Origin: a virus | Strand: one strand, 5' to 3' | DNA length: 64,000 bases | IMG/VR virus record: IMGVR_UViG_3300028840_004475 | Location: 83,748-147,747 of that record | Shown: positions 1 to 64,000 of the stretch, piece by piece | Layout: the number at the start of each line of letters is the position of its first letter | Numbering within the stretch: the first letter of the stretch is position 1 | Translations under genes and position numbers: made by a program | Notes under the pieces: model-generated | The model's input: only the letters and a program-made list of their open reading frames with translations | The model's database searches: none | What the model was told of the DNA's origin: nothing

Positions 1-140
1 AAGAGGCCTTGTCGCTCTCGTGCTGATCTTGGTGTAGGTGCCCCACTTTGTCTCTGCCCGCCACACTTCGATGTAGCAGAAGTCCTCCATGACCTCGTCT
101 GGGTTCGAGACTGGAATGGTGATTCTGACGAGTGCCATGG

Positions 141-965
141 CTACCTCCGCTCTCCGTTGCCAGGCTCAGGCGGCTCCCACGTCCAGCCGTTCTTGAGCTT
201 CTTCTCGACTGCCTCGTACCCGACCGTGTAGAGCCGGTTGACCATGCTCTTGTCAAGTTTCAGAAAGTCGAGGCCAGAGATCGGTGACTCGATGACGACG
301 ATCTTGGCCTTCTGCCAGATGGCCCTGCTGACGTGCGAGCGCTCACCGGCCCTCATCATGGCATCGACATGGTTCAAGGAGTACGAGCCCCACCACTTCC
401 ATGGCTTCGGGTCGTGCTTCTGTCCAAGGACACGGACACCAACTGCGTGAGACTTTGGCAGATCCACTGGGAAGTTGTGGACGATTCCGCCATCTGTCAG
501 GCGTCTGCCGTCAATCTCCACATGGTGAAACATCCATGGAATTGACGTTGATGCCTGTGTGGCCGGTGCCAATTTGACGTCTGGGGTCTTCTGAGAGGAG
601 AACTGGATTTCCTCCTCGGTGTCGGAATCTGTTGCGATGATGGTCAGTGGGGTCTCCGTATCGCCGAAGGTGAGTGCCACATTTGGCTGGAGAGCTTCCT
701 GCATCTTGTCGAGGGTGAAGAGACCGGGGACGACAGGCCATACGAGGCTTGGCCTGATGATGTCGATCGGTAGGGTCTCCTTGGCGATCTTGAGCGCTTC
801 CTTCGGCTCCCACCCACTGGCGAGCATGGACATGTCCATGGCACTGCCAGACACGCCAGTCCAGCTGTCAAATACGGCACCTTCATCCATCATGCATTGG
901 AACGCGCCTAGAATGATAGGGTAATTGGCACCTGTCCCGCTGCCAACTCCGTTCAAGTTTTTCAT
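141..965 (-). CDS. Patatin-like phospholipase
   Basis: Gly-rich loop GSGTG, nucleophile elbow GVSGS and DGG motif; probable start is MKNLNG at 965. Confidence 0.85.
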   Translation of the reverse strand: MKNLNGVGSGTGANYPIILGAFQCMMDEGAVFDSWTGVSGSAMDMSMLASGWEPKEALKIAKETLPIDIIRPSLVWPVVPGLFTLDKMQEALQPNVALTFGDTETPLTIIATDSDTEEEIQFSSQKTPDVKLAPATQASTSIPWMFHHVEIDGRRLTDGGIVHNFPVDLPKSHAVGVRVLGQKHDPKPWKWWGSYSLNHVDAMMRAGERSHVSRAIWQKAKIVVIESPISGLDFLKLDKSMVNRLYTVGYEAVEKKLKNGWTWEPPEPGNGERR

Positions 966-969
966 CGTC

Positions 970-1221
970 CTAGTCTCCGTTGAGTTCCTCGCGCAGCCCG
1001 CGCAAGGTCTCAACACTCTCCTCCAATTCATCGTAGATACGCTTGTCCTGCATGTCCCTGCTGCGTATCTCCTGGACAGTCTCGTAGGGGAACAGCTTGG
1101 CGAACCTCTCGTTGTGGTCGTGTCTCAGCCACTCTGTTTCGCCGTTGCCATCACTCTCCCTGCGAAGACGGTCGATCTTCTTCCTACTTCTGAGGCCAAA
1201 AATGCTGGAGAGCAGACCCAT
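970..1221 (-). CDS. Hypothetical protein
   Basis: Closely packed with neighbouring minus-strand ORFs. Confidence 0.55.
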   Translation of the reverse strand: MGLLSSIFGLRSRKKIDRLRRESDGNGETEWLRHDHNERFAKLFPYETVQEIRSRDMQDKRIYDELEESVETLRGLREELNGD

Positions 1222-1479
1222 CTAACCATCTCCCGATTTGCGCTCATCCCGCGCATACAGTTTCTTGGTTAGGTCTTCGGCAAGAGTTTTCAACTCCATT
1301 GACAGTTCAACGTACTTACTGATCTGCCTTTCTGATTTCAGTCTGTCCCTTTCGATGTATGTCATGAGTTGTTTGTACAACCGATGTATCACGAACAGGG
1401 AGAGCACGAAGAGTGCTGCTAACACAGCACATCCCGACGTCGATCCCTGTTTGAGTATCTCGATGAACAATCCTTCCAT
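1222..1479 (-). CDS. Small membrane protein (holin-like)
   Basis: One hydrophobic helix followed by a coiled coil. Confidence 0.5.
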   Translation of the reverse strand: MEGLFIEILKQGSTSGCAVLAALFVLSLFVIHRLYKQLMTYIERDRLKSERQISKYVELSMELKTLAEDLTKKLYARDERKSGDG

Positions 1480-1512
1480 CTCTCTTACCTACTCTCAGGA
1501 GTGGGGGCATAG

Positions 1513-2091
1513 TCATTTCGACGGCTGCTCCGCTGGCTTCACGTTGAACTTCGTCAGGAGTCTGGTCATGTTCTCATTTTGGATCTTCTGGTCCTCTTGA
1601 ATCTCCTTGACGCTGTCCTTGATTTCTCCGACGTCCTCCTTGATGTGCTTCTCTTCCTTCTCCACTGCTTCTATTTTTGAACCCAGTTCCTGAGAGACCA
1701 TCTGGGTCTTAGCTTCTGATTCGGCCTTCACTTCGACGATCTTGTTCTTCAGCTCAAGCTGCTTTAGAATCAGCTCGTCGTCGACTGACTTCTGTTCGAG
1801 TTGTGTCCTCTCGAAGTCATCTTCGTCAACGTACTTGAGCGAGAGGATGTACAGTGCTGCACCGAATAGAATGGCCAACACACTGAGGATTGCGCCAACA
1901 CCCTTCCAGGTGTTGAAAAAGCTCTGCATACCATTTGGTGTGCGCGGCTCTGCAGCTGCAGGAGACTGGACCTCAGCTATCACTTCCTTCAGAGTCTGCG
2001 CGAACATCTCCTGAGTGATGTGCTGCTGTTGCTGACGAGACCGATTGTTGCCTCTGCGTCTGCGTCTACGCCTATTTGAAGTCTGGCTCAT
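1513..2091 (-). CDS. Membrane protein with coiled coil
   Basis: TM segment VGAILSVLAILFGAALYIL followed by heptad repeats. Confidence 0.6.
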   Translation of the reverse strand: MSQTSNRRRRRRRGNNRSRQQQQHITQEMFAQTLKEVIAEVQSPAAAEPRTPNGMQSFFNTWKGVGAILSVLAILFGAALYILSLKYVDEDDFERTQLEQKSVDDELILKQLELKNKIVEVKAESEAKTQMVSQELGSKIEAVEKEEKHIKEDVGEIKDSVKEIQEDQKIQNENMTRLLTKFNVKPAEQPSK

Positions 2092-2259
2092 TTTCTTTTC
2101 AGCTTGCCTCTATGTTCTTCTGGAATATTCGCCGATTTACCACGACGAATTCTATCCCTGGAAGCCTCCATCATCTTGTTGATCTCGCCGACGTGAGCGT
2201 CGAGGTCCACCACGTTCTCATTCTTCTGCTTGCCGTTGACGTAGACTTTGCGCGGCATG

Positions 2260-2730
2260 TCAGTCCCTGTACAGCTTGTAGGCCGGATAGATGGTTGGCG
2301 CCTCTGTCGCGTGCGTCGACTCCCAGACCATGCGCAGGTACAAACCAGCAGGGATCTGGAAAGCACTATCGAAGAAGTAGCCAATGTCGCTGCGGCCCGT
2401 GGGAACGTAGACGGTCTCTCCGAACTTCTGGATCCGCAGGACATCGACACCCACGGTCAGACCGTAGAGCGCGAACAGGCCCAGGACGTCGTCCTTATCC
2501 ACGACCGAGAACTCGCCGTAGTCACCGTCCTGGTTGTCGACGATGATGGCGTGTACTCCTTGCAGGGCCACGCTGAATGGCAAAAGCCAATCGAAGACGT
2601 TGGTCGAGTCGGCCACGCACTCGAAGCGATGGCCCTTGATCAGACCGCTCTGGTCGACGTACACGAAGCTGGGAGCGATGATCTCTTTGCCGTCTGGTGT
2701 CTTTGGGTGCTGCCTCAGATCAACGGTCAT
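2260..2730 (-). CDS. Putative virion protein
   Basis: Acidic, beta-rich ORF coupled to the structural operon. Confidence 0.55.
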   Translation of the reverse strand: MTVDLRQHPKTPDGKEIIAPSFVYVDQSGLIKGHRFECVADSTNVFDWLLPFSVALQGVHAIIVDNQDGDYGEFSVVDKDDVLGLFALYGLTVGVDVLRIQKFGETVYVPTGRSDIGYFFDSAFQIPAGLYLRMVWESTHATEAPTIYPAYKLYRD

Positions 2731-3737
2731 GCCTCAACCTCCTCGACGCCGTAGTGGACGTAGGCCCTCATGTTCGAGAGGCTGGACAGGTCGTCGCGGA
2801 CGATGAACTGCAGCACGTGGCGGTCGGTGACCTTGATGCTGGTGAGTCCGGGCTTGACCATGAAGCCCACGACCATGACGTCGTCGGCGAAAATGACGTC
2901 ATCTTGGGGATGGAAGTAGCCGAAGAGGCCCATGTTGTCCTTGACCACGAACCTCCAGAGCATGTCCTCAGCGTCCTTGTCCCGGTGCCTGAGCACGAGT
3001 CCCTGGCCCAGGCCTCCGGAGATGCCGCCGAAGGCGTCCGAGGCCCAGCCGTCGGACGGGGCGCCGACGAGCAGGACGATCATGGACACGTGGTAGACGG
3101 TGTTGGCGTCGGGGGCCTCGAACTCGAAGCGGTAGGGACCACTACCGTCGGCGGCCACCAGTTCGATGTCGTCGAGCCAGTAGCGCTGGCCGGCGGTGTT
3201 GCGCGACTCCAGCCTCAGCTTCTGCACGTCGGCGTCGAGGTTGAAGTCGTCGATGGGGATGTTGATCTGCTGCCACTCATCCAGGTCCATGTTCTCGGCG
3301 TAGTCGTCCAGGCGCAGGGCGTCGCCGACGGCGTTGTTTCCCGAATCGAACCACTTGAGCTTGGGCCGCGAGCCGTTGGGGAAGGCCTTGGGTTGGACCC
3401 AGAACCTGATCTCGCTGTAGCCACCGGCGACGTCGACCTCGGAACCGTGGTCCCAGAACACGTCGTCGTTCTCGGCCATGACACCCGTGTCCCAGCCGTT
3501 GGTGCCCGAGTGCATCGAGCCGGCGGTCTCCGAGCCCGTGCCCGAAACCGTCCAGTCGCCGCCGCTGTCACCGGCACCCGTGCCGTTCCAGAACACCTCG
3601 GTGGTACCACTGGCGCGACCGTCGATGTTCATCTGCTCGCTGGCGTTGTCATGGCGCTTGAAGGCGTCGCGGCCCAGGGTCCAGTCGCTGCCGCCGACGT
3701 AGGTGGTCCTGTCGTCACTGAGTTTGGGCAGAGGCAT
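2727..3737 (-). CDS. Putative virion protein with carbohydrate-binding-like domain
   Basis: IRFWV...WQQINIPIDDF...YWLDDIEL pattern typical of jelly-roll CBM-like domains. Confidence 0.6.
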   Translation of the reverse strand: MPLPKLSDDRTTYVGGSDWTLGRDAFKRHDNASEQMNIDGRASGTTEVFWNGTGAGDSGGDWTVSGTGSETAGSMHSGTNGWDTGVMAENDDVFWDHGSEVDVAGGYSEIRFWVQPKAFPNGSRPKLKWFDSGNNAVGDALRLDDYAENMDLDEWQQINIPIDDFNLDADVQKLRLESRNTAGQRYWLDDIELVAADGSGPYRFEFEAPDANTVYHVSMIVLLVGAPSDGWASDAFGGISGGLGQGLVLRHRDKDAEDMLWRFVVKDNMGLFGYFHPQDDVIFADDVMVVGFMVKPGLTSIKVTDRHVLQFIVRDDLSSLSNMRAYVHYGVEEVEA

Positions 3738-3740
3738 CGG

Positions 3741-4679
3741 TCACGCTCCCAGCAAGTTGCCCTTGACGAAGCACTTGAAGTAGACGCCGGCGGCGTCGAT
3801 GTCGTCGCGCACGGTCACGACGACCTTGTCGCCTGACTCCGCGTGCAACCTCAAGCCGCCGCCGATGACGTAGTTGGAGGCCAGCAGGTCCTTGGAGCTG
3901 ACGATCCACTCGAAGCCGCCGGGGCTGGCGTAGTTGACGAAGCCCTCATTCGTTAGCACGTTGTAGACCTCGATGGTCACGCCGTTGGAGATCACCTCAA
4001 CATACAGCCCATTGGTCAGGCCGCCGACGAGGGAGCCGAAGTATCCACTGCCAAAGGTGATCGAGTTGGCGACGAGCGTGAACTTGATCTCCTGCAACGA
4101 GATGTCGTAGGTCGCGTCGGCCAGGTACTCGAAGACGACGGGCGTGACGCCGCCGTCGACGAGCAGGTCGTCGTTGCCACCGCTCTTGACGAAGTCGTTC
4201 TTGATCGACGACGAGACGCTGGGGAACGAGACCGGGTCGCCGTCGGGGCTGTAGAGGGTGGTCTGCAACCGTCCCGTGCTCGGCACCGTTTCCAGGGCCT
4301 CGACGTTCGTGCCGTCCCAACCACCACACCAGACGGGATTTCCGACGGGCGGACTGCCGTCTGGCGCCAGACCTTCGACCTGCTGGCTGTCGTTGGTACC
4401 AGTGCCGTAGTTGCGTGTGTCGATACCCTGGCGGTTGTCGTCGATGTGGCTGCTGGTGATGTCGGCGGCCGGTGTCGTGCCCTTGGCCCCGCCCCTGATG
4501 ATGGCCTTCTGCGTGCCGTCGGTCTGCTGTGCTGCTGTGGCGCGCGTGGAAAGCGCCACATTCATGTTCGGCTGATTCTGGATCGCCACCTGTCCAGAAG
4601 CATTCGAACTTATTGGCTCGCCATTGGCCCCATAGAGAAGTACGTTCTTCCTCGGTTCTGTGTCTGCGAGTGCCATCAT
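3741..4679 (-). CDS. Putative virion/tail protein
   Basis: G/S/T/D-rich ORF in the structural operon. Confidence 0.6.
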   Translation of the reverse strand: MMALADTEPRKNVLLYGANGEPISSNASGQVAIQNQPNMNVALSTRATAAQQTDGTQKAIIRGGAKGTTPAADITSSHIDDNRQGIDTRNYGTGTNDSQQVEGLAPDGSPPVGNPVWCGGWDGTNVEALETVPSTGRLQTTLYSPDGDPVSFPSVSSSIKNDFVKSGGNDDLLVDGGVTPVVFEYLADATYDISLQEIKFTLVANSITFGSGYFGSLVGGLTNGLYVEVISNGVTIEVYNVLTNEGFVNYASPGGFEWIVSSKDLLASNYVIGGGLRLHAESGDKVVVTVRDDIDAAGVYFKCFVKGNLLGA

Positions 4680-5251
4680 GCCACCGTGTAATACCAGGCC
4701 GTGTAGTTGATGTCCGCGTTTCCGATGCCCGAAGACCTCTCGGCCCGCAGAATCACATCGCCCACAGCCGGTGTGACGTCGGCGTCTGCCACGTTCTTTA
4801 GCGTACCGGATGTGTTCACGTCAGAGGTCGTCTCCTTGTCGTTGCTAGCCACGTACTTCAGGTCACCAGACTCGACGTCGAAGGGGAAGACGACTGGAAA
4901 TGCGTCGCCTCCGTTGAAGTCGATGAACTCATCATTGCGCAGCGTAGTCACACCCCCACCGGGAATCCAGGCGATGGTGGCCTCGGTGCCATCGATGGAC
5001 AGAATCACACCCATCTGCACCAGCCACCTGGCGCTCGCGTTCTCCTTATTGATGAAGGCAGCGAAGCGCGCGGCGCGTATGGTACCGGTGAGCGTGTGCT
5101 TGTAGGCCGAGCCGGCGTTGTCCAAGTCGATGAGCAGAAAATACTCCTTGGCAGTGGTCACCGTCTGCTTCATGACCACAGCCACGTAGCCGACATCGGA
5201 GACGCCCTCTTCCAAAGAGTCTATCTGGACCGCTGCCGGTGACTCACTCAT
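4676..5251 (-). CDS. Putative virion protein
   Basis: 4-bp overlap with neighbouring genes; beta-rich. Confidence 0.55.
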   Translation of the reverse strand: MSESPAAVQIDSLEEGVSDVGYVAVVMKQTVTTAKEYFLLIDLDNAGSAYKHTLTGTIRAARFAAFINKENASARWLVQMGVILSIDGTEATIAWIPGGGVTTLRNDEFIDFNGGDAFPVVFPFDVESGDLKYVASNDKETTSDVNTSGTLKNVADADVTPAVGDVILRAERSSGIGNADINYTAWYYTVA

Positions 5252-5853
5252 GAAATCGTCCTCGTACGACCTGCCTCGTGGATGCCATCGTAGGTGACGG
5301 CGTCGCTCACCGTCTCAAGGACCGTGGTGCCGTCGGTGTCATAGAGCTTCCACACGATGGGCGTAGGCTTCAAGTTTGTTGCTCCACCGGCGCTGCGCTC
5401 GATAGTCTTTTCGATCAGCAACGTATCGTCTTGTCGCTTCCACTCCACCTTGGTCGGGAACAGGCCACCAGTCACCGTCTTCGTGGCCCCGGACACGTAA
5501 CCAAAAGCCGGACCCTCATCGATGAAGTGGATGAGCTGCGGTAGCACCCGATGCTGGGGGGCGGTGATGCCGCTGCTGCTAGCTAGAAGATCCGTGAGCG
5601 TGTAGCCTTCACTGTTCGTGCCAGGATTAGCTACGTCTCTGAACTTCAGGTCTCCGTTGTGAGTCCAAATTGCAACGATCTTGTTGCGGCGTCCACTTTC
5701 GACGATGAAAAGAGCCGGAACCTCAGGAGCATCCTCGAAAGCGGAGAGAGGCGTGTTCGGACTTGGATAGTCCGACCCCTCCCCGCCCCCGAGGCTCGAC
5801 CACTCTTGTTTTATGACCTGAACGATGTCGAGGTCATCTGGTTTGGTCGGCAC
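5248..5853 (-). CDS. Putative virion protein
   Basis: Operon context. Confidence 0.55.
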   Translation of the reverse strand: MPTKPDDLDIVQVIKQEWSSLGGGEGSDYPSPNTPLSAFEDAPEVPALFIVESGRRNKIVAIWTHNGDLKFRDVANPGTNSEGYTLTDLLASSSGITAPQHRVLPQLIHFIDEGPAFGYVSGATKTVTGGLFPTKVEWKRQDDTLLIEKTIERSAGGATNLKPTPIVWKLYDTDGTTVLETVSDAVTYDGIHEAGRTRTIS

Positions 5854-5875
5854 GATACTCCTCTACCGCAGTAGC

Positions 5876-7459
5876 CTACGCGCCGCTACGACCGTAGTCG
5901 AAGATGCTGACGAACAGATCGGTCGTGTTCATCGCCCACCCAAGACGGATGAGTGCGTTGTTCGCAGTTGGCATCGTGGTCGTGAGACCACCACCGACTG
6001 CGAGCCAGTACACGTCACCAGGGGTTGCGCCAGTGAGGCACGAGCACGGGCCAAGAGACGTGATTGTCGCTTCCTGACCAACGGTACCCTGAGCAGTCTC
6101 AGCGACACCGAAGATCTGAGCCTTGGTTGGCCAGTCCGCCTTGGCGGCATCGCCCTTGAGCAGGCGGTCAGCAGTCGTCGACCAGTAGACCGGATCTGCG
6201 ATGGCAATGGCCTCGCCAACCTCGTAGTCATCCTCGACGATACCTGCCTGAGCAGCCGAAGCCACCAGCTGACCGGAGGCGTTGATGGTGACGGTTGTGC
6301 CGTCGACCTTGACCTTCAGACCAGTGGCGTCTTGGTCGAGACCTCCAGCGGTCGTGCTGTACTTGACTCCCAGTTCGTTGGAGACGATGTCCAGGGTCGG
6401 GTTGGTTGCCTCGAGGTTGATCTCGAGACCTCCATTGGCCCCGTCGAACTCGATGGCGCCGTCTGTCTCGAGTTTGACTTCCACACCGGAGGAGGTGACC
6501 GTGACACCGGCGGCGGTATTCGGAAGGACAGACACCAACTGGTTCGGGGTCGTCCCCGTGAGCTGCAGACCAGGTGTGGTCGCATGCAGCGCCAGTGTCA
6601 CTGCATCGGCGTCGATCTTGACACCGTCCTTGACGTTGACGTCGAGCACGTTGAAGGTCTTGGTAAGACCGTCACCAGCAACGACCTGTCCAGGACCGTT
6701 GAACATGACCCACTCGCCAGGAGTGGAGTCCCAGACGTACCCCAGGTTCTCGTAGATGCTGTTGTCACCAGCAACGGTGCGACCTTCTCCGTTCGTGGGA
6801 ACGGTGAACGTCCACGTGTTGGTGGTAGCGTTGTAGACCGCGACGTTGTCTTCCTTGGTCGCGAACGAACCGGCTGCGCTGGTGTCAGTGACGATGACGT
6901 ACGTGCCATCTGGCGGCTCAGCACCAGAGTTGGCCAGGATCAGGTTCCACGCAGTCCCGCTCCACTCCACGATGTCGCCGATTGCGAACGTCGACCAGGC
7001 ACCCCCAACGCCTGCGACGACGTAGGCGTTGCCAGCGTCACCAGCGGTGAGAGTTGGAGCCGTGGTCAGCGCATCGTTCACCATCTTGAGGACTTGAACT
7101 GCGTGCTTCCACGCGACACCGGCCGCCACGCTGTCGAGCTGGTTCTTGTTGACGGCGTCTGTACCCGCGGAACCTGGCCCCAACCCCGTAATGGAATTGG
7201 TGTTCATCACCAGGTCGCTGGTCAGGTTCAAGCCGTCGAGGTCAGCACCGGTCTGACCATAAGCGAGGGCATCCTCGTCCGCGGTAGCGGACGCCAAACC
7301 GGTGATCTTGTACGGCGTACCGCCGCCGGTACCGTCCATGGCAACGGTACCGTTCATGGTGAGACCAGCAAGGGTGATGGCGTCGGCTGTTGGGTCTACG
7401 CCGCTGTAGCCACCGAGCTGCCCATCCTTGTCGAAGAAAACTGGAATACGTTCGGCCAC
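5876..7459 (-). CDS. Fibre protein (tail or head fibre)
   Basis: DAVNKNQLD and AGDGL fibre motifs, repeated beta-shaft units, C-terminal capsid-cement-like domain. Confidence 0.75.
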   Translation of the reverse strand: MAERIPVFFDKDGQLGGYSGVDPTADAITLAGLTMNGTVAMDGTGGGTPYKITGLASATADEDALAYGQTGADLDGLNLTSDLVMNTNSITGLGPGSAGTDAVNKNQLDSVAAGVAWKHAVQVLKMVNDALTTAPTLTAGDAGNAYVVAGVGGAWSTFAIGDIVEWSGTAWNLILANSGAEPPDGTYVIVTDTSAAGSFATKEDNVAVYNATTNTWTFTVPTNGEGRTVAGDNSIYENLGYVWDSTPGEWVMFNGPGQVVAGDGLTKTFNVLDVNVKDGVKIDADAVTLALHATTPGLQLTGTTPNQLVSVLPNTAAGVTVTSSGVEVKLETDGAIEFDGANGGLEINLEATNPTLDIVSNELGVKYSTTAGGLDQDATGLKVKVDGTTVTINASGQLVASAAQAGIVEDDYEVGEAIAIADPVYWSTTADRLLKGDAAKADWPTKAQIFGVAETAQGTVGQEATITSLGPCSCLTGATPGDVYWLAVGGGLTTTMPTANNALIRLGWAMNTTDLFVSIFDYGRSGA

Positions 7460-7462
7460 GGC

Positions 7463-7846
7463 TTATCCTCCTGGTGGTATGGGAACCGGGACCTCCCGGA
7501 TGGTTCCCTTTTCTTCATCAATTGCGACGCGGTTTGGGTCATCGAACCCGTACTTCGCGGCGATCTCTTTCTTCACGGTGTTGTACTTCTGGTTGAGCTT
7601 TTCGACCTGATCTCTCTCGGCGAGCAGTTGGTCATCGAGGACACGTATATTGATCGAAGTCTGCAGGTCGAATACTTTGCGCTTCAGGATCTCGTTCTCC
7701 TTCTTGACGTTGAGACACTCCATGGCCTGCAACCTGAATTTCATGTCTGAATCCGAAGCTGCGAACTTGTACGCATCGAGTTCATCAATTGGTGTCGTCG
7801 GTGAAGGAATTTGTTGTTTTCCGTTGTCTTTCTTGTTTTTAGTCAT
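7463..7846 (-). CDS. Coiled-coil protein, possible fibre chaperone
   Basis: Coiled coil adjacent to the fibre gene. Confidence 0.5.
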   Translation of the reverse strand: MTKNKKDNGKQQIPSPTTPIDELDAYKFAASDSDMKFRLQAMECLNVKKENEILKRKVFDLQTSINIRVLDDQLLAERDQVEKLNQKYNTVKKEIAAKYGFDDPNRVAIDEEKGTIREVPVPIPPGG

Positions 7847-7867
7847 TTCTGCTCCGTTTTTTATCTG

Positions 7868-8614
7868 TTAATACGGTAGCCAGCATGGCACCGGGTTGAT
7901 GTGCAGGACTACATCAGTTGACGAGATGGCTTGGCCCATGGCCTGGAACCAATACGGCGTCACGAACTCGTCTGGTAACTGTGATGGGTGTGTCAGTACT
8001 CCGTTCAGGCCGATGACCATCTGCGCGCCTGGTGTCAGCCCTGTGAAGACGCTCTGGATGAGCCCGAACATCTGAATCTTGCAGGTAGTGATGCTGGTCT
8101 TCTCAATGATGACACCAAGCGCCTCCATCTTCGACCTGTCAGTGATGTCGACGGTGGTAACGTTGTAGTAGCTGCCTGTCTTATCTGACGTGCAGTAGAC
8201 AGCATTCCCGACGTTGTCACTGGCCAAACAGTTGGCAAGCTCGATGATGTTCGGGACCGTACCAGGAGTGAACGACTGCTCCAGCTGCAGCTTAATGAGA
8301 CGCTCTTCTGTACTGAGGTCAACCTGCGGTTGTTCCGTCGACAACCCAACCAGGGTTTCTTCAGTGACGACGCGCGGACTGTAGTCGAGCGGTCTGATTT
8401 CGACCGCGTGTTGGCCGGCGGACGCCTCGATGGTGACTTCGGTCTCGTCGTTTGGGACCTGTTGCGCGGAGACTTGATGCTCAGCTGCAGTGATCTCGAC
8501 GACGTTGGTGTCGGGACGGATCTGGACAGTGGTAGTCTGCTTCGGAACAGTCGCGGACACCCCTCCAGACGTGATCTGGACAATGGGAGCATTCTTCTGG
8601 ATCAAGGTGCTCAA
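7868..8614 (-). CDS. Putative virion protein with a C-terminal domain related to the fibre C-terminus
   Basis: GLTPG motif shared with 5876..7459; probable TTG start overlapping the upstream stop. Confidence 0.55.
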   Translation of the reverse strand: MSTLIQKNAPIVQITSGGVSATVPKQTTTVQIRPDTNVVEITAAEHQVSAQQVPNDETEVTIEASAGQHAVEIRPLDYSPRVVTEETLVGLSTEQPQVDLSTEERLIKLQLEQSFTPGTVPNIIELANCLASDNVGNAVYCTSDKTGSYYNVTTVDITDRSKMEALGVIIEKTSITTCKIQMFGLIQSVFTGLTPGAQMVIGLNGVLTHPSQLPDEFVTPYWFQAMGQAISSTDVVLHINPVPCWLPY

Positions 8615-8931
8615 GCAATCTGCTCCTTGATTTTGATACCCATGTCCTGGATCGTCAGCTTCTGACCAGCCACATTGGTGATCTGCACTTCGATGTTCCA
8701 CTTCCCGACTTCATCGAGGTCGGTGTCGCTGAAGATGAAGCGGAAGTAGCCGTTGGTCGGGTCGTAGAGGTCGCCGTTTACGGTCTTCGGCGTGTCGTAC
8801 CCGATGTGCAGGTCGATCGAGAACCCGGTGATGTCGATGGGATCGCCATCGGCGTCCAGGTACTGGAATACCAAAGCCGGAAGGTTGTCACCTTCGACAT
8901 AGTCGAAGACTGTAGTTGCATCGCAGCTCAT
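8611..8931 (-). CDS. BppU N-terminal-like baseplate domain protein
   Basis: GD..LVFQYLD..PIDITG...G.W..EVQIT pattern. Confidence 0.65.
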   Translation of the reverse strand: MSCDATTVFDYVEGDNLPALVFQYLDADGDPIDITGFSIDLHIGYDTPKTVNGDLYDPTNGYFRFIFSDTDLDEVGKWNIEVQITNVAGQKLTIQDMGIKIKEQIA

Positions 8932-8945
8932 GGCCCCTCCGGTCC

Positions 8946-9371
8946 CTAGTCGGCGACGAGGACACGCACTCCGACGTTGTCAGTCTTCGGCGAAACGGCA
9001 GCGAAGATGGCGCTGAAGGACAGTTTCATGTACTGACCTCCCATCGGCACCTCGAACAGCCAGGTGTCGTCGCCAGTGACTGCCTTCTTGAAGATCTGGT
9101 CGCTGAGTGTGACGTCGGGTGGGGAAGAGCCATCCTGCGCCTGCACCGGATAGACTTCCGTCGATGAGGGACCGAACGAAACCACGCACTGGATCTCTGT
9201 GGCATCGGAGTACGTGAAGTCGACTGCGATCCAGGCCTTTCCGTAGAAAGACCATCCTTTGCCGTCTTGTGTGCCGCCGATTTGGACGGTGGCTTCTGCT
9301 GGACCTGGGTCGAGGTGGCCGCTCACTGCAGCGATGACCTCGCCCTTGTCCTTGAAGCTGTTGTACGCCAT
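8946..9371 (-). CDS. Putative virion protein
   Basis: Beta-rich; good SD sequence. Confidence 0.55.
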   Translation of the reverse strand: MAYNSFKDKGEVIAAVSGHLDPGPAEATVQIGGTQDGKGWSFYGKAWIAVDFTYSDATEIQCVVSFGPSSTEVYPVQAQDGSSPPDVTLSDQIFKKAVTGDDTWLFEVPMGGQYMKLSFSAIFAAVSPKTDNVGVRVLVAD

Positions 9372-9381
9372 GGCCTGCCTC

Positions 9382-9795
9382 CTATCTGAGATTGTTGAGC
9401 AAAGCCGATGACCCGTACATTATACATGCACCGACGATCGTACCGCCAAGGAACACCCCGACGGTGATGTACAAAGCGAGGTCATCGTCCTCGTCACGCT
9501 CTGCAAGTTGTTTCGAGGCAGACTCATACGCGACGCGCCATTTCTCGGCGATCTCGACGTCTACCTTGGATTTTTTCTCGGAGATCTCGATGAGGTCAGC
9601 TTGCAGCTCGACCTTCTTCTCGAGGTTTTCGATTTTGTGAAGCGCGGTCGGGTGGTCTACTTCAACAAGCTTCAGCAGCTTTTTCGCTTTGTCAGCCTCG
9701 AAAAAAGTGCCTTCCTTGCCTTCATGAACAATGTCTTCGGCAGCAAGGACAGGACTAGAAGCCGAGATCAGTAAAACGAGCAGCCACTTCTTCAT
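9382..9795 (-). CDS. Secreted/membrane coiled-coil protein (spanin-like)
   Basis: Signal peptide, coiled coil and C-terminal TM; overlaps the upstream gene. Confidence 0.5.
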   Translation of the reverse strand: MKKWLLVLLISASSPVLAAEDIVHEGKEGTFFEADKAKKLLKLVEVDHPTALHKIENLEKKVELQADLIEISEKKSKVDVEIAEKWRVAYESASKQLAERDEDDDLALYITVGVFLGGTIVGACIMYGSSALLNNLR

Positions 9796-10114
9796 TGCTG
9801 AGACCCTCGATGGCTGCCTTGGCTTTCACGGCCCGCTTCTCTTGCTCGCGGATCTCAGCATCAATTACCTTGATCTGTTCGCGCTTGCCCTCACCCTTCG
9901 CTTCGAGAACGGTCTTCTTGGCCTGTAGGTGCGCGACCTCATTCTTTGTCTGCGCGACCTGCAGTAGCGAGATCAGATGCGTGATCTTGTGCCCCCTGAC
10001 CTTGAGCCAGAAGAACAGGATCGTGGCAATCAAAGCGATGATCAGCGCAAGCAGAAGTGCCAGCGACACCGCGTTCTTTTTCAGCCAGCTAGCTGCCAGA
10101 GTCAGAGTTGTCAC
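9755..10114 (-). CDS. i-spanin-like protein
   Basis: N-terminal TM then coiled coil, next to the holin; GTG start inferred. Confidence 0.5.
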   Translation of the reverse strand: MTTLTLAASWLKKNAVSLALLLALIIALIATILFFWLKVRGHKITHLISLLQVAQTKNEVAHLQAKKTVLEAKGEGKREQIKVIDAEIREQEKRAVKAKAAIEGLSNEEVAARFTDLGF

Positions 10115-10437
10115 ACGGCACCCTGCAGAACTTCGAACTTGCTCTTGAAGGCTTTCCAGACCTGGCCGACGAAGCCACCGAGGAGGATACCGACCACGAT
10201 CTTGAGACCGATGGTCGGCTCCGGTGTGCCCTCTGGGACCTGTGCCAATATCACGCCAGGGATCCATGCAGCGACAGCGCACAGGACCATTGGCAGATAC
10301 GGCAGCAGAATGTGCACGGGCTTGGATGTCTTCTTGACGCCAACGGCGTCGAGCGTCTTCTTGATGATCTGCAAGAGAACCGCCACTGCGCCCATGAGGG
10401 CGAAGTGCTGCCAGATCAGCAGGGCGTCAAAGGACAT
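10111..10437 (-). CDS. Holin
   Basis: 108 aa, three hydrophobic helices, basic C-terminus. Confidence 0.7.
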   Translation of the reverse strand: MSFDALLIWQHFALMGAVAVLLQIIKKTLDAVGVKKTSKPVHILLPYLPMVLCAVAAWIPGVILAQVPEGTPEPTIGLKIVVGILLGGFVGQVWKAFKSKFEVLQGAV

Positions 10438-10446
10438 GTCAGCCTC

Positions 10447-10788
10447 CTAGAAGTTGGCGATCAGGGAGTTGATGTTCCTGTACTCCTCGAGCACCATCTT
10501 CGCGTTGACGGTCCAGTTCTCTCTGTCGACGTTGTTGTAGTACTCGAAGATCGTGCGCCTGGTGACGTTCTCCCCGTCGAAGCAGAAAGCGACCACGGTC
10601 TTCCTCGAGTTGGCGAGCTGAACTCGCTCGAGGCCACGGAATCTGAATCCGCGCGCCTTGAGGAAGGCTGCGATGTGCTTGTCCTTGGTGCGGAAGAAGC
10701 CGGCGATTGCGGCTTCCTGATCGGCGGGTTCGATGTCTTCCAGGTGATACTCTCTATCGAGCACCTTTTCTGTTCTTATATGCTCCAT
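10447..10788 (-). CDS. Small phage protein (DUF5659-like)
   Basis: TKDKHIAAFLKARG motif. Confidence 0.5.
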   Translation of the reverse strand: MEHIRTEKVLDREYHLEDIEPADQEAAIAGFFRTKDKHIAAFLKARGFRFRGLERVQLANSRKTVVAFCFDGENVTRRTIFEYYNNVDRENWTVNAKMVLEEYRNINSLIANF

Positions 10789-10800
10789 GTCGCATCCCGA

Positions 10801-11199
10801 TCAGTCTTGCGGACGCGGCTTGGGCTTGCGGGACGGCTTGCGGGACGGCTTGGGCTCGTCCTGCTCAACCGGTGGCTCGACAACTGGTGGCTTGGGCTTG
10901 TCCTGCTCAACCGGCGGCTCGACGGTCGGCGCCGAGGGCTTGGGTGCTGGTGCCGAAGCCGGCTCATCGCCAGCCTCCATAACCGCTTTGAGTTCCGCGA
11001 GCGAACCGCCCTTCAGGATGCAGACTGGAGTCTTCGCGCCGTTGAGCACGAAGTCGTCACCGTCCTCGAGTGCCTGGACCATCCGTGGATGGATCCTGTC
11101 GCCCTCGAACTCCTGCCCCTGCGTACAGGTGACGTAGCCCTTGATGTACCAGCCGTGGAGATTCACCTTGACGGTGAAATCTGAAAGCTTCTTCGCCAT
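10801..11199 (-). CDS. Protein with Pro-rich repetitive tail
   Basis: VEPPVEQD x2 and PSRK x2; follows the capsid gene. Confidence 0.55.
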   Translation of the reverse strand: MAKKLSDFTVKVNLHGWYIKGYVTCTQGQEFEGDRIHPRMVQALEDGDDFVLNGAKTPVCILKGGSLAELKAVMEAGDEPASAPAPKPSAPTVEPPVEQDKPKPPVVEPPVEQDEPKPSRKPSRKPKPRPQD

Positions 11200-11237
11200 G
11201 ACTCTCTCTCCTCTCGGGTTTTATAGTTTGATGAAGG

Positions 11238-11266
11238 AAAGCCCTGGGGGCCGAAGCCCCCAGGGC
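11238..11266 (-). terminator. Intrinsic terminator after the major capsid gene
   Basis: Minus strand GCCCTGGGGGC-TTCG-GCCCCCAGGGC followed by TTT. Confidence 0.8.
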
Positions 11267-11292
11267 ACCCTTACATCACTGCCAGACGGCCG

Positions 11293-12549
11293 CTAGGTGA
11301 TGGGCGTCGCCACCACGTTGGTCGTCGTGTGGTACAGAACCGGCAGACCCGAGACGCCAGCGATGATCGCGACGTGCGGCGGATCGTCGTCTTCCTTGTT
11401 GAGCACCTTGCTGAACAGACCCGGACGCGGAGCCATGATGCCACCCGGCCCGTAGACGTGCTGGGTGCTGATGAACTCTGCGAACTCGGGGCCACCGGTG
11501 GTGCCCTGAGGGATGCTCCCGCGGATGATGAACTTGTTGTCCGGCAGGAACTGCTTCTTGACCCGCACCTCGGAGCCGACCGGGAAGGTCGCGGTGCTGG
11601 TCAGGGCGGTCACCGTCAGCACGTTGCCGACGATGTTGGTGATGTCGGTGCGGTCGCGTCCGCTGAACTCACCGTTCTTGTGCACGAGCGTGATGAAGTC
11701 GCCGATCTCCATGCCGGAGGCGTCGTCGACCGTGATCGACGTGGCACCAGCAGTGACCTGGTTGAGCGTGCCAGCCACGAGCCAGTAGCCCTTGTCGTAG
11801 ACGCGGGGTTCGAGGCCGGTGTAGGCGTTGAAGATCATGCGGATGTTGTCGCGGCTCAGCATGGCCGGGGTGCTCTGCCCGACGAACAGCGAGTCCCTGA
11901 GGTCCCGCATGGTGTCGTTCAGGAGGAGCACCTTCTCCATGTGACCGTTGTAGATCATGTAGGCCGGGTCCGGGCCCTCGTCACGGTACATCTCGAGCCA
12001 GTCGAGGATGTCGCTCAGGGGGTCGGTCGAGGCCTGGTCCCACCGGTTGACGCCGGTGAGGGTCGGCGTGAAGCGCGCCGGGATGTGGTAGTCGATGGTG
12101 TACTGGATGTCCTTCTGGTTGATCGCCAGAGAACCCATGACCATCTGCCACTTCGACCACTCCAGCCGGTTCTCAATGCGCATGCGGAGCTGACCGACGA
12201 TGTCGTTCACGATCCGCTGTGCGTTCTCGAACTCGCCGATGGTGCCGATGCGGCGCAGCGCGACAGTGTCCTTCTCGCTGAGAAGAACCTTCTCACGCCA
12301 GTGCGCCGGCTCGAACACCCACTGGTGCAGTCCGCGCTTCTCGATGATGGGCGACTCGGCGCCCTCTGCGGCGGCCATGGTCATGCCGCCCATGCGTTGA
12401 CGGACGTCCACCCTGACCTCGCGACCTTCCTGTGTCCTGAAAGGCACTTCGCTGGTCAGGTAAAAGGACTCCTGATCCGGGGTGATGTTGTCCAGAACCT
12501 TGCTGATGTACTTGGCCTGGAGCAACGGGTGGTTCGAAAGACCGTCCAT
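11293..12549 (-). CDS. Major capsid protein (lambda gpE-like, HK97 fold)
   Basis: RIENRLEW..WQM, DPLSDI..W and VYDKGY motifs; follows decoration and scaffold genes; strong GC3 bias. Confidence 0.88.
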   Translation of the reverse strand: MDGLSNHPLLQAKYISKVLDNITPDQESFYLTSEVPFRTQEGREVRVDVRQRMGGMTMAAAEGAESPIIEKRGLHQWVFEPAHWREKVLLSEKDTVALRRIGTIGEFENAQRIVNDIVGQLRMRIENRLEWSKWQMVMGSLAINQKDIQYTIDYHIPARFTPTLTGVNRWDQASTDPLSDILDWLEMYRDEGPDPAYMIYNGHMEKVLLLNDTMRDLRDSLFVGQSTPAMLSRDNIRMIFNAYTGLEPRVYDKGYWLVAGTLNQVTAGATSITVDDASGMEIGDFITLVHKNGEFSGRDRTDITNIVGNVLTVTALTSTATFPVGSEVRVKKQFLPDNKFIIRGSIPQGTTGGPEFAEFISTQHVYGPGGIMAPRPGLFSKVLNKEDDDPPHVAIIAGVSGLPVLYHTTTNVVATPIT

Positions 12550-12620
12550 TTCTTGACTCCTTCTTGATGGTGACTACGGAGCCACCAACTCGTTCATCGC
12601 GCGCCTTTTGCTCCAGGCTA

Positions 12621-13022
12621 CTATGGCGCGTTCTCCAGGATGCGAATGCGCTGGCAGTTCGCCGCCGTGAAGTGCGTCAGCGTCGTGCCGCTGTCATCGA
12701 ACAGCACACCTTCCTTGAAGGTGCCCACGAAGTAGGCCTTGGCGACCTGGTTGCCGTCGTCGATGCCGAAGATGTTCTCGGCGAGGACCACGACTTCTGC
12801 GGAACCGGCCGCACCTGCGTCCAGCTCCGTGTAGCGTCCGCCGACACCGGCATCGGGAACCAGCATGAGGCCCCGGCGCAGGTCGGTCGTGGCGCCTGTG
12901 TGGGTTGTGTCAACGCACGACGAATCGATGGTGATTGCGTGCTCTTCGAACTGATCGGATGCGAGGATCTCGTGGACGAAGCCAGTGCCTTCCTCGTCGA
13001 CCTTGTAACCGTACAGAGCCAT
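12621..13022 (-). CDS. Head decoration protein (gpD-like)
   Basis: Size and position between scaffold and capsid genes. Confidence 0.7.
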   Translation of the reverse strand: MALYGYKVDEEGTGFVHEILASDQFEEHAITIDSSCVDTTHTGATTDLRRGLMLVPDAGVGGRYTELDAGAAGSAEVVVLAENIFGIDDGNQVAKAYFVGTFKEGVLFDDSGTTLTHFTAANCQRIRILENAP

Positions 13023-13091
13023 CCTTGTCCTCCTCTCGGTCGTTCTTTCAGCTCAGGCCCGGAGGCCCACTCTGTCTGTCGACCGTGGCTC

Positions 13092-15038
13092 CTACTGCTT
13101 GGTGTTGTAGCCGGCGCGCTTGGTGGCGTCGTTCACGGCCTCGTCCGACATGAAGTCGACCTCGGTACCGTCGTCCAGCTTCACCTTGCCGTTGTCGCCG
13201 TCCTTCTTGTCGTTGTCCGGCGGTGTGTCGTTACCCTCGCCGATCAGCTCCTCGCTGAGGTTGACGCGGGCGTCCTCGGGCATGCTGTCGAAGATGCGCT
13301 TGACAGCGTCCATCAGGCTGATGGAGACGTCCTTGTCATCCTCGGACAGGGTGATGGTGGTCCCGGTCTCGACGTCGGCCAGGAGGATCTTCTTCGCCTC
13401 CTCGACCACGGCCGGGTAGTGCTTATCGGCGACCAGCTTGTCGCAGAAGATCTGGACGTCCTGCACCTTCTTCTGGGTGCGGATCTCGGCCAGCTCCTTG
13501 GTCGCGGCCTCGGCCTGCTCGGCCAGGTTCTTGGCCCGCTCCTCGTTCTCCTGCGCCTTCTGCTCCTGCGCAGCGATGCGGTCCTCGAACTTCTTCTCGA
13601 TCTCGCTGGTGCGCTCGTCGATGGCGGCCTGCATGGCCTCCTGCGCCTTCTCCAGCGTCGAAAGCTGCTCGCTGAGCATCTTCGACTGCTCGGAGTCGGC
13701 ACCGATCTCGCTCAGCTGCTTGCGCAGATCTGCGATCTGGGCTTCGATGTCCATGTTGTTGACTCCTTGTTCGTCAGCGGCCACACGGTCACGCCGGCTC
13801 TCCAATAGAGCACGCGCGTGGGCCTCGAGATGTCGTCTTGCCCCCGCCAGTTCCTCTTGAGAGAAGCCCTCCACTTGATCCGCACGCGCCAGGGCGTTCC
13901 GAAGGCGACCCAGATCTATTGAGTCGTTCTCGGTGGCACTTTTCACTTGCGGGCCATGGTGAGGCAACGACCGCTTGGCGGCGTCACCATCTGCGTTCTT
14001 CTTCACGAGAGCGAACGCGGCGTCGGGCAACTGGCTGTCGGGTGGTCTCTTCTGCTCCGCTTGGGCGAAGCTTTTATCTTCTGTTTTTATAACGTCAAGC
14101 TCCCTGATCAGCTCTGACAACTCTGAGTCCTGAGTGTGTTCCTCCTCCGTTGCTGGTGTTTCTGGTTCGTCAACGTCGGCTTCGATGGCGGGCTTTCCAT
14201 CTTGGTCGGCGTTTGCAACTTCATCCTCGCTCATCAGAATGCTCTGCATCCCTGGGATGAACGGACGATTCGTCATGCCACCACCCATCACGGTGGGGCC
14301 GTAGGGCTGGTTGGTCTCTTTGTCGCGGAAGTTGTCCCGCACCTCGACGGAAAAGTACTTGAAGCGCTTGCCTTCCACCAGCTTGCGCCCCCAGTCTGTC
14401 AGCTCGACATCGCCGGTGAGAACAGGACGTCTCTTGCCGTCACGGAACTTGCGACTCGCCAGTCCCAGACGCTTCACCCAGGCAGTGGCACCCTCCTGAG
14501 GGGCATGCACTGAGTCGAAGGACAGCTCGCGCTCGATGACGTTGTTGATGAAGTTCTCGATGGCCTGTGTGAAGTACTTGCGGTCGAACTTGATGTCGCC
14601 GTACCGCGGATGCCTGAAGTTGCCAGCACGCAGCATCTCGATCGGAACCAGCTGCTCGGTGTACTCCTCGTCTTCTTCCTTCTTGTTGTGATGGGCCAGC
14701 TTGATCTTGCAGGGGCGGCTGAAGGAACCGTCTTCCGCTTCCTCGTCCTTGAAAAAGAGGCTGTAGGCGGCGTCTTCGTCCAGCTCGACAACATCGTCGT
14801 CGAACTGCATGCCGTCGACTTCCTGCAGCCTGATGAAGCCGGCATCGTCCAGGAAGGTGTCAATGTCATCGGGAAGCGAGGTGATGGTACCGAGGAAGTC
14901 GACCTCGCTATCGCCCATCTTCTGCGCTGCCTGGCAGATGGCGTAGGCAGAACTCTTGCGCTCCTTGGGATCTTGCCCTGGCCTGAAGGACTTCCTGGCC
15001 AACAAGGCCTCAACGCATCTCTCGACTTTCGGTGGCAT
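13092..15038 (-). CDS. Mu-like prohead protease fused to scaffold
   Basis: G.F.HPRYG, A.AWV, W.D.GR.LV..K.FKYFS.E and G..TNRPFI motifs; acidic coiled-coil C-terminus. Confidence 0.82.
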   Translation of the reverse strand: MPPKVERCVEALLARKSFRPGQDPKERKSSAYAICQAAQKMGDSEVDFLGTITSLPDDIDTFLDDAGFIRLQEVDGMQFDDDVVELDEDAAYSLFFKDEEAEDGSFSRPCKIKLAHHNKKEEDEEYTEQLVPIEMLRAGNFRHPRYGDIKFDRKYFTQAIENFINNVIERELSFDSVHAPQEGATAWVKRLGLASRKFRDGKRRPVLTGDVELTDWGRKLVEGKRFKYFSVEVRDNFRDKETNQPYGPTVMGGGMTNRPFIPGMQSILMSEDEVANADQDGKPAIEADVDEPETPATEEEHTQDSELSELIRELDVIKTEDKSFAQAEQKRPPDSQLPDAAFALVKKNADGDAAKRSLPHHGPQVKSATENDSIDLGRLRNALARADQVEGFSQEELAGARRHLEAHARALLESRRDRVAADEQGVNNMDIEAQIADLRKQLSEIGADSEQSKMLSEQLSTLEKAQEAMQAAIDERTSEIEKKFEDRIAAQEQKAQENEERAKNLAEQAEAATKELAEIRTQKKVQDVQIFCDKLVADKHYPAVVEEAKKILLADVETGTTITLSEDDKDVSISLMDAVKRIFDSMPEDARVNLSEELIGEGNDTPPDNDKKDGDNGKVKLDDGTEVDFMSDEAVNDATKRAGYNTKQ

Positions 15039-15046
15039 TTCTGCTC

Positions 15047-16720
15047 CTAGCGCTGGCGCTGACGACGGTCGCGCCTGGTCTCTTCTTTCCTGCGCGGTGA
15101 GTCTGCGTTGCGGTCTGTAACCTTGTCTTCACGCTCGTCATCGGTGTCGTCCGTTGCCTCATTGTCATCAGTAGGCGACGAATTTCCACCGTCGTTCCCG
15201 TCGTTTGTACCAGAATTAGCCGCGTTGGTCAAAATAGGCAAGAAGATTTTCTCGTACTCATCTCCAGGGATCTCGAGCAGCTCGGCCAGGTGCTTGATGG
15301 ACGGCACCCAGTTGGGCGGCTGGCCCTCACGGACGTTCGTGCTCGAGAACATGAGCATCCTGATGAAGACGTCCTTCAACAGCGTGCGCTTGCTGAAGTT
15401 GAGGCGCTCGATTTTGATCCGACAGGGAACCTGCTGGCTTTTCGGGAAGTTGAAGGTGACCAGATCCTTGATCAGACTCTCGTTCAGGTTGTCTTCAATC
15501 ATCTGAATGAGTGCTTCCTCATTCAGAAGGTGAACGTCGAAGTGCGACTCCGCGGTCGCGTTGGTGGTGGAACCCTCGGCGATGCCGGTCTTGTCCGGCA
15601 GGTAGAGGGCCCTGGCCTTCATAGTGTTCAGGAACTGCAGCACGGACACGAACATTTCACCGCGCTGGCTGTCCTCGAGGATGTTGATATCCCACAGCTC
15701 TTTGCCTGAGGCCTTGTCGTACTGGCTGGGGATGACGACGTTGGAGTTGGACAGCAGCTGCTCCGTGCAGGAGAGCATGTAGTCCATGTTGTCGATCTTG
15801 GTCTCACCATCCGTCTTGACGGCCTGACCGAACGGGGCCTTCCCGACAGTGGCCGGCGCGCCCTTGCGCTCGAGGTAGCGTAGCAGGAACTGGATGATGA
15901 TCTGGCTCCAGTACCACGGCTGATAGGCCGCTTTGTACCTGGAATTGCCGAAGAAATTGCCGAACTCTGCCTCTGGTGCGAACCAGATGCACTTCTTGAA
16001 TCTGACCGGGCGCCTGGGCGTACGAGTGGTGTTGATGTACTCGTCCGTCTGCTTGACGAACTTGATCAGCTCGCTCTTCGGGTCGCGAACGATCACGATG
16101 GAGGATGGGTGAGGGAACTTGACCCTCGACACCACGTAGGCCTCACGATCGAAGACGACTCGACGCTTGCCACCTTCCTCGGTCTTGTCGATGCGCAGGT
16201 GCTGCAGCTCGTAGACCTTCTCGCCGACGGAGAAGCCATACTGGATCGCGCGCAGCATGCCCTTCACAGTGGGCCGGTAGATCTTGTTGATGGCCTCTTG
16301 GACGAAGGCGCCGATGGTCTCATCGGAGCAATCGATCCTGTAGTTCTGGGCCAGGATCTCCAGCTCGATGAAGGCAGTCGCCAGGGCGATCTGCGGATCA
16401 AGACGCATCTTCTCGTAGATGTGGAACGGAATGTGGTCCGGGTTGTACTCTTCTAGACCAGCTAAGCTCTGGGAAATCTGCATCAAATTCGGGTTGTCAT
16501 ACCCGAGCGATGCCTTTCCGAGCTTGCGAGGACCGACCATGGCATCGACGAAGACGCGGGCGGCCATCTTGTACTCAGAGCGCGGCATCCCACGCTCGAA
16601 CATGTCCAGGACGCCTCTTGCCACCGGGGGAAGCTCGGCTAGCTCCTCAGACCTCGGCATTGGAATCCGATGCACCGCAGCTTGCTGTTGCATCCTGTTC
16701 TCCCGGGCTAGCCGTACCAC
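15047..16720 (-). CDS. Portal protein (DUF935/Mu gp29-like)
   Basis: YEKM..DPQI, YGFSVGEKVY and FLERKGAP-like motifs; follows the terminase. Confidence 0.85.
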   Translation of the reverse strand: MVRLARENRMQQQAAVHRIPMPRSEELAELPPVARGVLDMFERGMPRSEYKMAARVFVDAMVGPRKLGKASLGYDNPNLMQISQSLAGLEEYNPDHIPFHIYEKMRLDPQIALATAFIELEILAQNYRIDCSDETIGAFVQEAINKIYRPTVKGMLRAIQYGFSVGEKVYELQHLRIDKTEEGGKRRVVFDREAYVVSRVKFPHPSSIVIVRDPKSELIKFVKQTDEYINTTRTPRRPVRFKKCIWFAPEAEFGNFFGNSRYKAAYQPWYWSQIIIQFLLRYLERKGAPATVGKAPFGQAVKTDGETKIDNMDYMLSCTEQLLSNSNVVIPSQYDKASGKELWDINILEDSQRGEMFVSVLQFLNTMKARALYLPDKTGIAEGSTTNATAESHFDVHLLNEEALIQMIEDNLNESLIKDLVTFNFPKSQQVPCRIKIERLNFSKRTLLKDVFIRMLMFSSTNVREGQPPNWVPSIKHLAELLEIPGDEYEKIFLPILTNAANSGTNDGNDGGNSSPTDDNEATDDTDDEREDKVTDRNADSPRRKEETRRDRRQRQR

Positions 16721-18678
16721 TTGCTGTCGAAGAATACGTTACTCATCGCATTTTTGGCAACTTTGTTGGCAAATAACTTGCCTACTTTGCGTGGCGTGGC
16801 GATTGTAGGCACATACGGCGTGGACTTGACTGCCTTCTGGGCGTCGATCACACGACGTATATCTTTGGAATCAGTGAAAATTCTTTGGCCAGCAGCTCGC
16901 ACGATCGATGCAGCAAGCGCCGTGCGATCGTACTGATCTCCGCAGCTCACGGCGAGGGCCTTTGCCCAGAACTTGTCGCCGTGGTGCTTCTTGGTACCTA
17001 TCGACTGGAACCTGACCTGCGAGCCCTCGGTCACAGAGCGCTGAATGCTGTGGATCTGCTTGACCGATTCGGCGTCGTTCAGGATGGCGACGGTCCTGTC
17101 CTCGAGCCTCATCCTGAAGGTCTGTGCCAGCTCTTTCTTGTTCTCGATGTTGAAGTCGATCTCTTCAACGATGCTCGGGTCGTAGGCCTTCAAGTTCTCG
17201 GCGATGTTCATGCCGATACCGGTCGAGTCGACCCTGATCTTCTTGGGATGCAGTCTGTCGATCAAGTACTTGAGAACGGCTTCCTGCGTCTTGAACTTGA
17301 TCGCATGCAGCTCAATCGACAGACGCTCAACAAGCAAGTTGATGCCGCGGATCTCAATCTGCTCGAAGATGGAGATCTCTGTGGAGTCACGAACACGGCC
17401 GATATCGACACCGACCACCAGTTGACGACCGAAACCGCCGGCAGCCATGGCCACGTAGAGACCATCGATCATGTCGATGGCTGCAGCGTGAGCCTCATCA
17501 TCACTGTGGCTCTCACTCGAGATCCTTTTCGGCCTGCAGTACCAGACGATCTTTTCTGACTCGTAGAACCTCATGATCGTTTCTGAACGAACCATGTGGC
17601 CGCTGTCGTCTTCGACGTCCTCCCAGGATGGAACGATCTCTTCTGGATCGATGTTGTCCTCGAGGAGGTGCATCGACTCGTCTTCGAAGACACAGCTGCG
17701 GATGAGGCTCAACGGGTAGTAGGAAACGCTCTCGTCTGCGTAGTAAAGTTCGTACTCCTGGCGGAACAGGTCGAAGTCCATGGCACCGAAGATCAATTCC
17801 AGCTTGTCGGTGCCGAACTTCTTGATCCGCTCCTCTGTCTCCATTTCTGGAGCCAACTTCCTCGCAAGCTCGATGTTGTTGCAGAGGGCAGGGCAGTCCC
17901 ACCAGAAGATCTGCATGCGGGAGAACATCCAGTACTTGGTGCGGTTGACACCAATGTCGTAGTGCATGCTCCCCTTGCCAAGGGGCGTTGACGCGACCGT
18001 CAGGACACCACTGCCTCGAGTCAGGACAGGAACCGCGGCCGTGTAGATGGCCTCGGGCCACGTCATGTGGGCGAACTCGTCGAGGTAGATGTCGGTGTTG
18101 TAGCCCTTACCACGAGGCTGTCTCTGCGCGAAGCTCAGGATACGAGAGAGCTTACCGTTGTGCTCGAACTCGAGTGACTGCTTGTTGTCAACGATGAGCT
18201 TCTTCTGGAACTCGGTCGGCATCGAGTCATAGAGAGCCCGCGCGAAGCGGATCTTCTCCATGGCCTCTTCGTGATTGTACGAGATGAAGATGGATGTCTG
18301 GACCGGTTTCAGATGTGTCTTGCTCAGGGACTCCAAGGCGAAGGTGTAGCTGATTCCGATCTGCCGTGCCTTGTCCCTGTGGCGCATCATGGCGTGATCG
18401 AGCATGTGCGCGATCTGGTAGTCGTAGATGATGGTGGGCTTGCCGTCGATGTCGTTGGTGACACCCTGGATGAAACCAGGGATCGTCGATGCCCACTTCT
18501 TCATGTCCTCGAGGTCAGGCTCCCTCTTGACGATGATGCGCGTGTTGGGCGGACGCGTCCCAAGAGGCTTGGGGTACCTCTTCATCGGCTCGTTATTGGG
18601 AGCCCCTTCGTAGGGCCCCTTCTCACTGACAGCCGTTTCGGCCTGGGCGACCTCCCCGGCGGCTGTCGATATGAACAT
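16708..18678 (-). CDS. terL: Terminase large subunit
   Basis: KARQIGIS Walker A, IYLDEFAH Walker B, ASTP, FRQEY, GVDIG nuclease motif, HGDKFWA. Confidence 0.93.
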   Translation of the reverse strand: MFISTAAGEVAQAETAVSEKGPYEGAPNNEPMKRYPKPLGTRPPNTRIIVKREPDLEDMKKWASTIPGFIQGVTNDIDGKPTIIYDYQIAHMLDHAMMRHRDKARQIGISYTFALESLSKTHLKPVQTSIFISYNHEEAMEKIRFARALYDSMPTEFQKKLIVDNKQSLEFEHNGKLSRILSFAQRQPRGKGYNTDIYLDEFAHMTWPEAIYTAAVPVLTRGSGVLTVASTPLGKGSMHYDIGVNRTKYWMFSRMQIFWWDCPALCNNIELARKLAPEMETEERIKKFGTDKLELIFGAMDFDLFRQEYELYYADESVSYYPLSLIRSCVFEDESMHLLEDNIDPEEIVPSWEDVEDDSGHMVRSETIMRFYESEKIVWYCRPKRISSESHSDDEAHAAAIDMIDGLYVAMAAGGFGRQLVVGVDIGRVRDSTEISIFEQIEIRGINLLVERLSIELHAIKFKTQEAVLKYLIDRLHPKKIRVDSTGIGMNIAENLKAYDPSIVEEIDFNIENKKELAQTFRMRLEDRTVAILNDAESVKQIHSIQRSVTEGSQVRFQSIGTKKHHGDKFWAKALAVSCGDQYDRTALAASIVRAAGQRIFTDSKDIRRVIDAQKAVKSTPYVPTIATPRKVGKLFANKVAKNAMSNVFFDSKWYG

Positions 18679-18693
18679 GGTGGGTAGGGCCCG

Positions 18694-19014
18694 TTAGCGG
18701 GAGGTGAAGTACTTGCGCGCCCCCGGTTTCTTCTGACCCACGATGCTCTGGTGCTTTCGGTTCATGACCGGATTGCGCCGCAGTTCGGAGCCAGCCGACA
18801 CACCCTTGGACACCGTGGGCTCGGCTGCCTTCTTGGCCGGTGCCGATTCCACGACCGGATCTGGTCGGGATTCCTCGAGAGGTGTCGACTCCTCCTCCAT
18901 GGTCATGGCCTCGTCCTCGTCCTTCTCCGGCTTGTCGCGAGAGAGGAGCTTTGAGAACGCGCTCCGAGACTTCTCTTTCTTGGGGGCCGCTTCCTTGCTG
19001 GTCTCGTCAGGCAT
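18694..19014 (-). CDS. Hypothetical protein
   Basis: Lies between the terminase genes. Confidence 0.5.
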   Translation of the reverse strand: MPDETSKEAAPKKEKSRSAFSKLLSRDKPEKDEDEAMTMEEESTPLEESRPDPVVESAPAKKAAEPTVSKGVSAGSELRRNPVMNRKHQSIVGQKKPGARKYFTSR

Positions 19015-19513
19015 TTGCCTTCTCCTTCTTGATGGGTGCCTCGATGAGCTTCAGTTCTGGTCTGCCTTCGACTTCTTCTTTGGCTGGACCTGCTTCCTGC
19101 AACTGCGCGAAGCGTCCCATGAGGTCGTCTAGGACGTGCTTGTGTTCGGTCCTGTCAGTGGCTTGGCCATCATCCAGGCGGTTCTCGAAGTTCACATCGC
19201 GGACTGTACGTAGTAGGGCACCCAAGGACATATTCTCAACGTCCTTGCCGGCCACGAGACGCTTGAAGATCTCGTCGTACATGGTCTTGGCGATGAGCTT
19301 GTTGGCAAACTGTCGGTGCTTTTTGGCATCTTGGTCCTCGAGTCGCTCGTAGACCTCCTCGACCAATGCCCGGAATTTCGGGTGCTTCAACCACCGTTTG
19401 ATGGTTCGCACACTGACGCCTACATGCTTCGCAACGACAGCTTCATCCATCTGGCACGCAACCAGTAGGTAGATTGCTTTCCGCTGCTGCAGTTTTAGGT
19501 CTGTCTTATGCAT
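19007..19513 (-). CDS. Probable terminase small subunit (HTH)
   Basis: VAKHVGVSVRTIKRW helix-turn-helix upstream of terL. Confidence 0.7.
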   Translation of the reverse strand: MHKTDLKLQQRKAIYLLVACQMDEAVVAKHVGVSVRTIKRWLKHPKFRALVEEVYERLEDQDAKKHRQFANKLIAKTMYDEIFKRLVAGKDVENMSLGALLRTVRDVNFENRLDDGQATDRTEHKHVLDDLMGRFAQLQEAGPAKEEVEGRPELKLIEAPIKKEKANA

Positions 19514-19543
19514 AGCTTGCTAAGATTAGTCTAATTGAAGCAC

Positions 19544-19575
19544 CTAGACAAGGCAAGTTCTCGCAGTGGTACATA
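19544..19575 (+). promoter_or_regulatory. CTAG-N22-TACATA promoter-like motif
   Basis: Same spacing as the repeated minus-strand motif; upstream of the exonuclease. Confidence 0.55.
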
Positions 19576-19595
19576 TGGTTGACAGGGAAACGACC

Positions 19596-20477
19596 ATGCC
19601 GACTGAACTGTTGATCGATGCCAACTCTGCCGCGTACCGGATGCTGTTCGCGGGCGACATCATTGCCGTGCAGCACCGCGGCAACAAGATCCTCACCGGG
19701 ATACCACATGGGGTCCTGGCGGCCGTCGCTTCGATGCGCAGCAGAAATAGGTTCGACCGCATCAGCATCTTTTGGGATGGTGGTATCTCAGAGAAGAAGA
19801 AGATCTATCCAGAGTACAAAAAGAATAGGAAAAACGAGCACAAGGACTTCACGCGCGAGGACATCGTCAACTCCACGGGGATGACGATACGGATGGCCAG
19901 GTTCGCCGGCATCCCACAGTACAGGGTGAAAGGGCAGGAAGCAGACGACATCATCGCCTCGTATGCAGCCGCTTGCGAATTGGACGTCATGATCCTGAGC
20001 AGCGATCACGACTTCTTTCAGCTCCTAGGGCCCGGCGTCAAAATGCTCAGACCAACCAGGAAAGGCCCTGAACTGTGGACGGCAGAGCGTTTCCAGAGCA
20101 AGTACGGCTACCACCCGCGCTACTATGCACACTATTTGGCATTGGTAGGCGACCCAGGCGATGGCATTCCAGGAGTCAAGGGAATCGGCAAGGTCACGGC
20201 CGACGCCATATTCTCCAAGCTGAAGAAACCAACTCTGAAAAAGATCTACAGCCAGATAGACCGACTCGGTTTGAAACCGAGAGCCGCCAGTAGTCTGCGT
20301 AATGGCAGGCCAGACGCAGCTACCTTCCTGAAGATCACGAAGTTGAGGAAAGACATAGAACTGCAACCTCTTTTTACGGATGTGAAAGACGAAAAGAAGT
20401 TGCTAGCTCTATTCAAGATGTTGAAGATGAGGTCGTTTCAGAGCGACATAGCAATGGGTTACTTGTGCAACGGATAG
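19596..20477 (+). CDS. 5'-3' exonuclease / flap endonuclease
   Basis: LIDANS, YPEYK.NR, EADD, SSDHDFFQL, GDPGDGIPGVKGIGK. Confidence 0.93.
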   Translation: MPTELLIDANSAAYRMLFAGDIIAVQHRGNKILTGIPHGVLAAVASMRSRNRFDRISIFWDGGISEKKKIYPEYKKNRKNEHKDFTREDIVNSTGMTIRMARFAGIPQYRVKGQEADDIIASYAAACELDVMILSSDHDFFQLLGPGVKMLRPTRKGPELWTAERFQSKYGYHPRYYAHYLALVGDPGDGIPGVKGIGKVTADAIFSKLKKPTLKKIYSQIDRLGLKPRAASSLRNGRPDAATFLKITKLRKDIELQPLFTDVKDEKKLLALFKMLKMRSFQSDIAMGYLCNG

Positions 20478-20776
20478 CTGTGGCTGCAGTGTTGATCGTT
20501 CTATTCGTGTGGAACGTGAAGCAATGCAACAGAATAGAAGCACTCGAAAACAAGAGCGCCATAGTATGTGCTGACCGTCAGGAAGAAATGCTGACGATGT
20601 CAATTCAGATACACAAATTGACCAACAACCAAGAACGCTTTGTGAACAAAATAGAGTACATGATCGATATGTACTACTCCGTGCAAACGATGCGCGAAGA
20701 AATGCTCAAGCTGCACGGGGCCATCATGGAAGCGCAGTACATGTGTGTTGACCACACCAAGAGGAGTACACCGTGA
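20465..20776 (+). CDS. Membrane-anchored hypothetical protein
   Basis: Hydrophobic N-terminus; next to the endolysin. Confidence 0.5.
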   Translation: MQRIAVAAVLIVLFVWNVKQCNRIEALENKSAIVCADRQEEMLTMSIQIHKLTNNQERFVNKIEYMIDMYYSVQTMREEMLKLHGAIMEAQYMCVDHTKRSTP

Positions 20777-21252
20777 AGCTGTCGAAGAATTTCTCTCTCC
20801 ACGAGATGGAGAAGTCAAGCACCGCGCTCAGACTCGGCATCGTCAACGATGTTCCGAACAAGAAGACCATTGAGAAGCTCAGGTTCCTGTGCATGAACGT
20901 GCTGCAGTTGGTACGTGAGCGTTTCAAGAAGCCGGTCAAGGTCAACAGCGGTTACAGGTGTCACGCCCTGAACAAAGCCATCGGTGGTAGCCGCACAAGC
21001 CAGCACCGAAAAGGCGAGGCCGCCGACATTGAGATCGCTGGCGTCTCCAATCTGAAGGTGGCTCAGTGGATCCGAAACAACCTGGTGTTCGACCAGCTCA
21101 TTCTTGAGTATCACATCGACGGCGTACCAGAGAGCGGGTGGGTACATGTGAGCTACAAGCACGGCAAGAACCGCATGCAAGTGCTCTCCAAGATCAAGGG
21201 CGAGAAGGGGTACCGCAAGGGTCTGTGCATGGTTCAGAACGCCGGAGGGTAA
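20773..21252 (+). CDS. Peptidase M15A endolysin
   Basis: SGYRC..LN..IGG, SQH..G.AADI and WVHVS zinc-binding motifs. Confidence 0.9.
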
Positions 21253-21253
21253 A

Positions 21254-21802
21254 ATGAACCCTACTCATATGTTTCTGACAAAAGGGAAGGGAGTCGCCAA
21301 AGAGAAGCTCACCAGCTTTGAGATGGCCCTCAGGAACGCAGGCATTGCACAACTCAACCTTGTGCGTGTCTCTAGCATCTTCCCGCCTCATTGCGAGATC
21401 GTGAAACGCGAGGACGGCCTCAAGTTCTTGCTGCCAGGTGACATCACGTTCGCTGTCATGTCTGACAATGCAACAGACGAGCCGAACCGTCTCGTTGCTG
21501 CATCAATCGGTCTAGCACGCCCTGCAGATGCCGCCATGTGGGGCTACTTGTCTGAGCACCATGCGTACGGGCAAACCGCTAAGAAGGCAGGAGAGTACGC
21601 AGAAGACCTCGCGGCCACAATGCTAGCCACCACCCTGGGCGTCGAGTTTGACTCCGACAAGGACTACGACGAGAGGAAAGAGATCTACAGGATGGACGGC
21701 CGCATCGTTCACAGCCGTGAGATCACACAGAGTGCTGAGGGCAATAAGGACGGTCTTTGGACTACAGTGGTGGCGGCAGCGATTCTGCTCACAAGACGTT
21801 GA
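21254..21802 (+). CDS. pdaD: Pyruvoyl-dependent arginine decarboxylase
   Basis: LTSFE.ALR.AGI...[11 protein letters not shown] self-cleavage motif, [15 protein letters not shown]. Confidence 0.9.
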
Positions 21803-22412
21803 TCGGTTCTTCTGGTAGGTCACTGCTCTTCAGAATCTTCTCCATCACGCAGTTGTAAACTACATCGCTATGATCTTTCGAATGTAGTTTCGCAACCTTC
21901 ACTGCAGCTTCTCTGGCAGCTTTCTTCGAATCCGTGCTCTCAAGGTCGGCGCTGCCGTAATTGAAATGCTGGAATGAAGTGTCGTCCTCCATCCTGTAGA
22001 TGCAGGTCGCGTGGGCGCCCCCACGGTACATCGTGGAGATCAAGTAGACCTCAGCTACTCCCTCCAATTCGCAGACCAGCTTGCCGAACATGAAGCCGTA
22101 GTCATCGCAGTCTCCGAGGAACGGCCCCTTCGGGTAACTGTCATAGTCGAACGTGTTGATCCTGTACTGCATCCACTCAGGGCTGTTGATGTAGTCCCAC
22201 TTGCCCTTGAACGGGTCACGTTTGTAGCGGCACTTGAGGATGACCTTCTCGACTTCGCCTGGAAGCTGGTAGTTCTCGAGCGGCATCTTCTCGGAGTCGT
22301 TCTCATGGACGGCGCGGCTCGCACGAACAGCGTTTCTCCTGAGGTCAAGCAGGAAGAACAGCCTAAACCAGACCTTGATCCAGATTGAGTAGAGTCGTTC
22401 CCAGAGTTTCAT
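21789..22412 (-). CDS. Transglutaminase-like cysteine protease
   Basis: GDCDDY catalytic Cys motif and downstream His (GGAHA). Confidence 0.65.
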
Positions 22413-22776
22413 GGTGCCCTCTAAAAAGGCCGCCGCCGCCCTGGAAGGGGAGACAACCAGAACGACGACGGCCGACCGCAGACAATGATAGTACCCTACG
22501 GCTTTTCTTTGCTCAAGTTCTCAACGGCGCCTGCCAACCGGTTCATGATTCTCTCTCTGATGAGGTAGCTCTTCTCAGGTGCGATGATACTCAGCTCATG
22601 CTCCAGGACGAGCCTGACGTCCCTGTAGAACTGTTTCTTCAGCCAAGCCGGTGGTTCACCGTCGCCTCTCGTAGCGTGGACTGGGTAGGCCTTCCAGAGC
22701 TTCCTGTACCACTTCTGCCACAGATGCTCGATCGTACCTACAGGGAAGCCGATGTGGCCGATGTCTTTCTTGGGTA

Positions 22777-23421
22777 TCAAAGCCGGAACCTGTGCTGGAT
22801 CATGTCGATGATGCCGTCCGGGCTTTGGTGATCCACATTCCACGGGACGCGCATCACTTCCATGCCACGGCTCCAGTGGTGCGTGCCAGACTCGATCTCA
22901 ACCAACAGGTCGAGGTAGCCGCGACGCAGCCTGGTCAGGTACTCTATATCGACACCGACCTCTGCGTCGCGCGCCCTGGTCTTCACGCGCTCGAGAGAGA
23001 CTTCAGGGTCAACGTCTAGGTACACCAGAAGGCTCGGAGGCGTGAGAGAGCACATCATGACGCTGAAGAGGTCATCGTAGGTGTGCCACTCGCGCTCGCT
23101 GATGTTGCCGTACTCGACGTGCAGCCGACAGAAGACCCGGTCGCCTGGGAGGCCTCGGTCCAGGACTGAGCCCTTAAAGCCGCCAACGTGGCTGGCCTCG
23201 AAGGCAGCGATCTTCTGCATGGCGTAGCGGCTCTTGAGCAGCTCGATCTGCATGGGGAACGCCCACCTCTTCGGATCCTTGTAGAAGTCCTTGAGGTAGA
23301 CGTTGGTGTCCACTGGCTCGAACAGCCCGCGCAGCTCGAGTCCCTTGCAGATTGCCGTGGTGAGAGTGGTCTTACCGGCCCCTATGGGGCCCTCGATCCA
23401 GAGGACGGGTCCGAATGGCAT
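22777..23421 (-). CDS. Deoxynucleoside kinase
   Basis: IEGPIGAGKTT P-loop, EPV, FY.DP.RW, DR, RV..R.R.AE. Confidence 0.92.
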   Translation of the reverse strand: MPFGPVLWIEGPIGAGKTTLTTAICKGLELRGLFEPVDTNVYLKDFYKDPKRWAFPMQIELLKSRYAMQKIAAFEASHVGGFKGSVLDRGLPGDRVFCRLHVEYGNISEREWHTYDDLFSVMMCSLTPPSLLVYLDVDPEVSLERVKTRARDAEVGVDIEYLTRLRRGYLDLLVEIESGTHHWSRGMEVMRVPWNVDHQSPDGIIDMIQHRFRL

Positions 23422-23453
23422 GGCACCTTCCCATCTTGCGGTATTGCCTATAT

Positions 23454-23852
23454 CTACGCCGCACGACGGGTGATTTTGCCACTCTTCTTGGTCTTTTTAC
23501 CAGCGCGTTTCTGACGGTACTTTTCGTAGTGCTCGTCGAACTTTTTTATGCCGATCAGCTCTAGGTCAAACTTCTCGGCATAGTCGGCAAGCATCCACGG
23601 GTGCCAGCTGCCGCCCTCGATCTTCCAGAGCCAGGATGGGTGGACACGCTTGGGACCGGTCCAGGCCTCGATGTCGGCGCCCTTCATGATCCACCGCAGC
23701 TGGTCGCGCCCCTTGGAGACGAAGAGAAAGACCTCGCCCTTCTTCAGCTCGCCTGGAAAGTTCTTGCTCCTCCTGAACTCGTCCATGTTGGTGACGGCAT
23801 TCTTACGGAAGTCGACGTCGAACAGGACCATTTTGAGACGAACACGCATCAC
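23454..23852 (-). CDS. IS66 Orf2 (TnpB)-like protein, standalone
   Basis: VDFRK...GEVFLFVSKGRDQLR...KIEGGSW.PW resembles the IS66 Orf2 consensus. Confidence 0.5.
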   Translation of the reverse strand: MMRVRLKMVLFDVDFRKNAVTNMDEFRRSKNFPGELKKGEVFLFVSKGRDQLRWIMKGADIEAWTGPKRVHPSWLWKIEGGSWHPWMLADYAEKFDLELIGIKKFDEHYEKYRQKRAGKKTKKSGKITRRAA

Positions 23853-24442
23853 AACCGCACCTCCGTTGACAGCAAGTACTTGTAGGTAGCTGTGCGGTTC
23901 CTGACGTCGATTGTCACTTCGACGATGTCCTTCTTGTCCAGGATCTTACACAGCGTACTGAGGATTTTACTATCCCCCTTGGTGATCTTGACGTCATCGT
24001 GACGTTTGGACACGGCACGGGCAAACTGCAGATTGGAGTCGTTCAGATCGAATGGCTTACCGCCATCAGCAGAAGCAGCAGGAATCTTGACGTTGGGCTT
24101 CCCCTGTGTCTTCCTGATCTTCCTGATCACGGCAGTCTCCATGCCGGAACCGTATTTCTCCGACATGTGGTCTTTGATCTCCTTGTTGGTCAGTCCGCGT
24201 TCGACCAAGACAGCGGCCTCGGCGCGCTTCTTCTTGGCGATCTCACGCGTGCTTGGGATACCGGCTCCCTTCCTGATGGCACAGATGGACTCTGGTAAGA
24301 TCTTGACGTCATACTTCTTTTTCACGGCCGAAATAATCTCATCGTGGATCCAACCATCATTGATCATCTTGATGACGAACTTTTCGACCGTGGTGTTGAT
24401 GGCGCTCGGAAGGTTCTTCTTCGACTTCTTCTTCTTGGCCAT
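23849..24442 (-). CDS. Basic DNA-binding-like protein with two helical repeats
   Basis: Internal repeat G...EI...KYD/G...IRK. Confidence 0.55.
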   Translation of the reverse strand: MAKKKKSKKNLPSAINTTVEKFVIKMINDGWIHDEIISAVKKKYDVKILPESICAIRKGAGIPSTREIAKKKRAEAAVLVERGLTNKEIKDHMSEKYGSGMETAVIRKIRKTQGKPNVKIPAASADGGKPFDLNDSNLQFARAVSKRHDDVKITKGDSKILSTLCKILDKKDIVEVTIDVRNRTATYKYLLSTEVRL

Positions 24443-24472
24443 GATTCTCCCCTTGGCTGTAGGTACAGCTAC

Positions 24473-24515
24473 ATCCTACATCGATGAATCGCTATTTTTT
24501 CTAGGAAATTACTAG
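24473..24515 (-). promoter_or_regulatory. Phage promoter-like motif (CTAG-N7-CTAG-N22-TAGGAT)
   Basis: One of 11 minus-strand copies with conserved spacing. Confidence 0.7.
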
Positions 24516-24591
24516 AATGCCGCCCCACTCCATCCAGACCCGGTTGGGGGGGAGAACCAAATACTGGAGTGGAGTGGTAGCGGCAATCGTG

Positions 24592-24634
24592 ATGTTACCA
24601 CGGCTGCACCGCTCGACTACTAGAAAATCTCTAC
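24592..24634 (-). promoter_or_regulatory. Phage promoter-like motif (GTAG-N7-CTAG-N22-TAACAT)
   Basis: Repeated motif. Confidence 0.6.
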
Positions 24635-24888
24635 TTGATACTCTGCAGCAGACCCTTGAAATGGTCTACCAGAATGTCGCGCTCGCCCGTCCATTCCGCA
24701 GCTGAGTTGAGGTCAGAGTCTTCGACCCATAGGCAAGGATTGGCACTCTCTAGGTGAGCGACGATATCGTCAGCAGCCTCTTTCACCTCAGTCAGTTTGC
24801 GCCCGCACTTGTCAAGCTTCTGCTTGCCCTCGGAGCACATTCTTCTGAGGCTCGAGACCTCATCGTACAGTTCTTCAGGACCAGTCAT
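24631..24888 (-). CDS. Hypothetical protein
   Basis: Coupled ORF chain. Confidence 0.5.
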   Translation of the reverse strand: MTGPEELYDEVSSLRRMCSEGKQKLDKCGRKLTEVKEAADDIVAHLESANPCLWVEDSDLNSAAEWTGERDILVDHFKGLLQSIK

Positions 24889-25110
24889 ATCGTCAACGCT
24901 ATCCCACAGCTTGTACAGATGTCAGCGGGTACGGCGTTCTTGCGGTACGGGAATGGCACGAAGTCTTCCCAGTCAATGATGGCTTCAATGGTACCGCCTT
25001 CGACACTGGCCTGCATCAGTTCAACCGCACTCCGATCTTCCCAGACCATGGCAGGCTGCCAGCTGTTGCAACCGCACGCCGGACACGGACCCTTGCTCTC
25101 TATGCCGCAG

Positions 25111-25506
25111 TCACACATCGAGAGCTGCCAGACCGGCATCGACAAGTGCTTGACCGAGATCGAAGTAGCTGCCGTCAGGGCCCTCTTCCTTCACCCAGAC
25201 AGTGGCCAGGTAGCGTCCGTACTTGCCGGTCTTGTCCTTGACCGTGTTGATCCAGACTTCCTTGCCTTCGATCAAGTTCTTGGCGAACTCCGTTGCCTTC
25301 TTGCCGAGGGCGTATTCCTCCGAGTCCTTGCGAACACCGTAGGTCTCAGGAGCATTGATGCCATGGATGCGAATGCGCTCATGGACATGAACGTGCAGAC
25401 CACAGTCAATGTCAAAATCCGCCGTATCACCGTCCACTACCCTCGTGCACGTCGCCTTGTACCAGAACAGTTTGTCTTCCACCGGTGCCTCACTGAAGGC
25501 CGACAA
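25111..25506 (-). CDS. Thermonuclease (SNase-like)
   Basis: RVVDGDT, IRIHGINAPE, GKYGRYLA, LV..GLA. Confidence 0.9.
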   Translation of the reverse strand: MSAFSEAPVEDKLFWYKATCTRVVDGDTADFDIDCGLHVHVHERIRIHGINAPETYGVRKDSEEYALGKKATEFAKNLIEGKEVWINTVKDKTGKYGRYLATVWVKEEGPDGSYFDLGQALVDAGLAALDV

Positions 25507-25768
25507 CGATGTCCGCTGCGCGCACGAAGTCAGCCAGAACGCGGTCGGTGCACCAGCTCTTCTCGAGTAGATGGGCCAACCAGTCGCAGAATTCCTTCGG
25601 GTTTTTCAGGTGCTCAATCGGAACTTCGTACCTGCCGGCACCCCGCGCCATGCACGCGATGACGGTGCCCTGAACGCTCCAGACGTTACCCTCGCGCTCC
25701 AACTTCTGGGCTGGCGTCGCGCTGTAATGGGCCCTCATCGCCTCGATGATCTCTTGAGTGTCCGACAT
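25490..25768 (-). CDS. Hypothetical protein
   Basis: DWLAHLLEKSW; SD present. Confidence 0.5.
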   Translation of the reverse strand: MSDTQEIIEAMRAHYSATPAQKLEREGNVWSVQGTVIACMARGAGRYEVPIEHLKNPKEFCDWLAHLLEKSWCTDRVLADFVRAADIVVGLQ

Positions 25769-25927
25769 CTACCTCACCTGTACCTGTTTTTATAACTGTT
25801 TCTATCTCGATGTTCAACGTCTTGACGTTGCACACTTCTTCGTGAGCGTTTGCAACATCTGGTTTTTCGAATTCAGCGCCACAGTTGCTGCAATGCCATA
25901 TAAGAATACCGTACATCTTGACCCCTC

Positions 25928-26287
25928 CTAATTGGAGGAAGCCAGACACTTCGACGCCAGCCTCTTGAGATCTGCATCCGTCAGCTGGGCAAATTGCTCG
26001 AAGGCCCAGATATCCGCTGGAAGCGTTGAGAATGCAAATTCGATCTCATTTTTTCTGAGGTCTATATTCACACACGTGGTACTGCTCTCCAACTGACGGA
26101 GACCCACGTGCAAACTTGGGTTTGTTTGGTAGAGACGTATACACAACTTGCTGACTGCGTCGATCGGGTCCGGGCAGTTCCTCACGTCGTCTAGCACGGC
26201 ACGCACATCCTTCAACACGAGCCTGAAATTGGGCTCTGGAAGGTTGATGTTCATGCCTTCAGTACCAATCTTGAACGTGATATTCAT
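25928..26287 (-). CDS. Hypothetical protein
   Basis: First ORF after a promoter motif. Confidence 0.5.
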   Translation of the reverse strand: MNITFKIGTEGMNINLPEPNFRLVLKDVRAVLDDVRNCPDPIDAVSKLCIRLYQTNPSLHVGLRQLESSTTCVNIDLRKNEIEFAFSTLPADIWAFEQFAQLTDADLKRLASKCLASSN

Positions 26288-26293
26288 TGCCAG

Positions 26294-26336
26294 ACTATAT
26301 CACCTACAGGTGCTAGATTGGCTAGAGATTGGCTAG
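26294..26336 (-). promoter_or_regulatory. Phage promoter-like motif (CTAG-N7-CTAG-N22-TATAGT)
   Basis: Repeated motif. Confidence 0.7.
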
Positions 26337-26587
26337 ATAAAACGAGGCGGCGTCTCGTTCCACTCTATACAGCCGTCAGTATTACACTTTGCCGATACGT
26401 GGCTAGTCCTGCCAACATGCCACCGAATAGTGCCTTGGCAAATCGGACAAGGTAGTGTGCCGCCAGTGCTCCTGGCTTTTGAACCTACCATCCTGATGAT
26501 GGACTTCCTGATCTGAGTCTTGGCCTTGATCTCTTCTTCTGAATAGTACTTGGTCACTTCTAGGCCTAGTCCGTGCCGCCGGAACAA
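26333..26587 (-). CDS. Small zinc-finger protein
   Basis: CPIC...H...C...C. Confidence 0.5.
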   Translation of the reverse strand: MFRRHGLGLEVTKYYSEEEIKAKTQIRKSIIRMVGSKARSTGGTLPCPICQGTIRWHVGRTSHVSAKCNTDGCIEWNETPPRFI

Positions 26588-27084
26588 GGTTCCTCACTGT
26601 AGAAGGGATTGAGCCCGCGGCAGCATGAGATCTTCGCGCCACAGCCAAGACACACGTCAAAAGCTGTGAGTGGTGCAGTGGCACCACAGATGATCTTCTG
26701 TTGCTCTTCGTTCATGTCGACTTGGTTCAGTTGAGTTGTAGTCTGTGAGATGTTGATCTTCTGTTGCTTCAGAGTACTGATGCTGAACTCAGGCGACACC
26801 ACGAAGAACGGATGCTCTCCGATGACTCGTAGCCACCTGCGCCCATTACAGAAATTGCAGGTGTTCTTCGACAGACAGCTCATGATATCGGCAAGAGCGT
26901 CAGCTTGCTCAACCCACCGAGCATACTCGCTGTGCGTAAGCCCGAGGTACTCGTGGAGCGGTCTAGTTTCATCGTCACCACTGTCGTGCCACTCCTCGAC
27001 GTAGTTGTCGATCGCATCCAGCGTGACGGCGCCGTGGGCATAGAGTTCAGCGAAGCTCTTAGGCATCGTAATCCTCCGAGCCAA
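26566..27084 (-). CDS. Hypothetical protein
   Basis: IDNYVEEWH...LHEYLGLT..EY..WV plus Cys motifs. Confidence 0.5.
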   Translation of the reverse strand: MARRITMPKSFAELYAHGAVTLDAIDNYVEEWHDSGDDETRPLHEYLGLTHSEYARWVEQADALADIMSCLSKNTCNFCNGRRWLRVIGEHPFFVVSPEFSISTLKQQKINISQTTTQLNQVDMNEEQQKIICGATAPLTAFDVCLGCGAKISCCRGLNPFYSEEPCSGGTD

Positions 27085-27702
27085 TCAGAAAGCTCATCTG
27101 GACGAAGCACTGAGTACGGAAGTCTTCGTCATCTGACCTCAACGCGAGTCGAACAATGGCCTCTATCTTGTCCGCCATCTTCAACGCGTCGGGCCAGTTT
27201 GGCGGTATCTTGTTCGGCGTCGTCAAGCCATGACCCCTGGCCACATGGCCCTGTCAAGCCGTTCCTTGAGATGGTTACGCTCGCCGGAGAGCGCCTGGTT
27301 CTGTAACCTCAGACGCTTCACTTCGGCAATGAGCTTCGGCATGTTGGTGAGTGCCTGTACGATGTTGTCGGCATCGAAGTCGCGTGTCGGATCAACAACG
27401 CAGACAGGCCCACAGGTGTCAGACTCGACCACAAGCATCTCGCTCTCGCTTGGCCACGGCATGACCCGATACGGACCCTCAGTGGCTCTGGCGATTTTGA
27501 CTTCCATGTCGAGCAACTCTTTGTCGCTGAAGCACATAGCGTCCTCTACTCGCAGTAGTCCATGCAGATCATGAAGGCCTGGTCGCAATAAATATAGTCA
27601 TGGTCTTCCAGGCAATCATGCTCTTCTTCTCTGCACGTCCTCTCGCAATAATCGGTTTGTTGATGCACTGGTACTGTTGCGCAACCGATGAACAACAGCA
27701 CA

Positions 27703-28821
27703 CTAGCGAGACTTAATCTCATTTTTCTCGAGGTCATAACGGGTCGAACACCTTGGACATTTATGGCCACCGCCCCAATGGTCTCGGACCAGCAGCTCGA
27801 TGCAGTAGACACAACGCGACTTGCTCCAGTGGCACTGAGGACAGTCATGCGTGCCGGCTTCGATCCTCTCTACCAGTTTCTTCGGTAGTCTTGCCTTGCA
27901 TTGAGGGCATTCTCGTGCTGGCTTCCACATTTCTTCGTAGGCATTCTGCTCTGCACCGTAAGATAGTGCAAATTCCTTGGATGCTTTGTCAGCAAATACG
28001 TTGAATGCCTTGACAAGAGCCGTGAAGATCGGTTGCAGAGTCTTGTTCATCTGATCGGCCAAGTTGTTCAGAGACTTTGCCAAAGCATTGAGTGCACTCT
28101 GCGCTTCCTGGACGCCCTTGGAGAACTTTTCACTGTCGGCCGCGATGACGACCTCCAACGGCTCTTTGTTCTTTTTGTAGAGTTCGATCCTGACCTTCTT
28201 GGCGTCCTCCGCTGTGGGTACCATTGTTTTGTGTACCCTGCAGGCTGGGCAATCATCGTCACCAGTGCACTCGACGGTGAAGGAATTGGGGCCATTATTT
28301 GATGTGCTCTCATACGTCACGGGAATGAACCCGTGATCCTCTGCCCAGATGGACTCCAACGTGACAGCGATGTTGGCCGGCGTCAGAAGCGGTGTCATCG
28401 TCAATCCATCAAGCTTGTGCTCTACTTCCGTCAGCAAGCTGGCATCAGCCTTCCTCTTCACTTCGTCAATGAAGTTGCCCGCAGCGAGAAATGTCTGGTA
28501 CGCAAGATCAGCTGTGCTGATGCTGCCATTGGTCTCTTCGAGAAGTGGGTGAATTCCACGACCACAAGTATCAGATAGACGGCGCATCAACGTCTCAGCA
28601 CTGTAGTCGACACACTTGAACAGGAAGTCGGTGAAGGCTTTTTCGATGCACTGGGTCTCACCGTCGAGATTCATGTGGACGTCCCACCAAAAGTCTGGAC
28701 GCGGTTTCAGCTCGATGATGAAGATCATGCTGTCTTTGAACCGATGGTTGATCCGTGTCTTCAACGCGATGCGGTCGCCCATGGATGCCTCCTTACTATT
28801 TGATACAGCATGTGCGCCCAA
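27703..28821 (-). CDS. Protein with C-terminal double zinc ribbon (paralogue 1)
   Basis: CPQC..CPQC..CVYC..CPRC; the true start may be slightly downstream. Confidence 0.65.
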   Translation of the reverse strand: MGAHAVSNSKEASMGDRIALKTRINHRFKDSMIFIIELKPRPDFWWDVHMNLDGETQCIEKAFTDFLFKCVDYSAETLMRRLSDTCGRGIHPLLEETNGSISTADLAYQTFLAAGNFIDEVKRKADASLLTEVEHKLDGLTMTPLLTPANIAVTLESIWAEDHGFIPVTYESTSNNGPNSFTVECTGDDDCPACRVHKTMVPTAEDAKKVRIELYKKNKEPLEVVIAADSEKFSKGVQEAQSALNALAKSLNNLADQMNKTLQPIFTALVKAFNVFADKASKEFALSYGAEQNAYEEMWKPARECPQCKARLPKKLVERIEAGTHDCPQCHWSKSRCVYCIELLVRDHWGGGHKCPRCSTRYDLEKNEIKSR

Positions 28822-28842
28822 ATCAGACTAGAAAATGGCTAG
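28800..28842 (-). promoter_or_regulatory. Phage promoter-like motif (CTAG-N7-CTAG-N22-TATCAA)
   Basis: Repeated motif, at a divergence point. Confidence 0.65.
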
Positions 28843-28872
28843 AATGTGGTAGACACGATCAGGAGGTGTTCC

Positions 28873-29295
28873 ATGAGCGACAGCAAACCATCGAAGACCA
28901 GCACGCATGTCCTTGGAAATCCACCGAACTTCGGTGAAGTGAGCGTCTCAGCCTATGCGATCGGGGACGAGAATCTCTCCACCCCCGTCTACATGGCGCC
29001 GTCTCTACCTTATAGGACGACACCCCCGAACACCGATTTCCCCATCCCAGAGGGTCTTGAGTTCCGAGGGCCCAGAGGAGCCCTCACCAGGGAAGGGTTC
29101 GAGGCCATGGTCGACCTGATCACCGAAGAAAAAGTGAAGGTGATGCACAGGGACGCAGAGATCACCCAGTTGAAGAAGCTGATCCAGGAGATCTACAGCC
29201 TGGTCTGCCCTGGATGGGCCGGCGACTTCGGGAACCCGGATCAGCTCAAGGGTGCTATCTCACGCCGTCTGGCGGACCTCACCGAAAAAAAGTGA
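28873..29295 (+). CDS. Hypothetical protein
   Basis: AGGAGG SD before ATG at 28873. Confidence 0.55.
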   Translation: MSDSKPSKTSTHVLGNPPNFGEVSVSAYAIGDENLSTPVYMAPSLPYRTTPPNTDFPIPEGLEFRGPRGALTREGFEAMVDLITEEKVKVMHRDAEITQLKKLIQEIYSLVCPGWAGDFGNPDQLKGAISRRLADLTEKK

Positions 29296-29315
29296 TCCGC
29301 CCCTGATTTTTCTGA

Positions 29316-29379
29316 TTGACAAGTACCCCACAAGTACCCTACTTCTGTACCCTACAAGTACGTTATAAAACATTCAGGT
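29316..29379 (+). promoter_or_regulatory. Ro60 promoter region with two GTAC-N7-GTAC repeats
   Basis: TTGACA at 29316; ACAAGTAC x3; GTAC at 29323, 29334, 29347, 29358. Confidence 0.6.
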
Positions 29380-29392
29380 ACGGAGCAGGATC

Positions 29393-31126
29393 ATGCAGAC
29401 CTTCACCGAGGCAACGCGCTGGCGGAAGCCGACCAAGCGCAAGGGCAACGGCCGCAACTACGCCCAGCAGCGCCAGGTCATCCCAGGCAAGAGCCGGCTC
29501 ATGACTTCGACCTCGAGCGGCACCAAGGCCTTCAAGGTGGACGACTGGGGTCGCCTCGCCCGCTTCCTGATCCTGGGAGCAGACAAGCCGACCTTCTACG
29601 CGACGAAGCGCCAGCTGGTGCGGGACAACGCGAGGGTGGTCGAGCGCTGCATCAAGGAAGACGGTATCCGTACCGTGGACCTGATCGCGGAAGTGTCGAT
29701 TCAGGGCTCGGCGCCGAACAACGACCCGGCCCTGTTTGCGCTGGCAATGTGCGCGACCCTGGGTGGCCTCCACACCCGCCAGTACGCCCTCGGGCGCCTG
29801 TCGGACGTGGCGCGGATCGGAACGCACCTGTTCCACTTCGTGGCCTACTGCGAGGGTCTCGGTCACGGCTGGGGCCGGAACATGCGACGTGCGATCCGTG
29901 GGTGGTACAACGAGAAGGCGCCGGACAAGCTGGCGTATCAGATCCTGAAGTACAAGCAGCGTGACGGCTGGTCGCACAAGGATCTGCTCGCTCTGGCTCA
30001 CCCGCGCACTTCGAACAAGGAACGTGATGCCATCTACCGGTACATCGTGGCCGGCATCGATGGTCTGGGCAAGCGTACTGTCCTGAAGCACAACGGCCGC
30101 CGGAAGGTCCGCAAGACCTACCCGGACGTGTCACGTCACCTGCCGGCGCAGATCTTCGCCGCGCACGACGTGCACAAGGTCAGCAAGCGGAAGGCCAAGC
30201 AGCTCATCGAAGAGCACCGCATGACCCATGAGATGGTGCCGAACGAGCTGAAGAACGACCCAGAGGTCTGGGAGATCATGCTCGAGACGATGCCCATCGG
30301 AGCGATGGTGCGGAACCTCGGCAAGATGACCAGCATCGGCCTCCTGGACCGGATGTCCAGGGCCTCGAAGCTGGTGATCGACCGGCTGGGCGACATGGAG
30401 CGGATCCGTCGGGCGCGTCTGCACCCGATCGAGTTCCTCAAGGCCAACCGTGTCTACGGTGCCGGCCGCGGGGACAAGGGATCGCTGTGCTGGGATCCGG
30501 TGCGCGGGATCGTCCGAGCACTGGACGACGGGTTCTACCTGGCCTTCGGCGCGATCGAGCCGAGCGGCGTGAACACTGGTCTGTTCATCGACGTCTCTGG
30601 TTCGATGGCATGGGACACCTCACGCGTGAAGTCGATGGCGAACATGACCGCACGTGAGCTGTCAGGTGCCATGGCCCTGGTGACGGCGAACGTGGAGCCG
30701 TACTGGGAGATCATCGCCTTCTCCGGCGGCTACGACTCGCTCGAGGAGATCCCGATCGAGCCCGGCATGAAGCTGGACACGGTCGTGAACAGGATGGAGC
30801 GTATGCGAGCCGGCAGCACGAACCTGTCGCTACCGTTCGAGTACGCACGTGGACGCGGTGTCCCGATCGAGACGTTTATCGTCTACACAGACAACGAGAC
30901 GAATCACTTCGGCTCGCTGCATCCGTCGGAGGCACTGCGCAGGTACCGGAAAGAGACCGGCATCGACGCGAAGCTGATCGTGGTCGGCATGGTGGCGAAC
31001 GACATCTCGATCGCTGACCCGACCGATCACGGCATGTTGGATGTAGTTGGGTTCGACACGAACGCTCCGTCAGTGATGGCGGACTTCGCGAAGGGCGCCT
31101 ACGAGATCGACGTCGAGCAGGGCTGA
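29393..31126 (+). CDS. rsr: Ro60/Rsr RNA-binding protein (TROVE + vWA)
   Basis: DDW.RL.RFLILG, ARIGTHLFHF, KYKQRDGWSHKDLL.LAHP, MP.GAM.RNLGKMT, HP, DVSGSM MIDAS motif, YTDNET, IADP.D.GMLDVVGFD. Confidence 0.96.
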   Translation: MQTFTEATRWRKPTKRKGNGRNYAQQRQVIPGKSRLMTSTSSGTKAFKVDDWGRLARFLILGADKPTFYATKRQLVRDNARVVERCIKEDGIRTVDLIAEVSIQGSAPNNDPALFALAMCATLGGLHTRQYALGRLSDVARIGTHLFHFVAYCEGLGHGWGRNMRRAIRGWYNEKAPDKLAYQILKYKQRDGWSHKDLLALAHPRTSNKERDAIYRYIVAGIDGLGKRTVLKHNGRRKVRKTYPDVSRHLPAQIFAAHDVHKVSKRKAKQLIEEHRMTHEMVPNELKNDPEVWEIMLETMPIGAMVRNLGKMTSIGLLDRMSRASKLVIDRLGDMERIRRARLHPIEFLKANRVYGAGRGDKGSLCWDPVRGIVRALDDGFYLAFGAIEPSGVNTGLFIDVSGSMAWDTSRVKSMANMTARELSGAMALVTANVEPYWEIIAFSGGYDSLEEIPIEPGMKLDTVVNRMERMRAGSTNLSLPFEYARGRGVPIETFIVYTDNETNHFGSLHPSEALRRYRKETGIDAKLIVVGMVANDISIADPTDHGMLDVVGFDTNAPSVMADFAKGAYEIDVEQG

Positions 31127-31135
31127 CACGAGTTT

Positions 31136-31196
31136 GAGGGCCGGACGGCTTGGGTTATCTTGCAACGATACCCCCCAGGCCAAACACTTTGCCCTC
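31136..31196 (+). ncRNA. Y RNA 1 (short; apical loop TTGCAAC)
   Basis: GAGGGC-C-GGA...TTT-GCCCTC bulged-C Ro-binding stem, 9 nt after the Ro60 stop. Confidence 0.8.
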
Positions 31197-31205
31197 TTCA
31201 AGTTT

Positions 31206-31324
31206 GGCTGACGTAGCGATGTGGAAGGACACATGAGAGACGGCAGTAGCCCAAGGCTAGGTGTGTGCCGCCCCGTTTAGAGGAATCCTTGGGGAGCTGG
31301 TATCAAGGCCAGTCTGCGTCAGTC
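31206..31324 (+). ncRNA. Structured RNA, partly tRNA-like, without the Ro stem
   Basis: GGCTGACGTAG pairs with CTGCGTCAGTC; internal hairpins; same AGTTT leader as the Y RNA units. Confidence 0.55.
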
Positions 31325-31341
31325 GTTCTATGGAAGGATTT

Positions 31342-31452
31342 GTGGGCCGAATGGATTGCAGGGTTATCGATGGTTCGAATCCACCTGGCGGGTCTAAACC
31401 ACCCGCTATCGCCTAGCTGGTTAAGGCACCCCTGTACCAACAACTTGCCCAC
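31342..31452 (+). ncRNA. Y RNA 2, YrlA-type (T arm - closed acceptor - D arm)
   Basis: GTGGGCCGA...TTGCCCAC; GGTTCGAATCC, TGGCGGG/CCCGCTA, GCCTAGCTGGTTAAGGC. Confidence 0.88.
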
Positions 31453-31469
31453 TTTGAATTATGGGAGTT

Positions 31470-31597
31470 GCGGGCCGTAGACTGAACGTTATCTAAGCGC
31501 GCAATTTTGCGCTTATAGCTCAGTTGGTAGAGCGCCGGGGGTAGCCTCGGAGGTCGAGGGTTCGAATCCCTAACGACGTTCTTTCAGCTTTGTCCGC
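31470..31597 (+). ncRNA. Y RNA 3 (closed acceptor - D - anticodon-arm mimic - T)
   Basis: GCGGGCCGTA...TTTGTCCGC; TAAGCGC/GCGCTTA, TAGCTCAGTTGGTAGAGC, GGGTTCGAATCCC. Confidence 0.82.
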
Positions 31598-31619
31598 GCC
31601 CTACCTATTAGAGGAGTTT

Positions 31620-31682
31620 GAGGGCCGGAAGTCTTGGGTTATCACTTCGGATGATGCTTCCCAGGACACTAACTTTGCCCTC
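31620..31682 (+). ncRNA. Y RNA 4 (short; apical TATCA-CTTCGGA-TGATG)
   Basis: GAGGGCCGGA...TTTGCCCTC. Confidence 0.8.
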
Positions 31683-31701
31683 GTTTCTATACACTGAGTT
31701 T

Positions 31702-31768
31702 GTGGGCCGGAGGCAACGGGTTACCTTTCATTTGGAGAAAACACACCCATCGCCAACAACTTGCCCAC
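31702..31768 (+). ncRNA. Y RNA 5 (short; apical TTTC-ATTTGGA-GAAA)
   Basis: GTGGGCCGGA...CTTGCCCAC. Confidence 0.8.
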
Positions 31769-31787
31769 TTCGTTTTGAGAGGAGTTT

Positions 31788-31918
31788 GCGGGCCGTACGA
31801 AATAGGTTACCAATGCAAACTGTAGGTCGCGGGTTCGAGTCCCGTCATCGGCACCATGCCGATGTAGATCAGCTGGTAGATCAACAGTGGTTACACGCCT
31901 ACTTCACTTTTTGCCCGC
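31788..31918 (+). ncRNA. Y RNA 6 (tRNA permuted at the anticodon loop; acceptor closed by ACCAT)
   Basis: GCGGGCCGTA...TTTGCCCGC; ACTGT-AGGTC-T arm-CATCGGC ACCAT GCCGATG-D arm-ACAGT. Confidence 0.87.
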
Positions 31919-31940
31919 GTTTCAAAGGACACTATGGTTT

Positions 31941-32072
31941 GAGGGCCGGACGCACGTTGGGTTATCCACTCATAATGGAGAGGTCGCAGGTTCGAATCCT
32001 GTCGTGGCTTTAGCGAGTCACGTAGCTCAGTTGGTCAGAGCGCTAAACCCCCAATGTCAACTATTTGCCCTC
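31941..32072 (+). ncRNA. Y RNA 7 (anticodon arm CAT - T - closed acceptor - D)
   Basis: GAGGGCCGGA...TTTGCCCTC; TCCA-CTCATAA-TGGA, GCAGGTTCGAATCCTGT, CGTGGCT/AGTCACG, D arm. Confidence 0.87.
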
Positions 32073-32089
32073 GTTTTGAAGTAGAAGAG

Positions 32090-32380
32090 ATGAACACGAG
32101 AGAGACACGCATGTTGACAGAAGCAATCAGAGCAAACACGCGCGCCCTCCTCGAGAACACGAAGCTCTTGAAACGCTTCACGTCGAAGCAGGACCGCAAG
32201 AGCGATCTCGATGAGAGACGCAACCGACTACTGGCGAACATCCCGTACCTGAAGTCAGAGCTGAAGCAGTTCCGGCGTCAGGAGCTGGTGATGCTCGCTG
32301 CAGCCCTGGGGGTCAGGAACACATCAGTACCGAACACACGCCTCGTGGAAGTGATCTTCAGAGAACAGAAGCGAGCGTGA
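32090..32380 (+). CDS. Hypothetical protein with possible Rho_N/HeH-like C-terminus
   Basis: ELK...RQELVMLAAALGV.N.S......LVE.I. Confidence 0.5.
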   Translation: MNTRETRMLTEAIRANTRALLENTKLLKRFTSKQDRKSDLDERRNRLLANIPYLKSELKQFRRQELVMLAAALGVRNTSVPNTRLVEVIFREQKRA

Positions 32381-32577
32381 AGAAGCTGTACATCTGGTTC
32401 TGCGACAAGTGCAACTCGTTCGTACCAGCGACGTGTTGTCTGGCAACGAGCAAGAAGGCAGCATGGGACGGCGGTCAAGAACACCTGGTGAAGACGCACG
32501 ACTTGACTCACCACGCTACCGACATGGAGTTGTTCAAGGGCCGCGTCGTCATCTTGGAAGAGAAGACGAAAAAATAG
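32377..32577 (+). CDS. Small zinc-finger protein
   Basis: CDKC...H...H. Confidence 0.5.
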   Translation: MKKLYIWFCDKCNSFVPATCCLATSKKAAWDGGQEHLVKTHDLTHHATDMELFKGRVVILEEKTKK

Positions 32578-32578
32578 C

Positions 32579-32608
32579 TTGACAGATCGATAACCGATGC
32601 ATCACGAT
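32579..32608 (+). promoter_or_regulatory. sigma70-like promoter, tRNA operon 1
   Basis: TTGACA-N18-CACGAT. Confidence 0.65.
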
Positions 32609-32630
32609 GAAAACTTCGTCGGAGGATGCT

Positions 32631-32744
32631 ATGCACCGCGCAATTCAGATCACCACCATTCCCATCAAGCGCGACGGACGATTGTCCTTCCTCTGTTCCC
32701 TTTCGTCCCTATTTCTCTATTCCAATTCCGGCTGGCGACTGTAG
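32631..32744 (+). CDS. Leader peptide 1: MHRAIQITTIPIKRDGRLSFLCSLSSLFLYSNSGWRL
   Basis: GGAGG SD; 18 of the last 20 residues are L/S/F/C/Y/N/W, the amino acids of operon 1; stop is 12 nt before the first tRNA. Confidence 0.8.
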   Translation: MHRAIQITTIPIKRDGRLSFLCSLSSLFLYSNSGWRL

Positions 32745-32756
32745 ACGCATCTTTGC

Positions 32757-32840
32757 GGATCGGTAGCTGAGCTGGTTTAGCAGCGGGCTGTTAACCCGTG
32801 CCCTCGGGCTACGTGGGTTCGAGTCCCACCCGATCCGCCA
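32757..32840 (+). tRNA. tRNA-Asn(GTT), long variable arm
   Basis: Cloverleaf, loop CTGTTAA, CCA end. Confidence 0.85.
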
Positions 32841-32843
32841 TGT

Positions 32844-32912
32844 GGGCGCCAGGCTATGGCAGCCAAGCGGGCTCCAACCCCGCAGGACAGGGTTCGATTC
32901 CTTGGGCGCTCG
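32844..32912 (+). tRNA. tRNA-Trp(CCA)
   Basis: Loop CTCCAAC; CCA end not encoded. Confidence 0.8.
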
Positions 32913-32927
32913 TAGAAAGAAAAATGT

Positions 32928-33003
32928 GGACTCGTCGCTGAGTTGGTTCAGGCGCCTGGTTGAAGCCCAGGAGACGTTGGTTCGATTCCAACCGAGTCCA
33001 CCA
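32928..33003 (+). tRNA. tRNA-Phe(GAA)
   Basis: Loop TTGAAGC, CCA end. Confidence 0.9.
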
Positions 33004-33006
33004 AAC

Positions 33007-33082
33007 GCGGGCATAGCCCAACTGGTAGGAGGCGACGGTTTTAAGGTCCGTTCAGTGGTGGGTTCGAATCCCCCTGCCCGTA
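33007..33082 (+). tRNA. tRNA-Leu(TAA), short variable region
   Basis: Loop TTTAAGG. Confidence 0.8.
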
Positions 33083-33151
33083 TTCAAGGAAACGAACGAA
33101 AACTGAAATAAGGAGGTCGCCTCGAGCCCATGTTTCAAAAGATCAGCACAT

Positions 33152-33234
33152 GTCAGAGTGGCGGAATTGGTAGACGCGCAGGCCCGAGGAGCCTGTACTT
33201 CGGTGTGAGGGTTCGACTCCCTCCTCTGACACCA
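33152..33234 (+). tRNA. tRNA-Leu(GAG)
   Basis: Loop CCGAGGA, CCA end. Confidence 0.9.
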
Positions 33235-33237
33235 TGT

Positions 33238-33328
33238 GTAGCGGTGGCTGAGCGGTTGAAAGCACCAGACTGTAGATCTGGAGATCCGAAAGGGTCCAAC
33301 GGTGGTTCGAATCCATCCCGCTACACCA
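33238..33328 (+). tRNA. tRNA-Tyr(GTA)
   Basis: Loop CTGTAGA, long variable arm, CCA end. Confidence 0.9.
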
Positions 33329-33331
33329 TAT

Positions 33332-33407
33332 GCCCGTCTACCCCAATCTGGTACGAGGGGCTCGGCTCAGACCCGAGATGTTCCCGGTTCGAATCCGGGG
33401 GCGGGCA
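33332..33407 (+). tRNA. tRNA-Leu(CAG), short variable region
   Basis: Loop CTCAGAC. Confidence 0.85.
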
Positions 33408-33512
33408 AAATGAAAAGCCCCTGGCCACAGTGACCAGGGGCACCCTCGCTCCTCGGGGGAAGGACAACGAAGGTGAGCTGATCGTAGCAGGAGGCGAACA
33501 TAGTTCAAGTGT

Positions 33513-33595
33513 GCCGGGGTGGCGGAATTGGAATACGCGCTGGCCTCAAGCACCAGTGCTTCGGCATGAGGGTTCGACTCCCTCTCCCGGCACCA
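33513..33595 (+). tRNA. tRNA-Leu(CAA)
   Basis: Loop CTCAAGC, CCA end. Confidence 0.9.
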
Positions 33596-33596
33596 T

Positions 33597-33688
33597 GGAA
33601 GGTTGGCCGATGTTGGGATGGCGCCTGCTTGGAAAGCAGAGACCGGCCCGAGAGGGTCGCAGAGGTTCGATTCCTCTACCTTCCGCCA
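33597..33688 (+). tRNA. tRNA-Ser(GGA)
   Basis: Loop TTGGAAA, long variable arm, CCA end. Confidence 0.88.
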
Positions 33689-33689
33689 T

Positions 33690-33764
33690 GGGCAGTGGGT
33701 CTGTCGGGATGGATGCTGGATTGCAACCCCAGAGAAACTGGTTCGACTCCAGTACTGCCCTCCA
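33690..33764 (+). tRNA. tRNA-Cys(GCA)
   Basis: Loop TTGCAAC, U73, CCA end. Confidence 0.85.
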
Positions 33765-33795
33765 AAAAAAGAGGGGCCCTCGAGGGCCCCTCTTT
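33765..33795. terminator. Bidirectional intrinsic terminator
   Basis: A-tract-GAGGGGCCC-TCGA-GGGCCCCTC-TTT between convergent units. Confidence 0.8.
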
Positions 33796-33813
33796 AGCAG
33801 TCACCTCAGTTGA

Positions 33814-34338
33814 CTAGGCGGCTTCGAGCAGCACGAAGTAGATGTCGCCGCGGAACTCGACCCAGTCGCCGACGGAACCGGCCGTGTACGAGACGCTGAC
33901 GGCGGTTCCGTTGCACACGTGTCCCTCAGGAACCAGCACGCCACCACCGCTCTCGTCGACTGCCAGGAGTGCGCCGAGGGTCTGACCAGTGTTCAGGAGA
34001 GTCGGCTTCTGGATGCCGACGGCGCTGCAGTCGATGCCGACACCGAAGCCATCAGCGTCACCACCAACCTCGGTGGAGAGCAGACCAATGTCCATGGTCT
34101 TGGTGGCACCGGTGACCTCGGCGGCCGTCACGTCCACGTAGTATCCAAGGACGACACTCTTCAGCGGAAGGTCGACGCCGCTGTCCTGCTCGGTTCCATC
34201 GGGAGCCGCAGTGATCGGAACCCGGAGGGTCTTCGTGACTGCACCGCTCGCACTGAGATCACATTGTTCGTTGATCTCTGTGGCGGTGGCAGTGATCGAC
34301 TCCATCCACCTCTTGATAGGACGAACGATAAACCACAT
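33814..34338 (-). CDS. Virion-like beta-rich protein (possible capsid decoration)
   Basis: GAGGAGG SD before ATG at 34338; ITATATEIN motif; GC3 bias like the structural genes. Confidence 0.65.
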   Translation of the reverse strand: MWFIVRPIKRWMESITATATEINEQCDLSASGAVTKTLRVPITAAPDGTEQDSGVDLPLKSVVLGYYVDVTAAEVTGATKTMDIGLLSTEVGGDADGFGVGIDCSAVGIQKPTLLNTGQTLGALLAVDESGGGVLVPEGHVCNGTAVSVSYTAGSVGDWVEFRGDIYFVLLEAA

Positions 34339-34488
34339 ATTCAGCCTCCTCGTACCTAGCCAGGGCACGGTCTCCCACTGAACCATTCAATGGGGTTACA
34401 CCCTCGTTGGGGATTGGCTGTGCATATACTGCTACACATTGGCATTTATGTGCAACACAACTTTCTGGGAGATCAACCGAGAATTATC

Positions 34489-34518
34489 TTGACTGATCGA
34501 ATAGCGATCTCTTACGGT
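34489..34518 (+). promoter_or_regulatory. sigma70-like promoter, tRNA operon 2
   Basis: TTGACT-N18-TACGGT; spacer begins GATCGA as in the operon 1 promoter. Confidence 0.6.
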
Positions 34519-34527
34519 GAAGATCTC

Positions 34528-34650
34528 ATGTTGTACTCGTTGACCAGGAAAGCCAGACCATCCGTCGCCACAGCAGTGGCGAAGCGGACGGGCATGTGCC
34601 TGGTTATCGAGGGACAGACCCGCCATTTTCGAGATCCCAGCGCGGCGTAA
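34528..34650 (+). CDS. Leader peptide 2: MLYSLTRKARPSVATAVAKRTGMCLVIEGQTRHFRDPSAA
   Basis: ATG 9 nt after the -10 box (near-leaderless); has a codon readable by each of the 20 tRNAs in operon 2. Confidence 0.75.
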   Translation: MLYSLTRKARPSVATAVAKRTGMCLVIEGQTRHFRDPSAA

Positions 34651-34743
34651 ACTGTCCTTCAGCACTGGGAACCCGAAATCGGACAGACTCGAAAGTAACC
34701 AGGCTGGACGACAGCTGCGTCGCATCTGCTGATGCACGCCTGT

Positions 34744-34821
34744 GGGGGTGTGGCCTAGTCTGGTCTAGGGCGCCTGACTGTCGATCAGGAGACTTCGCCG
34801 GTTCGAATCCGGTCGCCCCCG
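34744..34821 (+). tRNA. tRNA-Asp(GTC)
   Basis: Loop CTGTCGA. Confidence 0.88.
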
Positions 34822-34832
34822 CTCTTTTTTGT

Positions 34833-34910
34833 GCGTCCGTAGCTGAATTGGATCAGCGCAGGTCTACGAAGCCTGGTCGTATGAGAGTTCGAGTCTCTCC
34901 GGGCGCGCCA
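34833..34910 (+). tRNA. tRNA-Arg(ACG)
   Basis: Loop CTACGAA, CCA end. Confidence 0.9.
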
Positions 34911-34923
34911 GGAGACGAAGTGT

Positions 34924-34999
34924 TGCGGTGTAGCTCAGCTGGTAGAGCGTCTGACTCTGGATCAGAAGGTCGTCGGTTCGAGACCGGCCGCCGCTGCCA
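34924..34999 (+). tRNA. tRNA-Gln(CTG)
   Basis: Loop CTCTGGA, CCA end. Confidence 0.9.
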
Positions 35000-35007
35000 T
35001 GTTTTGA

Positions 35008-35085
35008 TGCGACGTAGAGCAGTCTGGTTAGCTCAGGTGGCTCATAACCACCAGGTCGTGGGTTCAAATCCCACCGTCGCTACCA
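35008..35085 (+). tRNA. tRNA-Met(CAT), initiator-like
   Basis: Loop CTCATAA, 1:72 mismatch, GAGC/GCTC D stem. Confidence 0.88.
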
Positions 35086-35130
35086 CTTTTGAGGGCGGTG
35101 TGTCCTGGGCATTCCGCCCAGGAGACATTC

Positions 35131-35207
35131 GCTCCCGTAGCTCAGTTGGTCAGAGCGCTGGTCTGATAAACCAGAGATCGTTGGTTCAAGTCCAACCGGG
35201 AGTACCA
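35131..35207 (+). tRNA. tRNA-Ile(GAT)
   Basis: Loop CTGATAA, CCA end. Confidence 0.92.
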
Positions 35208-35211
35208 TTTT

Positions 35212-35287
35212 GCCGGGGTAGTTCAGTTGGTAGAACGCCGGTGTCACATACCGGAGGTCGCTGGTTCGAACCCAGCTCCCGGTACCA
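35212..35287 (+). tRNA. tRNA-Val(CAC)
   Basis: Loop GTCACAT, CCA end. Confidence 0.9.
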
Positions 35288-35300
35288 GATAGGTGGTTGA

Positions 35301-35374
35301 CCCCGTGTCGTCTAACTGGAAGGACGCCAGGTTTCCAACCTGGAGGTCTCGGTTCGGTTCCGAGTACGGGGTCC
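35301..35374 (+). tRNA. tRNA-Gly(TCC)
   Basis: Loop TTTCCAA, U73, CCA end. Confidence 0.88.
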
Positions 35375-35413
35375 AATTCTTGGGGTTGAAAGGGTAAGTA
35401 GAGATGAACAACT

Positions 35414-35485
35414 GGATCCGTAGCTCAGCGGTTGAGCAGCTCCCTCATAAGGAGAAGGGCGTTGGTTCAAATCCAACCGGGTCCA
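35414..35485 (+). tRNA. tRNA-Met or Ile2 (CAT)
   Basis: Loop CTCATAA. Confidence 0.85.
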
Positions 35486-35516
35486 TCAGACGAAGGCGGC
35501 GGCGGTAGCAATATGT

Positions 35517-35593
35517 GCCCACGTAGCCTAATTGGAGAGGCAACTGATTTCTACTCAGTTAATATGCGGGTTCGAGTCCTGCCGTGGGCGCCA
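35517..35593 (+). tRNA. tRNA-Arg(TCT)
   Basis: Loop TTTCTAC, CCA end. Confidence 0.9.
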
Positions 35594-35596
35594 TGT

Positions 35597-35668
35597 GCGC
35601 TCGTAGCCTAGCGGAGAGGCACTGGCCTCCGAAGCCAGACCACGTAGGTTCGAATCCTGCCGAGCGCG
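35597..35668 (+). tRNA. tRNA-Arg(CCG)
   Basis: Loop CTCCGAA. Confidence 0.88.
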
Positions 35669-35725
35669 CAAAGGAGGTTGACATCGCGAACCATCTCGTT
35701 TAATTTCAAATGAGGAGGTCCGCAA

Positions 35726-36334
35726 ATGGCCAAGAAAGAAGAACGCAAACAAGCTAGAACTATGCGCAGGGGTGGAAAGTCGATAGTACAAATTGCGAAA
35801 TTACTTGGTGTATCAAAATCAAGTGTATATTTATGGACAAAGGATTTACCTCAACCAAGAAAATTCACGAAAGAATATCGACGTAAACGAAAAGAAAAAG
35901 CTCTAGCACGTTTGAAGAAAGAAAGAGAGAAACGAGAGAAAGAAAAAGCGAATCGCAAACTATTGAGTTGCGGAGATAGATGGATCATACGAGTGCCACC
36001 TGGGTACAAAGGCAAAACATATATCGGAGGAAGATACGTTCTTCAAAGTAGATATTTGATGGAACAAAAACTTGGAAGATACCTAAAATATAACGAGTGT
36101 GTTCACCATAAAAACGGGGATAAACTGGACGATAGAATTGAGAATTTGGAATTACATACTAGGAAATTACATGGAGAGATACATGCAATTAGAAAAAGGA
36201 CTAAACTCAAATGTCCAATATGTGATGTAGAATTTGAACGCAAAAACAGTTATGTGAAAAGTCACATAAAACAAGGATACAAAGGTTTTTATTGTAGCAA
36301 AAGGTGTGCGGCCAAGAAACAAAAGGGAGTATAG
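35726..36334 (+). mobile_element. Free-standing HNH homing endonuclease
   Basis: N-terminal HTH, VHHKNGDKLDDRIENL, C-terminal Zn finger; markedly AT-rich; own TTGACA-N17-TAATTT promoter at 35678. Confidence 0.88.
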
Positions 36335-36401
36335 CTCAGCTGTTAGCAGCATTCGGCTTTTAACCGAAAGGTCGTGGGTTGGAACCCCACTGCTCCCACC
36401 A
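36325..36401 (+). tRNA. tRNA-Lys(TTT)
   Basis: Loop CTTTTAA; atypical D and T loops; CCA end. Confidence 0.85.
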
Positions 36402-36402
36402 T

Positions 36403-36479
36403 GGGTTCGTAGCTCAAGTAGGCAGAGCATCCGGTTCTTACCCGGAAGGTTGGGGGATCGTGGCCCTCCGAGCCCACCA
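36403..36479 (+). tRNA. tRNA-Lys(CTT)
   Basis: Loop TTCTTAC; T loop ATCGTGG; CCA end. Confidence 0.85.
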
Positions 36480-36645
36480 AAGGAAAGACGATGTGCCCGA
36501 AGCGAGACGAAGACATGGAATTCATGAGGCGTTCACTCGAGCGCCCGTGCGAACCATTTTTCTGGCCGAAGGATCCGGATGACCAACCGGCCTACGGCTA
36601 CGAGGAAGAGGACAGGATCGAATACGATCCACCACAAAGGAGAAA

Positions 36646-36996
36646 GTGATGTTGGTCGAGGTAGGCACAGTGAAGTACGTCGTGAACTGGAAGCACGAGC
36701 GTGAGTTCGACAGGTACGCGCTCGTCCAGGACGCACAAGTGTCCGGCGATGCAAAGTTGCTACGAGCGCTGGAGCTGTCCACAGGGCGTACCATCTGTCG
36801 CATCGAGAAGCTTGGTGGTACGTCAGAGGTCGAAGCAACGGTGTACTGCTCGAAGAAGGACATCTTCGAGAAGGACGAGGGTCGGAAGAGATCCCTCAAG
36901 AGGGCACTCGCGTTGCGTGGCTTCATGAAGCAGGAGAGAACGCTCTTCTGGGACGAGTACCACAACCGGAAGCCTCAGACGGCAGAGGCTGCGTAG
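36646..36996 (+). CDS. Hypothetical phage protein
   Basis: CS.KD.FEK..GR..SL.RAL motif common in phage proteins. Confidence 0.6.
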   Translation: MMLVEVGTVKYVVNWKHEREFDRYALVQDAQVSGDAKLLRALELSTGRTICRIEKLGGTSEVEATVYCSKKDIFEKDEGRKRSLKRALALRGFMKQERTLFWDEYHNRKPQTAEAA

Positions 36997-37008
36997 GAGT
37001 GAGCACGA

Positions 37009-37084
37009 CCGCGTATAGTTCAGTTGGTAGAATGCAACCTTGCCAAGGTTGATGTCGTGGGTTCGAACCCCACTACGCGGTCCA
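37009..37084 (+). tRNA. tRNA-Gly(GCC)
   Basis: Loop TTGCCAA, CCA end. Confidence 0.9.
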
Positions 37085-37091
37085 ATTTCGT

Positions 37092-37166
37092 GCCCGAATA
37101 GTTCAGTGGTAGAACGCTTGCTCGACACGCAAGAGGTCGTTGGTTCGATACCAACTTCGGGCACCA
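37092..37166 (+). tRNA. tRNA-Val(GAC)
   Basis: Loop TCGACAC, CCA end. Confidence 0.9.
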
Positions 37167-37226
37167 GGCCGGCTGTGGCCAAACCATTACGGTGGTTCCG
37201 GGAGCACCCGGGCAGCCGGCCCCCAT

Positions 37227-37302
37227 GCTGGGGTAGTTCAGATGGTGGAACGCGTCCTTGGTAAGGACGAGGTCGCGGGTTCGAGCCCCGCCCCTAGCTC
37301 CA
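37227..37302 (+). tRNA. tRNA-Thr(GGT)
   Basis: Loop TTGGTAA, CCA end. Confidence 0.92.
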
Positions 37303-37304
37303 AC

Positions 37305-37380
37305 GCTGGCGTAGTTCAGGAGGTAGAACAGGTCACTCGTAATGATCAGGTCGCTGGTTCAATTCCAGCCGTCAGCTCCA
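37305..37380 (+). tRNA. tRNA-Thr(CGT)
   Basis: Loop CTCGTAA, CCA end. Confidence 0.92.
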
Positions 37381-37381
37381 T

Positions 37382-37457
37382 GCTGGGTTAGCTCAGTTGG
37401 TAGAGCAGCTGATTTGTAATCAGCAGGTCGCAGGTTCGAGCCCTGTCCCCAGCTCCA
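37382..37457 (+). tRNA. tRNA-Thr(TGT)
   Basis: Loop TTTGTAA, CCA end. Confidence 0.92.
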
Positions 37458-37561
37458 GGAAGAATGATGTTGGACAAAATAGACAAGTTCGTTCGTGACT
37501 ACCTGCTATTGCCGGCGACATTCGTGTACGCGGCACTGCAGATTTGGAGGCTGTTTATTGT

Positions 37562-37638
37562 GGGGTCATAGCTCAGTTGGGAGTAGCGCCTGCCTTGCAA
37601 GCAGGAGGTCGTCGGTTCGATCCCGTCTGACTCCACCA
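37562..37638 (+). tRNA. tRNA-Ala(TGC)
   Basis: Loop CTTGCAA, G3:U70, CCA end. Confidence 0.92.
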
Positions 37639-37719
37639 GCCGACCCGCGGTGAAATGTCATTGGTGTGGCCCCGTGTCAATGACAGAAGGCAGCCTACGG
37701 GGCATTTGTAGGAGGTTCT

Positions 37720-37795
37720 GTTCCCGTCGTCTAGCGGTCTAGGATCTCGGCCTCTCACGCCGAGGACGCGGGTTCGAGTCCCGCCGGGAACACCA
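37720..37795 (+). tRNA. tRNA-Glu(CTC)
   Basis: Loop CTCTCAC, CCA end. Confidence 0.92.
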
Positions 37796-37871
37796 GGCCG
37801 AACCACAGGGCCGAGGCAATCGTTTGATGTGGTGACAGCCCGGAGAGACGGGCACTGTGGGCGTGTGCTGT

Positions 37872-37944
37872 GGCGTGTGTAGCTCAGTGGTAGAGCGTAC
37901 GGCTGTGGCCCGTACTGTCGCGGGTTCGATTCCCGTCATACGCC
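37872..37944 (+). tRNA. tRNA-His(GTG)
   Basis: Loop CTGTGGC, G-1:C73. Confidence 0.9.
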
Positions 37945-37955
37945 CACCTTTTTTG

Positions 37956-37983
37956 TTGACGACCTGCAAAAGATCTCGATAAT
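37956..37983 (+). promoter_or_regulatory. sigma70-like promoter, tRNA operon 3
   Basis: TTGACG-N16-GATAAT after a T-tract. Confidence 0.6.
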
Positions 37984-38003
37984 AGATCATGCAGGAGGAA
38001 GTT

Positions 38004-38120
38004 ATGTTCCGCTACACGATGGCAGCCATTTTCTTCATCGACCATTTCAACGCCGGTCATCTGCCGTCGCCATCCTCACCCTCGCCATCAGAACGACCCT
38101 CGAGTCCGCCGCAACGCTAA
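38004..38120 (+). CDS. Leader peptide 3: MFRYTMAAIFFIDHFNAGHLPSPSSPSPSERPSSPPQR
   Basis: AGGAGG SD; 16 of the last 18 residues are P/S/E/Q, matching the downstream tRNAs; stop is 8 nt before the first tRNA. Confidence 0.82.
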   Translation: MFRYTMAAIFFIDHFNAGHLPSPSSPSPSERPSSPPQR

Positions 38121-38128
38121 CACGCTTT

Positions 38129-38218
38129 GGTGCGATGGCCTAACTGGTAGGGAAGCGGTTTGCTAAACCGTCCGGGCGTTCACGCGTTCTGAAGGTTCGA
38201 GTCCTTCTCGCACCGCCA
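38129..38218 (+). tRNA. tRNA-Ser(GCT)
   Basis: Loop TTGCTAA, long variable arm, CCA end. Confidence 0.9.
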
Positions 38219-38221
38219 TAT

Positions 38222-38297
38222 CGGAGAGTGGGGTATACGGTAGCCCACCTGTTTCGGGGACAGGATGATGTCGGTTCGAGTCCGGCCTCTCCGACCA
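38222..38297 (+). tRNA. tRNA-Pro(CGG)
   Basis: Loop TTCGGGG, CCA end. Confidence 0.9.
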
Positions 38298-38375
38298 CGG
38301 GGTATAGCTCAGTTTGCGTAGAGCGTTTGGTTTGGGACCAAAAAGCCGGGGGTTCGAATCCCTCTACCCCGACCA
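38298..38375 (+). tRNA. tRNA-Pro(TGG)
   Basis: Loop TTTGGGA, CCA end. Confidence 0.9.
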
Positions 38376-38376
38376 T

Positions 38377-38469
38377 GGATGGACAAGCCGATGGTTGGCG
38401 ACGGCACCTGCCTCGAAAGCAGGCGAACCCGAAAGGGCCTTGGGGGTTCGATCCCCTCTCCATCCGCCA
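38377..38469 (+). tRNA. tRNA-Ser(CGA)
   Basis: Loop CTCGAAA, long variable arm, CCA end. Confidence 0.88.
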
Positions 38470-38472
38470 TTT

Positions 38473-38550
38473 GGGACGTGACTCTGTCAGACACGCAGGC
38501 AGAGGGGTAGAGAAGTCGTGCTCTCCCGGTTCGAGTCCGGCGCGTCCCCA
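38473..38550 (+). ncRNA. tRNA-like RNA (acceptor and T arm intact, D and anticodon arms replaced)
   Basis: GGGACGT/GCGTCCC, CCGGTTCGAGTCCGG, two non-canonical hairpins. Confidence 0.6.
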
Positions 38551-38551
38551 C

Positions 38552-38642
38552 GGAAGGCTGGCAGAATGGCTATTGCACCTGATTTGAAATCAGAGGTCGG
38601 CCTGAGAGGGTCGTGCGGGTTCGAGTCCTGCGCCTTCCGCCA
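38552..38642 (+). tRNA. tRNA-Ser(TGA)
   Basis: Loop TTTGAAA, long variable arm, CCA end. Confidence 0.9.
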
Positions 38643-38733
38643 ATTTTTAATGCAAAAATAGTCGCTGTACAACGTAGCTATTTATGATATCAAAAAAGAT
38701 CTGTACGCCAACACCAAACAAACGAGGAAACAG

Positions 38734-39009
38734 ATGACTGGCATCCAGATCGACGTCAACTACAAGACCAGAGGCCGCAACAAGGCCGCCACCTTCACTG
38801 CGGCATACCGCAACAGAGTCGTGCCGGCTGACGTCACTGTCCCAATCCGTAGGGGACGACCGACCTACACCCTGACGATTCCGACGCCGGTCAACATCGG
38901 CAATGGTGACACACTTTCGTTCACCATGAAGAATCTGGACGCCGCACTGGCTGCTCTAGCAGACTATGCGAAGAAGTGGCCGGCGCTCAACAAGGCCGGT
39001 ATGGCCTAG
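38734..39009 (+). CDS. Hypothetical protein
   Basis: GAGG SD, clean ORF. Confidence 0.55.
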   Translation: MTGIQIDVNYKTRGRNKAATFTAAYRNRVVPADVTVPIRRGRPTYTLTIPTPVNIGNGDTLSFTMKNLDAALAALADYAKKWPALNKAGMA

Positions 39010-39027
39010 AACAGAAGAGGAGATAAG

Positions 39028-39309
39028 ATGGCTGCGAAGGCAATGACGAAGACAGAGATCTGCAAGAAGCTGGCAGAAGCCAACGACATGAAACCGAAGG
39101 AGGCAAAGCTCTTCCTCGAATCGCTGGCACAGCTGGCCTACAAGGAGGCGAAGAACGGCTTCACCATCCCTGGCATCGGCAAGCTCGTCAAGCAGCGCCG
39201 TAAGGCGCGTGACGGTCGCAACCCGGCCACCGGTGAGAAGATCCGCATCAAGGCCAAGACCGTCCTGAAGTTCAGGGTCTCGAAGGTCGCGAAGGACGCG
39301 ATTCTGTAG
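39028..39309 (+). CDS. hup: HU family DNA-binding protein
   Basis: MTKTEI...IPGIGK...RKARDGRNPATGEKIRIKAK.V.KFR. Confidence 0.93.
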   Translation: MAAKAMTKTEICKKLAEANDMKPKEAKLFLESLAQLAYKEAKNGFTIPGIGKLVKQRRKARDGRNPATGEKIRIKAKTVLKFRVSKVAKDAIL

Positions 39310-39316
39310 CAATACA

Positions 39317-39390
39317 GCTCCTGTCGTTCAATGGTAGGACGCCGGGTTTTCAACCCGGTAACCGGGGATCAATACCCCGCAGGAGCACCA
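39317..39390 (+). tRNA. tRNA-Glu(TTC)
   Basis: Loop TTTTCAA, CCA end. Confidence 0.88.
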
Positions 39391-39415
39391 ACCTTGCCGC
39401 CTTCGGGCGGCTTTT

Positions 39416-39490
39416 GGGGGCATCGTCCAATGGCTAGGACATCGGCCTTTGGAGCCGGCGATGAGGGTTCGAGTCCCTCTGCCCCTTCCA
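39416..39490 (+). tRNA. tRNA-Gln(TTG)
   Basis: Loop CTTTGGA, CCA end. Confidence 0.9.
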
Positions 39491-39746
39491 CAGCACCGCG
39501 TCATGAGACAACTATATGTGTCTCGAGCGAATTCGGTATCAAACGAGGAATGTGGGTCAAGATCGATTATGACTGGTCACCGACCTTCAAGTTCCTCGGT
39601 CACGAATTCAAGTTCCAATGGCCAGTACAGTTTAAGCCATTCAGGTTCGCTCCGTACTTGCTAATCAGACGTATCAGCAAGTATCGTGGTCTCTTCCAAG
39701 TGGCTTCGGTGATAGACAGTACCACAGTCACTTTGTCGGAGTAATC

Positions 39747-40025
39747 ATGTCAGACACCTGGTACGTGCTTCAAAATCTTGAGCAACTCAACTTGGATGAC
39801 GTGAAGGAACCACCGTGCGGCAAGTGCTACTGGTGGGATCCTGCATTCGAGTATGGGGCGGATGGTCGGACTGGCGTTGCGTTCTGCAGAGCTGACGAGA
39901 TGGAATGCGACTTCAGCTGTTTCCGTCCTCGGAGGTCTCCAAAGGGTGTTCCTTCAGCAAGAGACGCGTCTGCTCGAGGAGCCGAGGGCGACTCTGACCA
40001 AAACCCTGAGCAACTGACAGATTGA
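39747..40025 (+). CDS. Hypothetical Cys-rich protein
   Basis: CGKC...FC...C..C; GGAG SD. Confidence 0.45.
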   Translation: MSDTWYVLQNLEQLNLDDVKEPPCGKCYWWDPAFEYGADGRTGVAFCRADEMECDFSCFRPRRSPKGVPSARDASARGAEGDSDQNPEQLTD

Positions 40026-40295
40026 GCCACCCACGAAGCAAACCGAGACAACGAGCTTCACGACCTTCTGCTTTGATTCTCGCATCGCGCTCTGCTTCCC
40101 AGTTGCTGTGCGGAACAAAGTTTCCGCTGTCCGTTGGTTCCATTTCAGATCGCATTGAGTAGCGTGGCACAGGACTGCAGAACCCACTACCAACAGATGC
40201 ATCGTCGCTCACTGTGACCTCGAAGTGCTGCTGCACCCCCCGAGACCTTTCCTACGCCCTGGTCGGATCTCGAGGGGCCAGCAGCATGAACCCTG

Positions 40296-40338
40296 GTTAT
40301 AACACAACCTTGATTCTGGGTGGCTAGAAAATTACTAC
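40296..40338 (-). promoter_or_regulatory. Phage promoter-like motif (GTAG-N7-CTAG-N22-TATAAC)
   Basis: Repeated motif. Confidence 0.65.
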
Positions 40339-41012
40339 GCGGCTAAGCGACGCTCGTACTCAGCACGGTTGAAGCCAGGGGCACGATGGTGAACGTTGGC
40401 CAGCTTGAGGAAGTGCTCCTCGTTGTACTGGAGAGCCAACATCTGCGAAAGAGCACAGTCCGCCTCGGGCACATGCTGCACTGGGTGGCAGCAGTAGCGC
40501 TCGAGGACTTCACCCTTCCGGTCAACCAGCTCTACGTTCCCGGCGCGCCCTCGCTTGATCCTGTAGCGCTTCTTGCCCGAGTAGAGATAGAACCTCCCGC
40601 CCTTGACCCAGTCCTTGCGCTGTTTGCGGTCCAGGAAGCCGAGTAGCAGCTTCTCAGCGCGCTCGTGGGCTTCTTCGCGGATCTTCCTCTCTTCCTCGAG
40701 CCTCAGCCGACGTTCCTCGGTTCTGCGCTCCCGTTCAGCCCGTTCCTCCTCGGTCTCTTCGCGCCGTACAGCGCGCCAGCTGTTGGTAGCCGGTGGCGCA
40801 TTATTGGTGCTGACGCTGTTCCACGTCGACCAAGTAGTTCCGGTGGTTGTGCTGGTACTTGTTGTGGAGTCGTCGGTGACCCAACTGACCCACGCGTTGT
40901 TGCTCGACGTAGTAGTCGTGCTGTTGGTACAACTCGAAGTACACCAAACCGTCCATGCGCCGGTAGTGCCCGAGTCGTAGTAGTTGGTGGAGGTGCTGGT
41001 GTAGCCGACCAT
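40335..41012 (-). CDS. Hypothetical protein (S/T/W-rich N-terminus, coiled coil, Cys-containing C-terminal domain)
   Basis: Start overlaps the stop of the upstream Gly-Gly-ending ORF. Confidence 0.65.
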   Translation of the reverse strand: MVGYTSTSTNYYDSGTTGAWTVWCTSSCTNSTTTTSSNNAWVSWVTDDSTTSTSTTTGTTWSTWNSVSTNNAPPATNSWRAVRREETEEERAERERRTEERRLRLEEERKIREEAHERAEKLLLGFLDRKQRKDWVKGGRFYLYSGKKRYRIKRGRAGNVELVDRKGEVLERYCCHPVQHVPEADCALSQMLALQYNEEHFLKLANVHHRAPGFNRAEYERRLAA

Positions 41013-41323
41013 CAGCCGCCCATGAGCGGAGGCGACATGATCAGCTTCTCCGCATCGGGATCGAACTCGTGGATGATCTCGCCCTTGGAGCCATCGCCCT
41101 CGACCTTGTAGGCGATGTAGCCCTTCTTCTTCAGGCGCTCGAAGGTCGCACGAGCCTCGTCGACCAGGTCGCGGTCGTCTCGGTCCCAGATGACCTTGTA
41201 GTCCCCGGCTGCGGCGTCCATGACCTGCAGGGAGCCCTGGCGCACGGGGTCGAAGTCATCTGGGAAGTCGAGGACAACCGGCAGGGTGGTCTCCTGCTTC
41301 AGGCGTTCCAATATGTCGCTCAT
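41012..41323 (-). CDS. Small protein ending in PPLMGG
   Basis: GAGG SD; first gene after a promoter motif. Confidence 0.7.
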   Translation of the reverse strand: MSDILERLKQETTLPVVLDFPDDFDPVRQGSLQVMDAAAGDYKVIWDRDDRDLVDEARATFERLKKKGYIAYKVEGDGSKGEIIHEFDPDAEKLIMSPPLMGG

Positions 41324-41355
41324 TTTATGGCCTCCTCTGTTGTGGTAGATGCCGG

Positions 41356-41399
41356 ATCTTACAATGGAAAGTACCGCTAGAACGCTAGGAAATTGCTAG
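41356..41399 (-). promoter_or_regulatory. Phage promoter-like motif (CTAG-N7-CTAG-N23-TAAGAT)
   Basis: Repeated motif. Confidence 0.65.
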
Positions 41400-41420
41400 A
41401 AAGCGTTCGCCAATTTGTGC

Positions 41421-41954
41421 CTATTCATGCACAAAATTGTCAAGCCAGTCCAAGACCATGTCGTAGTGGGCCTCTCGAGCCAAGTTGTAGACCGGGATCC
41501 CGTTCTCTGAAGCAACACTGATCGCTGTCCCTGTGCCCCCGGTCTCTTTCTTGCGGTCGCCGTGATAGATGCAGCCGTCCCAGGTCCAGCAGAGGACGAA
41601 AAGGCTAGGAGTCCGCAGGTTTCGGCCGAGCACCTGGAACACGTTCCGGCCATGCAGCTTGCGGGCGTGCTCGTTGCAGAGGTGCCAGGCGCCGTGGTAG
41701 CGACCGGCGATCTTGATGGCCTCTGGAGTGGCGTCCCTGGGGCGCCAGATGCGCTTCTCACCGCCGCCGGCATCGGCCCCCTCCTCGAATGCCTTGTCAG
41801 AGCCGTCAGCGCCTCCTGAGCGCAGGATGTAGCCCAGACCGGCCAGAACCTCGGCCACCAGCTTCATCACGCCGTAGATGTCTTCAGGGACGCGTCTGCC
41901 GCCGACCCCCGTGTAGTAGGCCGGGACCTCAGGTCTGGTGATGGGGATGGTCAT
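41421..41954 (-). CDS. SLOG/DprA-like protein
   Basis: YTGVGGR..P, LRSGGADGSD.AFE.G, RN..QVLG, GGTGTA. Confidence 0.8.
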   Translation of the reverse strand: MTIPITRPEVPAYYTGVGGRRVPEDIYGVMKLVAEVLAGLGYILRSGGADGSDKAFEEGADAGGGEKRIWRPRDATPEAIKIAGRYHGAWHLCNEHARKLHGRNVFQVLGRNLRTPSLFVLCWTWDGCIYHGDRKKETGGTGTAISVASENGIPVYNLAREAHYDMVLDWLDNFVHE

Positions 41955-42156
41955 CGTGGTCTCAGCTGCAAGACTGGGGTCTTCCCGGCTGCCATAACGT
42001 AGTCCATGGCTGCGTTCAAGGTATTGAACGGGCCGTAACACGCCTCCACACTACCACTTACTCTGTAGGCAAAGACCATACCCTGACGGACCCGAAGCAC
42101 GGTCCAGCCGCGCCAGTTGTAGTACCCGGGCTGTGGCGCCTTCTTCCAACCGGATC

Positions 42157-42510
42157 TCATGGCTTCTCTCCGTCCAGTTCCTGCATCCTCATGAGGGCAC
42201 TTTTCTGGTAAGCATCTGAAATAGCATTCTTCCTGTATATTTCGAGTGCCTCTTCATGACTACAACAACGGGTGTGCATGATGTGGTCGATTTCAGATGC
42301 AGACGGTAGCTTCATCAACGGATGTCTGCGTCGCTCGAGTTCCTGCAAGAGTGGCAGCACGTCTTCGACCTTGAAGAACTCGCCATCATTTTTGATGTAG
42401 GGGTGGCACAATCTACCTTCTGAGTCGTACGTGTACCAACGTTTGATGGTCTTCATCGCTACCTCTCGTTGGTCACGGTAATCACCGCCTTCGGTGAGGA
42501 CAAGTGCCAC
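42157..42510 (-). CDS. Hypothetical protein
   Basis: ORF chain. Confidence 0.45.
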   Translation of the reverse strand: MALVLTEGGDYRDQREVAMKTIKRWYTYDSEGRLCHPYIKNDGEFFKVEDVLPLLQELERRRHPLMKLPSASEIDHIMHTRCCSHEEALEIYRKNAISDAYQKSALMRMQELDGEKP

Positions 42511-42869
42511 TCATCGGCAACTGCCAGAGACTTGCAGAACAGGATGGCCATCTGCCACCCCATGTCCGTAGGCACGAAGCGGGCGATGGGCGACTTCTCC
42601 GGTGCCTTGTGAGAGAAGTGCGGGTCCATCAGCTTCCACTTGCGGACGTGCCCCCACCGGCCGTTGAACACGAGGATCTTGCGGCCTTCGTAGTTGGTGC
42701 AGCCGAAGTACTCGACCTCCACTACCACGAAGTTGTCGCCGATCTGTTCGTGCCTGAGGATCCTGAACTTGTCGGGCTCAGGATTCGGGAGTCTGCGTCG
42801 CTTCTTCGGCGGTGGCTTCCTGGGTGTGTCGTAGCAGCTATCCGAGGTCTTGAATATGCTGATACCCAT
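42459..42869 (-). CDS. Hypothetical phage protein
   Basis: PNP.P..F, Y.GCTNYEG.KILV, DPHF, P.ARF.PT..GW..A. Confidence 0.6.
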   Translation of the reverse strand: MGISIFKTSDSCYDTPRKPPPKKRRRLPNPEPDKFRILRHEQIGDNFVVVEVEYFGCTNYEGRKILVFNGRWGHVRKWKLMDPHFSHKAPEKSPIARFVPTDMGWQMAILFCKSLAVADEWHLSSPKAVITVTNER

Positions 42870-42871
42870 GG

Positions 42872-43528
42872 CTACCTCTGGTACTTGGGATCGTACTCGT
42901 GAACGGCTCCTGGCTCACCCATGTACTGCTCGAAGGAATTGGAAAGTGTCAAGTCTGGCATGATCATCTTCGTGCCGTCGTTGATGCAAGAGCCGCGACG
43001 GTTCAGACGAATTGAAAAGCGCTCTGTAGCACACCCTGCCAGAACATTGGCATCGAAGCTGTGACCGCCCCAGTGGTTCTCATTGATAGTGAGGCCAGCG
43101 AAGCCTAACTGGAACAAGTGCTGTGCGAGGCCATCCTTGTACTGGTGATCCATGATGGAGGCATAGACCACAGTGCCAGCCTCCACCCAAACTCGATGAT
43201 GCTTGAATGACCTCAGGTCGTGTGCGCTGAAGGTGATGGCCTTGATCATGCGCTGACGAGCGTGTTGGCGGTCGATCCATGTGATGTCGGCTGTTGTGAG
43301 GTAGACCTCGTCGAAGATGGCATAGGCCATGGCCAGGATGGACGTGAAACCTTCAGCTATCGTCGGCTCACCGCCTGTCAGCATGATGGCCTTGTGACCC
43401 TCTCTGTACATGCTGACGTACAGCTCTTTCAGCTTCTTCATGTGGACTACTTGGCTGAGGATCACATTCCTGGCGATGCAGTAGTCGCAAGCCCTGGGAC
43501 AACGATAGGTGAGGATGTGCTTCAGCAT
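42872..43528 (-). CDS. Radical SAM protein
   Basis: CPRACDYC (CxxxCxxC) and LTGGEPT. Confidence 0.85.
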   Translation of the reverse strand: MLKHILTYRCPRACDYCIARNVILSQVVHMKKLKELYVSMYREGHKAIMLTGGEPTIAEGFTSILAMAYAIFDEVYLTTADITWIDRQHARQRMIKAITFSAHDLRSFKHHRVWVEAGTVVYASIMDHQYKDGLAQHLFQLGFAGLTINENHWGGHSFDANVLAGCATERFSIRLNRRGSCINDGTKMIMPDLTLSNSFEQYMGEPGAVHEYDPKYQR

Positions 43529-43851
43529 CAGACGTCCGTTGTGACAGTGGTGCCGTGCTTCTTGATGATGTCTTTCGGTGGCAGTATTTCTGTGTAGGTC
43601 ACCGGCCCAAGCCTCTCGACGATCACGAAGAAACCGGCGTCGCGCACTGCACGGATGAAATCTTCCGGTCGAGGTTCGTCATTGATGACTTCGAGGCGGA
43701 TCGTAGCTTCAGTGCCCTTGGCAGCAGAGGCCAGTACTTCGACATTCGTGATGCCGTTTACTTCTTCGCCTTTGAAGGTGGGCAAGCACTCGTGCCCAGT
43801 CCTTTCCAGCTTCAACTCGAAGTCGCCGGCCTTGATGAGTATGTCAATCAT
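43528..43851 (-). CDS. Hypothetical protein
   Basis: Coupled ORF. Confidence 0.5.
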   Translation of the reverse strand: MIDILIKAGDFELKLERTGHECLPTFKGEEVNGITNVEVLASAAKGTEATIRLEVINDEPRPEDFIRAVRDAGFFVIVERLGPVTYTEILPPKDIIKKHGTTVTTDV

Positions 43852-44501
43852 TCGAAGTCCTCAGGTATGGGTCCGACTGCCATCGCAGCGTACAGACAGA
43901 TGGCTACTGGAACTCTACGTGGACCGGGACGCGGAATGTCGCATTCCACGAGTGTGAAGTTCGGCTTGTCACAGCAGTTGGTGTCCGGCGGCATGGCTTT
44001 GCACGGCTCACTCTTGTGGCCGCAGCTCTCGCACATCACCTGCCAGCGTCCGTCAACCATGTCAGCGCCAGTGAGTATCGTGGTGGTGGTCGCAGAACAC
44101 CATGCAGTTTGCGCCTGAGATACCATCTGGAGGCTTGTCCAGCAGTGTCATGTCCAGGTCAAGCTGCGAAGCGTATTGCCGTGCCAGCTGCTCCATGTGC
44201 GCAACCATGTCCTCATTGTGCGCCTGGAATTTGACGTAGCTGCCCATCATGACGTGCACGAGAGCACGCACGACGATCTTTGTCGTACGGCCGGTACCTC
44301 TCCTGACATCCATGAAGGCACCCTCGAGCCCATCGCATGCCACACGACTCTTGAACTGCGCGGTCACGACCTCTGCGGCGTACTCGTCGAAGGGCTGGAG
44401 GCCCAATTCCTCTGCGAGGATCTTGATCAGGTCGTCATCGTTCTTGTTCTCGAGAAGCTCACGCAGCTTGCGGTGAGCAACGATTAGTCGACGTGCCTCA
44501 C

Positions 44502-45608
44502 TCATGACTGCCTCCAGTCCCCGCACCTCATGCAGCGGTCGCGCATCCTGCCTTCCCTGGAGTCCCATCCCTTGTAGATGGTACCGCCACATGGACACTT
44601 GCTCTTATCGTGTCCGCAGAGTGGACACGGAGCGTCGCCCTCTCTGATCATCGTTGCCAACTTGCCAGGGACAGCACCAAGACATGCGATACAGTGTCTG
44701 TGATGTGGTTCTTCATGTTCATTGAGTTTGTAGTGGCCCAGGAGGCCATTGAACCTCACGCCGACGATTCTGTCGACCTGACGCGCTTTCTCGTGAGCCT
44801 CAGCGATATCGACCAAAGCCTCGCGGTCGACTTCCTCCTGTATCGAATCGACGAGCCCTTCGACAGCTTCATCGTACCTGGCGATGACGTCGTAGTCCTC
44901 TGGCGGACTGACTGGCAACTTCTTTGTGGTCCCGCTCAGTTCTTTGCACTTCTCAACCATTTCACCACTGAGACGCAGTGCTTCCTCTGCGAGCATGGAA
45001 GAGCAACCGACTGAACGTCCCTTGTAGACAGTCTTGTAATCGCGTGTGTCCTCCAGCATCTTGCGCTGGTAATCGTACATTTCGACTCGTTGAAAAGTCG
45101 GCTTGCCGACACCGCGCTCTCCACTCCAGTAGTGGAACCAACCACGGTACTCTTCCTCGAGGTGGCATCGTTCCTTGTTGAGTGGGCACTCTTCACACAT
45201 GACTAAGCGGCAGTTCCACTTACCCTCATCGTCATTGCAACTGTTCAGGAGGCGCCACCCGGTGGTGTCGATTGGCGTGCCGTCGCTGTCGCGCAGCTCA
45301 GGAATCGCAGGTTGCGCTGGAACGAAACCAAGGTCTTCGTAGAAGTACTCGTGGATTTCCCCATCCGATGGGTGACCGAAGATCACGTCGGCGTGGTCAT
45401 CGTACCTACGAAGGACGATGCCGATTTTGCCAGCGCCTGGGCCGCAGGTAGGGATTACTCTGTCTCCCAATCCGATTGGATACTTGGACATGTATTCCTC
45501 CGGGACTCTCAGCGCGCTGAAGACGAGCTGGTTCATGTATTCCAAGACCTGATTCATGTGCCATGACTTGTAGGCCGCATGAAATCTGGACTTGCCGTAC
45601 TCAGCCAT
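44502..45608 (-). CDS. Protein with C-terminal double zinc ribbon (paralogue 2)
   Basis: CIAC..I.EG..PCPLC...CPC...RCMRC. Confidence 0.65.
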   Translation of the reverse strand: MAEYGKSRFHAAYKSWHMNQVLEYMNQLVFSALRVPEEYMSKYPIGLGDRVIPTCGPGAGKIGIVLRRYDDHADVIFGHPSDGEIHEYFYEDLGFVPAQPAIPELRDSDGTPIDTTGWRLLNSCNDDEGKWNCRLVMCEECPLNKERCHLEEEYRGWFHYWSGERGVGKPTFQRVEMYDYQRKMLEDTRDYKTVYKGRSVGCSSMLAEEALRLSGEMVEKCKELSGTTKKLPVSPPEDYDVIARYDEAVEGLVDSIQEEVDREALVDIAEAHEKARQVDRIVGVRFNGLLGHYKLNEHEEPHHRHCIACLGAVPGKLATMIREGDAPCPLCGHDKSKCPCGGTIYKGWDSREGRMRDRCMRCGDWRQS

Positions 45609-45836
45609 CTACCACGACCGCCACGTCGCTTCCCTGTCCATGTTGCGCTTCGCAGTGCGCGCGATCTCTCGAGTTCGGAAGACGTCGCCGTTGCGATAGG
45701 TGTCTGTACCGGCGCCTTCGACCTTGACCTTGACGCGCGAGCCACCACACATCGTGTCCACGACCCTGCCCTTGACCGGCCCGGGACGAAGAACCCACAC
45801 CTGCTGATGAATACGGAACATGCTTCCTCCTATTCC

Positions 45837-45879
45837 CTTGTACACCAAGGGAGAGAATTTTTTGCTAGGAAATGGCTAG
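45837..45879 (-). promoter_or_regulatory. Phage promoter-like motif (CTAG-N7-CTAG-N22-TACAAG)
   Basis: Repeated motif. Confidence 0.7.
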
Positions 45880-45915
45880 GAAAGGTTCAGATAGGCAAGA
45901 CTGTGCACAGATAGG

Positions 45916-46296
45916 CTAGCTCAGGAATGGGACCGGCATCCCGAGCATCGACTTGACGACCACGAGGTACAGGACATCCTTGGCCTTCTGCTGCGCCGGC
46001 AGGTCGCTGTAGGGGCACATGCACGGGTGAATCTTCTTCTCGACGTCCTTGTCGGGACCGTAGACCCAGCCGTCCTCTTCCTTCACCTTGAGCCAGTTCT
46101 GGTGGCTGCCCTCCGGCGTCGTGTGGGGGTTGTCGATGACGTTGCGAACGCCGTTGATGGCGCTCTCCTTCTGCCAGTCGTCTGCCTTCTCCCAGGGTCC
46201 TTGTGTGTTGTCGCCGAGCGCGACACAGAACTGCCAGTTGACGTTGTGTGCAGCCTTTGCTGCGGCAATGATGGTCTCTTCGTCGTACGGGTTCAT
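45916..46296 (-). CDS. RyR-domain protein
   Basis: H.NW...K..DGWVYG..KD..KK.HPCM.PY..LP..QK.KD. Confidence 0.85.
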   Translation of the reverse strand: MNPYDEETIIAAAKAAHNVNWQFCVALGDNTQGPWEKADDWQKESAINGVRNVIDNPHTTPEGSHQNWLKVKEEDGWVYGPDKDVEKKIHPCMCPYSDLPAQQKAKDVLYLVVVKSMLGMPVPFLS

Positions 46297-46297
46297 C

Positions 46298-46708
46298 CTA
46301 TCCCCTTTGCTTGGTTTTGATCTTACAGCCGTCTACAAGAAGGCACCCATCAATGCAAGTGCCATTTGTTTCATCGTAATTCCCCAAGCAACTCTCATCT
46401 GCATCTTCATCGTGCAGGATCATGAGCATGTCTTGGATGGCATCAGAAGCTGACCCACCACCGTTGTCGCTGGCTTGGATGGCTCGCTTGATGCGGTCCT
46501 TGTCGATGCACCACAGACAACCCTTCTCCTCGTCCAAGCACTCGAGTGGGTGACCACACTGGAGCGGCTCCTGCAGGGCTTCAGCGAGACAGCGTAGACC
46601 TGCCGCAGGATTTGTCCTCACCAAAGAGCGCAAACGCTTGATGGTGTTCTTCAGTTCTGCGTTTTCACTTTTGATCTTCTCGATGTCCTCGCCGCACGGT
46701 TCAGTCAT
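46298..46708 (-). CDS. Hypothetical protein
   Basis: Coiled coil plus CGH...CLWC. Confidence 0.5.
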   Translation of the reverse strand: MTEPCGEDIEKIKSENAELKNTIKRLRSLVRTNPAAGLRCLAEALQEPLQCGHPLECLDEEKGCLWCIDKDRIKRAIQASDNGGGSASDAIQDMLMILHDEDADESCLGNYDETNGTCIDGCLLVDGCKIKTKQRG

Positions 46709-46950
46709 CGCCTTCTCCCGACCGGTCCACGTCTCCACGGCTGTGTGTGACCGATACCGCGTCCTCTACCCTTGCGACGCAGTTCTAGGTATCGCGTCCA
46801 CGTCTCTTTTGGACTGCAGGAGAACTGCACTGCGGCATCGCTCCAGATCTTGTCGTGGTGGCTGTCCAAGTAGGTCCATGGTCTGTCGCCGTGTTCACGA
46901 ACGAATGCGATCAGTTTCGCGTCAAGCTCATCTGTCCAGACGAGTTTCAT
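46705..46950 (-). CDS. Small Myb/SANT-like helical protein
   Basis: WTDELD.KL...V..HG...W.......W...A........ETW.RY. Confidence 0.5.
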   Translation of the reverse strand: MKLVWTDELDAKLIAFVREHGDRPWTYLDSHHDKIWSDAAVQFSCSPKETWTRYLELRRKGRGRGIGHTQPWRRGPVGRRR

Positions 46951-48122
46951 CGGCTGTCTGGTCCATGGAAGTCAGAGTTCATCTTGCGCTTCGGCTTCTC
47001 ATCGAGCTGTGAGTTGTTGCAGTCCTGACAGGTGGGGATGCCAGGGTAGCGCATGTAGACAAGGCCGTTGCAGTTCTTCCACCGACACCGGTGTGGTGAC
47101 TTCTGCGGTTTGCACGCACTCTCAGGACACGGCATCTCACCACGGTTGATCGCATGCGCGATTGCCTCTGGGTAGAGCATCCCGCAGCACTTCGTCTCAT
47201 CGACTGGTGTTTCAGGATCGAGCTTGATGGAGTCGCAACGCTCCTGCTCATAGTCGTACCGAGGTTCGAAGGTACCGCTGACAATTCGCTGCTGCTCTTT
47301 GGGGATCGTGACACCGTTGGAAGGAACTTCCTTCAGGCCCTTGCAGTCGAAGCCCTTCTCAGTCAACCAGATCTTGCCGACCTCGAAGGTCCCTACTCCT
47401 TCGACGATGACCTTGGCGTCACGACCTACGAGCCTACGACAAGACGGAGTCGCTGGTTGTCTCGCATGCTCTTTCATCATCTCAGTAAAGTCGATGATGT
47501 CTTGCATGGGATCGCTTGTTTGGTTCTCCCATGACTCAGCTGCTTTGAAAAGATTGCACGGCACTGCCTCACCAATTGGTATTTCGTCGTGCCTCTTGAA
47601 AGTCCTGGTGAGTGGGCTGATGTACTCGTGTGGCCAGTGCGAAACATAGCCATCTTCGAACTTGAGTAGGACAGCTTCGTCGCCATCGAAAGCAACAATC
47701 CTAGCGCCGCCATGGAAGTGTTTGCGCATGGCGTCATTCGGACTCCAAATTGAAGTCCCACCATGTCGTGTAACGCTTTCCCATGGCCACGCCACGACAA
47801 AGTCATTAAGCTTGAATCCATGGTCAAGCTTTTGGTCAGGCCAGTTCTGTCTCTCGAGACGCTTGAGGCATTCCTTCTGCTTTCTGTACGTCAATTGCCG
47901 CACAGCATCTTTTTCCTCCCGGTACTTGCCGTTGTCCAGGCCCAAAGCATTCATCATTTCACGTGCGAATTGTGAGCACAGTGAGCGTTCCTTGTCGGTA
48001 CGCGGATGCGCGTTGCCAGTCCTTGGGTGAACCTCTCTGCAGACAGAGCGATCGTGCTCTTCGGTCCAGACGTAGTATTTGAGCCACAGCTCGAAACCAA
48101 GTTGAGCTTCGCGTCGACTCAT
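46947..48122 (-). CDS. Protein with C-terminal double zinc ribbon (paralogue 3)
   Basis: CCG..I.RG..PCP..C...CRW.NC...CQDC. Confidence 0.65.
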   Translation of the reverse strand: MSRREAQLGFELWLKYYVWTEEHDRSVCREVHPRTGNAHPRTDKERSLCSQFAREMMNALGLDNGKYREEKDAVRQLTYRKQKECLKRLERQNWPDQKLDHGFKLNDFVVAWPWESVTRHGGTSIWSPNDAMRKHFHGGARIVAFDGDEAVLLKFEDGYVSHWPHEYISPLTRTFKRHDEIPIGEAVPCNLFKAAESWENQTSDPMQDIIDFTEMMKEHARQPATPSCRRLVGRDAKVIVEGVGTFEVGKIWLTEKGFDCKGLKEVPSNGVTIPKEQQRIVSGTFEPRYDYEQERCDSIKLDPETPVDETKCCGMLYPEAIAHAINRGEMPCPESACKPQKSPHRCRWKNCNGLVYMRYPGIPTCQDCNNSQLDEKPKRKMNSDFHGPDSR

Positions 48123-48142
48123 GGTTCACCTCCAGTCAACCT

Positions 48143-48185
48143 AATGTACCCCGACACAGCACAAGACTTGCTAGGAAATGGCTAG
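48143..48185 (-). promoter_or_regulatory. Phage promoter-like motif (CTAG-N7-CTAG-N22-TACATT)
   Basis: Repeated motif; may also serve the divergent ORF at 48230. Confidence 0.7.
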
Positions 48186-48229
48186 AAAGTGGGTGTCACG
48201 CTTCTGCGTATTACCTCTAGGAGGTCAAC

Positions 48230-48415
48230 ATGCGGAAGCGGACCAGGAAGGAAGTGCAGGAGCTGTTCAGGGAAGCTGCCAGTGTCACACCGGGGCCGGT
48301 CAACTCAAGGCGCCGACCCGATCTCGATCCCTACGAGACCCCGGGAGCGTTCCAACATCGCCTAGCCCTGGGTGTACCACGACGGTGGTACAAAAGTGCC
48401 TATATGCAAAAATAG
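48230..48415 (+). CDS. Small basic hypothetical protein
   Basis: AGGAGG SD. Confidence 0.5.
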   Translation: MRKRTRKEVQELFREAASVTPGPVNSRRRPDLDPYETPGAFQHRLALGVPRRWYKSAYMQK

Positions 48416-48421
48416 GTACGT

Positions 48422-49255
48422 TTAGTCGAGTTCTGGCAGGATATCAGCGAGACGCCCCTTCATCTCGCGAGCCGTCTTCTCCATCCGCTCCCAGGAGCTG
48501 ACGAGCATGCCAATGTCATCGTAGCGGCCGAGGAGTGCCTTCCCGAGCTTGTACGCCTTCACAACGCCATCGATGTCTCTGAGCCACGAAGAGCGGCCCA
48601 TCAAGTCGATCCCGGTCTTTTCCTTCCACTCCTCGAGAACCTTCCGCATGCCGTCGTTGGAGCGCTTCAGGAATTGCGTCTCTCGAGGTACCTCTGCCTT
48701 CCCTCTCTCTTCTGCGGCCTTGACCCTGTCTTCGATGTCCTCGACGCGTATCCAGCCAGTTCTCCCGGCAACGAGCTTGTTGTTCGTCGCCCTCATCACT
48801 GCAGCTACGAAAGGTCGCGTGAGAGGTTCGGCCTTCGTAGTCTCTGCCTTCTTGACAGTGCGGAGTCCACCCTTCTTCCCAGGGACCATGAGGCCCCAGG
48901 CCGGCGGTAGCTCGATGTCCACGTCCTGGATGAGACCTTCCGGTGCCACGATCCACCACTCGTCGCAGAACTTGGCAATGACCTCGGCCTTCATGGGATC
49001 CGCGGCTTCACGGCGGTAGTCGTGCTTGCTGACCTTGATCTCGAAGCCACGCAGGACGAGCCCTCGAGACGGCCACAGGGACATTGCTAGAGCGTCTGCA
49101 CGGCGCCCTGCAGCGCCGCCGGTGCCCTGGCCTACCTCTGGGAAGCACGCCCACTCAGGCGGCTCGTGAGTGGCTTCTATGAGATCGTACAGCTGACCAG
49201 CTGAGTACTTCTTGACGATCGGCTTTGGAGTGCGCCGTACTTTACGCGCGGTCAT
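48422..49255 (-). CDS. MmcB-like PD-(D/E)xK nuclease
   Basis: EV...RRADALA..W.S.G..L.GFEIKVSK.D. Confidence 0.75.
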   Translation of the reverse strand: MTARKVRRTPKPIVKKYSAGQLYDLIEATHEPPEWACFPEVGQGTGGAAGRRADALAMSLWPSRGLVLRGFEIKVSKHDYRREAADPMKAEVIAKFCDEWWIVAPEGLIQDVDIELPPAWGLMVPGKKGGLRTVKKAETTKAEPLTRPFVAAVMRATNNKLVAGRTGWIRVEDIEDRVKAAEERGKAEVPRETQFLKRSNDGMRKVLEEWKEKTGIDLMGRSSWLRDIDGVVKAYKLGKALLGRYDDIGMLVSSWERMEKTAREMKGRLADILPELD

Positions 49256-49587
49256 GTCTCCCCTTTCACCGCCTGAAACCGATTTCTCCGTGTACTACAC
49301 AAGCCTACTCTTACCCTGCTCGTTCGCGAAGGCGAGAACGGCACCGGCCATGTGGTGGGCGAACTCCTTGGCCTCGGCCTCCGTCTTGAAGAGGAATGCC
49401 GGCGTGTAGACCGAGCACTCATCGAACACATCGATCCTGCCAATGCCAGAGTTCAGCTGCTTGCCGCCGAGAGCCTCAGCGCCAGTCTTCTCAACCCAGG
49501 TGGGCTCGTTATTGTCGCCTTCACCGCTCATGTGTCACCTCCTGCACACATATACAGCGGCAACACAGATTTTTGTCCAGAGCTAAC

Positions 49588-49887
49588 TCAGGCTGCCTCG
49601 GCTTCCTCGAGCAGGAAGTGCTGCCAAGCATCCGAGATCAACTTCTCCTGATCCTCCATGGTAACTGGGTAGATCTCCACCCCGCTTTCGGTCACGGGGC
49701 CCACGATCATCCTCTTCTTCGTCATGTGCAACTTACCCCGCAAATGGCTGCGCAATGCGTACAGCACAGTGCAGCCATACACCCTGTTGTCGTAGCTCTG
49801 GGCGCTCTTCGGAGCCGCAGCCAGCACCAGTTGCTTCGACTGCAGGTACGGCACCTCTCCCTTCAGCGCCTGTTTCAACTTCTCCAT
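49588..49887 (-). CDS. Hypothetical protein
   Basis: SD present; clean ORF. Confidence 0.45.
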   Translation of the reverse strand: MEKLKQALKGEVPYLQSKQLVLAAAPKSAQSYDNRVYGCTVLYALRSHLRGKLHMTKKRMIVGPVTESGVEIYPVTMEDQEKLISDAWQHFLLEEAEAA

Positions 49888-50270
49888 GTCGATTCTTCCC
49901 TCGAGCATCGCATACCTCAGCGGAGGAGGTTGTACCGCGAGAAGTGCCTCCGCACTTCTTCTCGTGGCCGGGGATGGATCCCGATGGCTGTGGCTTCGTC
50001 GTCCATGTCCGGCTCGCGGATCAGGACGTGATCAATCTGATGGAAGGTCAGCTTGTCGTGGAGCTTGAGGAGATCGGCCTCTCGGCCGACGCCAAGAACG
50101 ACTGCGTACGTCCCCGGTGGAGCCGGGGTCTGCTCTGCTGCATGTACGAGTTGGGCGGCCTGCGCGCCTCGTGGAAGATCGTCACGGACTACGCAGTAGT
50201 GATAGAGCGGCTGGCTGTCATGGCTTCATGATGCACCTCTGACCCTATGGTAACCGCCTGACAGGTGGTG

Positions 50271-50837
50271 TCAAGCCCTCAGGCGCAGTTGCTCCACGAA
50301 GAACGGCAGGAGCGAGTCCTGCAGGATGATGAACTGGGCAGTCGGTCTGTAGGTGATGTATTCGTACATCTCACCCTGGAAGAAATCGTGTAGGTCGCCG
50401 CTGACATTGTCATATGCGACCTCGATGCCCCTGTCATCGGCCTCCTTGATGAACTCCTCCAGCGCCTCCATCAGAGCCATGTAGTCGCCGTTCTCTCCAT
50501 GTTCTCCAACGTCCTCATGGATCGCGTCGGCGATGGCCTTCTTCGTCGCCTCGAGGTCCAGCTCTTTCGTGCCGTTTACACCCTTGCAGTACCCGAGCTT
50601 ACCGGCCAGGTAGTGACAGTCACCACGCCTGATGAACTCTGTCAGTGTGGGGCACCCCAGGGCATCGATGTTCCAGCGATGCGTCCAGTCACCCCAGTCA
50701 CTGGTGATGAAGAATTCACCGGTGGCATCGTTCACTGTGAAGATGGCCCACCCACGCTTGAACCTGAAGCTGTACACGTCAGCTGTTCCAAGCGTAGAAG
50801 ATGCCAGCTCCAGCTTCGGAAGGATAACGTCTCCCAT
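50271..50837 (-). CDS. Hypothetical phage protein
   Basis: I.SDWG.W...W, YL..KL; start placed after the tRNA-like element (SD AAGGGGAG). Confidence 0.6.
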   Translation of the reverse strand: MGDVILPKLELASSTLGTADVYSFRFKRGWAIFTVNDATGEFFITSDWGDWTHRWNIDALGCPTLTEFIRRGDCHYLAGKLGYCKGVNGTKELDLEATKKAIADAIHEDVGEHGENGDYMALMEALEEFIKEADDRGIEVAYDNVSGDLHDFFQGEMYEYITYRPTAQFIILQDSLLPFFVEQLRLRA

Positions 50838-50854
50838 GAACTCCCCTTTGTTGA

Positions 50855-50930
50855 CACCCGCGGTGGGACTCGAACCCACGACCTCCCAGGTCCATAGGCT
50901 GGGCACTCTACCGAACTGAGCTACGCGGGT
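50855..50930 (-). tRNA. tRNA-like element with 9-nt anticodon loop CCTATGGAC (copy A)
   Basis: ACCCGCG/CGCGGGT acceptor, canonical D arm, CCCAG/CTGGG, GTGGGTTCGAGTCCCAC. Confidence 0.8.
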
Positions 50931-51130
50931 TCACCTGGATGCCAGTCCCACTCCCACTGCCGATTGACGAGCTTGCCGTCGACTATGTCGTACGAGTAGC
51001 AAGCCATCGAACCGTAGTCTCCCTTGTACACGTCCGCTTCCTTCGCAGAATCGCAGGCGACTAGAACTGAGGCATCGTCTGTGCCCGCATTACCACAAGC
51101 ACGCCCATCGTAGAGGATCCACATCTTCAT
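50921..51130 (-). CDS. Hypothetical protein
   Basis: Coupled ORF; stop lies inside the tRNA-like element. Confidence 0.5.
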   Translation of the reverse strand: MKMWILYDGRACGNAGTDDASVLVACDSAKEADVYKGDYGSMACYSYDIVDGKLVNRQWEWDWHPGEPA

Positions 51131-51621
51131 GGGTCATCCGTTGTGTAGGCATCGTCATCGGACAGTGCGTAGAGCGCCCACTCACCGCCCTGTGACACAA
51201 CGTATCCATCGCCGTCGCATCGGTCACAGCTCGGCCATGGACTATCTTTCACGTTCCCAGTGAATTCCCACTTCTGCTTCTGTGGGTCATCGTCTTGTAC
51301 CCACTTGCCATGGCAGTGGCACTCACGATCGGTCGTGGCCAAGCTGCCATGTGCGATCAGCTTGCGCGTCCACTCGTCTTCCACGTAGCTAGCAGGCCAC
51401 TCTGTCTCCCTGAAGTGACCGTCTTGGGGAGCGAAGGCGTACACGTGGAGACCGTACTTCCAGTAGTCAACACCGTCACGGATCCACGGAACACAGTCGG
51501 GATCGGGGTCATCCCAAATGAAGCAGCCTAGACCTTGCAGGCCTTCGGGTGGGTTCTCGAAGGTGTAGCCACCACCGTCCAGGTCGTAGCCATTGTTGAG
51601 CTGTCTGATGACGTCATCCAC
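51127..51621 (-). CDS. Hypothetical protein with Zn ribbon
   Basis: CHC...CDRCDGDG; GTG start with AGGAG SD. Confidence 0.55.
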   Translation of the reverse strand: MDDVIRQLNNGYDLDGGGYTFENPPEGLQGLGCFIWDDPDPDCVPWIRDGVDYWKYGLHVYAFAPQDGHFRETEWPASYVEDEWTRKLIAHGSLATTDRECHCHGKWVQDDDPQKQKWEFTGNVKDSPWPSCDRCDGDGYVVSQGGEWALYALSDDDAYTTDDP

Positions 51622-51635
51622 ACTCTCTCCTGTTG

Positions 51636-51711
51636 CGCCCGCGGCGGGACTCGAACCCGCGACCTCCAAGGTCCATAGGCTTGGCACTCTACCTTGCTGA
51701 GCTACGCGGGC
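51636..51711 (-). tRNA. tRNA-like element with 9-nt anticodon loop CCTATGGAC (copy B)
   Basis: GCCCGCG/CGCGGGC, CCAAG/CTTGG, GCGGGTTCGAGTCCCGC. Confidence 0.8.
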
Positions 51712-52125
51712 TCACCTATCGCGCAGTTCAGGGATCACGTTCTCAGCGCCGGCTTGTATCGACTTGAGACACTCCGCTGCTCCCTGCAGTTCAGTTCGAT
51801 TGGAGTACTTGGCCATGTAGTGGATATCGGTGATGGCCTGCTGCAGGTAGTCGACGATCTCCAATATCTTGTCGGCCTCGGCACGGTCGCTCTCCTTCTC
51901 TTCCTCTGATAGGTCGACATACGGCGTCTCCATCTGACGCATCCACCGGTCCTTCGCCCAAGCCGGGATCACAGCCGGCACACCCGGTGTGTAGTGCTCC
52001 TCGCCGGTATCAGAACTGACAGACGGGCCAGCGTGGCGACCGCACTGCTTGAAGACGTACCGCATCCACCCTGACCAAGCATCGTGTGCGTATTCGGCCA
52101 GCAGCTCTCTGACGCTCATGTACAT
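51712..52125 (-). CDS. RyR-like domain protein (paralogue of 53395..53829)
   Basis: AEYAHDAWSGWMRY...RW.RQ..TPY.DL.EEEKESDR. Confidence 0.65.
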   Translation of the reverse strand: MYMSVRELLAEYAHDAWSGWMRYVFKQCGRHAGPSVSSDTGEEHYTPGVPAVIPAWAKDRWMRQMETPYVDLSEEEKESDRAEADKILEIVDYLQQAITDIHYMAKYSNRTELQGAAECLKSIQAGAENVIPELRDR

Positions 52126-52261
52126 TGTTCCCTCCAGAAGAGAGCGGGTAGGATGGCGCCTTTCCTACGGTCCAGCTATGCTGGCAGACGGATCGATTGT
52201 CCCCGGCCGGGGCACGCCCACCGCCTCAACGCAACCCGTTGCGCACGCCGCTCTCAATAAA

Positions 52262-52304
52262 GATGTACCACGACAGTGAGGTATATTTGCTAGGAAATTA
52301 CTAC
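52262..52304 (-). promoter_or_regulatory. Phage promoter-like motif (GTAG-N7-CTAG-N22-TACATC)
   Basis: Repeated motif. Confidence 0.65.
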
Positions 52305-52535
52305 TTAGTATTCAGTTCCCAGGATGAAGTGGTCAGTCGAACGCCCCAGCGCCCAAGCTAAACGACCAACGATGTGGGCTGTCGGTTCACGGTACCCGCG
52401 TTCGAGCTGGCCCAAGTACGAGTCGTTGATCCCGGTGACACGAGACAACTCGCGGTGCGTCCACCCCAACTCGAGGCGTCTAGTCCTGAGACGCAGGCCG
52501 AGGCCCGGTGTCTTGGCAGTGCGCTTGACGGTCAC
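52305..52535 (-). CDS. XRE-family HTH regulator
   Basis: LG.RLR.RR...GWT..ELS..TGI..SYL.QLERG.REP. Confidence 0.88.
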   Translation of the reverse strand: MTVKRTAKTPGLGLRLRTRRLELGWTHRELSRVTGINDSYLGQLERGYREPTAHIVGRLAWALGRSTDHFILGTEY

Positions 52536-52536
52536 G

Positions 52537-52854
52537 TCAGTCCCCGTCGCGCAGCTTTTCCAATCGCTTCACTTCGAACTCCTGAGCCACTCTCCACATG
52601 CACGAAAAGCAGACTTCAGTTGATTTCTCGTTGATGACGATGGCGCCGAAGCCTCCACAGACACGGCATTCACCGTTCCGTTTCCCCTCGCGCAAGGAGT
52701 CGACCTCCTGCGCCAGTGCTAGCACGAGTCCATCCCCACAGAGATCGCGCCACTCCTCACCGTAACGAAGAGCCCGCAGACTACCGTCCTCTTCTTGGAT
52801 GACGGTGTACTTGTCGTTGTAGACGCTGACCCTGAGCAGCTCGGCCATGGTCAC
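52537..52854 (-). CDS. Hypothetical protein
   Basis: KYTVI......ALRYGE.WRD. Confidence 0.55.
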   Translation of the reverse strand: MTMAELLRVSVYNDKYTVIQEEDGSLRALRYGEEWRDLCGDGLVLALAQEVDSLREGKRNGECRVCGGFGAIVINEKSTEVCFSCMWRVAQEFEVKRLEKLRDGD

Positions 52855-53165
52855 TCCTCAGCGAAAGCGAACGTCGGGCGCTCGCCGCCATCAGCATAGA
52901 TCACGATGACAGGGTTGAGCTGGAAGAGGCCACCGCCTGCATAGTTGCATGGCTGCTTCTTGCCGCCCATGTCATTGCCAGACCCGAGACGCCTGCCAAT
53001 GCACGAGAACGCGAACTCACCTTCGCTTGCACCGGCATTTTTCCAGTCTGCTACACTGGCGACGTGACCGCAGCTGGGACACACGAACTTCCAGTTCATG
53101 GGATCGTCACCGAACAGCTCGCGGCCCTTCGCGCACCAGTCCTCGTGTGCAATCTTGACGGCCAT
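52851..53165 (-). CDS. Cys-rich phage protein (VVA0879-like)
   Basis: W...G..LFG.D...WKFVCP.CG, CIGR, C.Y..GGLF. Confidence 0.65.
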   Translation of the reverse strand: MAVKIAHEDWCAKGRELFGDDPMNWKFVCPSCGHVASVADWKNAGASEGEFAFSCIGRRLGSGNDMGGKKQPCNYAGGGLFQLNPVIVIYADGGERPTFAFAEE

Positions 53166-53394
53166 CTCTAGTCCACGATCTCTACAGTGTGCTTGCAGAG
53201 ACGGAAGGTTGGATTCATACCATCTTCTTCGTCGTAGCCGTTCAGCTCTTTGGCGGCCTTCTTCATCTCGGCCTTCTGTGCCTTGGCGTTGGGGGCTTTA
53301 CTCTCCTCCCACCAGTAGTCCCAGCCGCCAGGTCGGTCAATCTGTCGCCTAGCGACCGTATAGAAGGTGCGCTTCTTGACACCACGATAGGTAC

Positions 53395-53829
53395 TCATTT
53401 CTCACCTTTGATGGTCGCGAGGATCTTGCGCGCTTCAATGCGGTCGCTCTCCTTCTCCTCTTCTGGCAGCTCGCTGTATGGAGTCGCGGCCTGTCGCTTC
53501 CATCTAGAGACCTCGTAGGGATGGATGATGATGTGCCCTTCGACTTCTGATGACTTCTCGAAAAGGTACCTCATCCACCCTGACCAAGCCTCATGGGCAT
53601 AGTCTGCAAGGGACTCGATGATGTTGGGTTGATCTAATTCGGACGGCTGTTCGGCGCGCCTCGCCATCGCACGCAGCTTCATGGCTTCGTCGCGAGCGCG
53701 CATCACGAGATCGCACTGTGTCTCACTGCCCCTCTGATCGACGAGCCACGTAGCAGACTTCTCGTACTCGTCCGCTAGCCAACGGAGCGTGTAGGGATCG
53801 GCGAGCTTGGCCTTCTTCCAATCGGTCAT
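53395..53829 (-). CDS. RyR-like domain protein
   Basis: ADYAHEAWSGWMRY...PYSELPEEEKESDR. Confidence 0.6.
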   Translation of the reverse strand: MTDWKKAKLADPYTLRWLADEYEKSATWLVDQRGSETQCDLVMRARDEAMKLRAMARRAEQPSELDQPNIIESLADYAHEAWSGWMRYLFEKSSEVEGHIIIHPYEVSRWKRQAATPYSELPEEEKESDRIEARKILATIKGEK

Positions 53830-54710
53830 AACTTGGGATCCTCCAGTTCTGCCCAGATCCACATCTTACGACCTGGGAAGTCATCCGACATTTGGAAGTT
53901 GATCTGGAAGCCAGGTGACACGTCAATCTCTAAACAGTTGCCATTAGGTATAGCAGTAATAAAGCCTCTCATCGAACTAACGAGCTGGAGGGGGACTGGC
54001 TCAACGACTTCGTCGCCATCTTCCTGATGGGACTCGAGGTGTTTCCGTGCTCGCTCGAGGTCGTCTAAAGCCAGTGTGATTTTGCTACTCATCGTCTCCC
54101 CTTAAAAATGGCCCGACAGACATCCCAACCAAGATGCCTATCGGGCCCCGAACGCCCAGGCGCCCGCGTGTAGCTCTGTCAACCTAACAGTACGGCTCAA
54201 AAACTCAAGAAGAACCACGATCCGCCCCCCGGTGGTTAGCTTCCACCCCACGCCACTACCTTCCTCAAGGCTTCGGACCACTCGTTGCTTGCGGTTTGAA
54301 AACGTTCAATGCTGTCAGAGTCATTGCTGTGTACTAGTACTGCACCCTCAACTTGTAGACGATTACCGGCTTCACGTATCATCTCGCGCTCAATACAGGC
54401 CTTGTCTAGAGCATCAGACGTACCCTGCAATACATAGTTGACCGCGTTCAACTCACCGTTCTTTTCTTCCAGTGCATACTTGAGTTCGGTGTTCTCATTG
54501 AACAACATACTTGAACAGCTTTTCTCAGACTCCAGCTCATCAATGTGATCAGCTCGTATAGTTCTGAGCTGTTCTGCTCTTACGATCAAACAAGGTGTAC
54601 ACCACATTGGACCAGAGCCACGTCCATGCAGTGGTCTATGATCTGATGTGATGCCACAATCTTCGCACTTCATTTTACTTCCTCAGTGCATGTCACCGTT
54701 ATATCGACTC

Positions 54711-55145
54711 CTACCAAACTTGCAGCTTCTTCGGCAACTTCACCCTGACAGTTCGGGTGTCGTAGTGGTCAGGTTTGGATTCAAGCTCAAGACGCTTCGA
54801 CCGCGCCCAAGCCTCGATGTCCTTCAGTCGCTTGTCTTTCTTTTCGGCTCGCTTCTTCTCGGCTTCACGGACATCAGGACCGATGTAGGTCCATCGTCTG
54901 CTACCGACCTTCTTGACGAATCCGTATTCCGTTGCCTTGCGCATGATGTCTTCGATAGCCCGCTCAGCATTCCAGCGTGCTTCGAAATCAGCTGGTATCG
55001 CACCCAAGTCGTAGAGGTGATTCAGACTGAAGCCTAGACAGCCGTCGTGCTTCCTGAGGTACTGCAGCGTCTCTGAGCGCATGGCCGCAATCAGTTGCTT
55101 CCCCATGCTCGGAAGAAAGTCTATCCTGTTCTTCTTCGTGGCCAT
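54711..55145 (-). CDS. Hypothetical protein
   Basis: GGAGG SD before MATKK. Confidence 0.5.
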   Translation of the reverse strand: MATKKNRIDFLPSMGKQLIAAMRSETLQYLRKHDGCLGFSLNHLYDLGAIPADFEARWNAERAIEDIMRKATEYGFVKKVGSRRWTYIGPDVREAEKKRAEKKDKRLKDIEAWARSKRLELESKPDHYDTRTVRVKLPKKLQVW

Positions 55146-55228
55146 CTTATCCTCCTGTCTGAAACTTCTTTGCCATTTCAGGTACTGCAGTACATCAGTA
55201 GGCAACATAGTGGTGTCGCTTGGCATCG

Positions 55229-55789
55229 CTACTCCTGCTCTTTCACCTGTTTGCGTAAGCGCTCTCTCTCAGCCACGAGCATGATCTGGTGGCAGTGGAG
55301 GGCCTCGGCCTTCAGCTCGAGGGCGAAAATCTCCATCCGTGCAGTCTTCAGCTGAGCCGTGAGATCGGTGACAGCTTTCTTCTCGCCAGCCAAGGACACG
55401 CGCATGATAGAGTTCGCGTTTATTCTCTCTTGAAGTTCATGATCAAGAACTTCCAAGCGCCTATACGCTGAGTCCCTGTCCAGGCGCGAAGTGGTCAGCT
55501 GACTAACCAAGCGCTCGTAGTCCTGAACTAGCTCAGCAGCTCGTGCGTTCAACGGAAGAAAGATGTCATCGTAGCCCATGGCCTCGGCACCCAGGATCGT
55601 GGCCAGCTTCTTGAGCTTCTTGTCTATAGTCGGTGGTTTCGAAGTACTGATGGATTCACGCGCTTCGCGCCTGGAACCGAAGACCTCTGTGTGTGTGTCG
55701 ATATCTTCATTGGAACCATCAACACGTACGAGTACCGAACCTTCCCAGCGAACCTTCACCGGCTTACCGTCAACGACTACCCAGCTCAT
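55229..55789 (-). CDS. Coiled-coil hypothetical protein
   Basis: ORF chain. Confidence 0.5.
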   Translation of the reverse strand: MSWVVVDGKPVKVRWEGSVLVRVDGSNEDIDTHTEVFGSRREARESISTSKPPTIDKKLKKLATILGAEAMGYDDIFLPLNARAAELVQDYERLVSQLTTSRLDRDSAYRRLEVLDHELQERINANSIMRVSLAGEKKAVTDLTAQLKTARMEIFALELKAEALHCHQIMLVAERERLRKQVKEQE

Positions 55790-56343
55790 GACTCCTCCGA
55801 CCTTGCAATCGCTTCTTCTGCAGTCAACTCGCCGCGCTCAACTCGACGGCAATCATCGAGGAACTTCAGGCGGTCTCGACGCATCTTCTCGTACTCGGGT
55901 ATCTTCTCTGGGTGGTACCAGATGTCCCTCGCCCACTCGACCATCTGGTGTAGGCGACCGATCCCGTACTGCTCAGACAGCTCCAGAATCTGACGCAGCA
56001 GCTGCTCTTCCTCTCGATACCCATTGGTCCCAACCGGCCAACCAATCAGGCACCTGAGTTCTTCGATGTCAGGGAGTGTGGTGATTCCTCTGCTGCTACT
56101 CATCTCCGACCTCTGACAATACTCCTGAACATGCCTTCAATGTCCTCGCCGTAGCCATAGTCTTCAAAGGTCTCGTATGCTTTCCTCATGGCACGTACGG
56201 CATATCCAGCACGTTCTGCAGCATCTCTGTGCTCAACAATCTCCCTGTCGATCTCTTCCTGAGCTGTCATGCCAAGGGAAGGGCCGTGGTTCTCACGGTT
56301 GTGTTGGATCCAGTAGTTGTAAACGGCCGCCCAGACCATCTTC

Positions 56344-56556
56344 TCACCGTTGGTCATGCGGATTCTCCTTCTCGCTCACCGGGAACAGCCGCAACGAGTA
56401 AACCTGTGTGTCGTGCCAGGACAAGGTAACGCCAGCGTTCAACCTGATCCCGATCTGACCCTTCTCGTTCTGCCAGCCGACCCCGACTTGCACCCACGGA
56501 GCCTTATCGTTCTCGCGCTCTACCTTCAGACACAGGTTGTGCGTTGGCTTGCTCAT
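56344..56556 (-). CDS. Small single-stranded-DNA-binding-like protein
   Basis: W..VGV.W.N.KG.I.I.LN...L......LFP. Confidence 0.5.
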   Translation of the reverse strand: MSKPTHNLCLKVERENDKAPWVQVGVGWQNEKGQIGIRLNAGVTLSWHDTQVYSLRLFPVSEKENPHDQR

Positions 56557-58262
56557 TTTTACCTCATCGACTCAAGACGGACAGTCGCCTTGCGCTCGGG
56601 TGTCATTCTGTCTGAGCTGATGGTGATGTCGTACTCGACATCCACGACCTTGACGTTTAGGTGACAGAAGCCATCTTCATCGAAGAAGCCATCATCGTCA
56701 CCATCGGGCATCTCAGGCAACGTATCCTTATGCCTGTGTATCGATGCCGTGGCGCCCACTGGTGGGATCGCACCACCGAAGAGGTTGACACTGTCCTGAC
56801 CATCAATGATCGTGTTGATGGTGACGTGGTTGAAAACATTGAAAAGGTCGGACATCATTCCTCCGGCAGTACCTCGAGTCGACTCCACGACCCAAGTCTC
56901 TTCTCTCTTTGAACTGGCGGTCCAAGTCTGAACCTACAGTTCCTCCCGTGCTTCTCGAAGAACTTCTTCGTCGCACGCAGAACGTGCTCGCATCGAGCAC
57001 AGTTGAACTCCCCTTGACCTACTACCGCCGCCACAGATCTCCACCCACATGCTGCTACCTTGACTGGGCCATCGTACTCATAGAGCCAATGAACCCGACC
57101 GCCGGGTTGGCTCATCGTTGGTTCTGGCTCAGTCACTTCACCTTCACGCGCTCCAGCACAGAGTTCCCACACGCATACTGTTCAGGATGCGACTCGGGTG
57201 TGCGACCCTCGAGCATGATCAAGGCAGACGAAGCCAGCTCCTCAGTGACTTCCTTCTCCCCCACGTCCGCGAGGTACCCGACAACCTCGAGCTTCCCGTT
57301 GAAACCATCCCTCGGATCGCGCCAGTTGTTGACCTCGGTGAACCGCAGGATCATTGACCCCTTGGTGAACTCCTTGATGACCTCGTCACCCACGGACACC
57401 GGAGGACACAGGGCACCGCTGCAGCCCCACGTCTTCCCCTCCTCATCGAGAGGCTTCTTGTCCATGTAGCAAGCGTGGCCCCAACGGTTCTCCCTGCAGT
57501 CAAATCGGTGCACGTCTTCCCTCCTCGCGTCCTTTTTATCCTTGAGCCTCTTCATGAGACGGCCGACGAAGTGCTTGACGATGAAGTTGAGCATCAGACG
57601 TCCTTGCGCAGGGCGGCGCGGGCGACACCGCCCAGCCACGCCAACACTTCCTCGCCAGAGGACACCTCACCGTCCAGGCTGGCATCGCGTATCCACCTCA
57701 ACGTTTCTTTCAGCCGCTCGTTCTCGGCGCGCAGTTCTTCGAACTGTCGATGGTTCGGATGTGGCACCCCGGGCGGCAACTTCGATGGCCACTGCGGTTT
57801 CGTCATGACTCCCCCTTCAAAAGCTTCAACAGCCCTTCCTTCGAGCCGTCGTGCTCTTTCCAAGCAGTGAAGGCAGCCAGCTTCTCAGGAGAAGAGAGAT
57901 CTACCTGAGCAATCAACTTCACCATCTCGGCTTCACCCTCGAATCCACAGGCCTTGGCGAGTTCTTCCAGCATTAGTCATCCTACATCGACTCACAGGCC
58001 TCGAGCAGTTTCTGAGCCAAAGCTGCTGCCTGTTGACGTTTCACGGCCTTCCACAGTCGACGCCTCTCGAAGAAACCCATAGCCGACTTGCTCAACCTGA
58101 TGTCACCCACTACTTCTAAACCAAAAGCGCCGTTGGATATCCAAATGAGCAAATTGGCCCTCTTGTGGCCAAGATTGTACTCACCTTCCATCGCCCAGCC
58201 TTGTGGGTCGGCATCAAGCAGAGCAATGACGTATTCAACTGGTGTCATAGTCCCTCGATTCT

Positions 58263-58305
58263 GTTGTACACCGAGGAAGAGCTATTAATGCTAGGAAATT
58301 GCTAG
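58263..58305 (-). promoter_or_regulatory. Phage promoter-like motif (CTAG-N7-CTAG-N22-TACAAC)
   Basis: Repeated motif. Confidence 0.7.
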
Positions 58306-58560
58306 GAACGGTCTACAGCCCGACAACGGGACCGGAGTTGGCAACGAGCCCACAGTGTCCGATCTTCTCAACTGGAGCGTCTACTACCCAACAGGCACAC
58401 AAAGAACCGACGCACCGGTTCCAGGTAGCCTTCTCGTCCCCGAGACCGTTGCCATCGAAATCACCGCAGCGATTGTTGGAGCCGTCCTCATCGCTGCCTG
58501 AGTACCGGACGAAGGGACACCAGTACAGATGAGCATCGTCTTCTCGGAAGGCGGCCATGG

Positions 58561-59058
58561 CTACCCCTTGCACCTGTAACCGACCTCAGACTCCACCAGC
58601 TCACGAGTCTCAGGATGGAGCCTCATGTTGTCGCGGTTCTTGGCGTACCAAGAAAGTGTGTCCAAGCCGTGTCCCTGAGCCCTACCAGCGCCTCGCCAGT
58701 CCGCGATCATCTCCATCCTGTAGACGTAGGGCATCGGCAGACACTGGGCGTTGTCCTTTGGGTCGTAGCCCTCAAGCGGTGACAAGACGTCGCCTATCAG
58801 TACCCAGTGTTGCCAATGATGTGGATTGCGGTGTTGGTGCTTCAGCCATGCCTCATTGAAGGCATCGACAAGCCACTGCGGCCGTTCGTTGTACTTCCAG
58901 GGTCCGTTGAAGGACCATGCGTACGGCCACCACTCGCCCCACCTGAACTTACTCAGATCGTGAACTAGTCCTCGCCACAACAGACCCATCTTCACGCACT
59001 CAATGAAGACGAACCACTTGTGGCGGACAACATACGACAGGTACTTGAGGTGCTTCAC
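58561..59058 (-). CDS. HD-like protein (DUF5662-type)
   Basis: HK..V, HDLSKF, WL.H...N.HH..HW, EM.ADW. Confidence 0.75.
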   Translation of the reverse strand: MKHLKYLSYVVRHKWFVFIECVKMGLLWRGLVHDLSKFRWGEWWPYAWSFNGPWKYNERPQWLVDAFNEAWLKHQHRNPHHWQHWVLIGDVLSPLEGYDPKDNAQCLPMPYVYRMEMIADWRGAGRAQGHGLDTLSWYAKNRDNMRLHPETRELVESEVGYRCKG

Positions 59059-59700
59059 GGTTCCACCACCACAGGCCCCACGGGCTCGAACAGGACCGAC
59101 GTCTCACCGACGTACTTACACTCGAAGGTGTAGCCCTCAATGACGTAGCGCTCACCAACCTTGAAGATCGACCAATGCTTCGGGACCTCCGAACCGTCAG
59201 GACGGAACAGCTTCCCGCTGGCGACCCCGAGGGCCCGACGCATCTCGCGGTTGAGCGGTCGGCCGTCCCTCTGGGCTTCCTCTGCCGTCTGTAGGACTTC
59301 GAACTTGTTCGTCTCCGGGTTCATGTGTTCTCCTCAAGCAGCGCTGCGAGGGCGCAGTTATCCGCTGTGCACATCTCCTCGTTCTCACCGCAGCGAACGC
59401 ACCACCCTTCTTGAAAGTGCACCTCCAGCAGCACGTCGAGGGCGGCGTCGATCTTGGCTTGTAGTTCGCTTCTTGTCGGCTTCCGTTTGATGTCCCAAGC
59501 GTCGCAAATCTTGGCTGCCTTATCTCGTGCTTGTTCAAGCTCCTCCTGCGTCCACACAAGTGTGAGTGTGCCGTCGGCCTCTTCCCTTACGCCGTCGCGA
59601 AACCGTGCATCCATTCGCCTGACCTGCGCCTCCAGCGCGTCGTAGTCGGAGGCGCGGACCCACTCACCTTTCCATGGCGCGAACTGGAACCGCTCAACCA

Positions 59701-60228
59701 TCACTCACCCCAGTTCTTCCCAGAGCACACTAATCCGATCGTAGACAGATGAACCCCATATTTCTCGCCTAAAGCCTTCAAGGTCCAGCCCTCACGTCGC
59801 AGCCTACGAATCGCGGTAACGTCCCCCTCACTCAACTTTGCCCTCGGATTTTTCACACCTACAGTCGACCTTCCACGGACTACCATGTCTCGCATGTTGT
59901 CGGCCTGTGTCCCTGCGTACAAATGATGCGGGTTGCAACAGAGAGGGTTGTCGCAGCGATGACAAACCATCTTACCCTGCGGTATGTCGCCGTGAGCCAA
60001 CCTGTACATCAGGCGGTGTACGGCAAGTCGCACTATTCTCCCGTTGCGCCCAGGAGTCAGCTGATGCCGAAGGGCTCCGTACCTGCCACGATGACCGTTC
60101 TGGCCCCCAGTCTTCCCGCCCGTCCAGTTCCAGCAGTCATCGGGACCTCTCATCTCTATCCGTGACAGCAACCTATCCTCGAGGTCAGGAATCGAATCCA
60201 AGGGAATTTCATCGTGGGCGCCCATCAA
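59701..60228 (-). CDS. HNH endonuclease with C-terminal HTH
   Basis: CW.W.G, HR..Y, VCHRCDNPLCCNPHHL..GT..DN..D. Confidence 0.88.
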   Translation of the reverse strand: MMGAHDEIPLDSIPDLEDRLLSRIEMRGPDDCWNWTGGKTGGQNGHRGRYGALRHQLTPGRNGRIVRLAVHRLMYRLAHGDIPQGKMVCHRCDNPLCCNPHHLYAGTQADNMRDMVVRGRSTVGVKNPRAKLSEGDVTAIRRLRREGWTLKALGEKYGVHLSTIGLVCSGKNWGE

Positions 60229-60989
60229 ACCTTCTTACTCAGCACTACTTTGCCGATCACGTTCTTGACTGACTCAACCAGGCCTTCATCGAGCCACAAG
60301 TTATTCTTGCGCAGCTGGGACTCGATTTCGGCCAGACCACAGAGCAGATCCTCTTTCACACCCAACATGCCCAACATGTCGTTGTTGGTAGGAAAGCGCT
60401 GCTTAACGAGCCAATCGACACGCTCGACGATAGACAGACGGTCACTGGAGACGGGGTCACCCTTGTGTGTCGGCGCATCGGCCCCGTTGAGCAGCTTTTC
60501 AATGGCAAGGAGTAGGTCGCCGTCACCAGGACAGGTCGGAATACGTTCCACTACTTTACCCTCACTTGGAGCTTCCTCCATTTTCGAGTGCTCGACGGCA
60601 TGCAATGCCTCGAACAGCTCCTTCACTTCCTTACTGGACGTAGGCACTTGACCGCCGGAGCCCTTCCGAAGGAGAACCCGGGCCGCTTCAACTACTCTCT
60701 CGAGCCTCACAATCCTCTCGTTCTCCTTGGCCTCGTAGCGGTGCGGCTGCCCGTAGTCGAGACGGGCATCGGCCAGGGCCGAGCGACTGTCGATGATACG
60801 CCTCTTGACCCAATCATCCGTGATGCGGGCCATCTCGTCAGCGGCCCTGAACTTGAAGTAGTTCTCCGAGTACAGCCGGCGTACCTCTTCACGGAGGGCA
60901 GCAGCGACATCAGCGCCACATATCAGACACGTTTGCAATCCATCTGTAGCGCTGTGTCTGCAATTTCTTTTATCCGGAACGGCCATCAC
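60225..60989 (-). CDS. Hypothetical protein
   Basis: ORF chain with 4-bp overlaps. Confidence 0.5.
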   Translation of the reverse strand: MMAVPDKRNCRHSATDGLQTCLICGADVAAALREEVRRLYSENYFKFRAADEMARITDDWVKRRIIDSRSALADARLDYGQPHRYEAKENERIVRLERVVEAARVLLRKGSGGQVPTSSKEVKELFEALHAVEHSKMEEAPSEGKVVERIPTCPGDGDLLLAIEKLLNGADAPTHKGDPVSSDRLSIVERVDWLVKQRFPTNNDMLGMLGVKEDLLCGLAEIESQLRKNNLWLDEGLVESVKNVIGKVVLSKKV

Positions 60990-62287
60990 TTCTCCCTCAA
61001 CAGTGCCGCTATCAAGTCAGCAATGGCGTCTGCGCCCGCCTCTCTAGCAGACACCACCAGTACACGAAGTGCGCCGTTCAGCCGCTCCACCTCGGCGCGC
61101 ATCTTCTCTGCGTCGGCTCGCTGTGCCTCGTGCTGTCGTCGCAGTGTGTCGACCTCGTCGCGCAGGGCGTCACGCTCTTTCTCAGCAACATGCAATTCTT
61201 CTGAAACAGAAGCGATGATCTCGCTAGCCCGCTTCAATGCCTTCGCGCGATCTTTCTTCAACCTCTCCATCTCTTCCCGAAGGTCGCACATGTGACAGCC
61301 TTCAGACATGTCAGCCGCCACGTAAGTGTTCTTCGAGTCATGACACTTCGGACAGATACCTGGCTGGATGCCGCTCATGGGGACTCCTACTTGAAACACC
61401 GACCGCGACAAGACAGCCGACCACAGAAGCAACAGTGCCCCTCAGAGTCATCATAGAGAGTGAACTCCCCCTCCTGAGTAACCCGTTCCGACTGTTGAGC
61501 CGGCACCGGCGTTCCATCCGGGTACTTCATCGGGTTGCCCTCTGAGTCGCACGCTCCGCGGCGACCTGTCCGGCGATCGATATACGTCTTCCGATACTGT
61601 CCGTGACCCATGGTTGTCTCCAGATCTACAGCCGCACCCACCCGGGTCCGCCGTCGGCCTTATACAGGTAGCGGACCTTGTCTGCCTTCCGAAGGTACTG
61701 GAGGGCGACATCGACCCGGCGTTCCTCGTATCGCCACTCGTCGTAGTCGGGCATGCGCTGGCAGATTTCACGGAACAGCAGCGGCTGCTTCTTGCCGATG
61801 ATCTTGTAGACGTCCTTGCGGTCCTGCTTTCTGTCTATCACCTTGTCCTCCTGAGGTTATCGTTCTTCCACATCTAGGTCAGTCTTCACTTCACCTTGAT
61901 GGTCTCGCGGATGGCTCTTGCGGTTGCCGCCTGTCCTGAGATGTCGCATGCAGCTGCCATCTCTTCCAATGCATCACGCAGCCGTTCCTCTCGAGCCTGC
62001 CGGAGGAGGTCGCGCATGTCGTCAAGTAGGTCGGTCATCATCCATCCGAGCCGCACAGGCCGTACACTGCCCTGGCGGATCCACATCGTATCTGACAGGC
62101 AACTTCGAGGTCCCACAAACTATCCCGCACACGACACACTTCACAGGAGGACCGGCGGTGATAGATGGTTTCGGGAACAACCAATGCAGCAGCCTGTTGA
62201 GCACGCGACCTCCTGTCCATATGTACCCCAGGAGCCACCTGAGCTGGCCGCACCTATCCCCGCCAACTTCAACCGATTTGGGCAGTT

Positions 62288-63292
62288 TTAGGCGCCGAGG
62301 TGGTGACAGTCCTGACAGCGCTCCTCGAGCTTCCCCACCTGCGAGTTCCAGGTCTGAACCAACAGGCCCTTGCAGTACCGACACCGCCCAGCCTTCCACC
62401 CACAGGAAGGACAGTCCCGTGTGCCGGCACGGATCTGCAGGTCTAGCTCGCGGGGGATGATGACGTTGCAGTGGAAGCACTCCCCCTCACCCATCTCGCC
62501 TTCGGGTCGCGGGAGGGGCCGTCGCTTCTTCGGCTTCTCGGGCTCGGCCTTCTTGAGGCGCTCCCTCTGGCTCTTGAACTCGAAGGGCTTCTCGGGTTCA
62601 GGCTTCACGTACCTGAACTCGGCGCGGTTCGGCGTGCTAGACCCGCCCGGCCACCACCGCACCCGCATGTCCTTGAAGTCGGGATCGTTATCGCAGACAG
62701 GAAACGACTTCCCAAGAGGACAAGTAGAACAGGCCGCACCGGGCATGCTGCAGTAGCCATTCTTGTCCGTCTTGAGGGGCTCCCAGGCCGAGGGCTTCTC
62801 ACCCCGAGCAGCGATCTCCTCAGGAGTAGCCAGGCGCGGAACAGCCCAAACAGAACACCAGGCGTAGTCCTTACCCGTCTCCAGGGACGTGATGGCAAGT
62901 TTTTCAGAATTCAACTTCTTGACCAAGAAGACGTGGCCGCAGCCATAAACGCCACCCTCACTAGGGTCCTCGATGTAGATGTGGTCGCCCACTGAGAAGC
63001 CGTCGATGGAATGCTCCACAGGCTCCTCGTCGGTTCTCGCGGACTCGAGATCTTTACTCGGTACCGCGAGTTTGACGTGCTGGTGGGGCCACCACACTTT
63101 CTCCGTGCAGCCGTTCAGGTCGAAGGCAATGAGAGGGTCACCATCCGGATCAACGTCAATGACCTCACCCATCAAGCCCACGTACTTCTCGCGGTCAGAG
63201 GCTGCCGGAGACCACCATCCGCCAGACTTGAGTACAATGTCCTCGTGCCACAACTCAACAGTGACTAGATCGCCCTTCTTCGGCTGTTCCAT
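62288..63292 (-). CDS. Protein with C-terminal double zinc ribbon (paralogue 4)
   Basis: CFHC..I.AG..DCPSC...CRYC...RCQDC. Confidence 0.65.
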   Translation of the reverse strand: MEQPKKGDLVTVELWHEDIVLKSGGWWSPAASDREKYVGLMGEVIDVDPDGDPLIAFDLNGCTEKVWWPHQHVKLAVPSKDLESARTDEEPVEHSIDGFSVGDHIYIEDPSEGGVYGCGHVFLVKKLNSEKLAITSLETGKDYAWCSVWAVPRLATPEEIAARGEKPSAWEPLKTDKNGYCSMPGAACSTCPLGKSFPVCDNDPDFKDMRVRWWPGGSSTPNRAEFRYVKPEPEKPFEFKSQRERLKKAEPEKPKKRRPLPRPEGEMGEGECFHCNVIIPRELDLQIRAGTRDCPSCGWKAGRCRYCKGLLVQTWNSQVGKLEERCQDCHHLGA

Positions 63293-63317
63293 TGCGTCTC
63301 CCCTTTCGTGTCCATCC

Positions 63318-63360
63318 TGTGTACCACTCCTGAGTGCTACAGCTGCTACGAAATTTCTAG
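63318..63360 (-). promoter_or_regulatory. Phage promoter-like motif (CTAG-N7-GTAG-N22-TACACA)
   Basis: Repeated motif. Confidence 0.6.
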
Positions 63361-63870
63361 GTTCGCCCGATGCCTATATGTGCCTGTAGGTGAAGATGGG
63401 TACGACTGTGCCGTGGGTGCCAAGTTGTGCACGGCGGTACCTATGTGTGAATGGCGGTACCTGTGTGTGCAAATTGGCTTCAATCGGTACCTGTGGGCGG
63501 GACTGTGCGGCCGGGACGGTCGGGGTGGTCGGGGCGGTAGGCGGGGATGGGCACCAATACCTGACTGAAAAAGTGCCTATATGTGAAAATTGGCGCCGCA
63601 AATATTGGCGGGTAACCTATATTTCTGACGTAAGCCGTTGATATCATTGCAGTTTTTCCACTGGGCCCAAACCGCTGAGGGGGCCCCCGGGGGGCCCCTC
63701 CTCCTTGATATCATTAAGGAATTCGACGTTCAAAAGGGGTCAATTGCAAGTTAGCGGTTTGACTAGGCTTTCTCGAATCGAATCCGAGCGCGATCCGCTA
63801 ACCCTACGGAATTAGGACGGAATAATTAACAGCCAATTTATGTCTATGATATTGCTAGTGTTTTCCGGTC

Positions 63871-64000
63871 GCCAGCTGGACCGAGGGGCGCCAGCTGGAC
63901 CGAGGGGCGCCAGCTGGACCGAGGGGCGCCAGCTGGACCGAGGGGCGCCAGCTGGACCGAGGGGCGCCAGCTGGACCGAGGGGCGCCAGCTGGACCGAGG
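63871..64000. repeat. Perfect 19-bp tandem repeat GCCAGCTGGACCGAGGGGC, at least 6.8 copies, cut by the window edge
   Basis: Read directly from the sequence. Confidence 0.95.

Follow-up and report, generated by a model that had tools for sequence, protein, structure and literature searches.

The window analysed here is the last 64 kb (64,000 nucleotides) of a 147,747-bp virus contig, a 148-kb uncultured phage of 56.5% G+C, and it contains a large array of tRNA genes. ARAGORN places 37 of them on the + strand between 32757 and 39490, and Rfam confirms 35, among them the full set of 20 in the middle block. The array is divided into three blocks of 10, 20 and 7 tRNAs by three promoter-like sites with a short ORF behind each; the 36 distinct anticodons of the whole array are split 10 / 19 / 7 among blocks 1, 2 and 3, and together the phage tRNAs read 54 of the 61 codons. 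The modules that head the blocks, and the contents of the middle block, are as follows:

32579-32744, + strand: Leader 1, with promoter TTGACA (32579), Shine-Dalgarno sequence GGAGGA, ATG at 32631, 37 codons, and a stop codon 12 nt before tRNA-Asn
34489-34518, + strand: predicted operon-2 promoter, with -35 TTGACT (34489-34494), an 18-nt spacer and -10 TACGGT (34513-34518)
34528-34650, + strand: Leader 2 ORF, ATG to TAA, 40 sense codons of which 34 are distinct, reading MLYSLTRKARPSVATAVAKRTGMCLVIEGQTRHFRDPSAA up to the stop
34744-37945, + strand: operon 2, 20 tRNA genes with 19 distinct anticodons (CAT occurs twice), from ARAGORN and Rfam
35726-36334: HNH endonuclease ORF inside operon 2
36646-36996: 116-aa ORF inside operon 2
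37949-37954: T6 run that ends operon 2, after tRNA-His
37956-38120, + strand: Leader 3, with promoter TTGACG-N16-GATAAT (37956-37983), Shine-Dalgarno sequence AGGAGG, ATG at 38004, 38 codons, and a stop codon 8 nt before tRNA-Ser

The first half of operon 2 runs Asp, Arg-ACG, Gln-CTG, Met (initiator-like), Ile, Val-CAC, Gly-TCC, Met, Arg-TCT and Arg-CCG, and the second half Lys-TTT, Lys-CTT, Gly-GCC, Val-GAC, Thr-GGT, Thr-CGT, Thr-TGT, Ala-TGC, Glu-CTC and His-GTG. The CAT tRNA at 35008-35085 looks like an initiator type by its 1:72 mismatch and A11:U24 pair, and the second CAT tRNA is of elongator type. The codon ATA is absent from Leader 2, which would matter if the second CAT tRNA were tRNA-Ile2. 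Runs of at least five T number only five on the + strand between 32400 and 39700, and three of these sit 1-3 nt after a tRNA, namely Asp (the first of block 2), His (which ends block 2) and Ser-TGA (which closes the first part of block 3).

The phage contig encodes a Mu-type portal and a T4-type large terminase. Among GenBank phages we found no close relative, the best terminase match being 32% identical, and an ENA metagenome assembly contains a 100% identical copy of the phage. In IMG/VR its closest relative, here called G001, is 142,861 bp long with terminal repeats and 45% G+C, and it has 43 proteins in common with the phage at a terminase identity of 52%. An HU gene lies within the tRNA array, and its top similarity is to HU of bacteria of the PVC group (75% to a Victivallales MAG), which as a pointer to the host is only a weak hint. 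In the two MAGs with the closest HU homologues nothing matches the terminase of the phage, and they are therefore not its relatives.

Leader 2 lies between its predicted promoter and tRNA-Asp (34744), on the same strand as both. The promoter aligns over ~50 nt with that of Leader 1 (TTGACA-N18-CACGAT), by which it appears clearly paralogous, and it scores below the cut-off of a consensus scan. It is without the 13-nt segment that holds the Shine-Dalgarno sequence in Leaders 1 and 3, and the ATG therefore stands ~3 nt after the predicted start; the transcription start so implied, near 34525 and 3 nt before the ATG, is a prediction from promoter paralogy only. No Shine-Dalgarno sequence precedes the ATG of Leader 2, unlike those of Leaders 1 and 3 with their strong sites (a GGTGA 7 nt upstream sits inside or before the -10), so translation would be near-leaderless. 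Two other frames were rejected as genes, an 86-aa extension (34390-34650) that has no Shine-Dalgarno sequence, is uncalled in the public contig and contains the promoter inside its frame, and an antisense 101-aa ORF that is also uncalled there and has no Shine-Dalgarno sequence.

Codon content of Leader 2

The coordinates and codon content of Leader 2 agree with a first, sequence-only reading of this DNA, which had singled the ORF out as an almost non-redundant codon catalogue covering all 20 tRNAs of operon 2. Coverage is indeed full: every one of the 19 distinct anticodons that the 20 genes carry finds a codon in the ORF that it can read, 16 through exact Watson-Crick pairing and the other three through wobble (Asp-GTC with GAT, His-GTG with CAT and Arg-ACG with CGC/CGA). 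All 19 are represented within codons 6-36, with one or two codons per anticodon, and none of codons 2-5 is read by an operon-2 tRNA. Operon-2 tRNAs read 27 of the 40 codons, a share only in the top 5-20%, and leave the remaining 13 unread; further, the same ORF covers most of the other two operons (7 of 10 operon-1 and 6 of 7 operon-3 anticodons, or 13/17), which brings it to 32 of 36 overall. A random subset of 19 of the 36 anticodons would be wholly covered by Leader 2 with a chance of ~0.04. Leader 2 is a broad codon catalogue, not an exclusive one, and the signal therefore consists in evenness and completeness rather than in enrichment. As to AGA, ACA and AAA, which had looked uncommon in a GC-rich genome, the G+C content of 56.5% is only moderately high and these codons occur at 8.5-11 per thousand.

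Full coverage is not common in ORFs drawn from the codon usage of the phage, which leaves the original observation in place. Among 2,000,000 simulated 40-codon ORFs, with codon usage taken from 114 long ORFs of the phage, P(19/19) was 4.7e-4, and at least 34 distinct codons occurred with a probability of 2.5e-3 in 40-codon ORFs simulated from the same usage. Across the six frames of the 147,747-bp genome, 12 of 118,523 stop-free 40-codon windows reached 19/19, and these fall at only two loci, with eight windows overlapping Leader 2 and four inside a single 106-codon minus-strand ORF at 49588-49908. Dinucleotide shuffles of Leader 2 itself reached 19/19 in 0.34% of stop-free cases, and 0.2% of shuffles also matched its share of operon-2 codons. 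Corrected for the handful of candidate frames in the ~400-nt intergenic region, the probability is ~2e-3. We regard the codon-anticodon match of Leader 2 as confirmed and as statistically unusual.

A match of this kind could still come about by chance combined with post hoc choice, in which case Leader 2 would be an untranslated piece of intergenic sequence, open and varied in its codons in one frame by accident, and only Leaders 1 and 3, with their Shine-Dalgarno sequences and conservation in G001, would be real. Such an explanation would account for an ORF that has no Shine-Dalgarno sequence and no homologue and is not called by the gene callers of the public contig; it also gains from the wide coverage of 32/36, which leaves specificity for operon 2 at only p ~0.04, and from the one further genome locus that also reaches 19/19. 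We nevertheless consider it unlikely, given a per-test probability of 1e-4 to 5e-4 with few candidate frames to choose from, the lower coverage (9-16/19) of the five other frames at the same locus, and the placement of Leader 2, which follows directly after a paralogous promoter exactly as its sister leaders do. The three leaders taken together, as set out below, count against it as well.

Three leaders and a second phage

The codon match extends to the sister leaders. The last 20 codons of Leader 1 (LSFLCSLSSLFLYSNSGWRL) cover all 10 operon-1 tRNAs, and nearly all of these codons are read by the leader's own block; the tail of Leader 3, its last 18 codons (PSPSSPSPSERPSSPPQR), likewise consists almost entirely of codons for its own block and covers all 7 operon-3 tRNAs, including Glu-TTC and Gln-TTG, which lie beyond the HU gene. 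Measured against shuffles of their own skewed composition, the Leader 1 and Leader 3 tails give p = 1.4e-3 and 3.9e-3, respectively. The matrix of leaders against blocks has a diagonal of 10/10, 19/19 and 7/7, and none of its off-diagonal cells is full. When the 36 anticodons were partitioned at random into groups of 10, 19 and 7, all three leaders were matched in 20 of 2,000,000 trials (1e-5). This partition test is clean, because the block boundaries are set by the promoter-ORF modules and not by codon content, and it counts against the notion that Leader 2 matches its block by accident.

Synonymous choice in the leaders follows the local isoacceptors. The absence of GAA and CAA from Leader 2, remarked on in the sequence-only reading, goes together with the use of GAG and CAG there, whereas Leader 3, which has the cognate Glu-TTC and Gln-TTG behind it in operon 3, uses GAA and CAA. 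Serine is written TCC in Leader 1, which has Ser-GGA in its block, and TCG, TCA and AGT in Leader 3, where the block carries Ser-CGA, -TGA and -GCT (Fisher p = 0.025). Codons of the own block are absent from the opening stretch of each leader (p = 0.015, 0.027 and 0.033). A leader codon order that mirrors the order of tRNAs in the operon was considered and rejected, as there was no significant correlation (rho = -0.07 for Leader 2; p = 0.06 in the best case, G001).

An independent instance of a codon-matched leader is found in G001, whose array has 23 tRNAs, arranged in another order and at another genome location than in the phage. Upstream of its tRNA-Asn the sequence GGAGGATGCyATG is kept, and the 37-codon frame that follows has its stop 13 nt before the tRNA. 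Of the 18 tRNAs downstream, 17 are covered by the codons of this frame, and the four distinct anticodons found upstream are all left uncovered; among G001 windows, a fraction of 1.4e-3 attains 17/18 or better. The leader has TTA, TTG, CTG and CTT for five Leu tRNAs, and four codon classes for four Ser tRNAs. Between the phage and G001 the Leader-1 peptides are alike in length and codon logic and share little sequence. Judged from these sequences, leader content of the Leader-1 type is tracking array content in two divergent phages.

For Leader 2 itself we could find no counterpart in G001, where the few tRNAs of block-2 type (Arg, Met, Lys, Val-AAC) lie behind ordinary genes, and the other G001 tRNA clusters (Glu-Cys-Ser, Arg-Arg, Met-Lys, Val, Met) show no leader-like ORF. 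Relatives of Leader 2 were also sought in IMG/VR through anchors (the decoration-like protein, Ro60, HU and the 116-aa ORF), which led to loci without arrays or with 1-2 tRNAs only. Further searches gave no homologue of Leader 2 either: an exact-protein look-up yielded the phage itself and nothing else, in a copy of 100% identity; metagenomes scanned for the Shine-Dalgarno/tRNA-Asn pattern of Leader 1 returned only the G001-type phage again; and GenBank phages gave no match to the Leader-2 region in a distant blastn search. Erythrobacter phage XM05 has a near-identical tRNA segment in common with the phage, and no obvious codon-matched ORF lies upstream of its 16-tRNA array.

RNA structure and a possible route of control

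The C>G bias of the region is strongest in Leaders 1 and 3, which have 35-39% C, 18% G and a weak fold of -0.20 kcal/mol per nt, and no terminator was found between either ORF and the first tRNA that it abuts. Their rut-like composition suggests that these two leaders are under Rho-dependent control. Leader 2, with C/G = 0.92 and -0.40 kcal/mol per nt, lies outside the rut type (C>G and weakly structured). The tRNAs are sorted between the two kinds of leader, G-poor codons lying behind the two rut-like leaders and G-rich codons behind the structured one (p = 0.04).

Compared with shuffles, the folding of Leader 2 RNA gives z = -2.9 and -3.5, and inverted repeats connect the ORF, the spacer behind it and tRNA-Asp. 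The elements concerned are these:

34536-34572, + strand: segment A, predicted to form a helix with segment B (34536-34548 / 34599-34611)
34555-34572 / 34749-34766, + strand: alternative pairing of segment A with the 5' acceptor strand and D arm of tRNA-Asp, the proposed antiterminator arm
34598-34611, + strand: segment B, codons 24-28, predicted to hold A in ribosome-free RNA
34651-34743, + strand: structured spacer of 93 nt from the stop codon to tRNA-Asp, containing the hairpin 34717-34739
34744-34830, + strand: tRNA-Asp(GTC), the first gene of operon 2, with no encoded CCA, and its U tract, TTTTTT (34825-34830), 2 nt after it

The duplex of the leader with tRNA-Asp, at -28 kcal/mol, is the strongest among the 37 tRNAs, and its shuffle p of 0.07 is marginal. 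Segment B has a perfect 9-nt match to 34696-34704, and in constrained folds it is masked by a ribosome paused at codons 22-31. The 5' arm of the hairpin 34717-34739 can alternatively pair with the last leader codons (34638-34649). This hairpin was rejected as a canonical terminator for want of a U tract, and no simple hairpin-plus-U terminator was found between the Leader 2 ORF and tRNA-Asp. The acceptor stem of tRNA-Asp can be extended to 9 bp (34742-34750 / 34814-34822) and is directly followed by UCUUUUUU; it is the only stem there. In the model this stem forms with a probability of 0.91 when the RNA is free; a ribosome placed at codons 33-38 gives 0.93 or more, and one at codons 22-31 brings the value down to ~0.

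So marked a structure could be the function in itself, that is, Leader 2 could be an untranslated 5' leader RNA, for example one that serves the processing or stability of the tRNA precursor or binds a protein, with the reading frame as a by-product. The predicted folding (-0.40 kcal/mol per nt, with the z values given above), the many inverted repeats and the 5' AUG, which is partly paired in the minimum-energy fold, would all suit such an element. It is nonetheless an improbable account, because structure leaves the 19-anticodon frame unexplained (dinucleotide shuffles reach it in only 0.3%), because the sister leaders are weakly structured and yet show the same codon match, and because no known RNA family is recognised; an Rfam scan of 34300-34800 at E <= 1 returned only tRNA, with no T-box or other family. 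Least probable of the explanations that we weighed is an ORF that is translated without being a sensor, either shielding the tRNA precursor from Rho or nucleases or yielding a 40-aa peptide that acts in trans, with codons that merely reflect use of the phage's own tRNAs; coupled translation does shield transcripts from Rho (PMC12360218) and Leaders 1 and 3 have the C>G bias to go with it, but own-tRNA use, when the phage tRNAs read 54 of 61 codons, predicts no match to the block directly downstream, and the divergence of the Leader-1 peptides of the phage and G001 argues against a function in trans.

We consider it fairly probable that Leader 2 is a translated leader ORF that meters decoding capacity and gates the middle tRNA operon. 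At the level of sequence, this leader reading is supported mainly by the three-leader system and its replicate in G001; for Leader 2 in particular we infer translation from the near-leaderless AUG, the sign of the control and the output step. The ORF would sample each downstream tRNA species about once, and with about one codon per species the transit time of a ribosome would report a shortage of any such decoding capacity. Transit time would in turn set, in cis, how far transcription proceeds into the 20-tRNA block, with slow decoding leading to more tRNA and fast decoding to shut-off.

How the ribosome might act on transcription can be sketched from the folding model. The acceptor stem of tRNA-Asp together with UCUUUUUU would form an intrinsic terminator; segment A could sequester the 5' half of tRNA-Asp and would normally be held by segment B; and a ribosome paused at about codons 22-31 would mask B and so free A, whereupon the acceptor stem would be blocked and read-through would follow. 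This particular wiring, with the tRNA-Asp terminator, the A/B switch and the pause at about 22-31, is a tentative proposal. In the same model, ribosome pauses at codons 6-16 give no read-through, which fits poorly with a sensor that counts all 19 anticodons. A further weakness of the proposal is the second alternative pairing, that of the end of the ORF with the hairpin 34717-34739.

By extension, the almost complete tRNA set of the phage may be organised in three units that regulate themselves, each by way of a translated "decoding meter" of many codons; in unit 2, tRNA-Asp and U6 would act as an attenuator, which an anti-tRNA segment of the leader would unfold while a ribosome dwells on codons that operon-2 tRNAs read. 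We hold this wider scheme to be possible and rather doubtful. If it were true, the sorting of tRNAs among the units would be a consequence of the coding limits of each type of leader RNA, and the phage could answer depletion or cleavage of host tRNAs species by species.

Comparison with known attenuation systems

Phage tRNA arrays are usually seen as aids to codon usage or as replacements for host tRNAs that are lost during infection or to anticodon nucleases. To our knowledge, little has been described on the control of their expression, and full-text literature searches found no published leader-peptide control of phage tRNA genes. A leader with one codon per tRNA would be a direct sensor of decoding capacity. 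If real, it would account for the division of large arrays into blocks with separate promoters, and it would offer a natural part for sensing tRNA supply; the mechanism may also be widespread and overlooked.

The nearest models are the classical leader-peptide attenuators of amino-acid operons, such as trpL, hisL, pheL and leuL, and the multivalent thrL and ilvL. Like these, Leader 2 is a short ORF, by prediction at the 5' end of the transcript, with codons for what the operon supplies; as modelled, it would have mutually exclusive helices that depend on ribosome position, and a candidate terminator of GC-rich stem and U tract lies before the bulk of the operon. Unlike them, it would be directed at tRNAs rather than enzymes and appears to start near-leaderless; its sensor is ~19-valent with mostly one codon per tRNA, where the classical leaders have runs of one or a few codons; and its candidate terminator stem would be the acceptor stem of the first tRNA.

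A second group of systems is formed by upstream ORFs that control termination, known from tnaC, speFL, cruR, mgtL and hisL (PMC12360218). Sites at which Rho loads have a C>G, unstructured composition (PMC12360218), and in uORF-dependent Rho attenuation (tnaC, speFL, cruR, mgtL) a ribosome paused on a short ORF shields the rut site. Leaders 1 and 3 resemble these cases, being C>G and unstructured and ending 8-12 nt before the first tRNA, whereas Leader 2, which is not C>G and is highly structured, does not. Further, the known uORF-Rho examples sense a small molecule or ion via the nascent peptide, or one amino acid, and not a panel of tRNAs.

T-box riboswitches likewise read tRNA status through codon-anticodon logic and control termination. 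Unlike what we propose for Leader 2, they involve no translation, rely on a single specifier codon and govern synthetase, biosynthesis and transporter genes. For a first cistron that is short and leaderless there is a likeness in the polycysteine sORFs of mycobacteria, which are described as leaderless, first-cistron attenuators that respond to an amino acid (bioRxiv 10.1101/834739); they differ from Leader 2 in sensing one amino acid, in having protein-coding targets and in belonging to another host group.

Set against known attenuators, the elements that would be new in Leader 2 are the tRNA-gene target, the ~19-valent non-redundant sensor, the near-leaderless start and the idea of a tRNA as terminator. 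Together they would extend trp-style attenuation from amino-acid enzymes to tRNAs, and would turn a sensor of a few codons into a 19-way "weakest link" gate.

Protein genes beside and within the tRNA array

The tRNA array, whose three operons are each preceded by a short leader ORF, lies directly downstream of a gene for a Ro60 homologue, and sequence reading initially placed putative tandem Y-RNA-like units after that gene, at 31136-32072. Further protein genes interrupt the operons or separate them:

29393-31126, + strand: Ro60 homologue, 577 aa, with TROVE and Ro60 vWA domains (Pfam)
33814-34386, - strand: 174-190-aa protein, oriented opposite to the tRNA genes and lying in the gap that separates operon 1 from operon 2
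35726-36334, + strand: ORF for an HNH endonuclease that has an HTH at its N terminus, inside operon 2 between Arg-CCG and Lys-TTT
39028-39309, + strand: HU/IHF-type DNA-binding protein, encoded in operon 3 after Ser-TGA and ahead of Glu-TTC

The HNH ORF looks like a homing-endonuclease insertion; its 3' end overlaps the start of the tRNA-Lys. For the HU/IHF-type protein, the closest bacterial homologues come from MAGs of the PVC group (Victivallales, 75%; Phycisphaerae; Kiritimatiellia), an affinity that gives a weak hint as to the host. Some homologues of the 174-190-aa protein carry PF09956 (Pfam), and in its phage relatives the genes do not adjoin tRNA genes.

Unusual tRNA genes and tRNA-like calls

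One of the two CAT tRNAs of operon 2 (35008-35085, + strand) has the hallmarks of an initiator, namely a U1:U72 mismatch atop the acceptor stem and A11:U24, and on these features an initiator tRNA of its own appears to be among those that the phage encodes. The tRNA-Asn at 32757-32840 (+ strand) is 84 nt long and, compared with its homologue in the related phage G001, has a variable region enlarged by an insertion of ~8 nt, which is unusual for tRNA-Asn. Two further ARAGORN calls lie distant from the array:

50855-50930, - strand: "tRNA-His", anticodon ATG
51635-51711, - strand: "tRNA-His", anticodon ATG

This anticodon is unusual, and both may be tRNA-like elements and not ordinary tRNAs.

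Leader promoters and the leader of a related phage

The promoters predicted for Leader 1 (32579-32615, + strand) and Leader 2 (34489-34525, + strand) are paralogous across ~50 nt, sharing TTGACwGATCGA...CGAT...yACGrTGAAr with several GATC sites, and the pair may constitute a phage-specific promoter or operator class. A leader is also retained ahead of the tRNA-Asn of G001:

ATG at position 9615 of segment L050 (G001:C1:81000-98000), - strand: leader of 37 codons

Its final two codons, AAT TGG, match the first two tRNAs (Asn, Trp). Within the gene order shared by G001 (45% G+C) and the phage studied here, the tRNA array occupies different positions.

Follow-up and report, generated by a model that had tools for sequence, protein, structure and literature searches.

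Leader 2, the sequence ahead of the second tRNA transcription unit of an uncultured IMG/VR phage, is self-complementary beyond chance. We read it as an orphan structured 5′ leader of a tRNA precursor, whose hairpins probably aid folding and processing, and we put the probability of this reading at about 0.45. We infer that the leader is transcribed, that it is removed by RNase P and that it has an insulating or processing role. A first-pass annotation had described mutually exclusive RNA pairings in this region and taken them for an attenuator-like switch. The pairings are real; they are mostly sub-optimal and come as by-products of the many short repeats in the sequence, and they are not the arms of a termination switch. 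The attenuator interpretation of leader 2 is partly supported.

The phage record is 147.7 kb long and bears direct terminal repeats; the window analysed here takes in its right-hand 64 kb. The window carries a cluster of 37 tRNA genes on the + strand between positions 32757 and 39490; many phages have near-complete tRNA sets. Well away from this main array, the minus strand holds two tRNA-His genes (50855–50930 and 51635–51711), whose anticodon, ATG, is unusual. The leader 2 region is bounded by a minus-strand gene of 174 aa (33817–34338) and by tRNA-Asp, and unit 2 comprises 20 tRNAs (34744–37945). A 13-nt motif, CTTGACnGATCGA, has exact copies at only two positions in the whole 147.7-kb genome, 34488 and 32578, of which the latter precedes tRNA block 1; the alignment between the two promoter-like sites spans about 55 nt around the motif. 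These near-identical sites (32578–32608 and 34488–34518), which have the form CTTGACnGATCGA..CGAT..ACGnTGAA, occur genome-wide only before tRNA blocks 1 and 2. A different promoter-like site, TTGACG-16-GATAAT, precedes tRNA block 3 at 37956–37983. Based on the promoter-like site and its duplication, we assign the stretch from about 34525 to 34743 to the second tRNA transcription unit as its 5′ leader. Its features are collected in Table 1.

Table 1. Positions of leader 2 features and flanking elements within the 64-kb window.
Feature	Position	Strand	Remarks
Promoter-like site	34488–34518	+	CTTGACTGATCGA, 18-nt spacer, TACGGT; predicted transcript start near 34525
40-codon ORF (MLYSL...PSAA, stop TAA)	34528–34650	+	Overlaps leader helices
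Segment A (CTCG-t-TGACCAGG), upstream partner of B	34536–34548	+	A:B duplex −20.2 kcal/mol
Perfect 6-bp hairpin CGCCAC-agca-GTGGCG, inside A:B	34566–34581	+	Probability 0.996 in full leader
Segment B (GCCTGGTTA-TCGAG)	34598–34611	+	Mutually exclusive partners: A upstream, F downstream
GGACAG copy 1	34612–34617	+	Partner of CTGTCC (helix Pa); probability 0.64–0.68 in full leader
Extended hairpin, 5′ strand (TTTCG-a-G-a-TCCCAG)	34627–34640	+	TTTCGAG can instead pair with CTCGAAA of F (helix D:F)
CTGTCC	34652–34657	+	Three possible partners: GGACAG 34612, GGACAG 34681, GACAG 34710
Domain II, irregular 63-nt hairpin (CUGUC/GACAG, UUCAGC/GCUGGA, CUGG/CCAG)	34652–34714	+	Dominant in the untranslated 3′ part of the leader
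Extended hairpin, 3′ strand (CTGGGA-a-C-c-CGAAA)	34665–34678	+	
GGACAG copy 2	34681–34686	+	GGACAGAC is a direct 8-nt repeat of 34612–34619
Segment F (CTCGA-aag-TAACCAGGC), downstream partner of B	34688–34704	+	B:F duplex −22.4 kcal/mol
Domain III, 9-bp hairpin GCGU-c-GCAUC-ugcu-GAUGC-ACGC	34717–34739	+	Ends 4 nt before tRNA-Asp; no U-tract
tRNA-Asp (GTC)	34744–34822	+	First of 20 tRNAs in transcription unit 2
T6 run	34825–34830	+	After tRNA-Asp, 2 nt before tRNA-Arg

Several other elements lie in and around the array. An HNH endonuclease with an N-terminal helix-turn-helix (35726–36331) stands between tRNA-Arg(CCG) and tRNA-Lys, in a stretch whose GC content is 32–39% against about 57% for the genome; it has probably entered the array as a homing endonuclease. 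A 93-aa ORF in the tRNA region (39028–39306) resembles HU/IHF-type DNA-binding proteins, as judged by eye from its translation, and searches with the 116-aa and 91-aa ORFs inside the array returned no relatives. The spacer 38470–38551, with a T-arm-like GGTTCGAGTCCGG and an acceptor-like end, matches the tRNA-Sec model weakly (19.6 bits) and may derive from a tRNA gene that has decayed. At 39396–39415, within the array, a canonical intrinsic terminator (GCCGCC-uucg-GGCGGC followed by UUUU) separates tRNA-Glu(TTC) from Gln(TTG), the last tRNA. On the minus strand, an 11-bp hairpin followed by TTTTCATTTT (33417–33441) is flanked by two tRNA-Leu genes; transcription of the 174-aa gene would end there, after running antisense through three tRNAs.

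The complementary segments listed in the first-pass annotation are all present in the DNA, at the positions given there. CTGTCC (34652–57) has GGACAG on both sides (34612–17 and 34681–86); CCTGGTTA-TCGAG (34599–611) pairs with CTCGA-aag-TAACCAGG (34688–703), the perfect part being the 9 bp of GCCTGGTTA/TAACCAGGC; TCCCAG (34635–40) pairs with CTGGGA (34665–70); and GGCATGTGC (34591–99) matches GCACGCC (34734–40) through 7 pairs and a 2-nt bulge. The annotation had passed over the upstream partner of segment B at 34536–48 (CTCGtTGACCAGG), a third GACAG (34710–14) and the extension of the TCCCAG/CTGGGA helix to 12 bp (34627–40 with 34665–78).

Between 34590 and 34743 there are six perfect helices of at least 6 bp, compared with 2.1 ± 1.4 in 2000 dinucleotide shuffles (P 0.016), and the longest, at 9 bp, has a P of 0.03 against the same shuffles; all P values for the leader region are optimistic, as the region was chosen by eye and the statistics are post hoc. 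The number of helix pairs with a common strand is by itself not significant in this stretch (P 0.14, shuffles). Both helix values are reached by 0.85% of 703 other 154-nt windows in the 64 kb, and 5.9% of GC-matched windows fold as well as 34590–34743, which has an MFE z-score of −2.63. For the whole leader (34526–34743) the MFE z-score falls to −3.64 and none of 200 shuffles was as good. This value lies outside all 59 background windows taken from the genome (mean −0.29, sd 1.2, minimum −3.2).

Folding of the full leader gave an MFE of −87.8 kcal/mol, and the fold that we propose for the precursor would have three parts. In the first, helix A:B (34536–48 with 34599–611) would close around the perfect hairpin; its pairing probability in the full leader is 0.98, and one G-U pair improves it on the + strand. 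The second would be the irregular hairpin 34652–34714, with a near-isoenergetic alternative made of TTTCGAG/CTCGAAA and TCCCAG/CTGGGA. The state that combines TTTCGAG/CTCGAAA with the extended TCCCAG/CTGGGA helix has an energy of −87.0 kcal/mol, 0.8 above the MFE. The third part would be the 9-bp hairpin whose end lies 4 nt from tRNA-Asp. This hairpin has a probability of 0.8–0.95 in the full leader, is present in both low-energy states and is followed by CUGUGGGGG.

The ensemble of the full leader is diffuse (MFE frequency 0.0012). For the 93 nt downstream of the stop codon (34651–34743) we found a single dominant fold independent of the ORF sequence, a result that the first-pass annotation had named as counting against a ribosome-dependent switch. 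Here the MFE structure is the centroid, its frequency is 0.50 and its z-score −3.91, a value matched by 0 of 200 shuffles. The fold consists of two hairpins, 34652–34714 and 34717–39, and uses no ORF sequence.

Hairpins of comparable strength recur elsewhere in the array. Two inter-tRNA spacers, 35097–35129 and 37167–37221, each reach a z-score of −3.4, and one of them is built on CCTGGGC/GCCCAGG. The leaders of the other units, 1 and 3, show no structure (z +0.39 and +0.43), so the structure is not common to a leader-peptide mechanism. Together this fits stable hairpins beside tRNAs as a general habit of the phage and does not fit a mechanism tied to a leader peptide. In the structured-leader reading, the second tRNA unit would be transcribed from a duplicated promoter found at just two tRNA blocks, and the leader would presumably be removed by RNase P at 34743/34744. 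Its hairpins, like those of the array spacers, may keep non-tRNA sequence locally paired, so that the neighbouring tRNA could fold and be processed cleanly; they may also mark or protect the precursor ends.

The phage T4 tRNA cluster is an example of a polycistronic tRNA precursor with extra stable RNAs. In such precursors, as proposed for leader 2, non-tRNA sequence is co-transcribed and removed by RNase P and other nucleases, and structured spacers recur in the present array. Leader 2 differs in its length of about 218 nt, which is much longer than usual, in overlapping an ORF and in its orphan sequence.

The leader appears to be an orphan by every search that we made. Rfam covariance models applied to 34300–34830 matched tRNA-Asp alone, even at E values up to 10, and across the whole window the tRNAs were the sole matches at gathering score; the match to a known ncRNA family that the first-pass annotation would have held against its switch is absent from Rfam. 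No homologue of the leader was found in the phages, viral contigs, metagenomes and prokaryote genomes searched. Against cultured phages, blastn and tblastn matched only the tRNA. The promoter pattern gave two chance matches in coding DNA of AT-rich phages, the exact tRNA-Asp D-arm word gave none, and the B..F pattern gave 6 matches in prokaryote genomes against about 8 expected by chance, with interiors that were all unrelated.

The 174-aa protein has relatives at three viral and five metagenome loci, none of which has tRNAs alongside; a Ro60 search returned one distant locus, and a Y-RNA pattern search returned 116 loci, none with the leader. The phage with the closest terminase (G005; 52% identity, 143 kb, 25 tRNAs) also has tRNA-Asp first after a gap, with protein genes running up to tRNA-Asp and no leader. 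Streptomyces phage Bmoc has a similar tRNA-Asp in a different layout. Because G005 lacks the leader and relatives of the 174-aa gene are never found beside tRNAs, the leader appears young and lineage-specific. Its origin probably lies in the splitting of the tRNA array by a copy of promoter 1 together with the reverse-oriented gene. Separately, G005 contains a 141-nt match to the tRNA model between tRNA-Val and tRNA-Leu (L158, 6041–6181), far over tRNA length, which may be an intron-containing tRNA.

The opposite strand of the leader folds as strongly as the + strand (z −3.62), and the self-complementarity could therefore stem from inverted repeats at the DNA level and not from selection on the RNA. 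A somewhat unlikely alternative to the structured leader follows this line: the structure would have no selected function and would be a neutral by-product of local duplications and template switching, which left direct and inverted short repeats. Short repeats abound in the leader (CCAG/CTGG seven times; GGACAGAC, CTCG..ACCAGG and TCGAG two times each), and its helices are nearly all Watson–Crick and made of repeated words. The diffuse full-leader ensemble and the lack of a homologue in any collection searched point the same way. The repeats might have arisen, again with a rather low likelihood, when the reverse-oriented gene and the copied promoter entered the tRNA array; the 174-aa neighbour is never tRNA-linked in relatives, and the promoter duplicates promoter 1. 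However, a z-score of −3.6 outside all 59 background windows is not what neutrality would favour. Nor is the sharply defined fold of the 3′ part, and the recurrence of strong hairpins in other array spacers suggests a use.

The ORF that overlaps the leader helices has no Shine-Dalgarno sequence, and its ATG lies about 10 nt from the −10 hexamer. Since the ATG is also 2–3 nt from the predicted start, the ORF is readable only as a leaderless message. Protein-family and homologue searches with its product drew a blank. Its codons match 19 of 19 distinct anticodons of the 20 downstream tRNAs (34744–37945). None of 20000 samples of 40 codons from long ORFs of the genome reached this coverage, and the P value against dinucleotide shuffles of the ORF is about 0.002, in a comparison made post hoc. 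For the whole 37-tRNA array, the ORF codons cover 32 of 36 distinct anticodons (P 0.001 against dinucleotide shuffles). The anticodon coverage is the strongest point for a translated leader and keeps the switch reading alive. The structured-leader reading leaves it unexplained, together with the 1:2/2:3 layout of segments A, B and F (P 0.023).

We also considered the leader as a protein-coding gene on either strand and rejected this, there being neither family match nor homologue. The 86-aa + strand and 101-aa minus-strand ORFs gave no Pfam or PHROG matches at E 1, and the protein readings of both strands had no relative among 5.8 billion proteins.

A translation-coupled switch is in our judgement decidedly unlikely. 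Ribosomes on the leaderless 40-codon ORF would melt A:B, and their pace would decide between A:B, B:F and D:F; the chosen fold would then, just as doubtfully, tune tRNA output without a classic terminator, through processing, Rho or RNA stability. A little more doubtful again is the specific proposal that leader 2 is a ribosome-read gauge of the phage's tRNA supply, in which translation speed would set the fold and the fold would set the yield of the 20-tRNA precursor, independently of a terminator. Besides the anticodon coverage, the layout of the helices argues for a switch: B is strongly paired on both sides, with A inside the ORF, and its two-partner statistic (−20.2 and −22.4 kcal/mol) has a P value of 0.023 in 300 shuffles. 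The 3′ half, moreover, has two states just 0.8 kcal/mol apart.

The favoured fold departs from the pairing scheme on which the first-pass annotation built its switch. In the full leader, B:F as a closing helix has a probability of 0.00, as B is occupied by A, and forcing it costs 5.9 kcal/mol relative to the MFE (−81.9 kcal/mol). Pairing of CTGTCC with the second GGACAG (helix Pc) likewise has a probability of 0.00 (forced −79.1 kcal/mol, +8.7), and GGCAUGUGC/GCACGCC, when forced, lies at −78.0 kcal/mol, 9.8 above the MFE.

The annotation had further proposed that ribosome position selects the fold, to be checked by constrained folding with 30-nt footprints. Mutually exclusive helices do overlap the 40-codon ORF, and footprints moved along 34528–34650 do change the predicted fold and shift helix probabilities, but none of the alternative folds alters anything that might serve as an output. 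Even with A masked, B:F stays unfavoured (0.01–0.19); it reaches 0.7–0.9 only with the P site at 34576–82 (0.87 at 34576). The response to masking is weak evidence for a switch, because any structure that overlaps an ORF would respond in this way.

Our scan agrees with the first-pass annotation that no hairpin with a U-tract precedes tRNA-Asp: the + strand has no terminator-like site from 34340 to 34744. Canonical terminators are nevertheless in use elsewhere in this phage (39396–39415 and, on the minus strand, 33417–33441). The T6 run after tRNA-Asp, which had also been pointed out, is there but is not a special terminator, because other tRNAs of the array have T-rich trailers as well. With no terminator, and with the hairpin next to tRNA-Asp forming in both low-energy states, the switch has no visible output, and leader 2 does not look like a working attenuator. 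The missing Shine-Dalgarno sequence, the ATG so near the −10 hexamer and the unstructured leaders 1 and 3 also weigh against a switch.

Like the leader-peptide attenuators of the trpL, hisL, ilvL and pheL type, which control amino-acid operons, leader 2 opens its operon with a short ORF and has a segment, B, that can pair either with A inside the ORF or with F, which is the 1:2/2:3 layout. Unlike them, it has no 3:4 terminator hairpin with a U-tract; its segment 1 is a spread-out catalogue of codons and not a regulatory codon run; its ORF has no Shine-Dalgarno sequence and a stop codon 37 nt past segment 2; it precedes tRNAs and not enzymes; and its 2:3 pairing is unfavoured even when segment 1 is masked. 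In translational attenuation leaders such as ermC and cat, a ribosome in the leader ORF governs alternative hairpins without a transcription terminator, as the switch reading would have it for leader 2. Those leaders, however, unmask the ribosome-binding site of the next gene, whereas leader 2 precedes a tRNA and we found no equivalent masked signal. In the literature searched, no description of tRNA operons controlled by a leader peptide turned up.

A further reading, which we regard as improbable, is that 34595–34710 is an independent small RNA, acting in trans as a stable RNA or as a protein decoy and perhaps related to the phage's Y RNAs. It would be closed by helix B:F around the extended hairpin, whose apical CUGUCC could, at similarly long odds, kiss either flanking GGACAG as a pseudoknot. 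Folded alone, this module has B:F at a probability of 0.99, an MFE structure equal to the centroid and a z-score of −2.97, and the pseudoknot geometry seems feasible, with loops of 17, 11 and 7 nt. B:F acts as a closing helix only when segment A is omitted, since A takes B in the full leader, where B:F is at 0.00. The module also has no promoter or terminator of its own, and it has no Rfam match even at E 10. The first-pass annotation had offered an independent pseudoknotted ncRNA as its alternative; the results neither support nor refute it.

A Ro60 gene (TROVE and vWA domains; 29393–31123) followed by seven tandem Y RNAs lies 2.5–5 kb upstream of the leader, and segment B contains GGTTATC, a word present in four of the seven. 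These points had suggested a Y-RNA paralogue, which we rejected, as both the Y-RNA HMM and Rfam YrlA miss the leader. The HMM, built on the 5′ halves of the seven Y RNAs, finds each of them (E 2e-6 to 3e-4) and leaves the leader unmatched at E 1000. The Ro60-binding helix with its bulged C, here GGGCCGnA with TTTGCCC, is absent from the leader, and no tRNA or YrlA model matched a tRNA-like module (T arm, D arm) within it; TTCGAGATCCC resembles a T loop with a 3′ stem and has no 5′ stem partner in place. Leader 2 thus shares with YrlA and Y RNAs (Rfam RF02553) a long closing helix with a structured module, the word GGTTATC and a gene adjoining tRNAs. It differs from them in lacking the Ro60-binding helix, the tRNA-like T and D arms, any match to Rfam or the HMM, and either flanking motif (5′ or 3′) of the Y-RNA array.

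The Y RNAs themselves are worth recording. Together with the Ro60/Rsr orthologue they occupy 29393–32075, and their units have in common a 5′ end GAGTTTGnGGGCCGnA...GGGTTATC and a 3′ end AACTTTGCCCTC. Against Rfam YrlA, two of them reach 42–49 bits where the gathering score is 69, and two further units match the nematode sRNA family ceN72-3_ceN74-2. The word GGGUUAUC of the phage Y RNAs is also conserved in the upper stem of animal Y RNAs and of nematode sbRNAs.

Two roles based on pairing with other nucleic acids were tried and rejected. Among the 37 tRNAs, segment A pairs most strongly with the 5′ third of tRNA-Asp (−26.1 kcal/mol), but Asp ranked fifth when the whole leader was scanned without bias against all tRNA parts. 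A trans-acting antisense role failed on the sole 15-nt perfect match elsewhere in the genome (9012–9026), which is sense-identical to a minus-strand coding gene and not complementary to it; this match also speaks against the small-RNA reading.

Very improbable is a DNA-level element in which proteins would bind the repeats, for instance as an operator or roadblock acting on the tRNA promoter or on the divergent 174-aa gene: the structure is strand-symmetric, the repeats adjoin a relatively AT-rich divergent promoter region (GC 0.485–0.50 against about 0.6 in flanking DNA) and the 218 nt of the leader hold three CCWGG sites, but the repeats lie downstream of the predicted start and extend over 170 bp at irregular spacing, G-U pairs in the A:B and D:F helices favour a + strand RNA, and a genome-wide DNA motif was rejected because the repeat words are not enriched elsewhere (GGACAGAC 8 against 4.5 expected, CCTGGTTA 6 against 4.5).

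To our knowledge, control of tRNA output in phages is almost unstudied. The main practical result here is negative: the pairing scheme of the first-pass annotation is not what folding favours, and no output of it is visible. If it were true, a translation-sensing switch would bring tRNA supply, beside amino-acid supply, under leader-peptide control, without a terminator, and a gauge of tRNA supply would be a kind of feedback undescribed for tRNA genes. What the present evidence gives is an orphan, strongly folded leader in a phage that puts stable hairpins before and between its tRNAs, where they probably aid the folding and processing of the precursor.

Follow-up and report, generated by a model that had tools for sequence, protein, structure and literature searches.

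A short ORF heading a phage tRNA unit contains codons for all tRNAs of the unit and may gauge their supply

The multivalent leader-peptide attenuators of enterobacteria include thrL, the leaders of ilvGMEDA and ilvBN, hisL, trpL, pheL and leuL; PMC3082878 and PMC4046918 are among the papers on pheL and the his leader. Another family is formed by the uORF-dependent Rho attenuators such as tnaC-tnaAB, the speF leader, cruR-bfrG, mgtL-mgtA and corL-corA, and the uORF-shielded Rho site is an established mechanism (PMC12360218). In this family, which has no intrinsic terminator, read-through is decided by a ribosome that sits on a C-rich Rho loading site or beside it. In cruR, an intragenic Rho site is shielded by a stalled ribosome, and mgtL senses via proline codons (PMC12360218). 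The opposite polarity is also described: ribosome stalling can uncouple translation from transcription and raise Rho termination (PMC5021804). The trn L-array of Anabaena sp. PCC 7120 is induced under translational stress (PMC8421152), and the trn repressor TrcR binds direct repeats over the -10 and the start site (PMC10272220). The words 'leader' and 'attenuat' are absent from PMC8421152. In our literature search, the Anabaena trn operon was the only published regulated accessory tRNA array found, and no published leader peptide before tRNA genes was found.

We describe here leader 3, a short ORF that precedes a group of tRNA genes in an uncultured phage. The window, i.e. the whole stretch of DNA that was analysed (64,000 nucleotides), covers the final 64 kb of a phage record of 147,747 bp that has direct terminal repeats, and the phage carries terminase, portal and protease genes. 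We consider it moderately probable that leader 3 is a translated, promoter-proximal and cis-acting gauge of the tRNAs of its own unit, and that ribosome stalling in it raises the output of that unit.

The leader 3 ORF and the tRNA unit downstream

ARAGORN called 37 tRNA genes on the plus strand at 32757-39490. Leader 3 lies inside this array (Table 1) and is preceded by two other leader ORFs, leader 1 (32631-32744) and leader 2 (34528-34650). Directly upstream of the array is a Ro60/TROVE gene (PF05731) at 29393-32072, which together with the proposed tRNA gauges suggests heavy investment of the phage in RNA quality control; the Ro60 relatives examined had no comparable tRNA arrays. Far from the array, ARAGORN made two 'tRNA-His' calls with the unusual anticodon ATG on the minus strand (50855-50930 and 51635-51711).

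Table 1. Features of the leader 3 locus, with positions in the window
Feature	Position	Strand	Evidence or remark
Promoter, -35 TTGACG, 16-nt spacer, -10 GATAAT	37956-37983	+	Sigma-70-like
Shine-Dalgarno AGGAGGA	37993-37999	+	4 nt before ATG; read from sequence
Leader 3 ORF	38004-38120	+	ATG 38004, TAA 38118-38120, 38 sense codons
Leader 3 codons 1-20, neutral half	38004-38063	+	No P/S/E/Q
Leader 3 codons 21-38 and TAA, sensor half	38064-38120	+	Pro/Ser run, GAA, CAA
tRNA-Ser(GCT), tRNA-Pro(CGG), tRNA-Pro(TGG), tRNA-Ser(CGA)	38129-38469 (starts 38129, 38222, 38298, 38377)	+	ARAGORN, Rfam
tRNA-like element, unannotated	38473-38551	+	Spacer between Ser(CGA) and Ser(UGA); not called by ARAGORN
tRNA-Ser(TGA)	38552-38642	+	ARAGORN, Rfam
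Candidate internal promoter, TGTACA, 16 nt, TGa-TATCAA	38666-38693	+	Read from L064 alignment
ORF91, 91 aa, no known family	38734-39009	+	ORF call
HU-like DNA-binding protein, 93 aa	39028-39309	+	phrog_379 3e-17, PF00216
tRNA-Glu(TTC)	39317-39390	+	ARAGORN, Rfam; cognate to the single GAA of the leader
Hairpin GCCGCC-TTCG-GGCGGC, then TTTT	39396-39415	+	-15.5 kcal/mol
tRNA-Gln(TTG)	39416-39490	+	ARAGORN, Rfam; cognate to the single CAA of the leader

The promoter of leader 3 has 10/12 consensus matches and is the best sigma-70-like site in 32000-40200. A preliminary description of this DNA had noted that the first 20 codons lack Pro, Ser, Glu and Gln, and translation of 38004-38120 confirmed it; 19-codon windows free of these four amino acids make up 0.9% of all windows. 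Codons 21-38 are identical to the tail listed in that description and contain GAA and CAA once each beside 13 Pro/Ser codons, CGA and CGC. The sensor segment is C-rich as had been described, and it is also G-poor and unstructured: the C/G ratio over the last 78 nt is 2.33 in the window and 2.85 in the related phage R2 (see below), which is within the top 2.6% and 0.5% of windows, respectively. This C-richness is largely forced by the CCN (Pro) and TCN (Ser) codons. ARAGORN and Rfam agree with the downstream tRNAs that had been named, i.e. Ser GCT, CGA and TGA and Pro CGG and TGG, and later Glu TTC and Gln TTG, and the HU protein that had been placed among the two ORFs before Glu and Gln was recognized by both phrog_379 and PF00216.

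The stop codon of leader 3 is 8 nt from tRNA-Ser(GCT). Other ORFs in the array also stop close to the next tRNA, such as HU (7 nt before tRNA-Glu) and a 116-aa ORF (12 nt). Since short gaps of this kind are general in the array, that of leader 3 is not diagnostic. The unannotated element between the last two tRNA-Ser genes has acceptor-like end pairing and the T-loop motif GGTTCGAGTCC, its 'anticodon' region is odd, its Rfam match is weak (19.6 bits), and it is missing from the related contig L064 in the alignment. ORF91 has a sole homologue, which is 74% identical and occupies the same position in L064. The hairpin between tRNA-Glu and tRNA-Gln(UUG) has a UUCG loop and a stem identical in L064, and may serve as a partial terminator or as an element for processing or stability.

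Two sequence features of the leaders and promoters were also observed. The rare codon CGA (8% of Arg codons) accounts for 5 of the 13 Arg codons in leaders 1 to 3 and the leader of phage G001 (contig L063), always with one within the last 2-9 codons; G001 is without a tRNA reading CGA. CGA in the leaders may be a programmed slow codon. The octamer AAAAATAG is present in five copies against 0.3 expected, at 32570, 38654, 24492(-), 48408 and 1671(-), and two of these directly precede the leader 1 promoter and the candidate promoter at 38666. GATC palindromes near promoters were dismissed as nothing special, because GATC is common genome-wide (6 per kb).

Codon content of the leaders and tRNA content of the units

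An operon was taken to comprise every tRNA between a leader and the following one, which leaves no free parameter. The 18 codons of the sensor half include a codon for all downstream tRNAs of the unit (7/7). CCG, CCA, TCG, TCA, AGY, GAA and CAA are found together in 20 of 184,250 control windows, which were stop-free stretches of 18 codons in six frames of the whole 147.7-kb genome, and only two regions contain windows in which 13 or more of 17 codons are cognate to the unit-3 tRNAs. The leaders at 32631, 34528 and 38004 cover 10/10, 19/19 and 7/7 of their own tRNAs with lower off-diagonal coverage, and random partitions of the tRNAs gave full coverage at a rate of 1 in 200,000. Resampling of synonymous codons gave p = 0.004 for the three leaders together; for leader 3 alone the synonymous-codon choice was not significant (p = 0.23). 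GAA and CAA are minority codons (34% and 23%). The match is not exclusive: the tail of 18 codons includes five (TCC, two CCC, CGA and CGC) that unit-3 tRNAs do not read. As a negative control, the small ORFs before Pro/Ser tRNAs in Streptomyces phage WhereRU were ordinary proteins and were not codon-matched.

The TerL of this phage has only distant cultured relatives (32% identity at most), and a near-identity search of cultured phages yielded no relative. Along the 20,276 bases of the locus, ENA contig L066 does not differ from the window at any position and therefore provides no usable polymorphism. Alignment of leader 3 against IMG/VR gave no match of use, ORF91 gave nothing useful in IMG/VR and the JGI metagenomes, the conserved tRNA-Ser block as query found no useful relatives, and the 116-aa ORF of the array was without homologue. 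In the L064 lineage the order Ser-ORF91-HU-Glu-Gln is kept; the L064 contig ends before reaching leader 3, and two relatives, R2 and G001, were informative for the leader comparison. The hypothesis preceded the tests on these two phages.

A profile search with the leader 3 ORF over 1.84 billion proteins found a single relative, P0127, which has 36 aa, is 76% identical and starts at the same Met. It is encoded on a 78.8-kb ENA contig (L070) of phage R2, whose 38 tRNAs are in nearly the same order as those of the window. In R2, however, tRNA-Gln(UUG) and tRNA-Glu(UUC) are inside operon 2, upstream of leader 3, and operon 3 consists of Ser-GCT, Pro-TGG, Pro-CGG, Pro-GGG and Ser-CGA, followed by a hairpin and opposite-strand genes. 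Codons for Glu and Gln are absent from R2 leader 3, and R2 leader 2 has gained both CAA and GAA, whereas the window phage is the reverse, with leader 2 lacking GAA and CAA and leader 3 having both. The count of CCC goes from 2 in leader 3 of the window to 4 in that of R2, where the Pro-GGG tRNA is present. The R2 leaders cover 9/10, 22/22 and 5/5 of their own tRNAs, and the chance of the eight presence/absence outcomes is estimated from codon usage at about 0.003. Read from the sequences of the two phages, leader wording co-evolves with tRNA membership. The GAA/CAA switch, which we regard as the decisive evidence, strongly supports the proposal, already made in the preliminary description, that these codons tie tRNA-Glu(UUC) and tRNA-Gln(UUG), i.e. 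cluster F, to leader 3; the codons track the tRNAs in R2.

The expression signals and the reading frame of leader 3 are also kept in R2. The -35 and -10 hexamers are each conserved at 5/6 positions, and the sequences between the signals are 35-44% identical (44% for the promoter spacer). AGGAGG is found 6 nt before the ATG amid diverged surrounding sequence, and R2 has no counterpart of the in-frame ATG further upstream at 37989. Nucleotide identity is 87% in codons 1-20 and 81% in codons 21-27, and the flanking tRNA genes are below this (67-79%). The neutral half of R2 leader 3 likewise lacks Pro, Ser, Glu and Gln; 15 of the 20 N-terminal residues, which are rich in Phe, Ile and Ala, are identical. 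Substitutions in codons 1-27 are distributed 3/1/8 over codon positions 1/2/3, and the first seven sensor residues, PSPSSPS, are the same despite four third-position changes. Further downstream a 2-nt indel shifts the frame (38106-38120, CCG CAA CGC TAA, versus L070:10097-10111, CCG ACG CTC TAG). It creates the CAA of the window, and the stop is kept within one codon, a few nt from the tRNA, in both phages. Since the substitutions are mainly at third positions and the ATG at 37989 is not conserved, leader 3 is very probably translated from the ATG at 38004. The coding-type conservation relative to R2 favours translation.

Leader 2 (region 34490-34746; L070:6840-7092) has no Shine-Dalgarno sequence, and its ATG is 7-9 nt after a conserved TACnnT -10 that stands behind a conserved TTGACT -35, so its mRNA may be leaderless. 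In both phages, a segment located about 70 nt further on pairs with the stop region of leader 2, one of the base pairs being compensatory.

Phage G001, with a complete genome of 142.9 kb, has a TerL that is 52% identical. Its leader is a 37-codon ORF in the same ribosome-site context, located 13 nt before a tRNA-Asn/Trp pair, and has codons for 17 of the 18 tRNAs downstream over 7 kb, several of which are separated by protein genes; the terminal Gln(UUG) is among those covered. It has codons for none of the four upstream tRNAs whose anticodons occur only upstream. Unlike leader 1 of the window, the G001 leader contains codons for Asp and Pro, which have downstream tRNAs in that phage, and none for Cys, which has its tRNA upstream. 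The same-position leaders of the window phage and G001 share composition but not sequence.

Output step, extent of the unit and alternative explanations

If leader 3 is a gauge, codons 1-20 would bring the ribosome in without use of the sensed tRNAs, and codons 21-38 would sample every downstream tRNA (Ser GCT/CGA/TGA, Pro CGG/TGG, Glu TTC and Gln TTG). If any of them were scarce, the ribosome would stall in the tail, and production of the tRNA unit would increase. That stalling raises output, and by what route, is what we infer. No antiterminator/terminator hairpin pair was found between leader 3 and the first tRNA and no terminator-like site was called in the 8-nt gap, and the leader folded no better than shuffles either alone (z = +0.43) or with the first tRNA (z = -0.34). 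The missing hairpins, together with a stop 8 nt from the tRNA, exclude a classical hairpin attenuator, so that the output step is a guess. Because there is no hairpin switch, we prefer occlusion of a Rho site: the tail, with its C-rich, G-poor and unstructured character, fits a Rho loading site, which the stalled ribosome would mask by analogy with tnaC, cruR or mgtL. We advance this output step tentatively and hold it to be doubtful. Since neither leader 2 nor the G001 leader is C-rich, Rho masking cannot be the general output.

Other routes involving RNA structure were considered. Sequestration of the first tRNA by leader 3 was rejected, because pairing between its tail and this tRNA is not above that of shuffled tails (51% and 32% of shuffles were as good in two tests). 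For R2 leader 3, 25% of shuffles were as good, and the pairing of the leader 1 tail was also no better than shuffles. In G001, the last 48 nt or so of the leader and the 5' half of tRNA-Asn fold into a long imperfect hairpin (minus strand, about 9489-9570 of L063), at -61.5 kcal/mol versus -43.6 +/- 4.8 for shuffles, none of 200 being as good. This predicted fold hints that the G001 leader may sequester its first tRNA. An Rfam search over 37850-39650 (E <= 1) found no T-box (RF00230) or other family besides tRNAs, and the idea that leader 3 is a decayed tRNA or a known RNA family was dropped for want of Rfam support.

As for the extent of the unit, tRNA-Ser(UGA) is followed by ATTTTT without a stable hairpin (-0.7 kcal/mol). 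A tRNA end with a T-run acting as a terminator, after either tRNA-His or tRNA-Ser(UGA), was rejected because neither forms a stable hairpin. There is no terminator between 38642 and 38734, so read-through is expected, and transcription would pass from the Ser/Pro tRNAs via ORF91 and HU to Glu and Gln, which would place HU under control of the leader. The gene order kept in L064 and the co-variation of leaders with tRNAs also favour read-through. Plus-strand genes continue as far as about 40025 without a terminator call, and the unit may thus reach beyond 39490. A possible but doubtful alternative is that leader 3, still a translated and codon-matched sensor, heads a unit that ends functionally at tRNA-Ser(UGA); ORF91, HU, Glu and Gln would then be expressed mainly from a promoter near 38666-38693, and GAA and CAA would reflect a shared need or co-regulation, not co-transcription. 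In L064 this element reads TGGACA, 17 nt, TGa-TACTCA, so that a hexamer pair with a TGn extension is kept inside an otherwise indel-rich spacer, downstream of an A/T-rich stretch; ORF91 and HU have their own ribosome sites, and the stable hairpin with UUUU stands before tRNA-Gln. The candidate promoter and this hairpin could make cluster F partly independent. However, the candidate -10 is without the conserved final T and was not called by the consensus promoter scan, and the expected read-through argues against an end at tRNA-Ser(UGA). That GAA and CAA have moved reciprocally between leaders 2 and 3 would be difficult to account for if Glu/Gln output did not depend on leader 3, and the codon catalogue of the G001 leader likewise spans tRNAs interrupted by ORFs.

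The remaining alternatives concern the leader itself. A translated and codon-matched leader may work by another logic, which seems unlikely to us: stalling would uncouple RNA polymerase so that Rho cuts the unit (positive feedback or a checkpoint), or the ribosome would shield the 5' end, or it would govern RNase P access to the first tRNA. The tail contains PP in the window and PPP in R2, and pausing at PP motifs is known to promote Rho termination (PMC5021804), but positive feedback would starve the phage of exactly its missing tRNAs. Across three phages, leaders 1 and 3 stop 6-13 nt before their first tRNA, so a terminating ribosome would cover the RNase P site, and the G001 tail pairs with the 5' half of tRNA-Asn; on the other side, ordinary ORFs in the array have short gaps as well, and both in this phage and in R2 the pairing of leaders 1 and 3 is at shuffle level. 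It is improbable that the ORF encodes a functional small protein, e.g. a membrane or regulatory peptide with a hydrophobic N-half and a Pro/Ser tail, and owes its position to genome compaction. Such a protein would account for the identity of the N-terminal residues in R2 and for their composition, and ordinary small ORFs ending just before tRNAs do exist in the array and in WhereRU, but it would predict neither the full tRNA coverage of three leaders in two phages and of the G001 leader nor the GAA/CAA swap. It is also at odds with the likeness in composition, not sequence, of the same-position leaders of the window phage and G001, with a tail whose frame is shifted relative to R2 while the stop near the tRNA is kept, and with the finding of one relative only in the protein search. 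Very unlikely is a functionless chance ORF in a C-/pyrimidine-rich spacer. Pro/Ser runs arise easily in C-rich DNA, and two other genome loci have comparable Pro/Ser-codon windows. The joint match statistics oppose it, as do the retention in R2 of the promoter, ribosome site, start and ORF between scrambled spacers, the substitutions at third positions, and the co-variation of the wording with tRNA content in G001 and R2.

Significance and comparison with described systems

Beyond leader 3 as a gauge of its own unit, we regard as evenly balanced the broader proposition that large-array phages possess an undescribed class of codon-specific gauges. A mini-ORF would head each tRNA unit and sample all its tRNAs, and selection would rewrite it when tRNA genes change units; slow decoding, e.g. 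under host tRNA depletion or anticodon nucleases, would lead to more tRNA, with no terminator hairpin in this lineage. A link to tRNA cleavage by host defences is speculation. If true, the virus would measure decoding capacity codon set by codon set and adjust its own tRNA supply, which bears on why phages carry tRNAs, whether to compensate for codon usage or to evade depletion of host tRNAs and defences that cleave tRNAs. That leaders 2 and 3 were rewritten reciprocally when two tRNA genes moved to another unit is a rare and clean case of regulatory co-evolution that is readable from sequence. As a practical rule, leader wording would predict the unit membership of tRNAs and of embedded genes such as HU, and such leaders could serve as compact, programmable sensors of single tRNA species.

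Like the leader-peptide attenuators, leader 3 is a short 5' ORF in which codons would report charged-tRNA supply, with several amino acids in one peptide. It differs from them in that it precedes tRNA genes instead of biosynthetic enzymes, has a near one-codon-per-tRNA catalogue instead of single-codon runs, and lacks a terminator/antiterminator hairpin, with 8 nt from the stop to the first gene. The phage leaders are also longer (36-42 codons) and have a distinct neutral half. With the uORF/Rho attenuators, leader 3 shares the lack of an intrinsic terminator and, judging from its base composition and predicted folding, a C-rich, G-poor, unstructured and proline-rich tail. However, tnaC, speF and cruR stall by a small ligand and an arrest peptide, whereas hungry codons are proposed for leader 3, and leader 2 and the G001 leader depart from this family in not being C-rich. 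T-box riboswitches likewise couple tRNA status to translation-related genes through a codon-like specifier, but they bind uncharged tRNA via RNA structure and are untranslated, whereas leader 3 is a predicted translated ORF. The Anabaena trn L-array also consists of accessory tRNAs, and its expression goes up when translation is impaired, as is proposed here; its control depends on a protein repressor, is not codon-specific and involves no leader ORF. If the proposal is true, leader 3 would be the first described case of tRNA genes under leader-peptide control.
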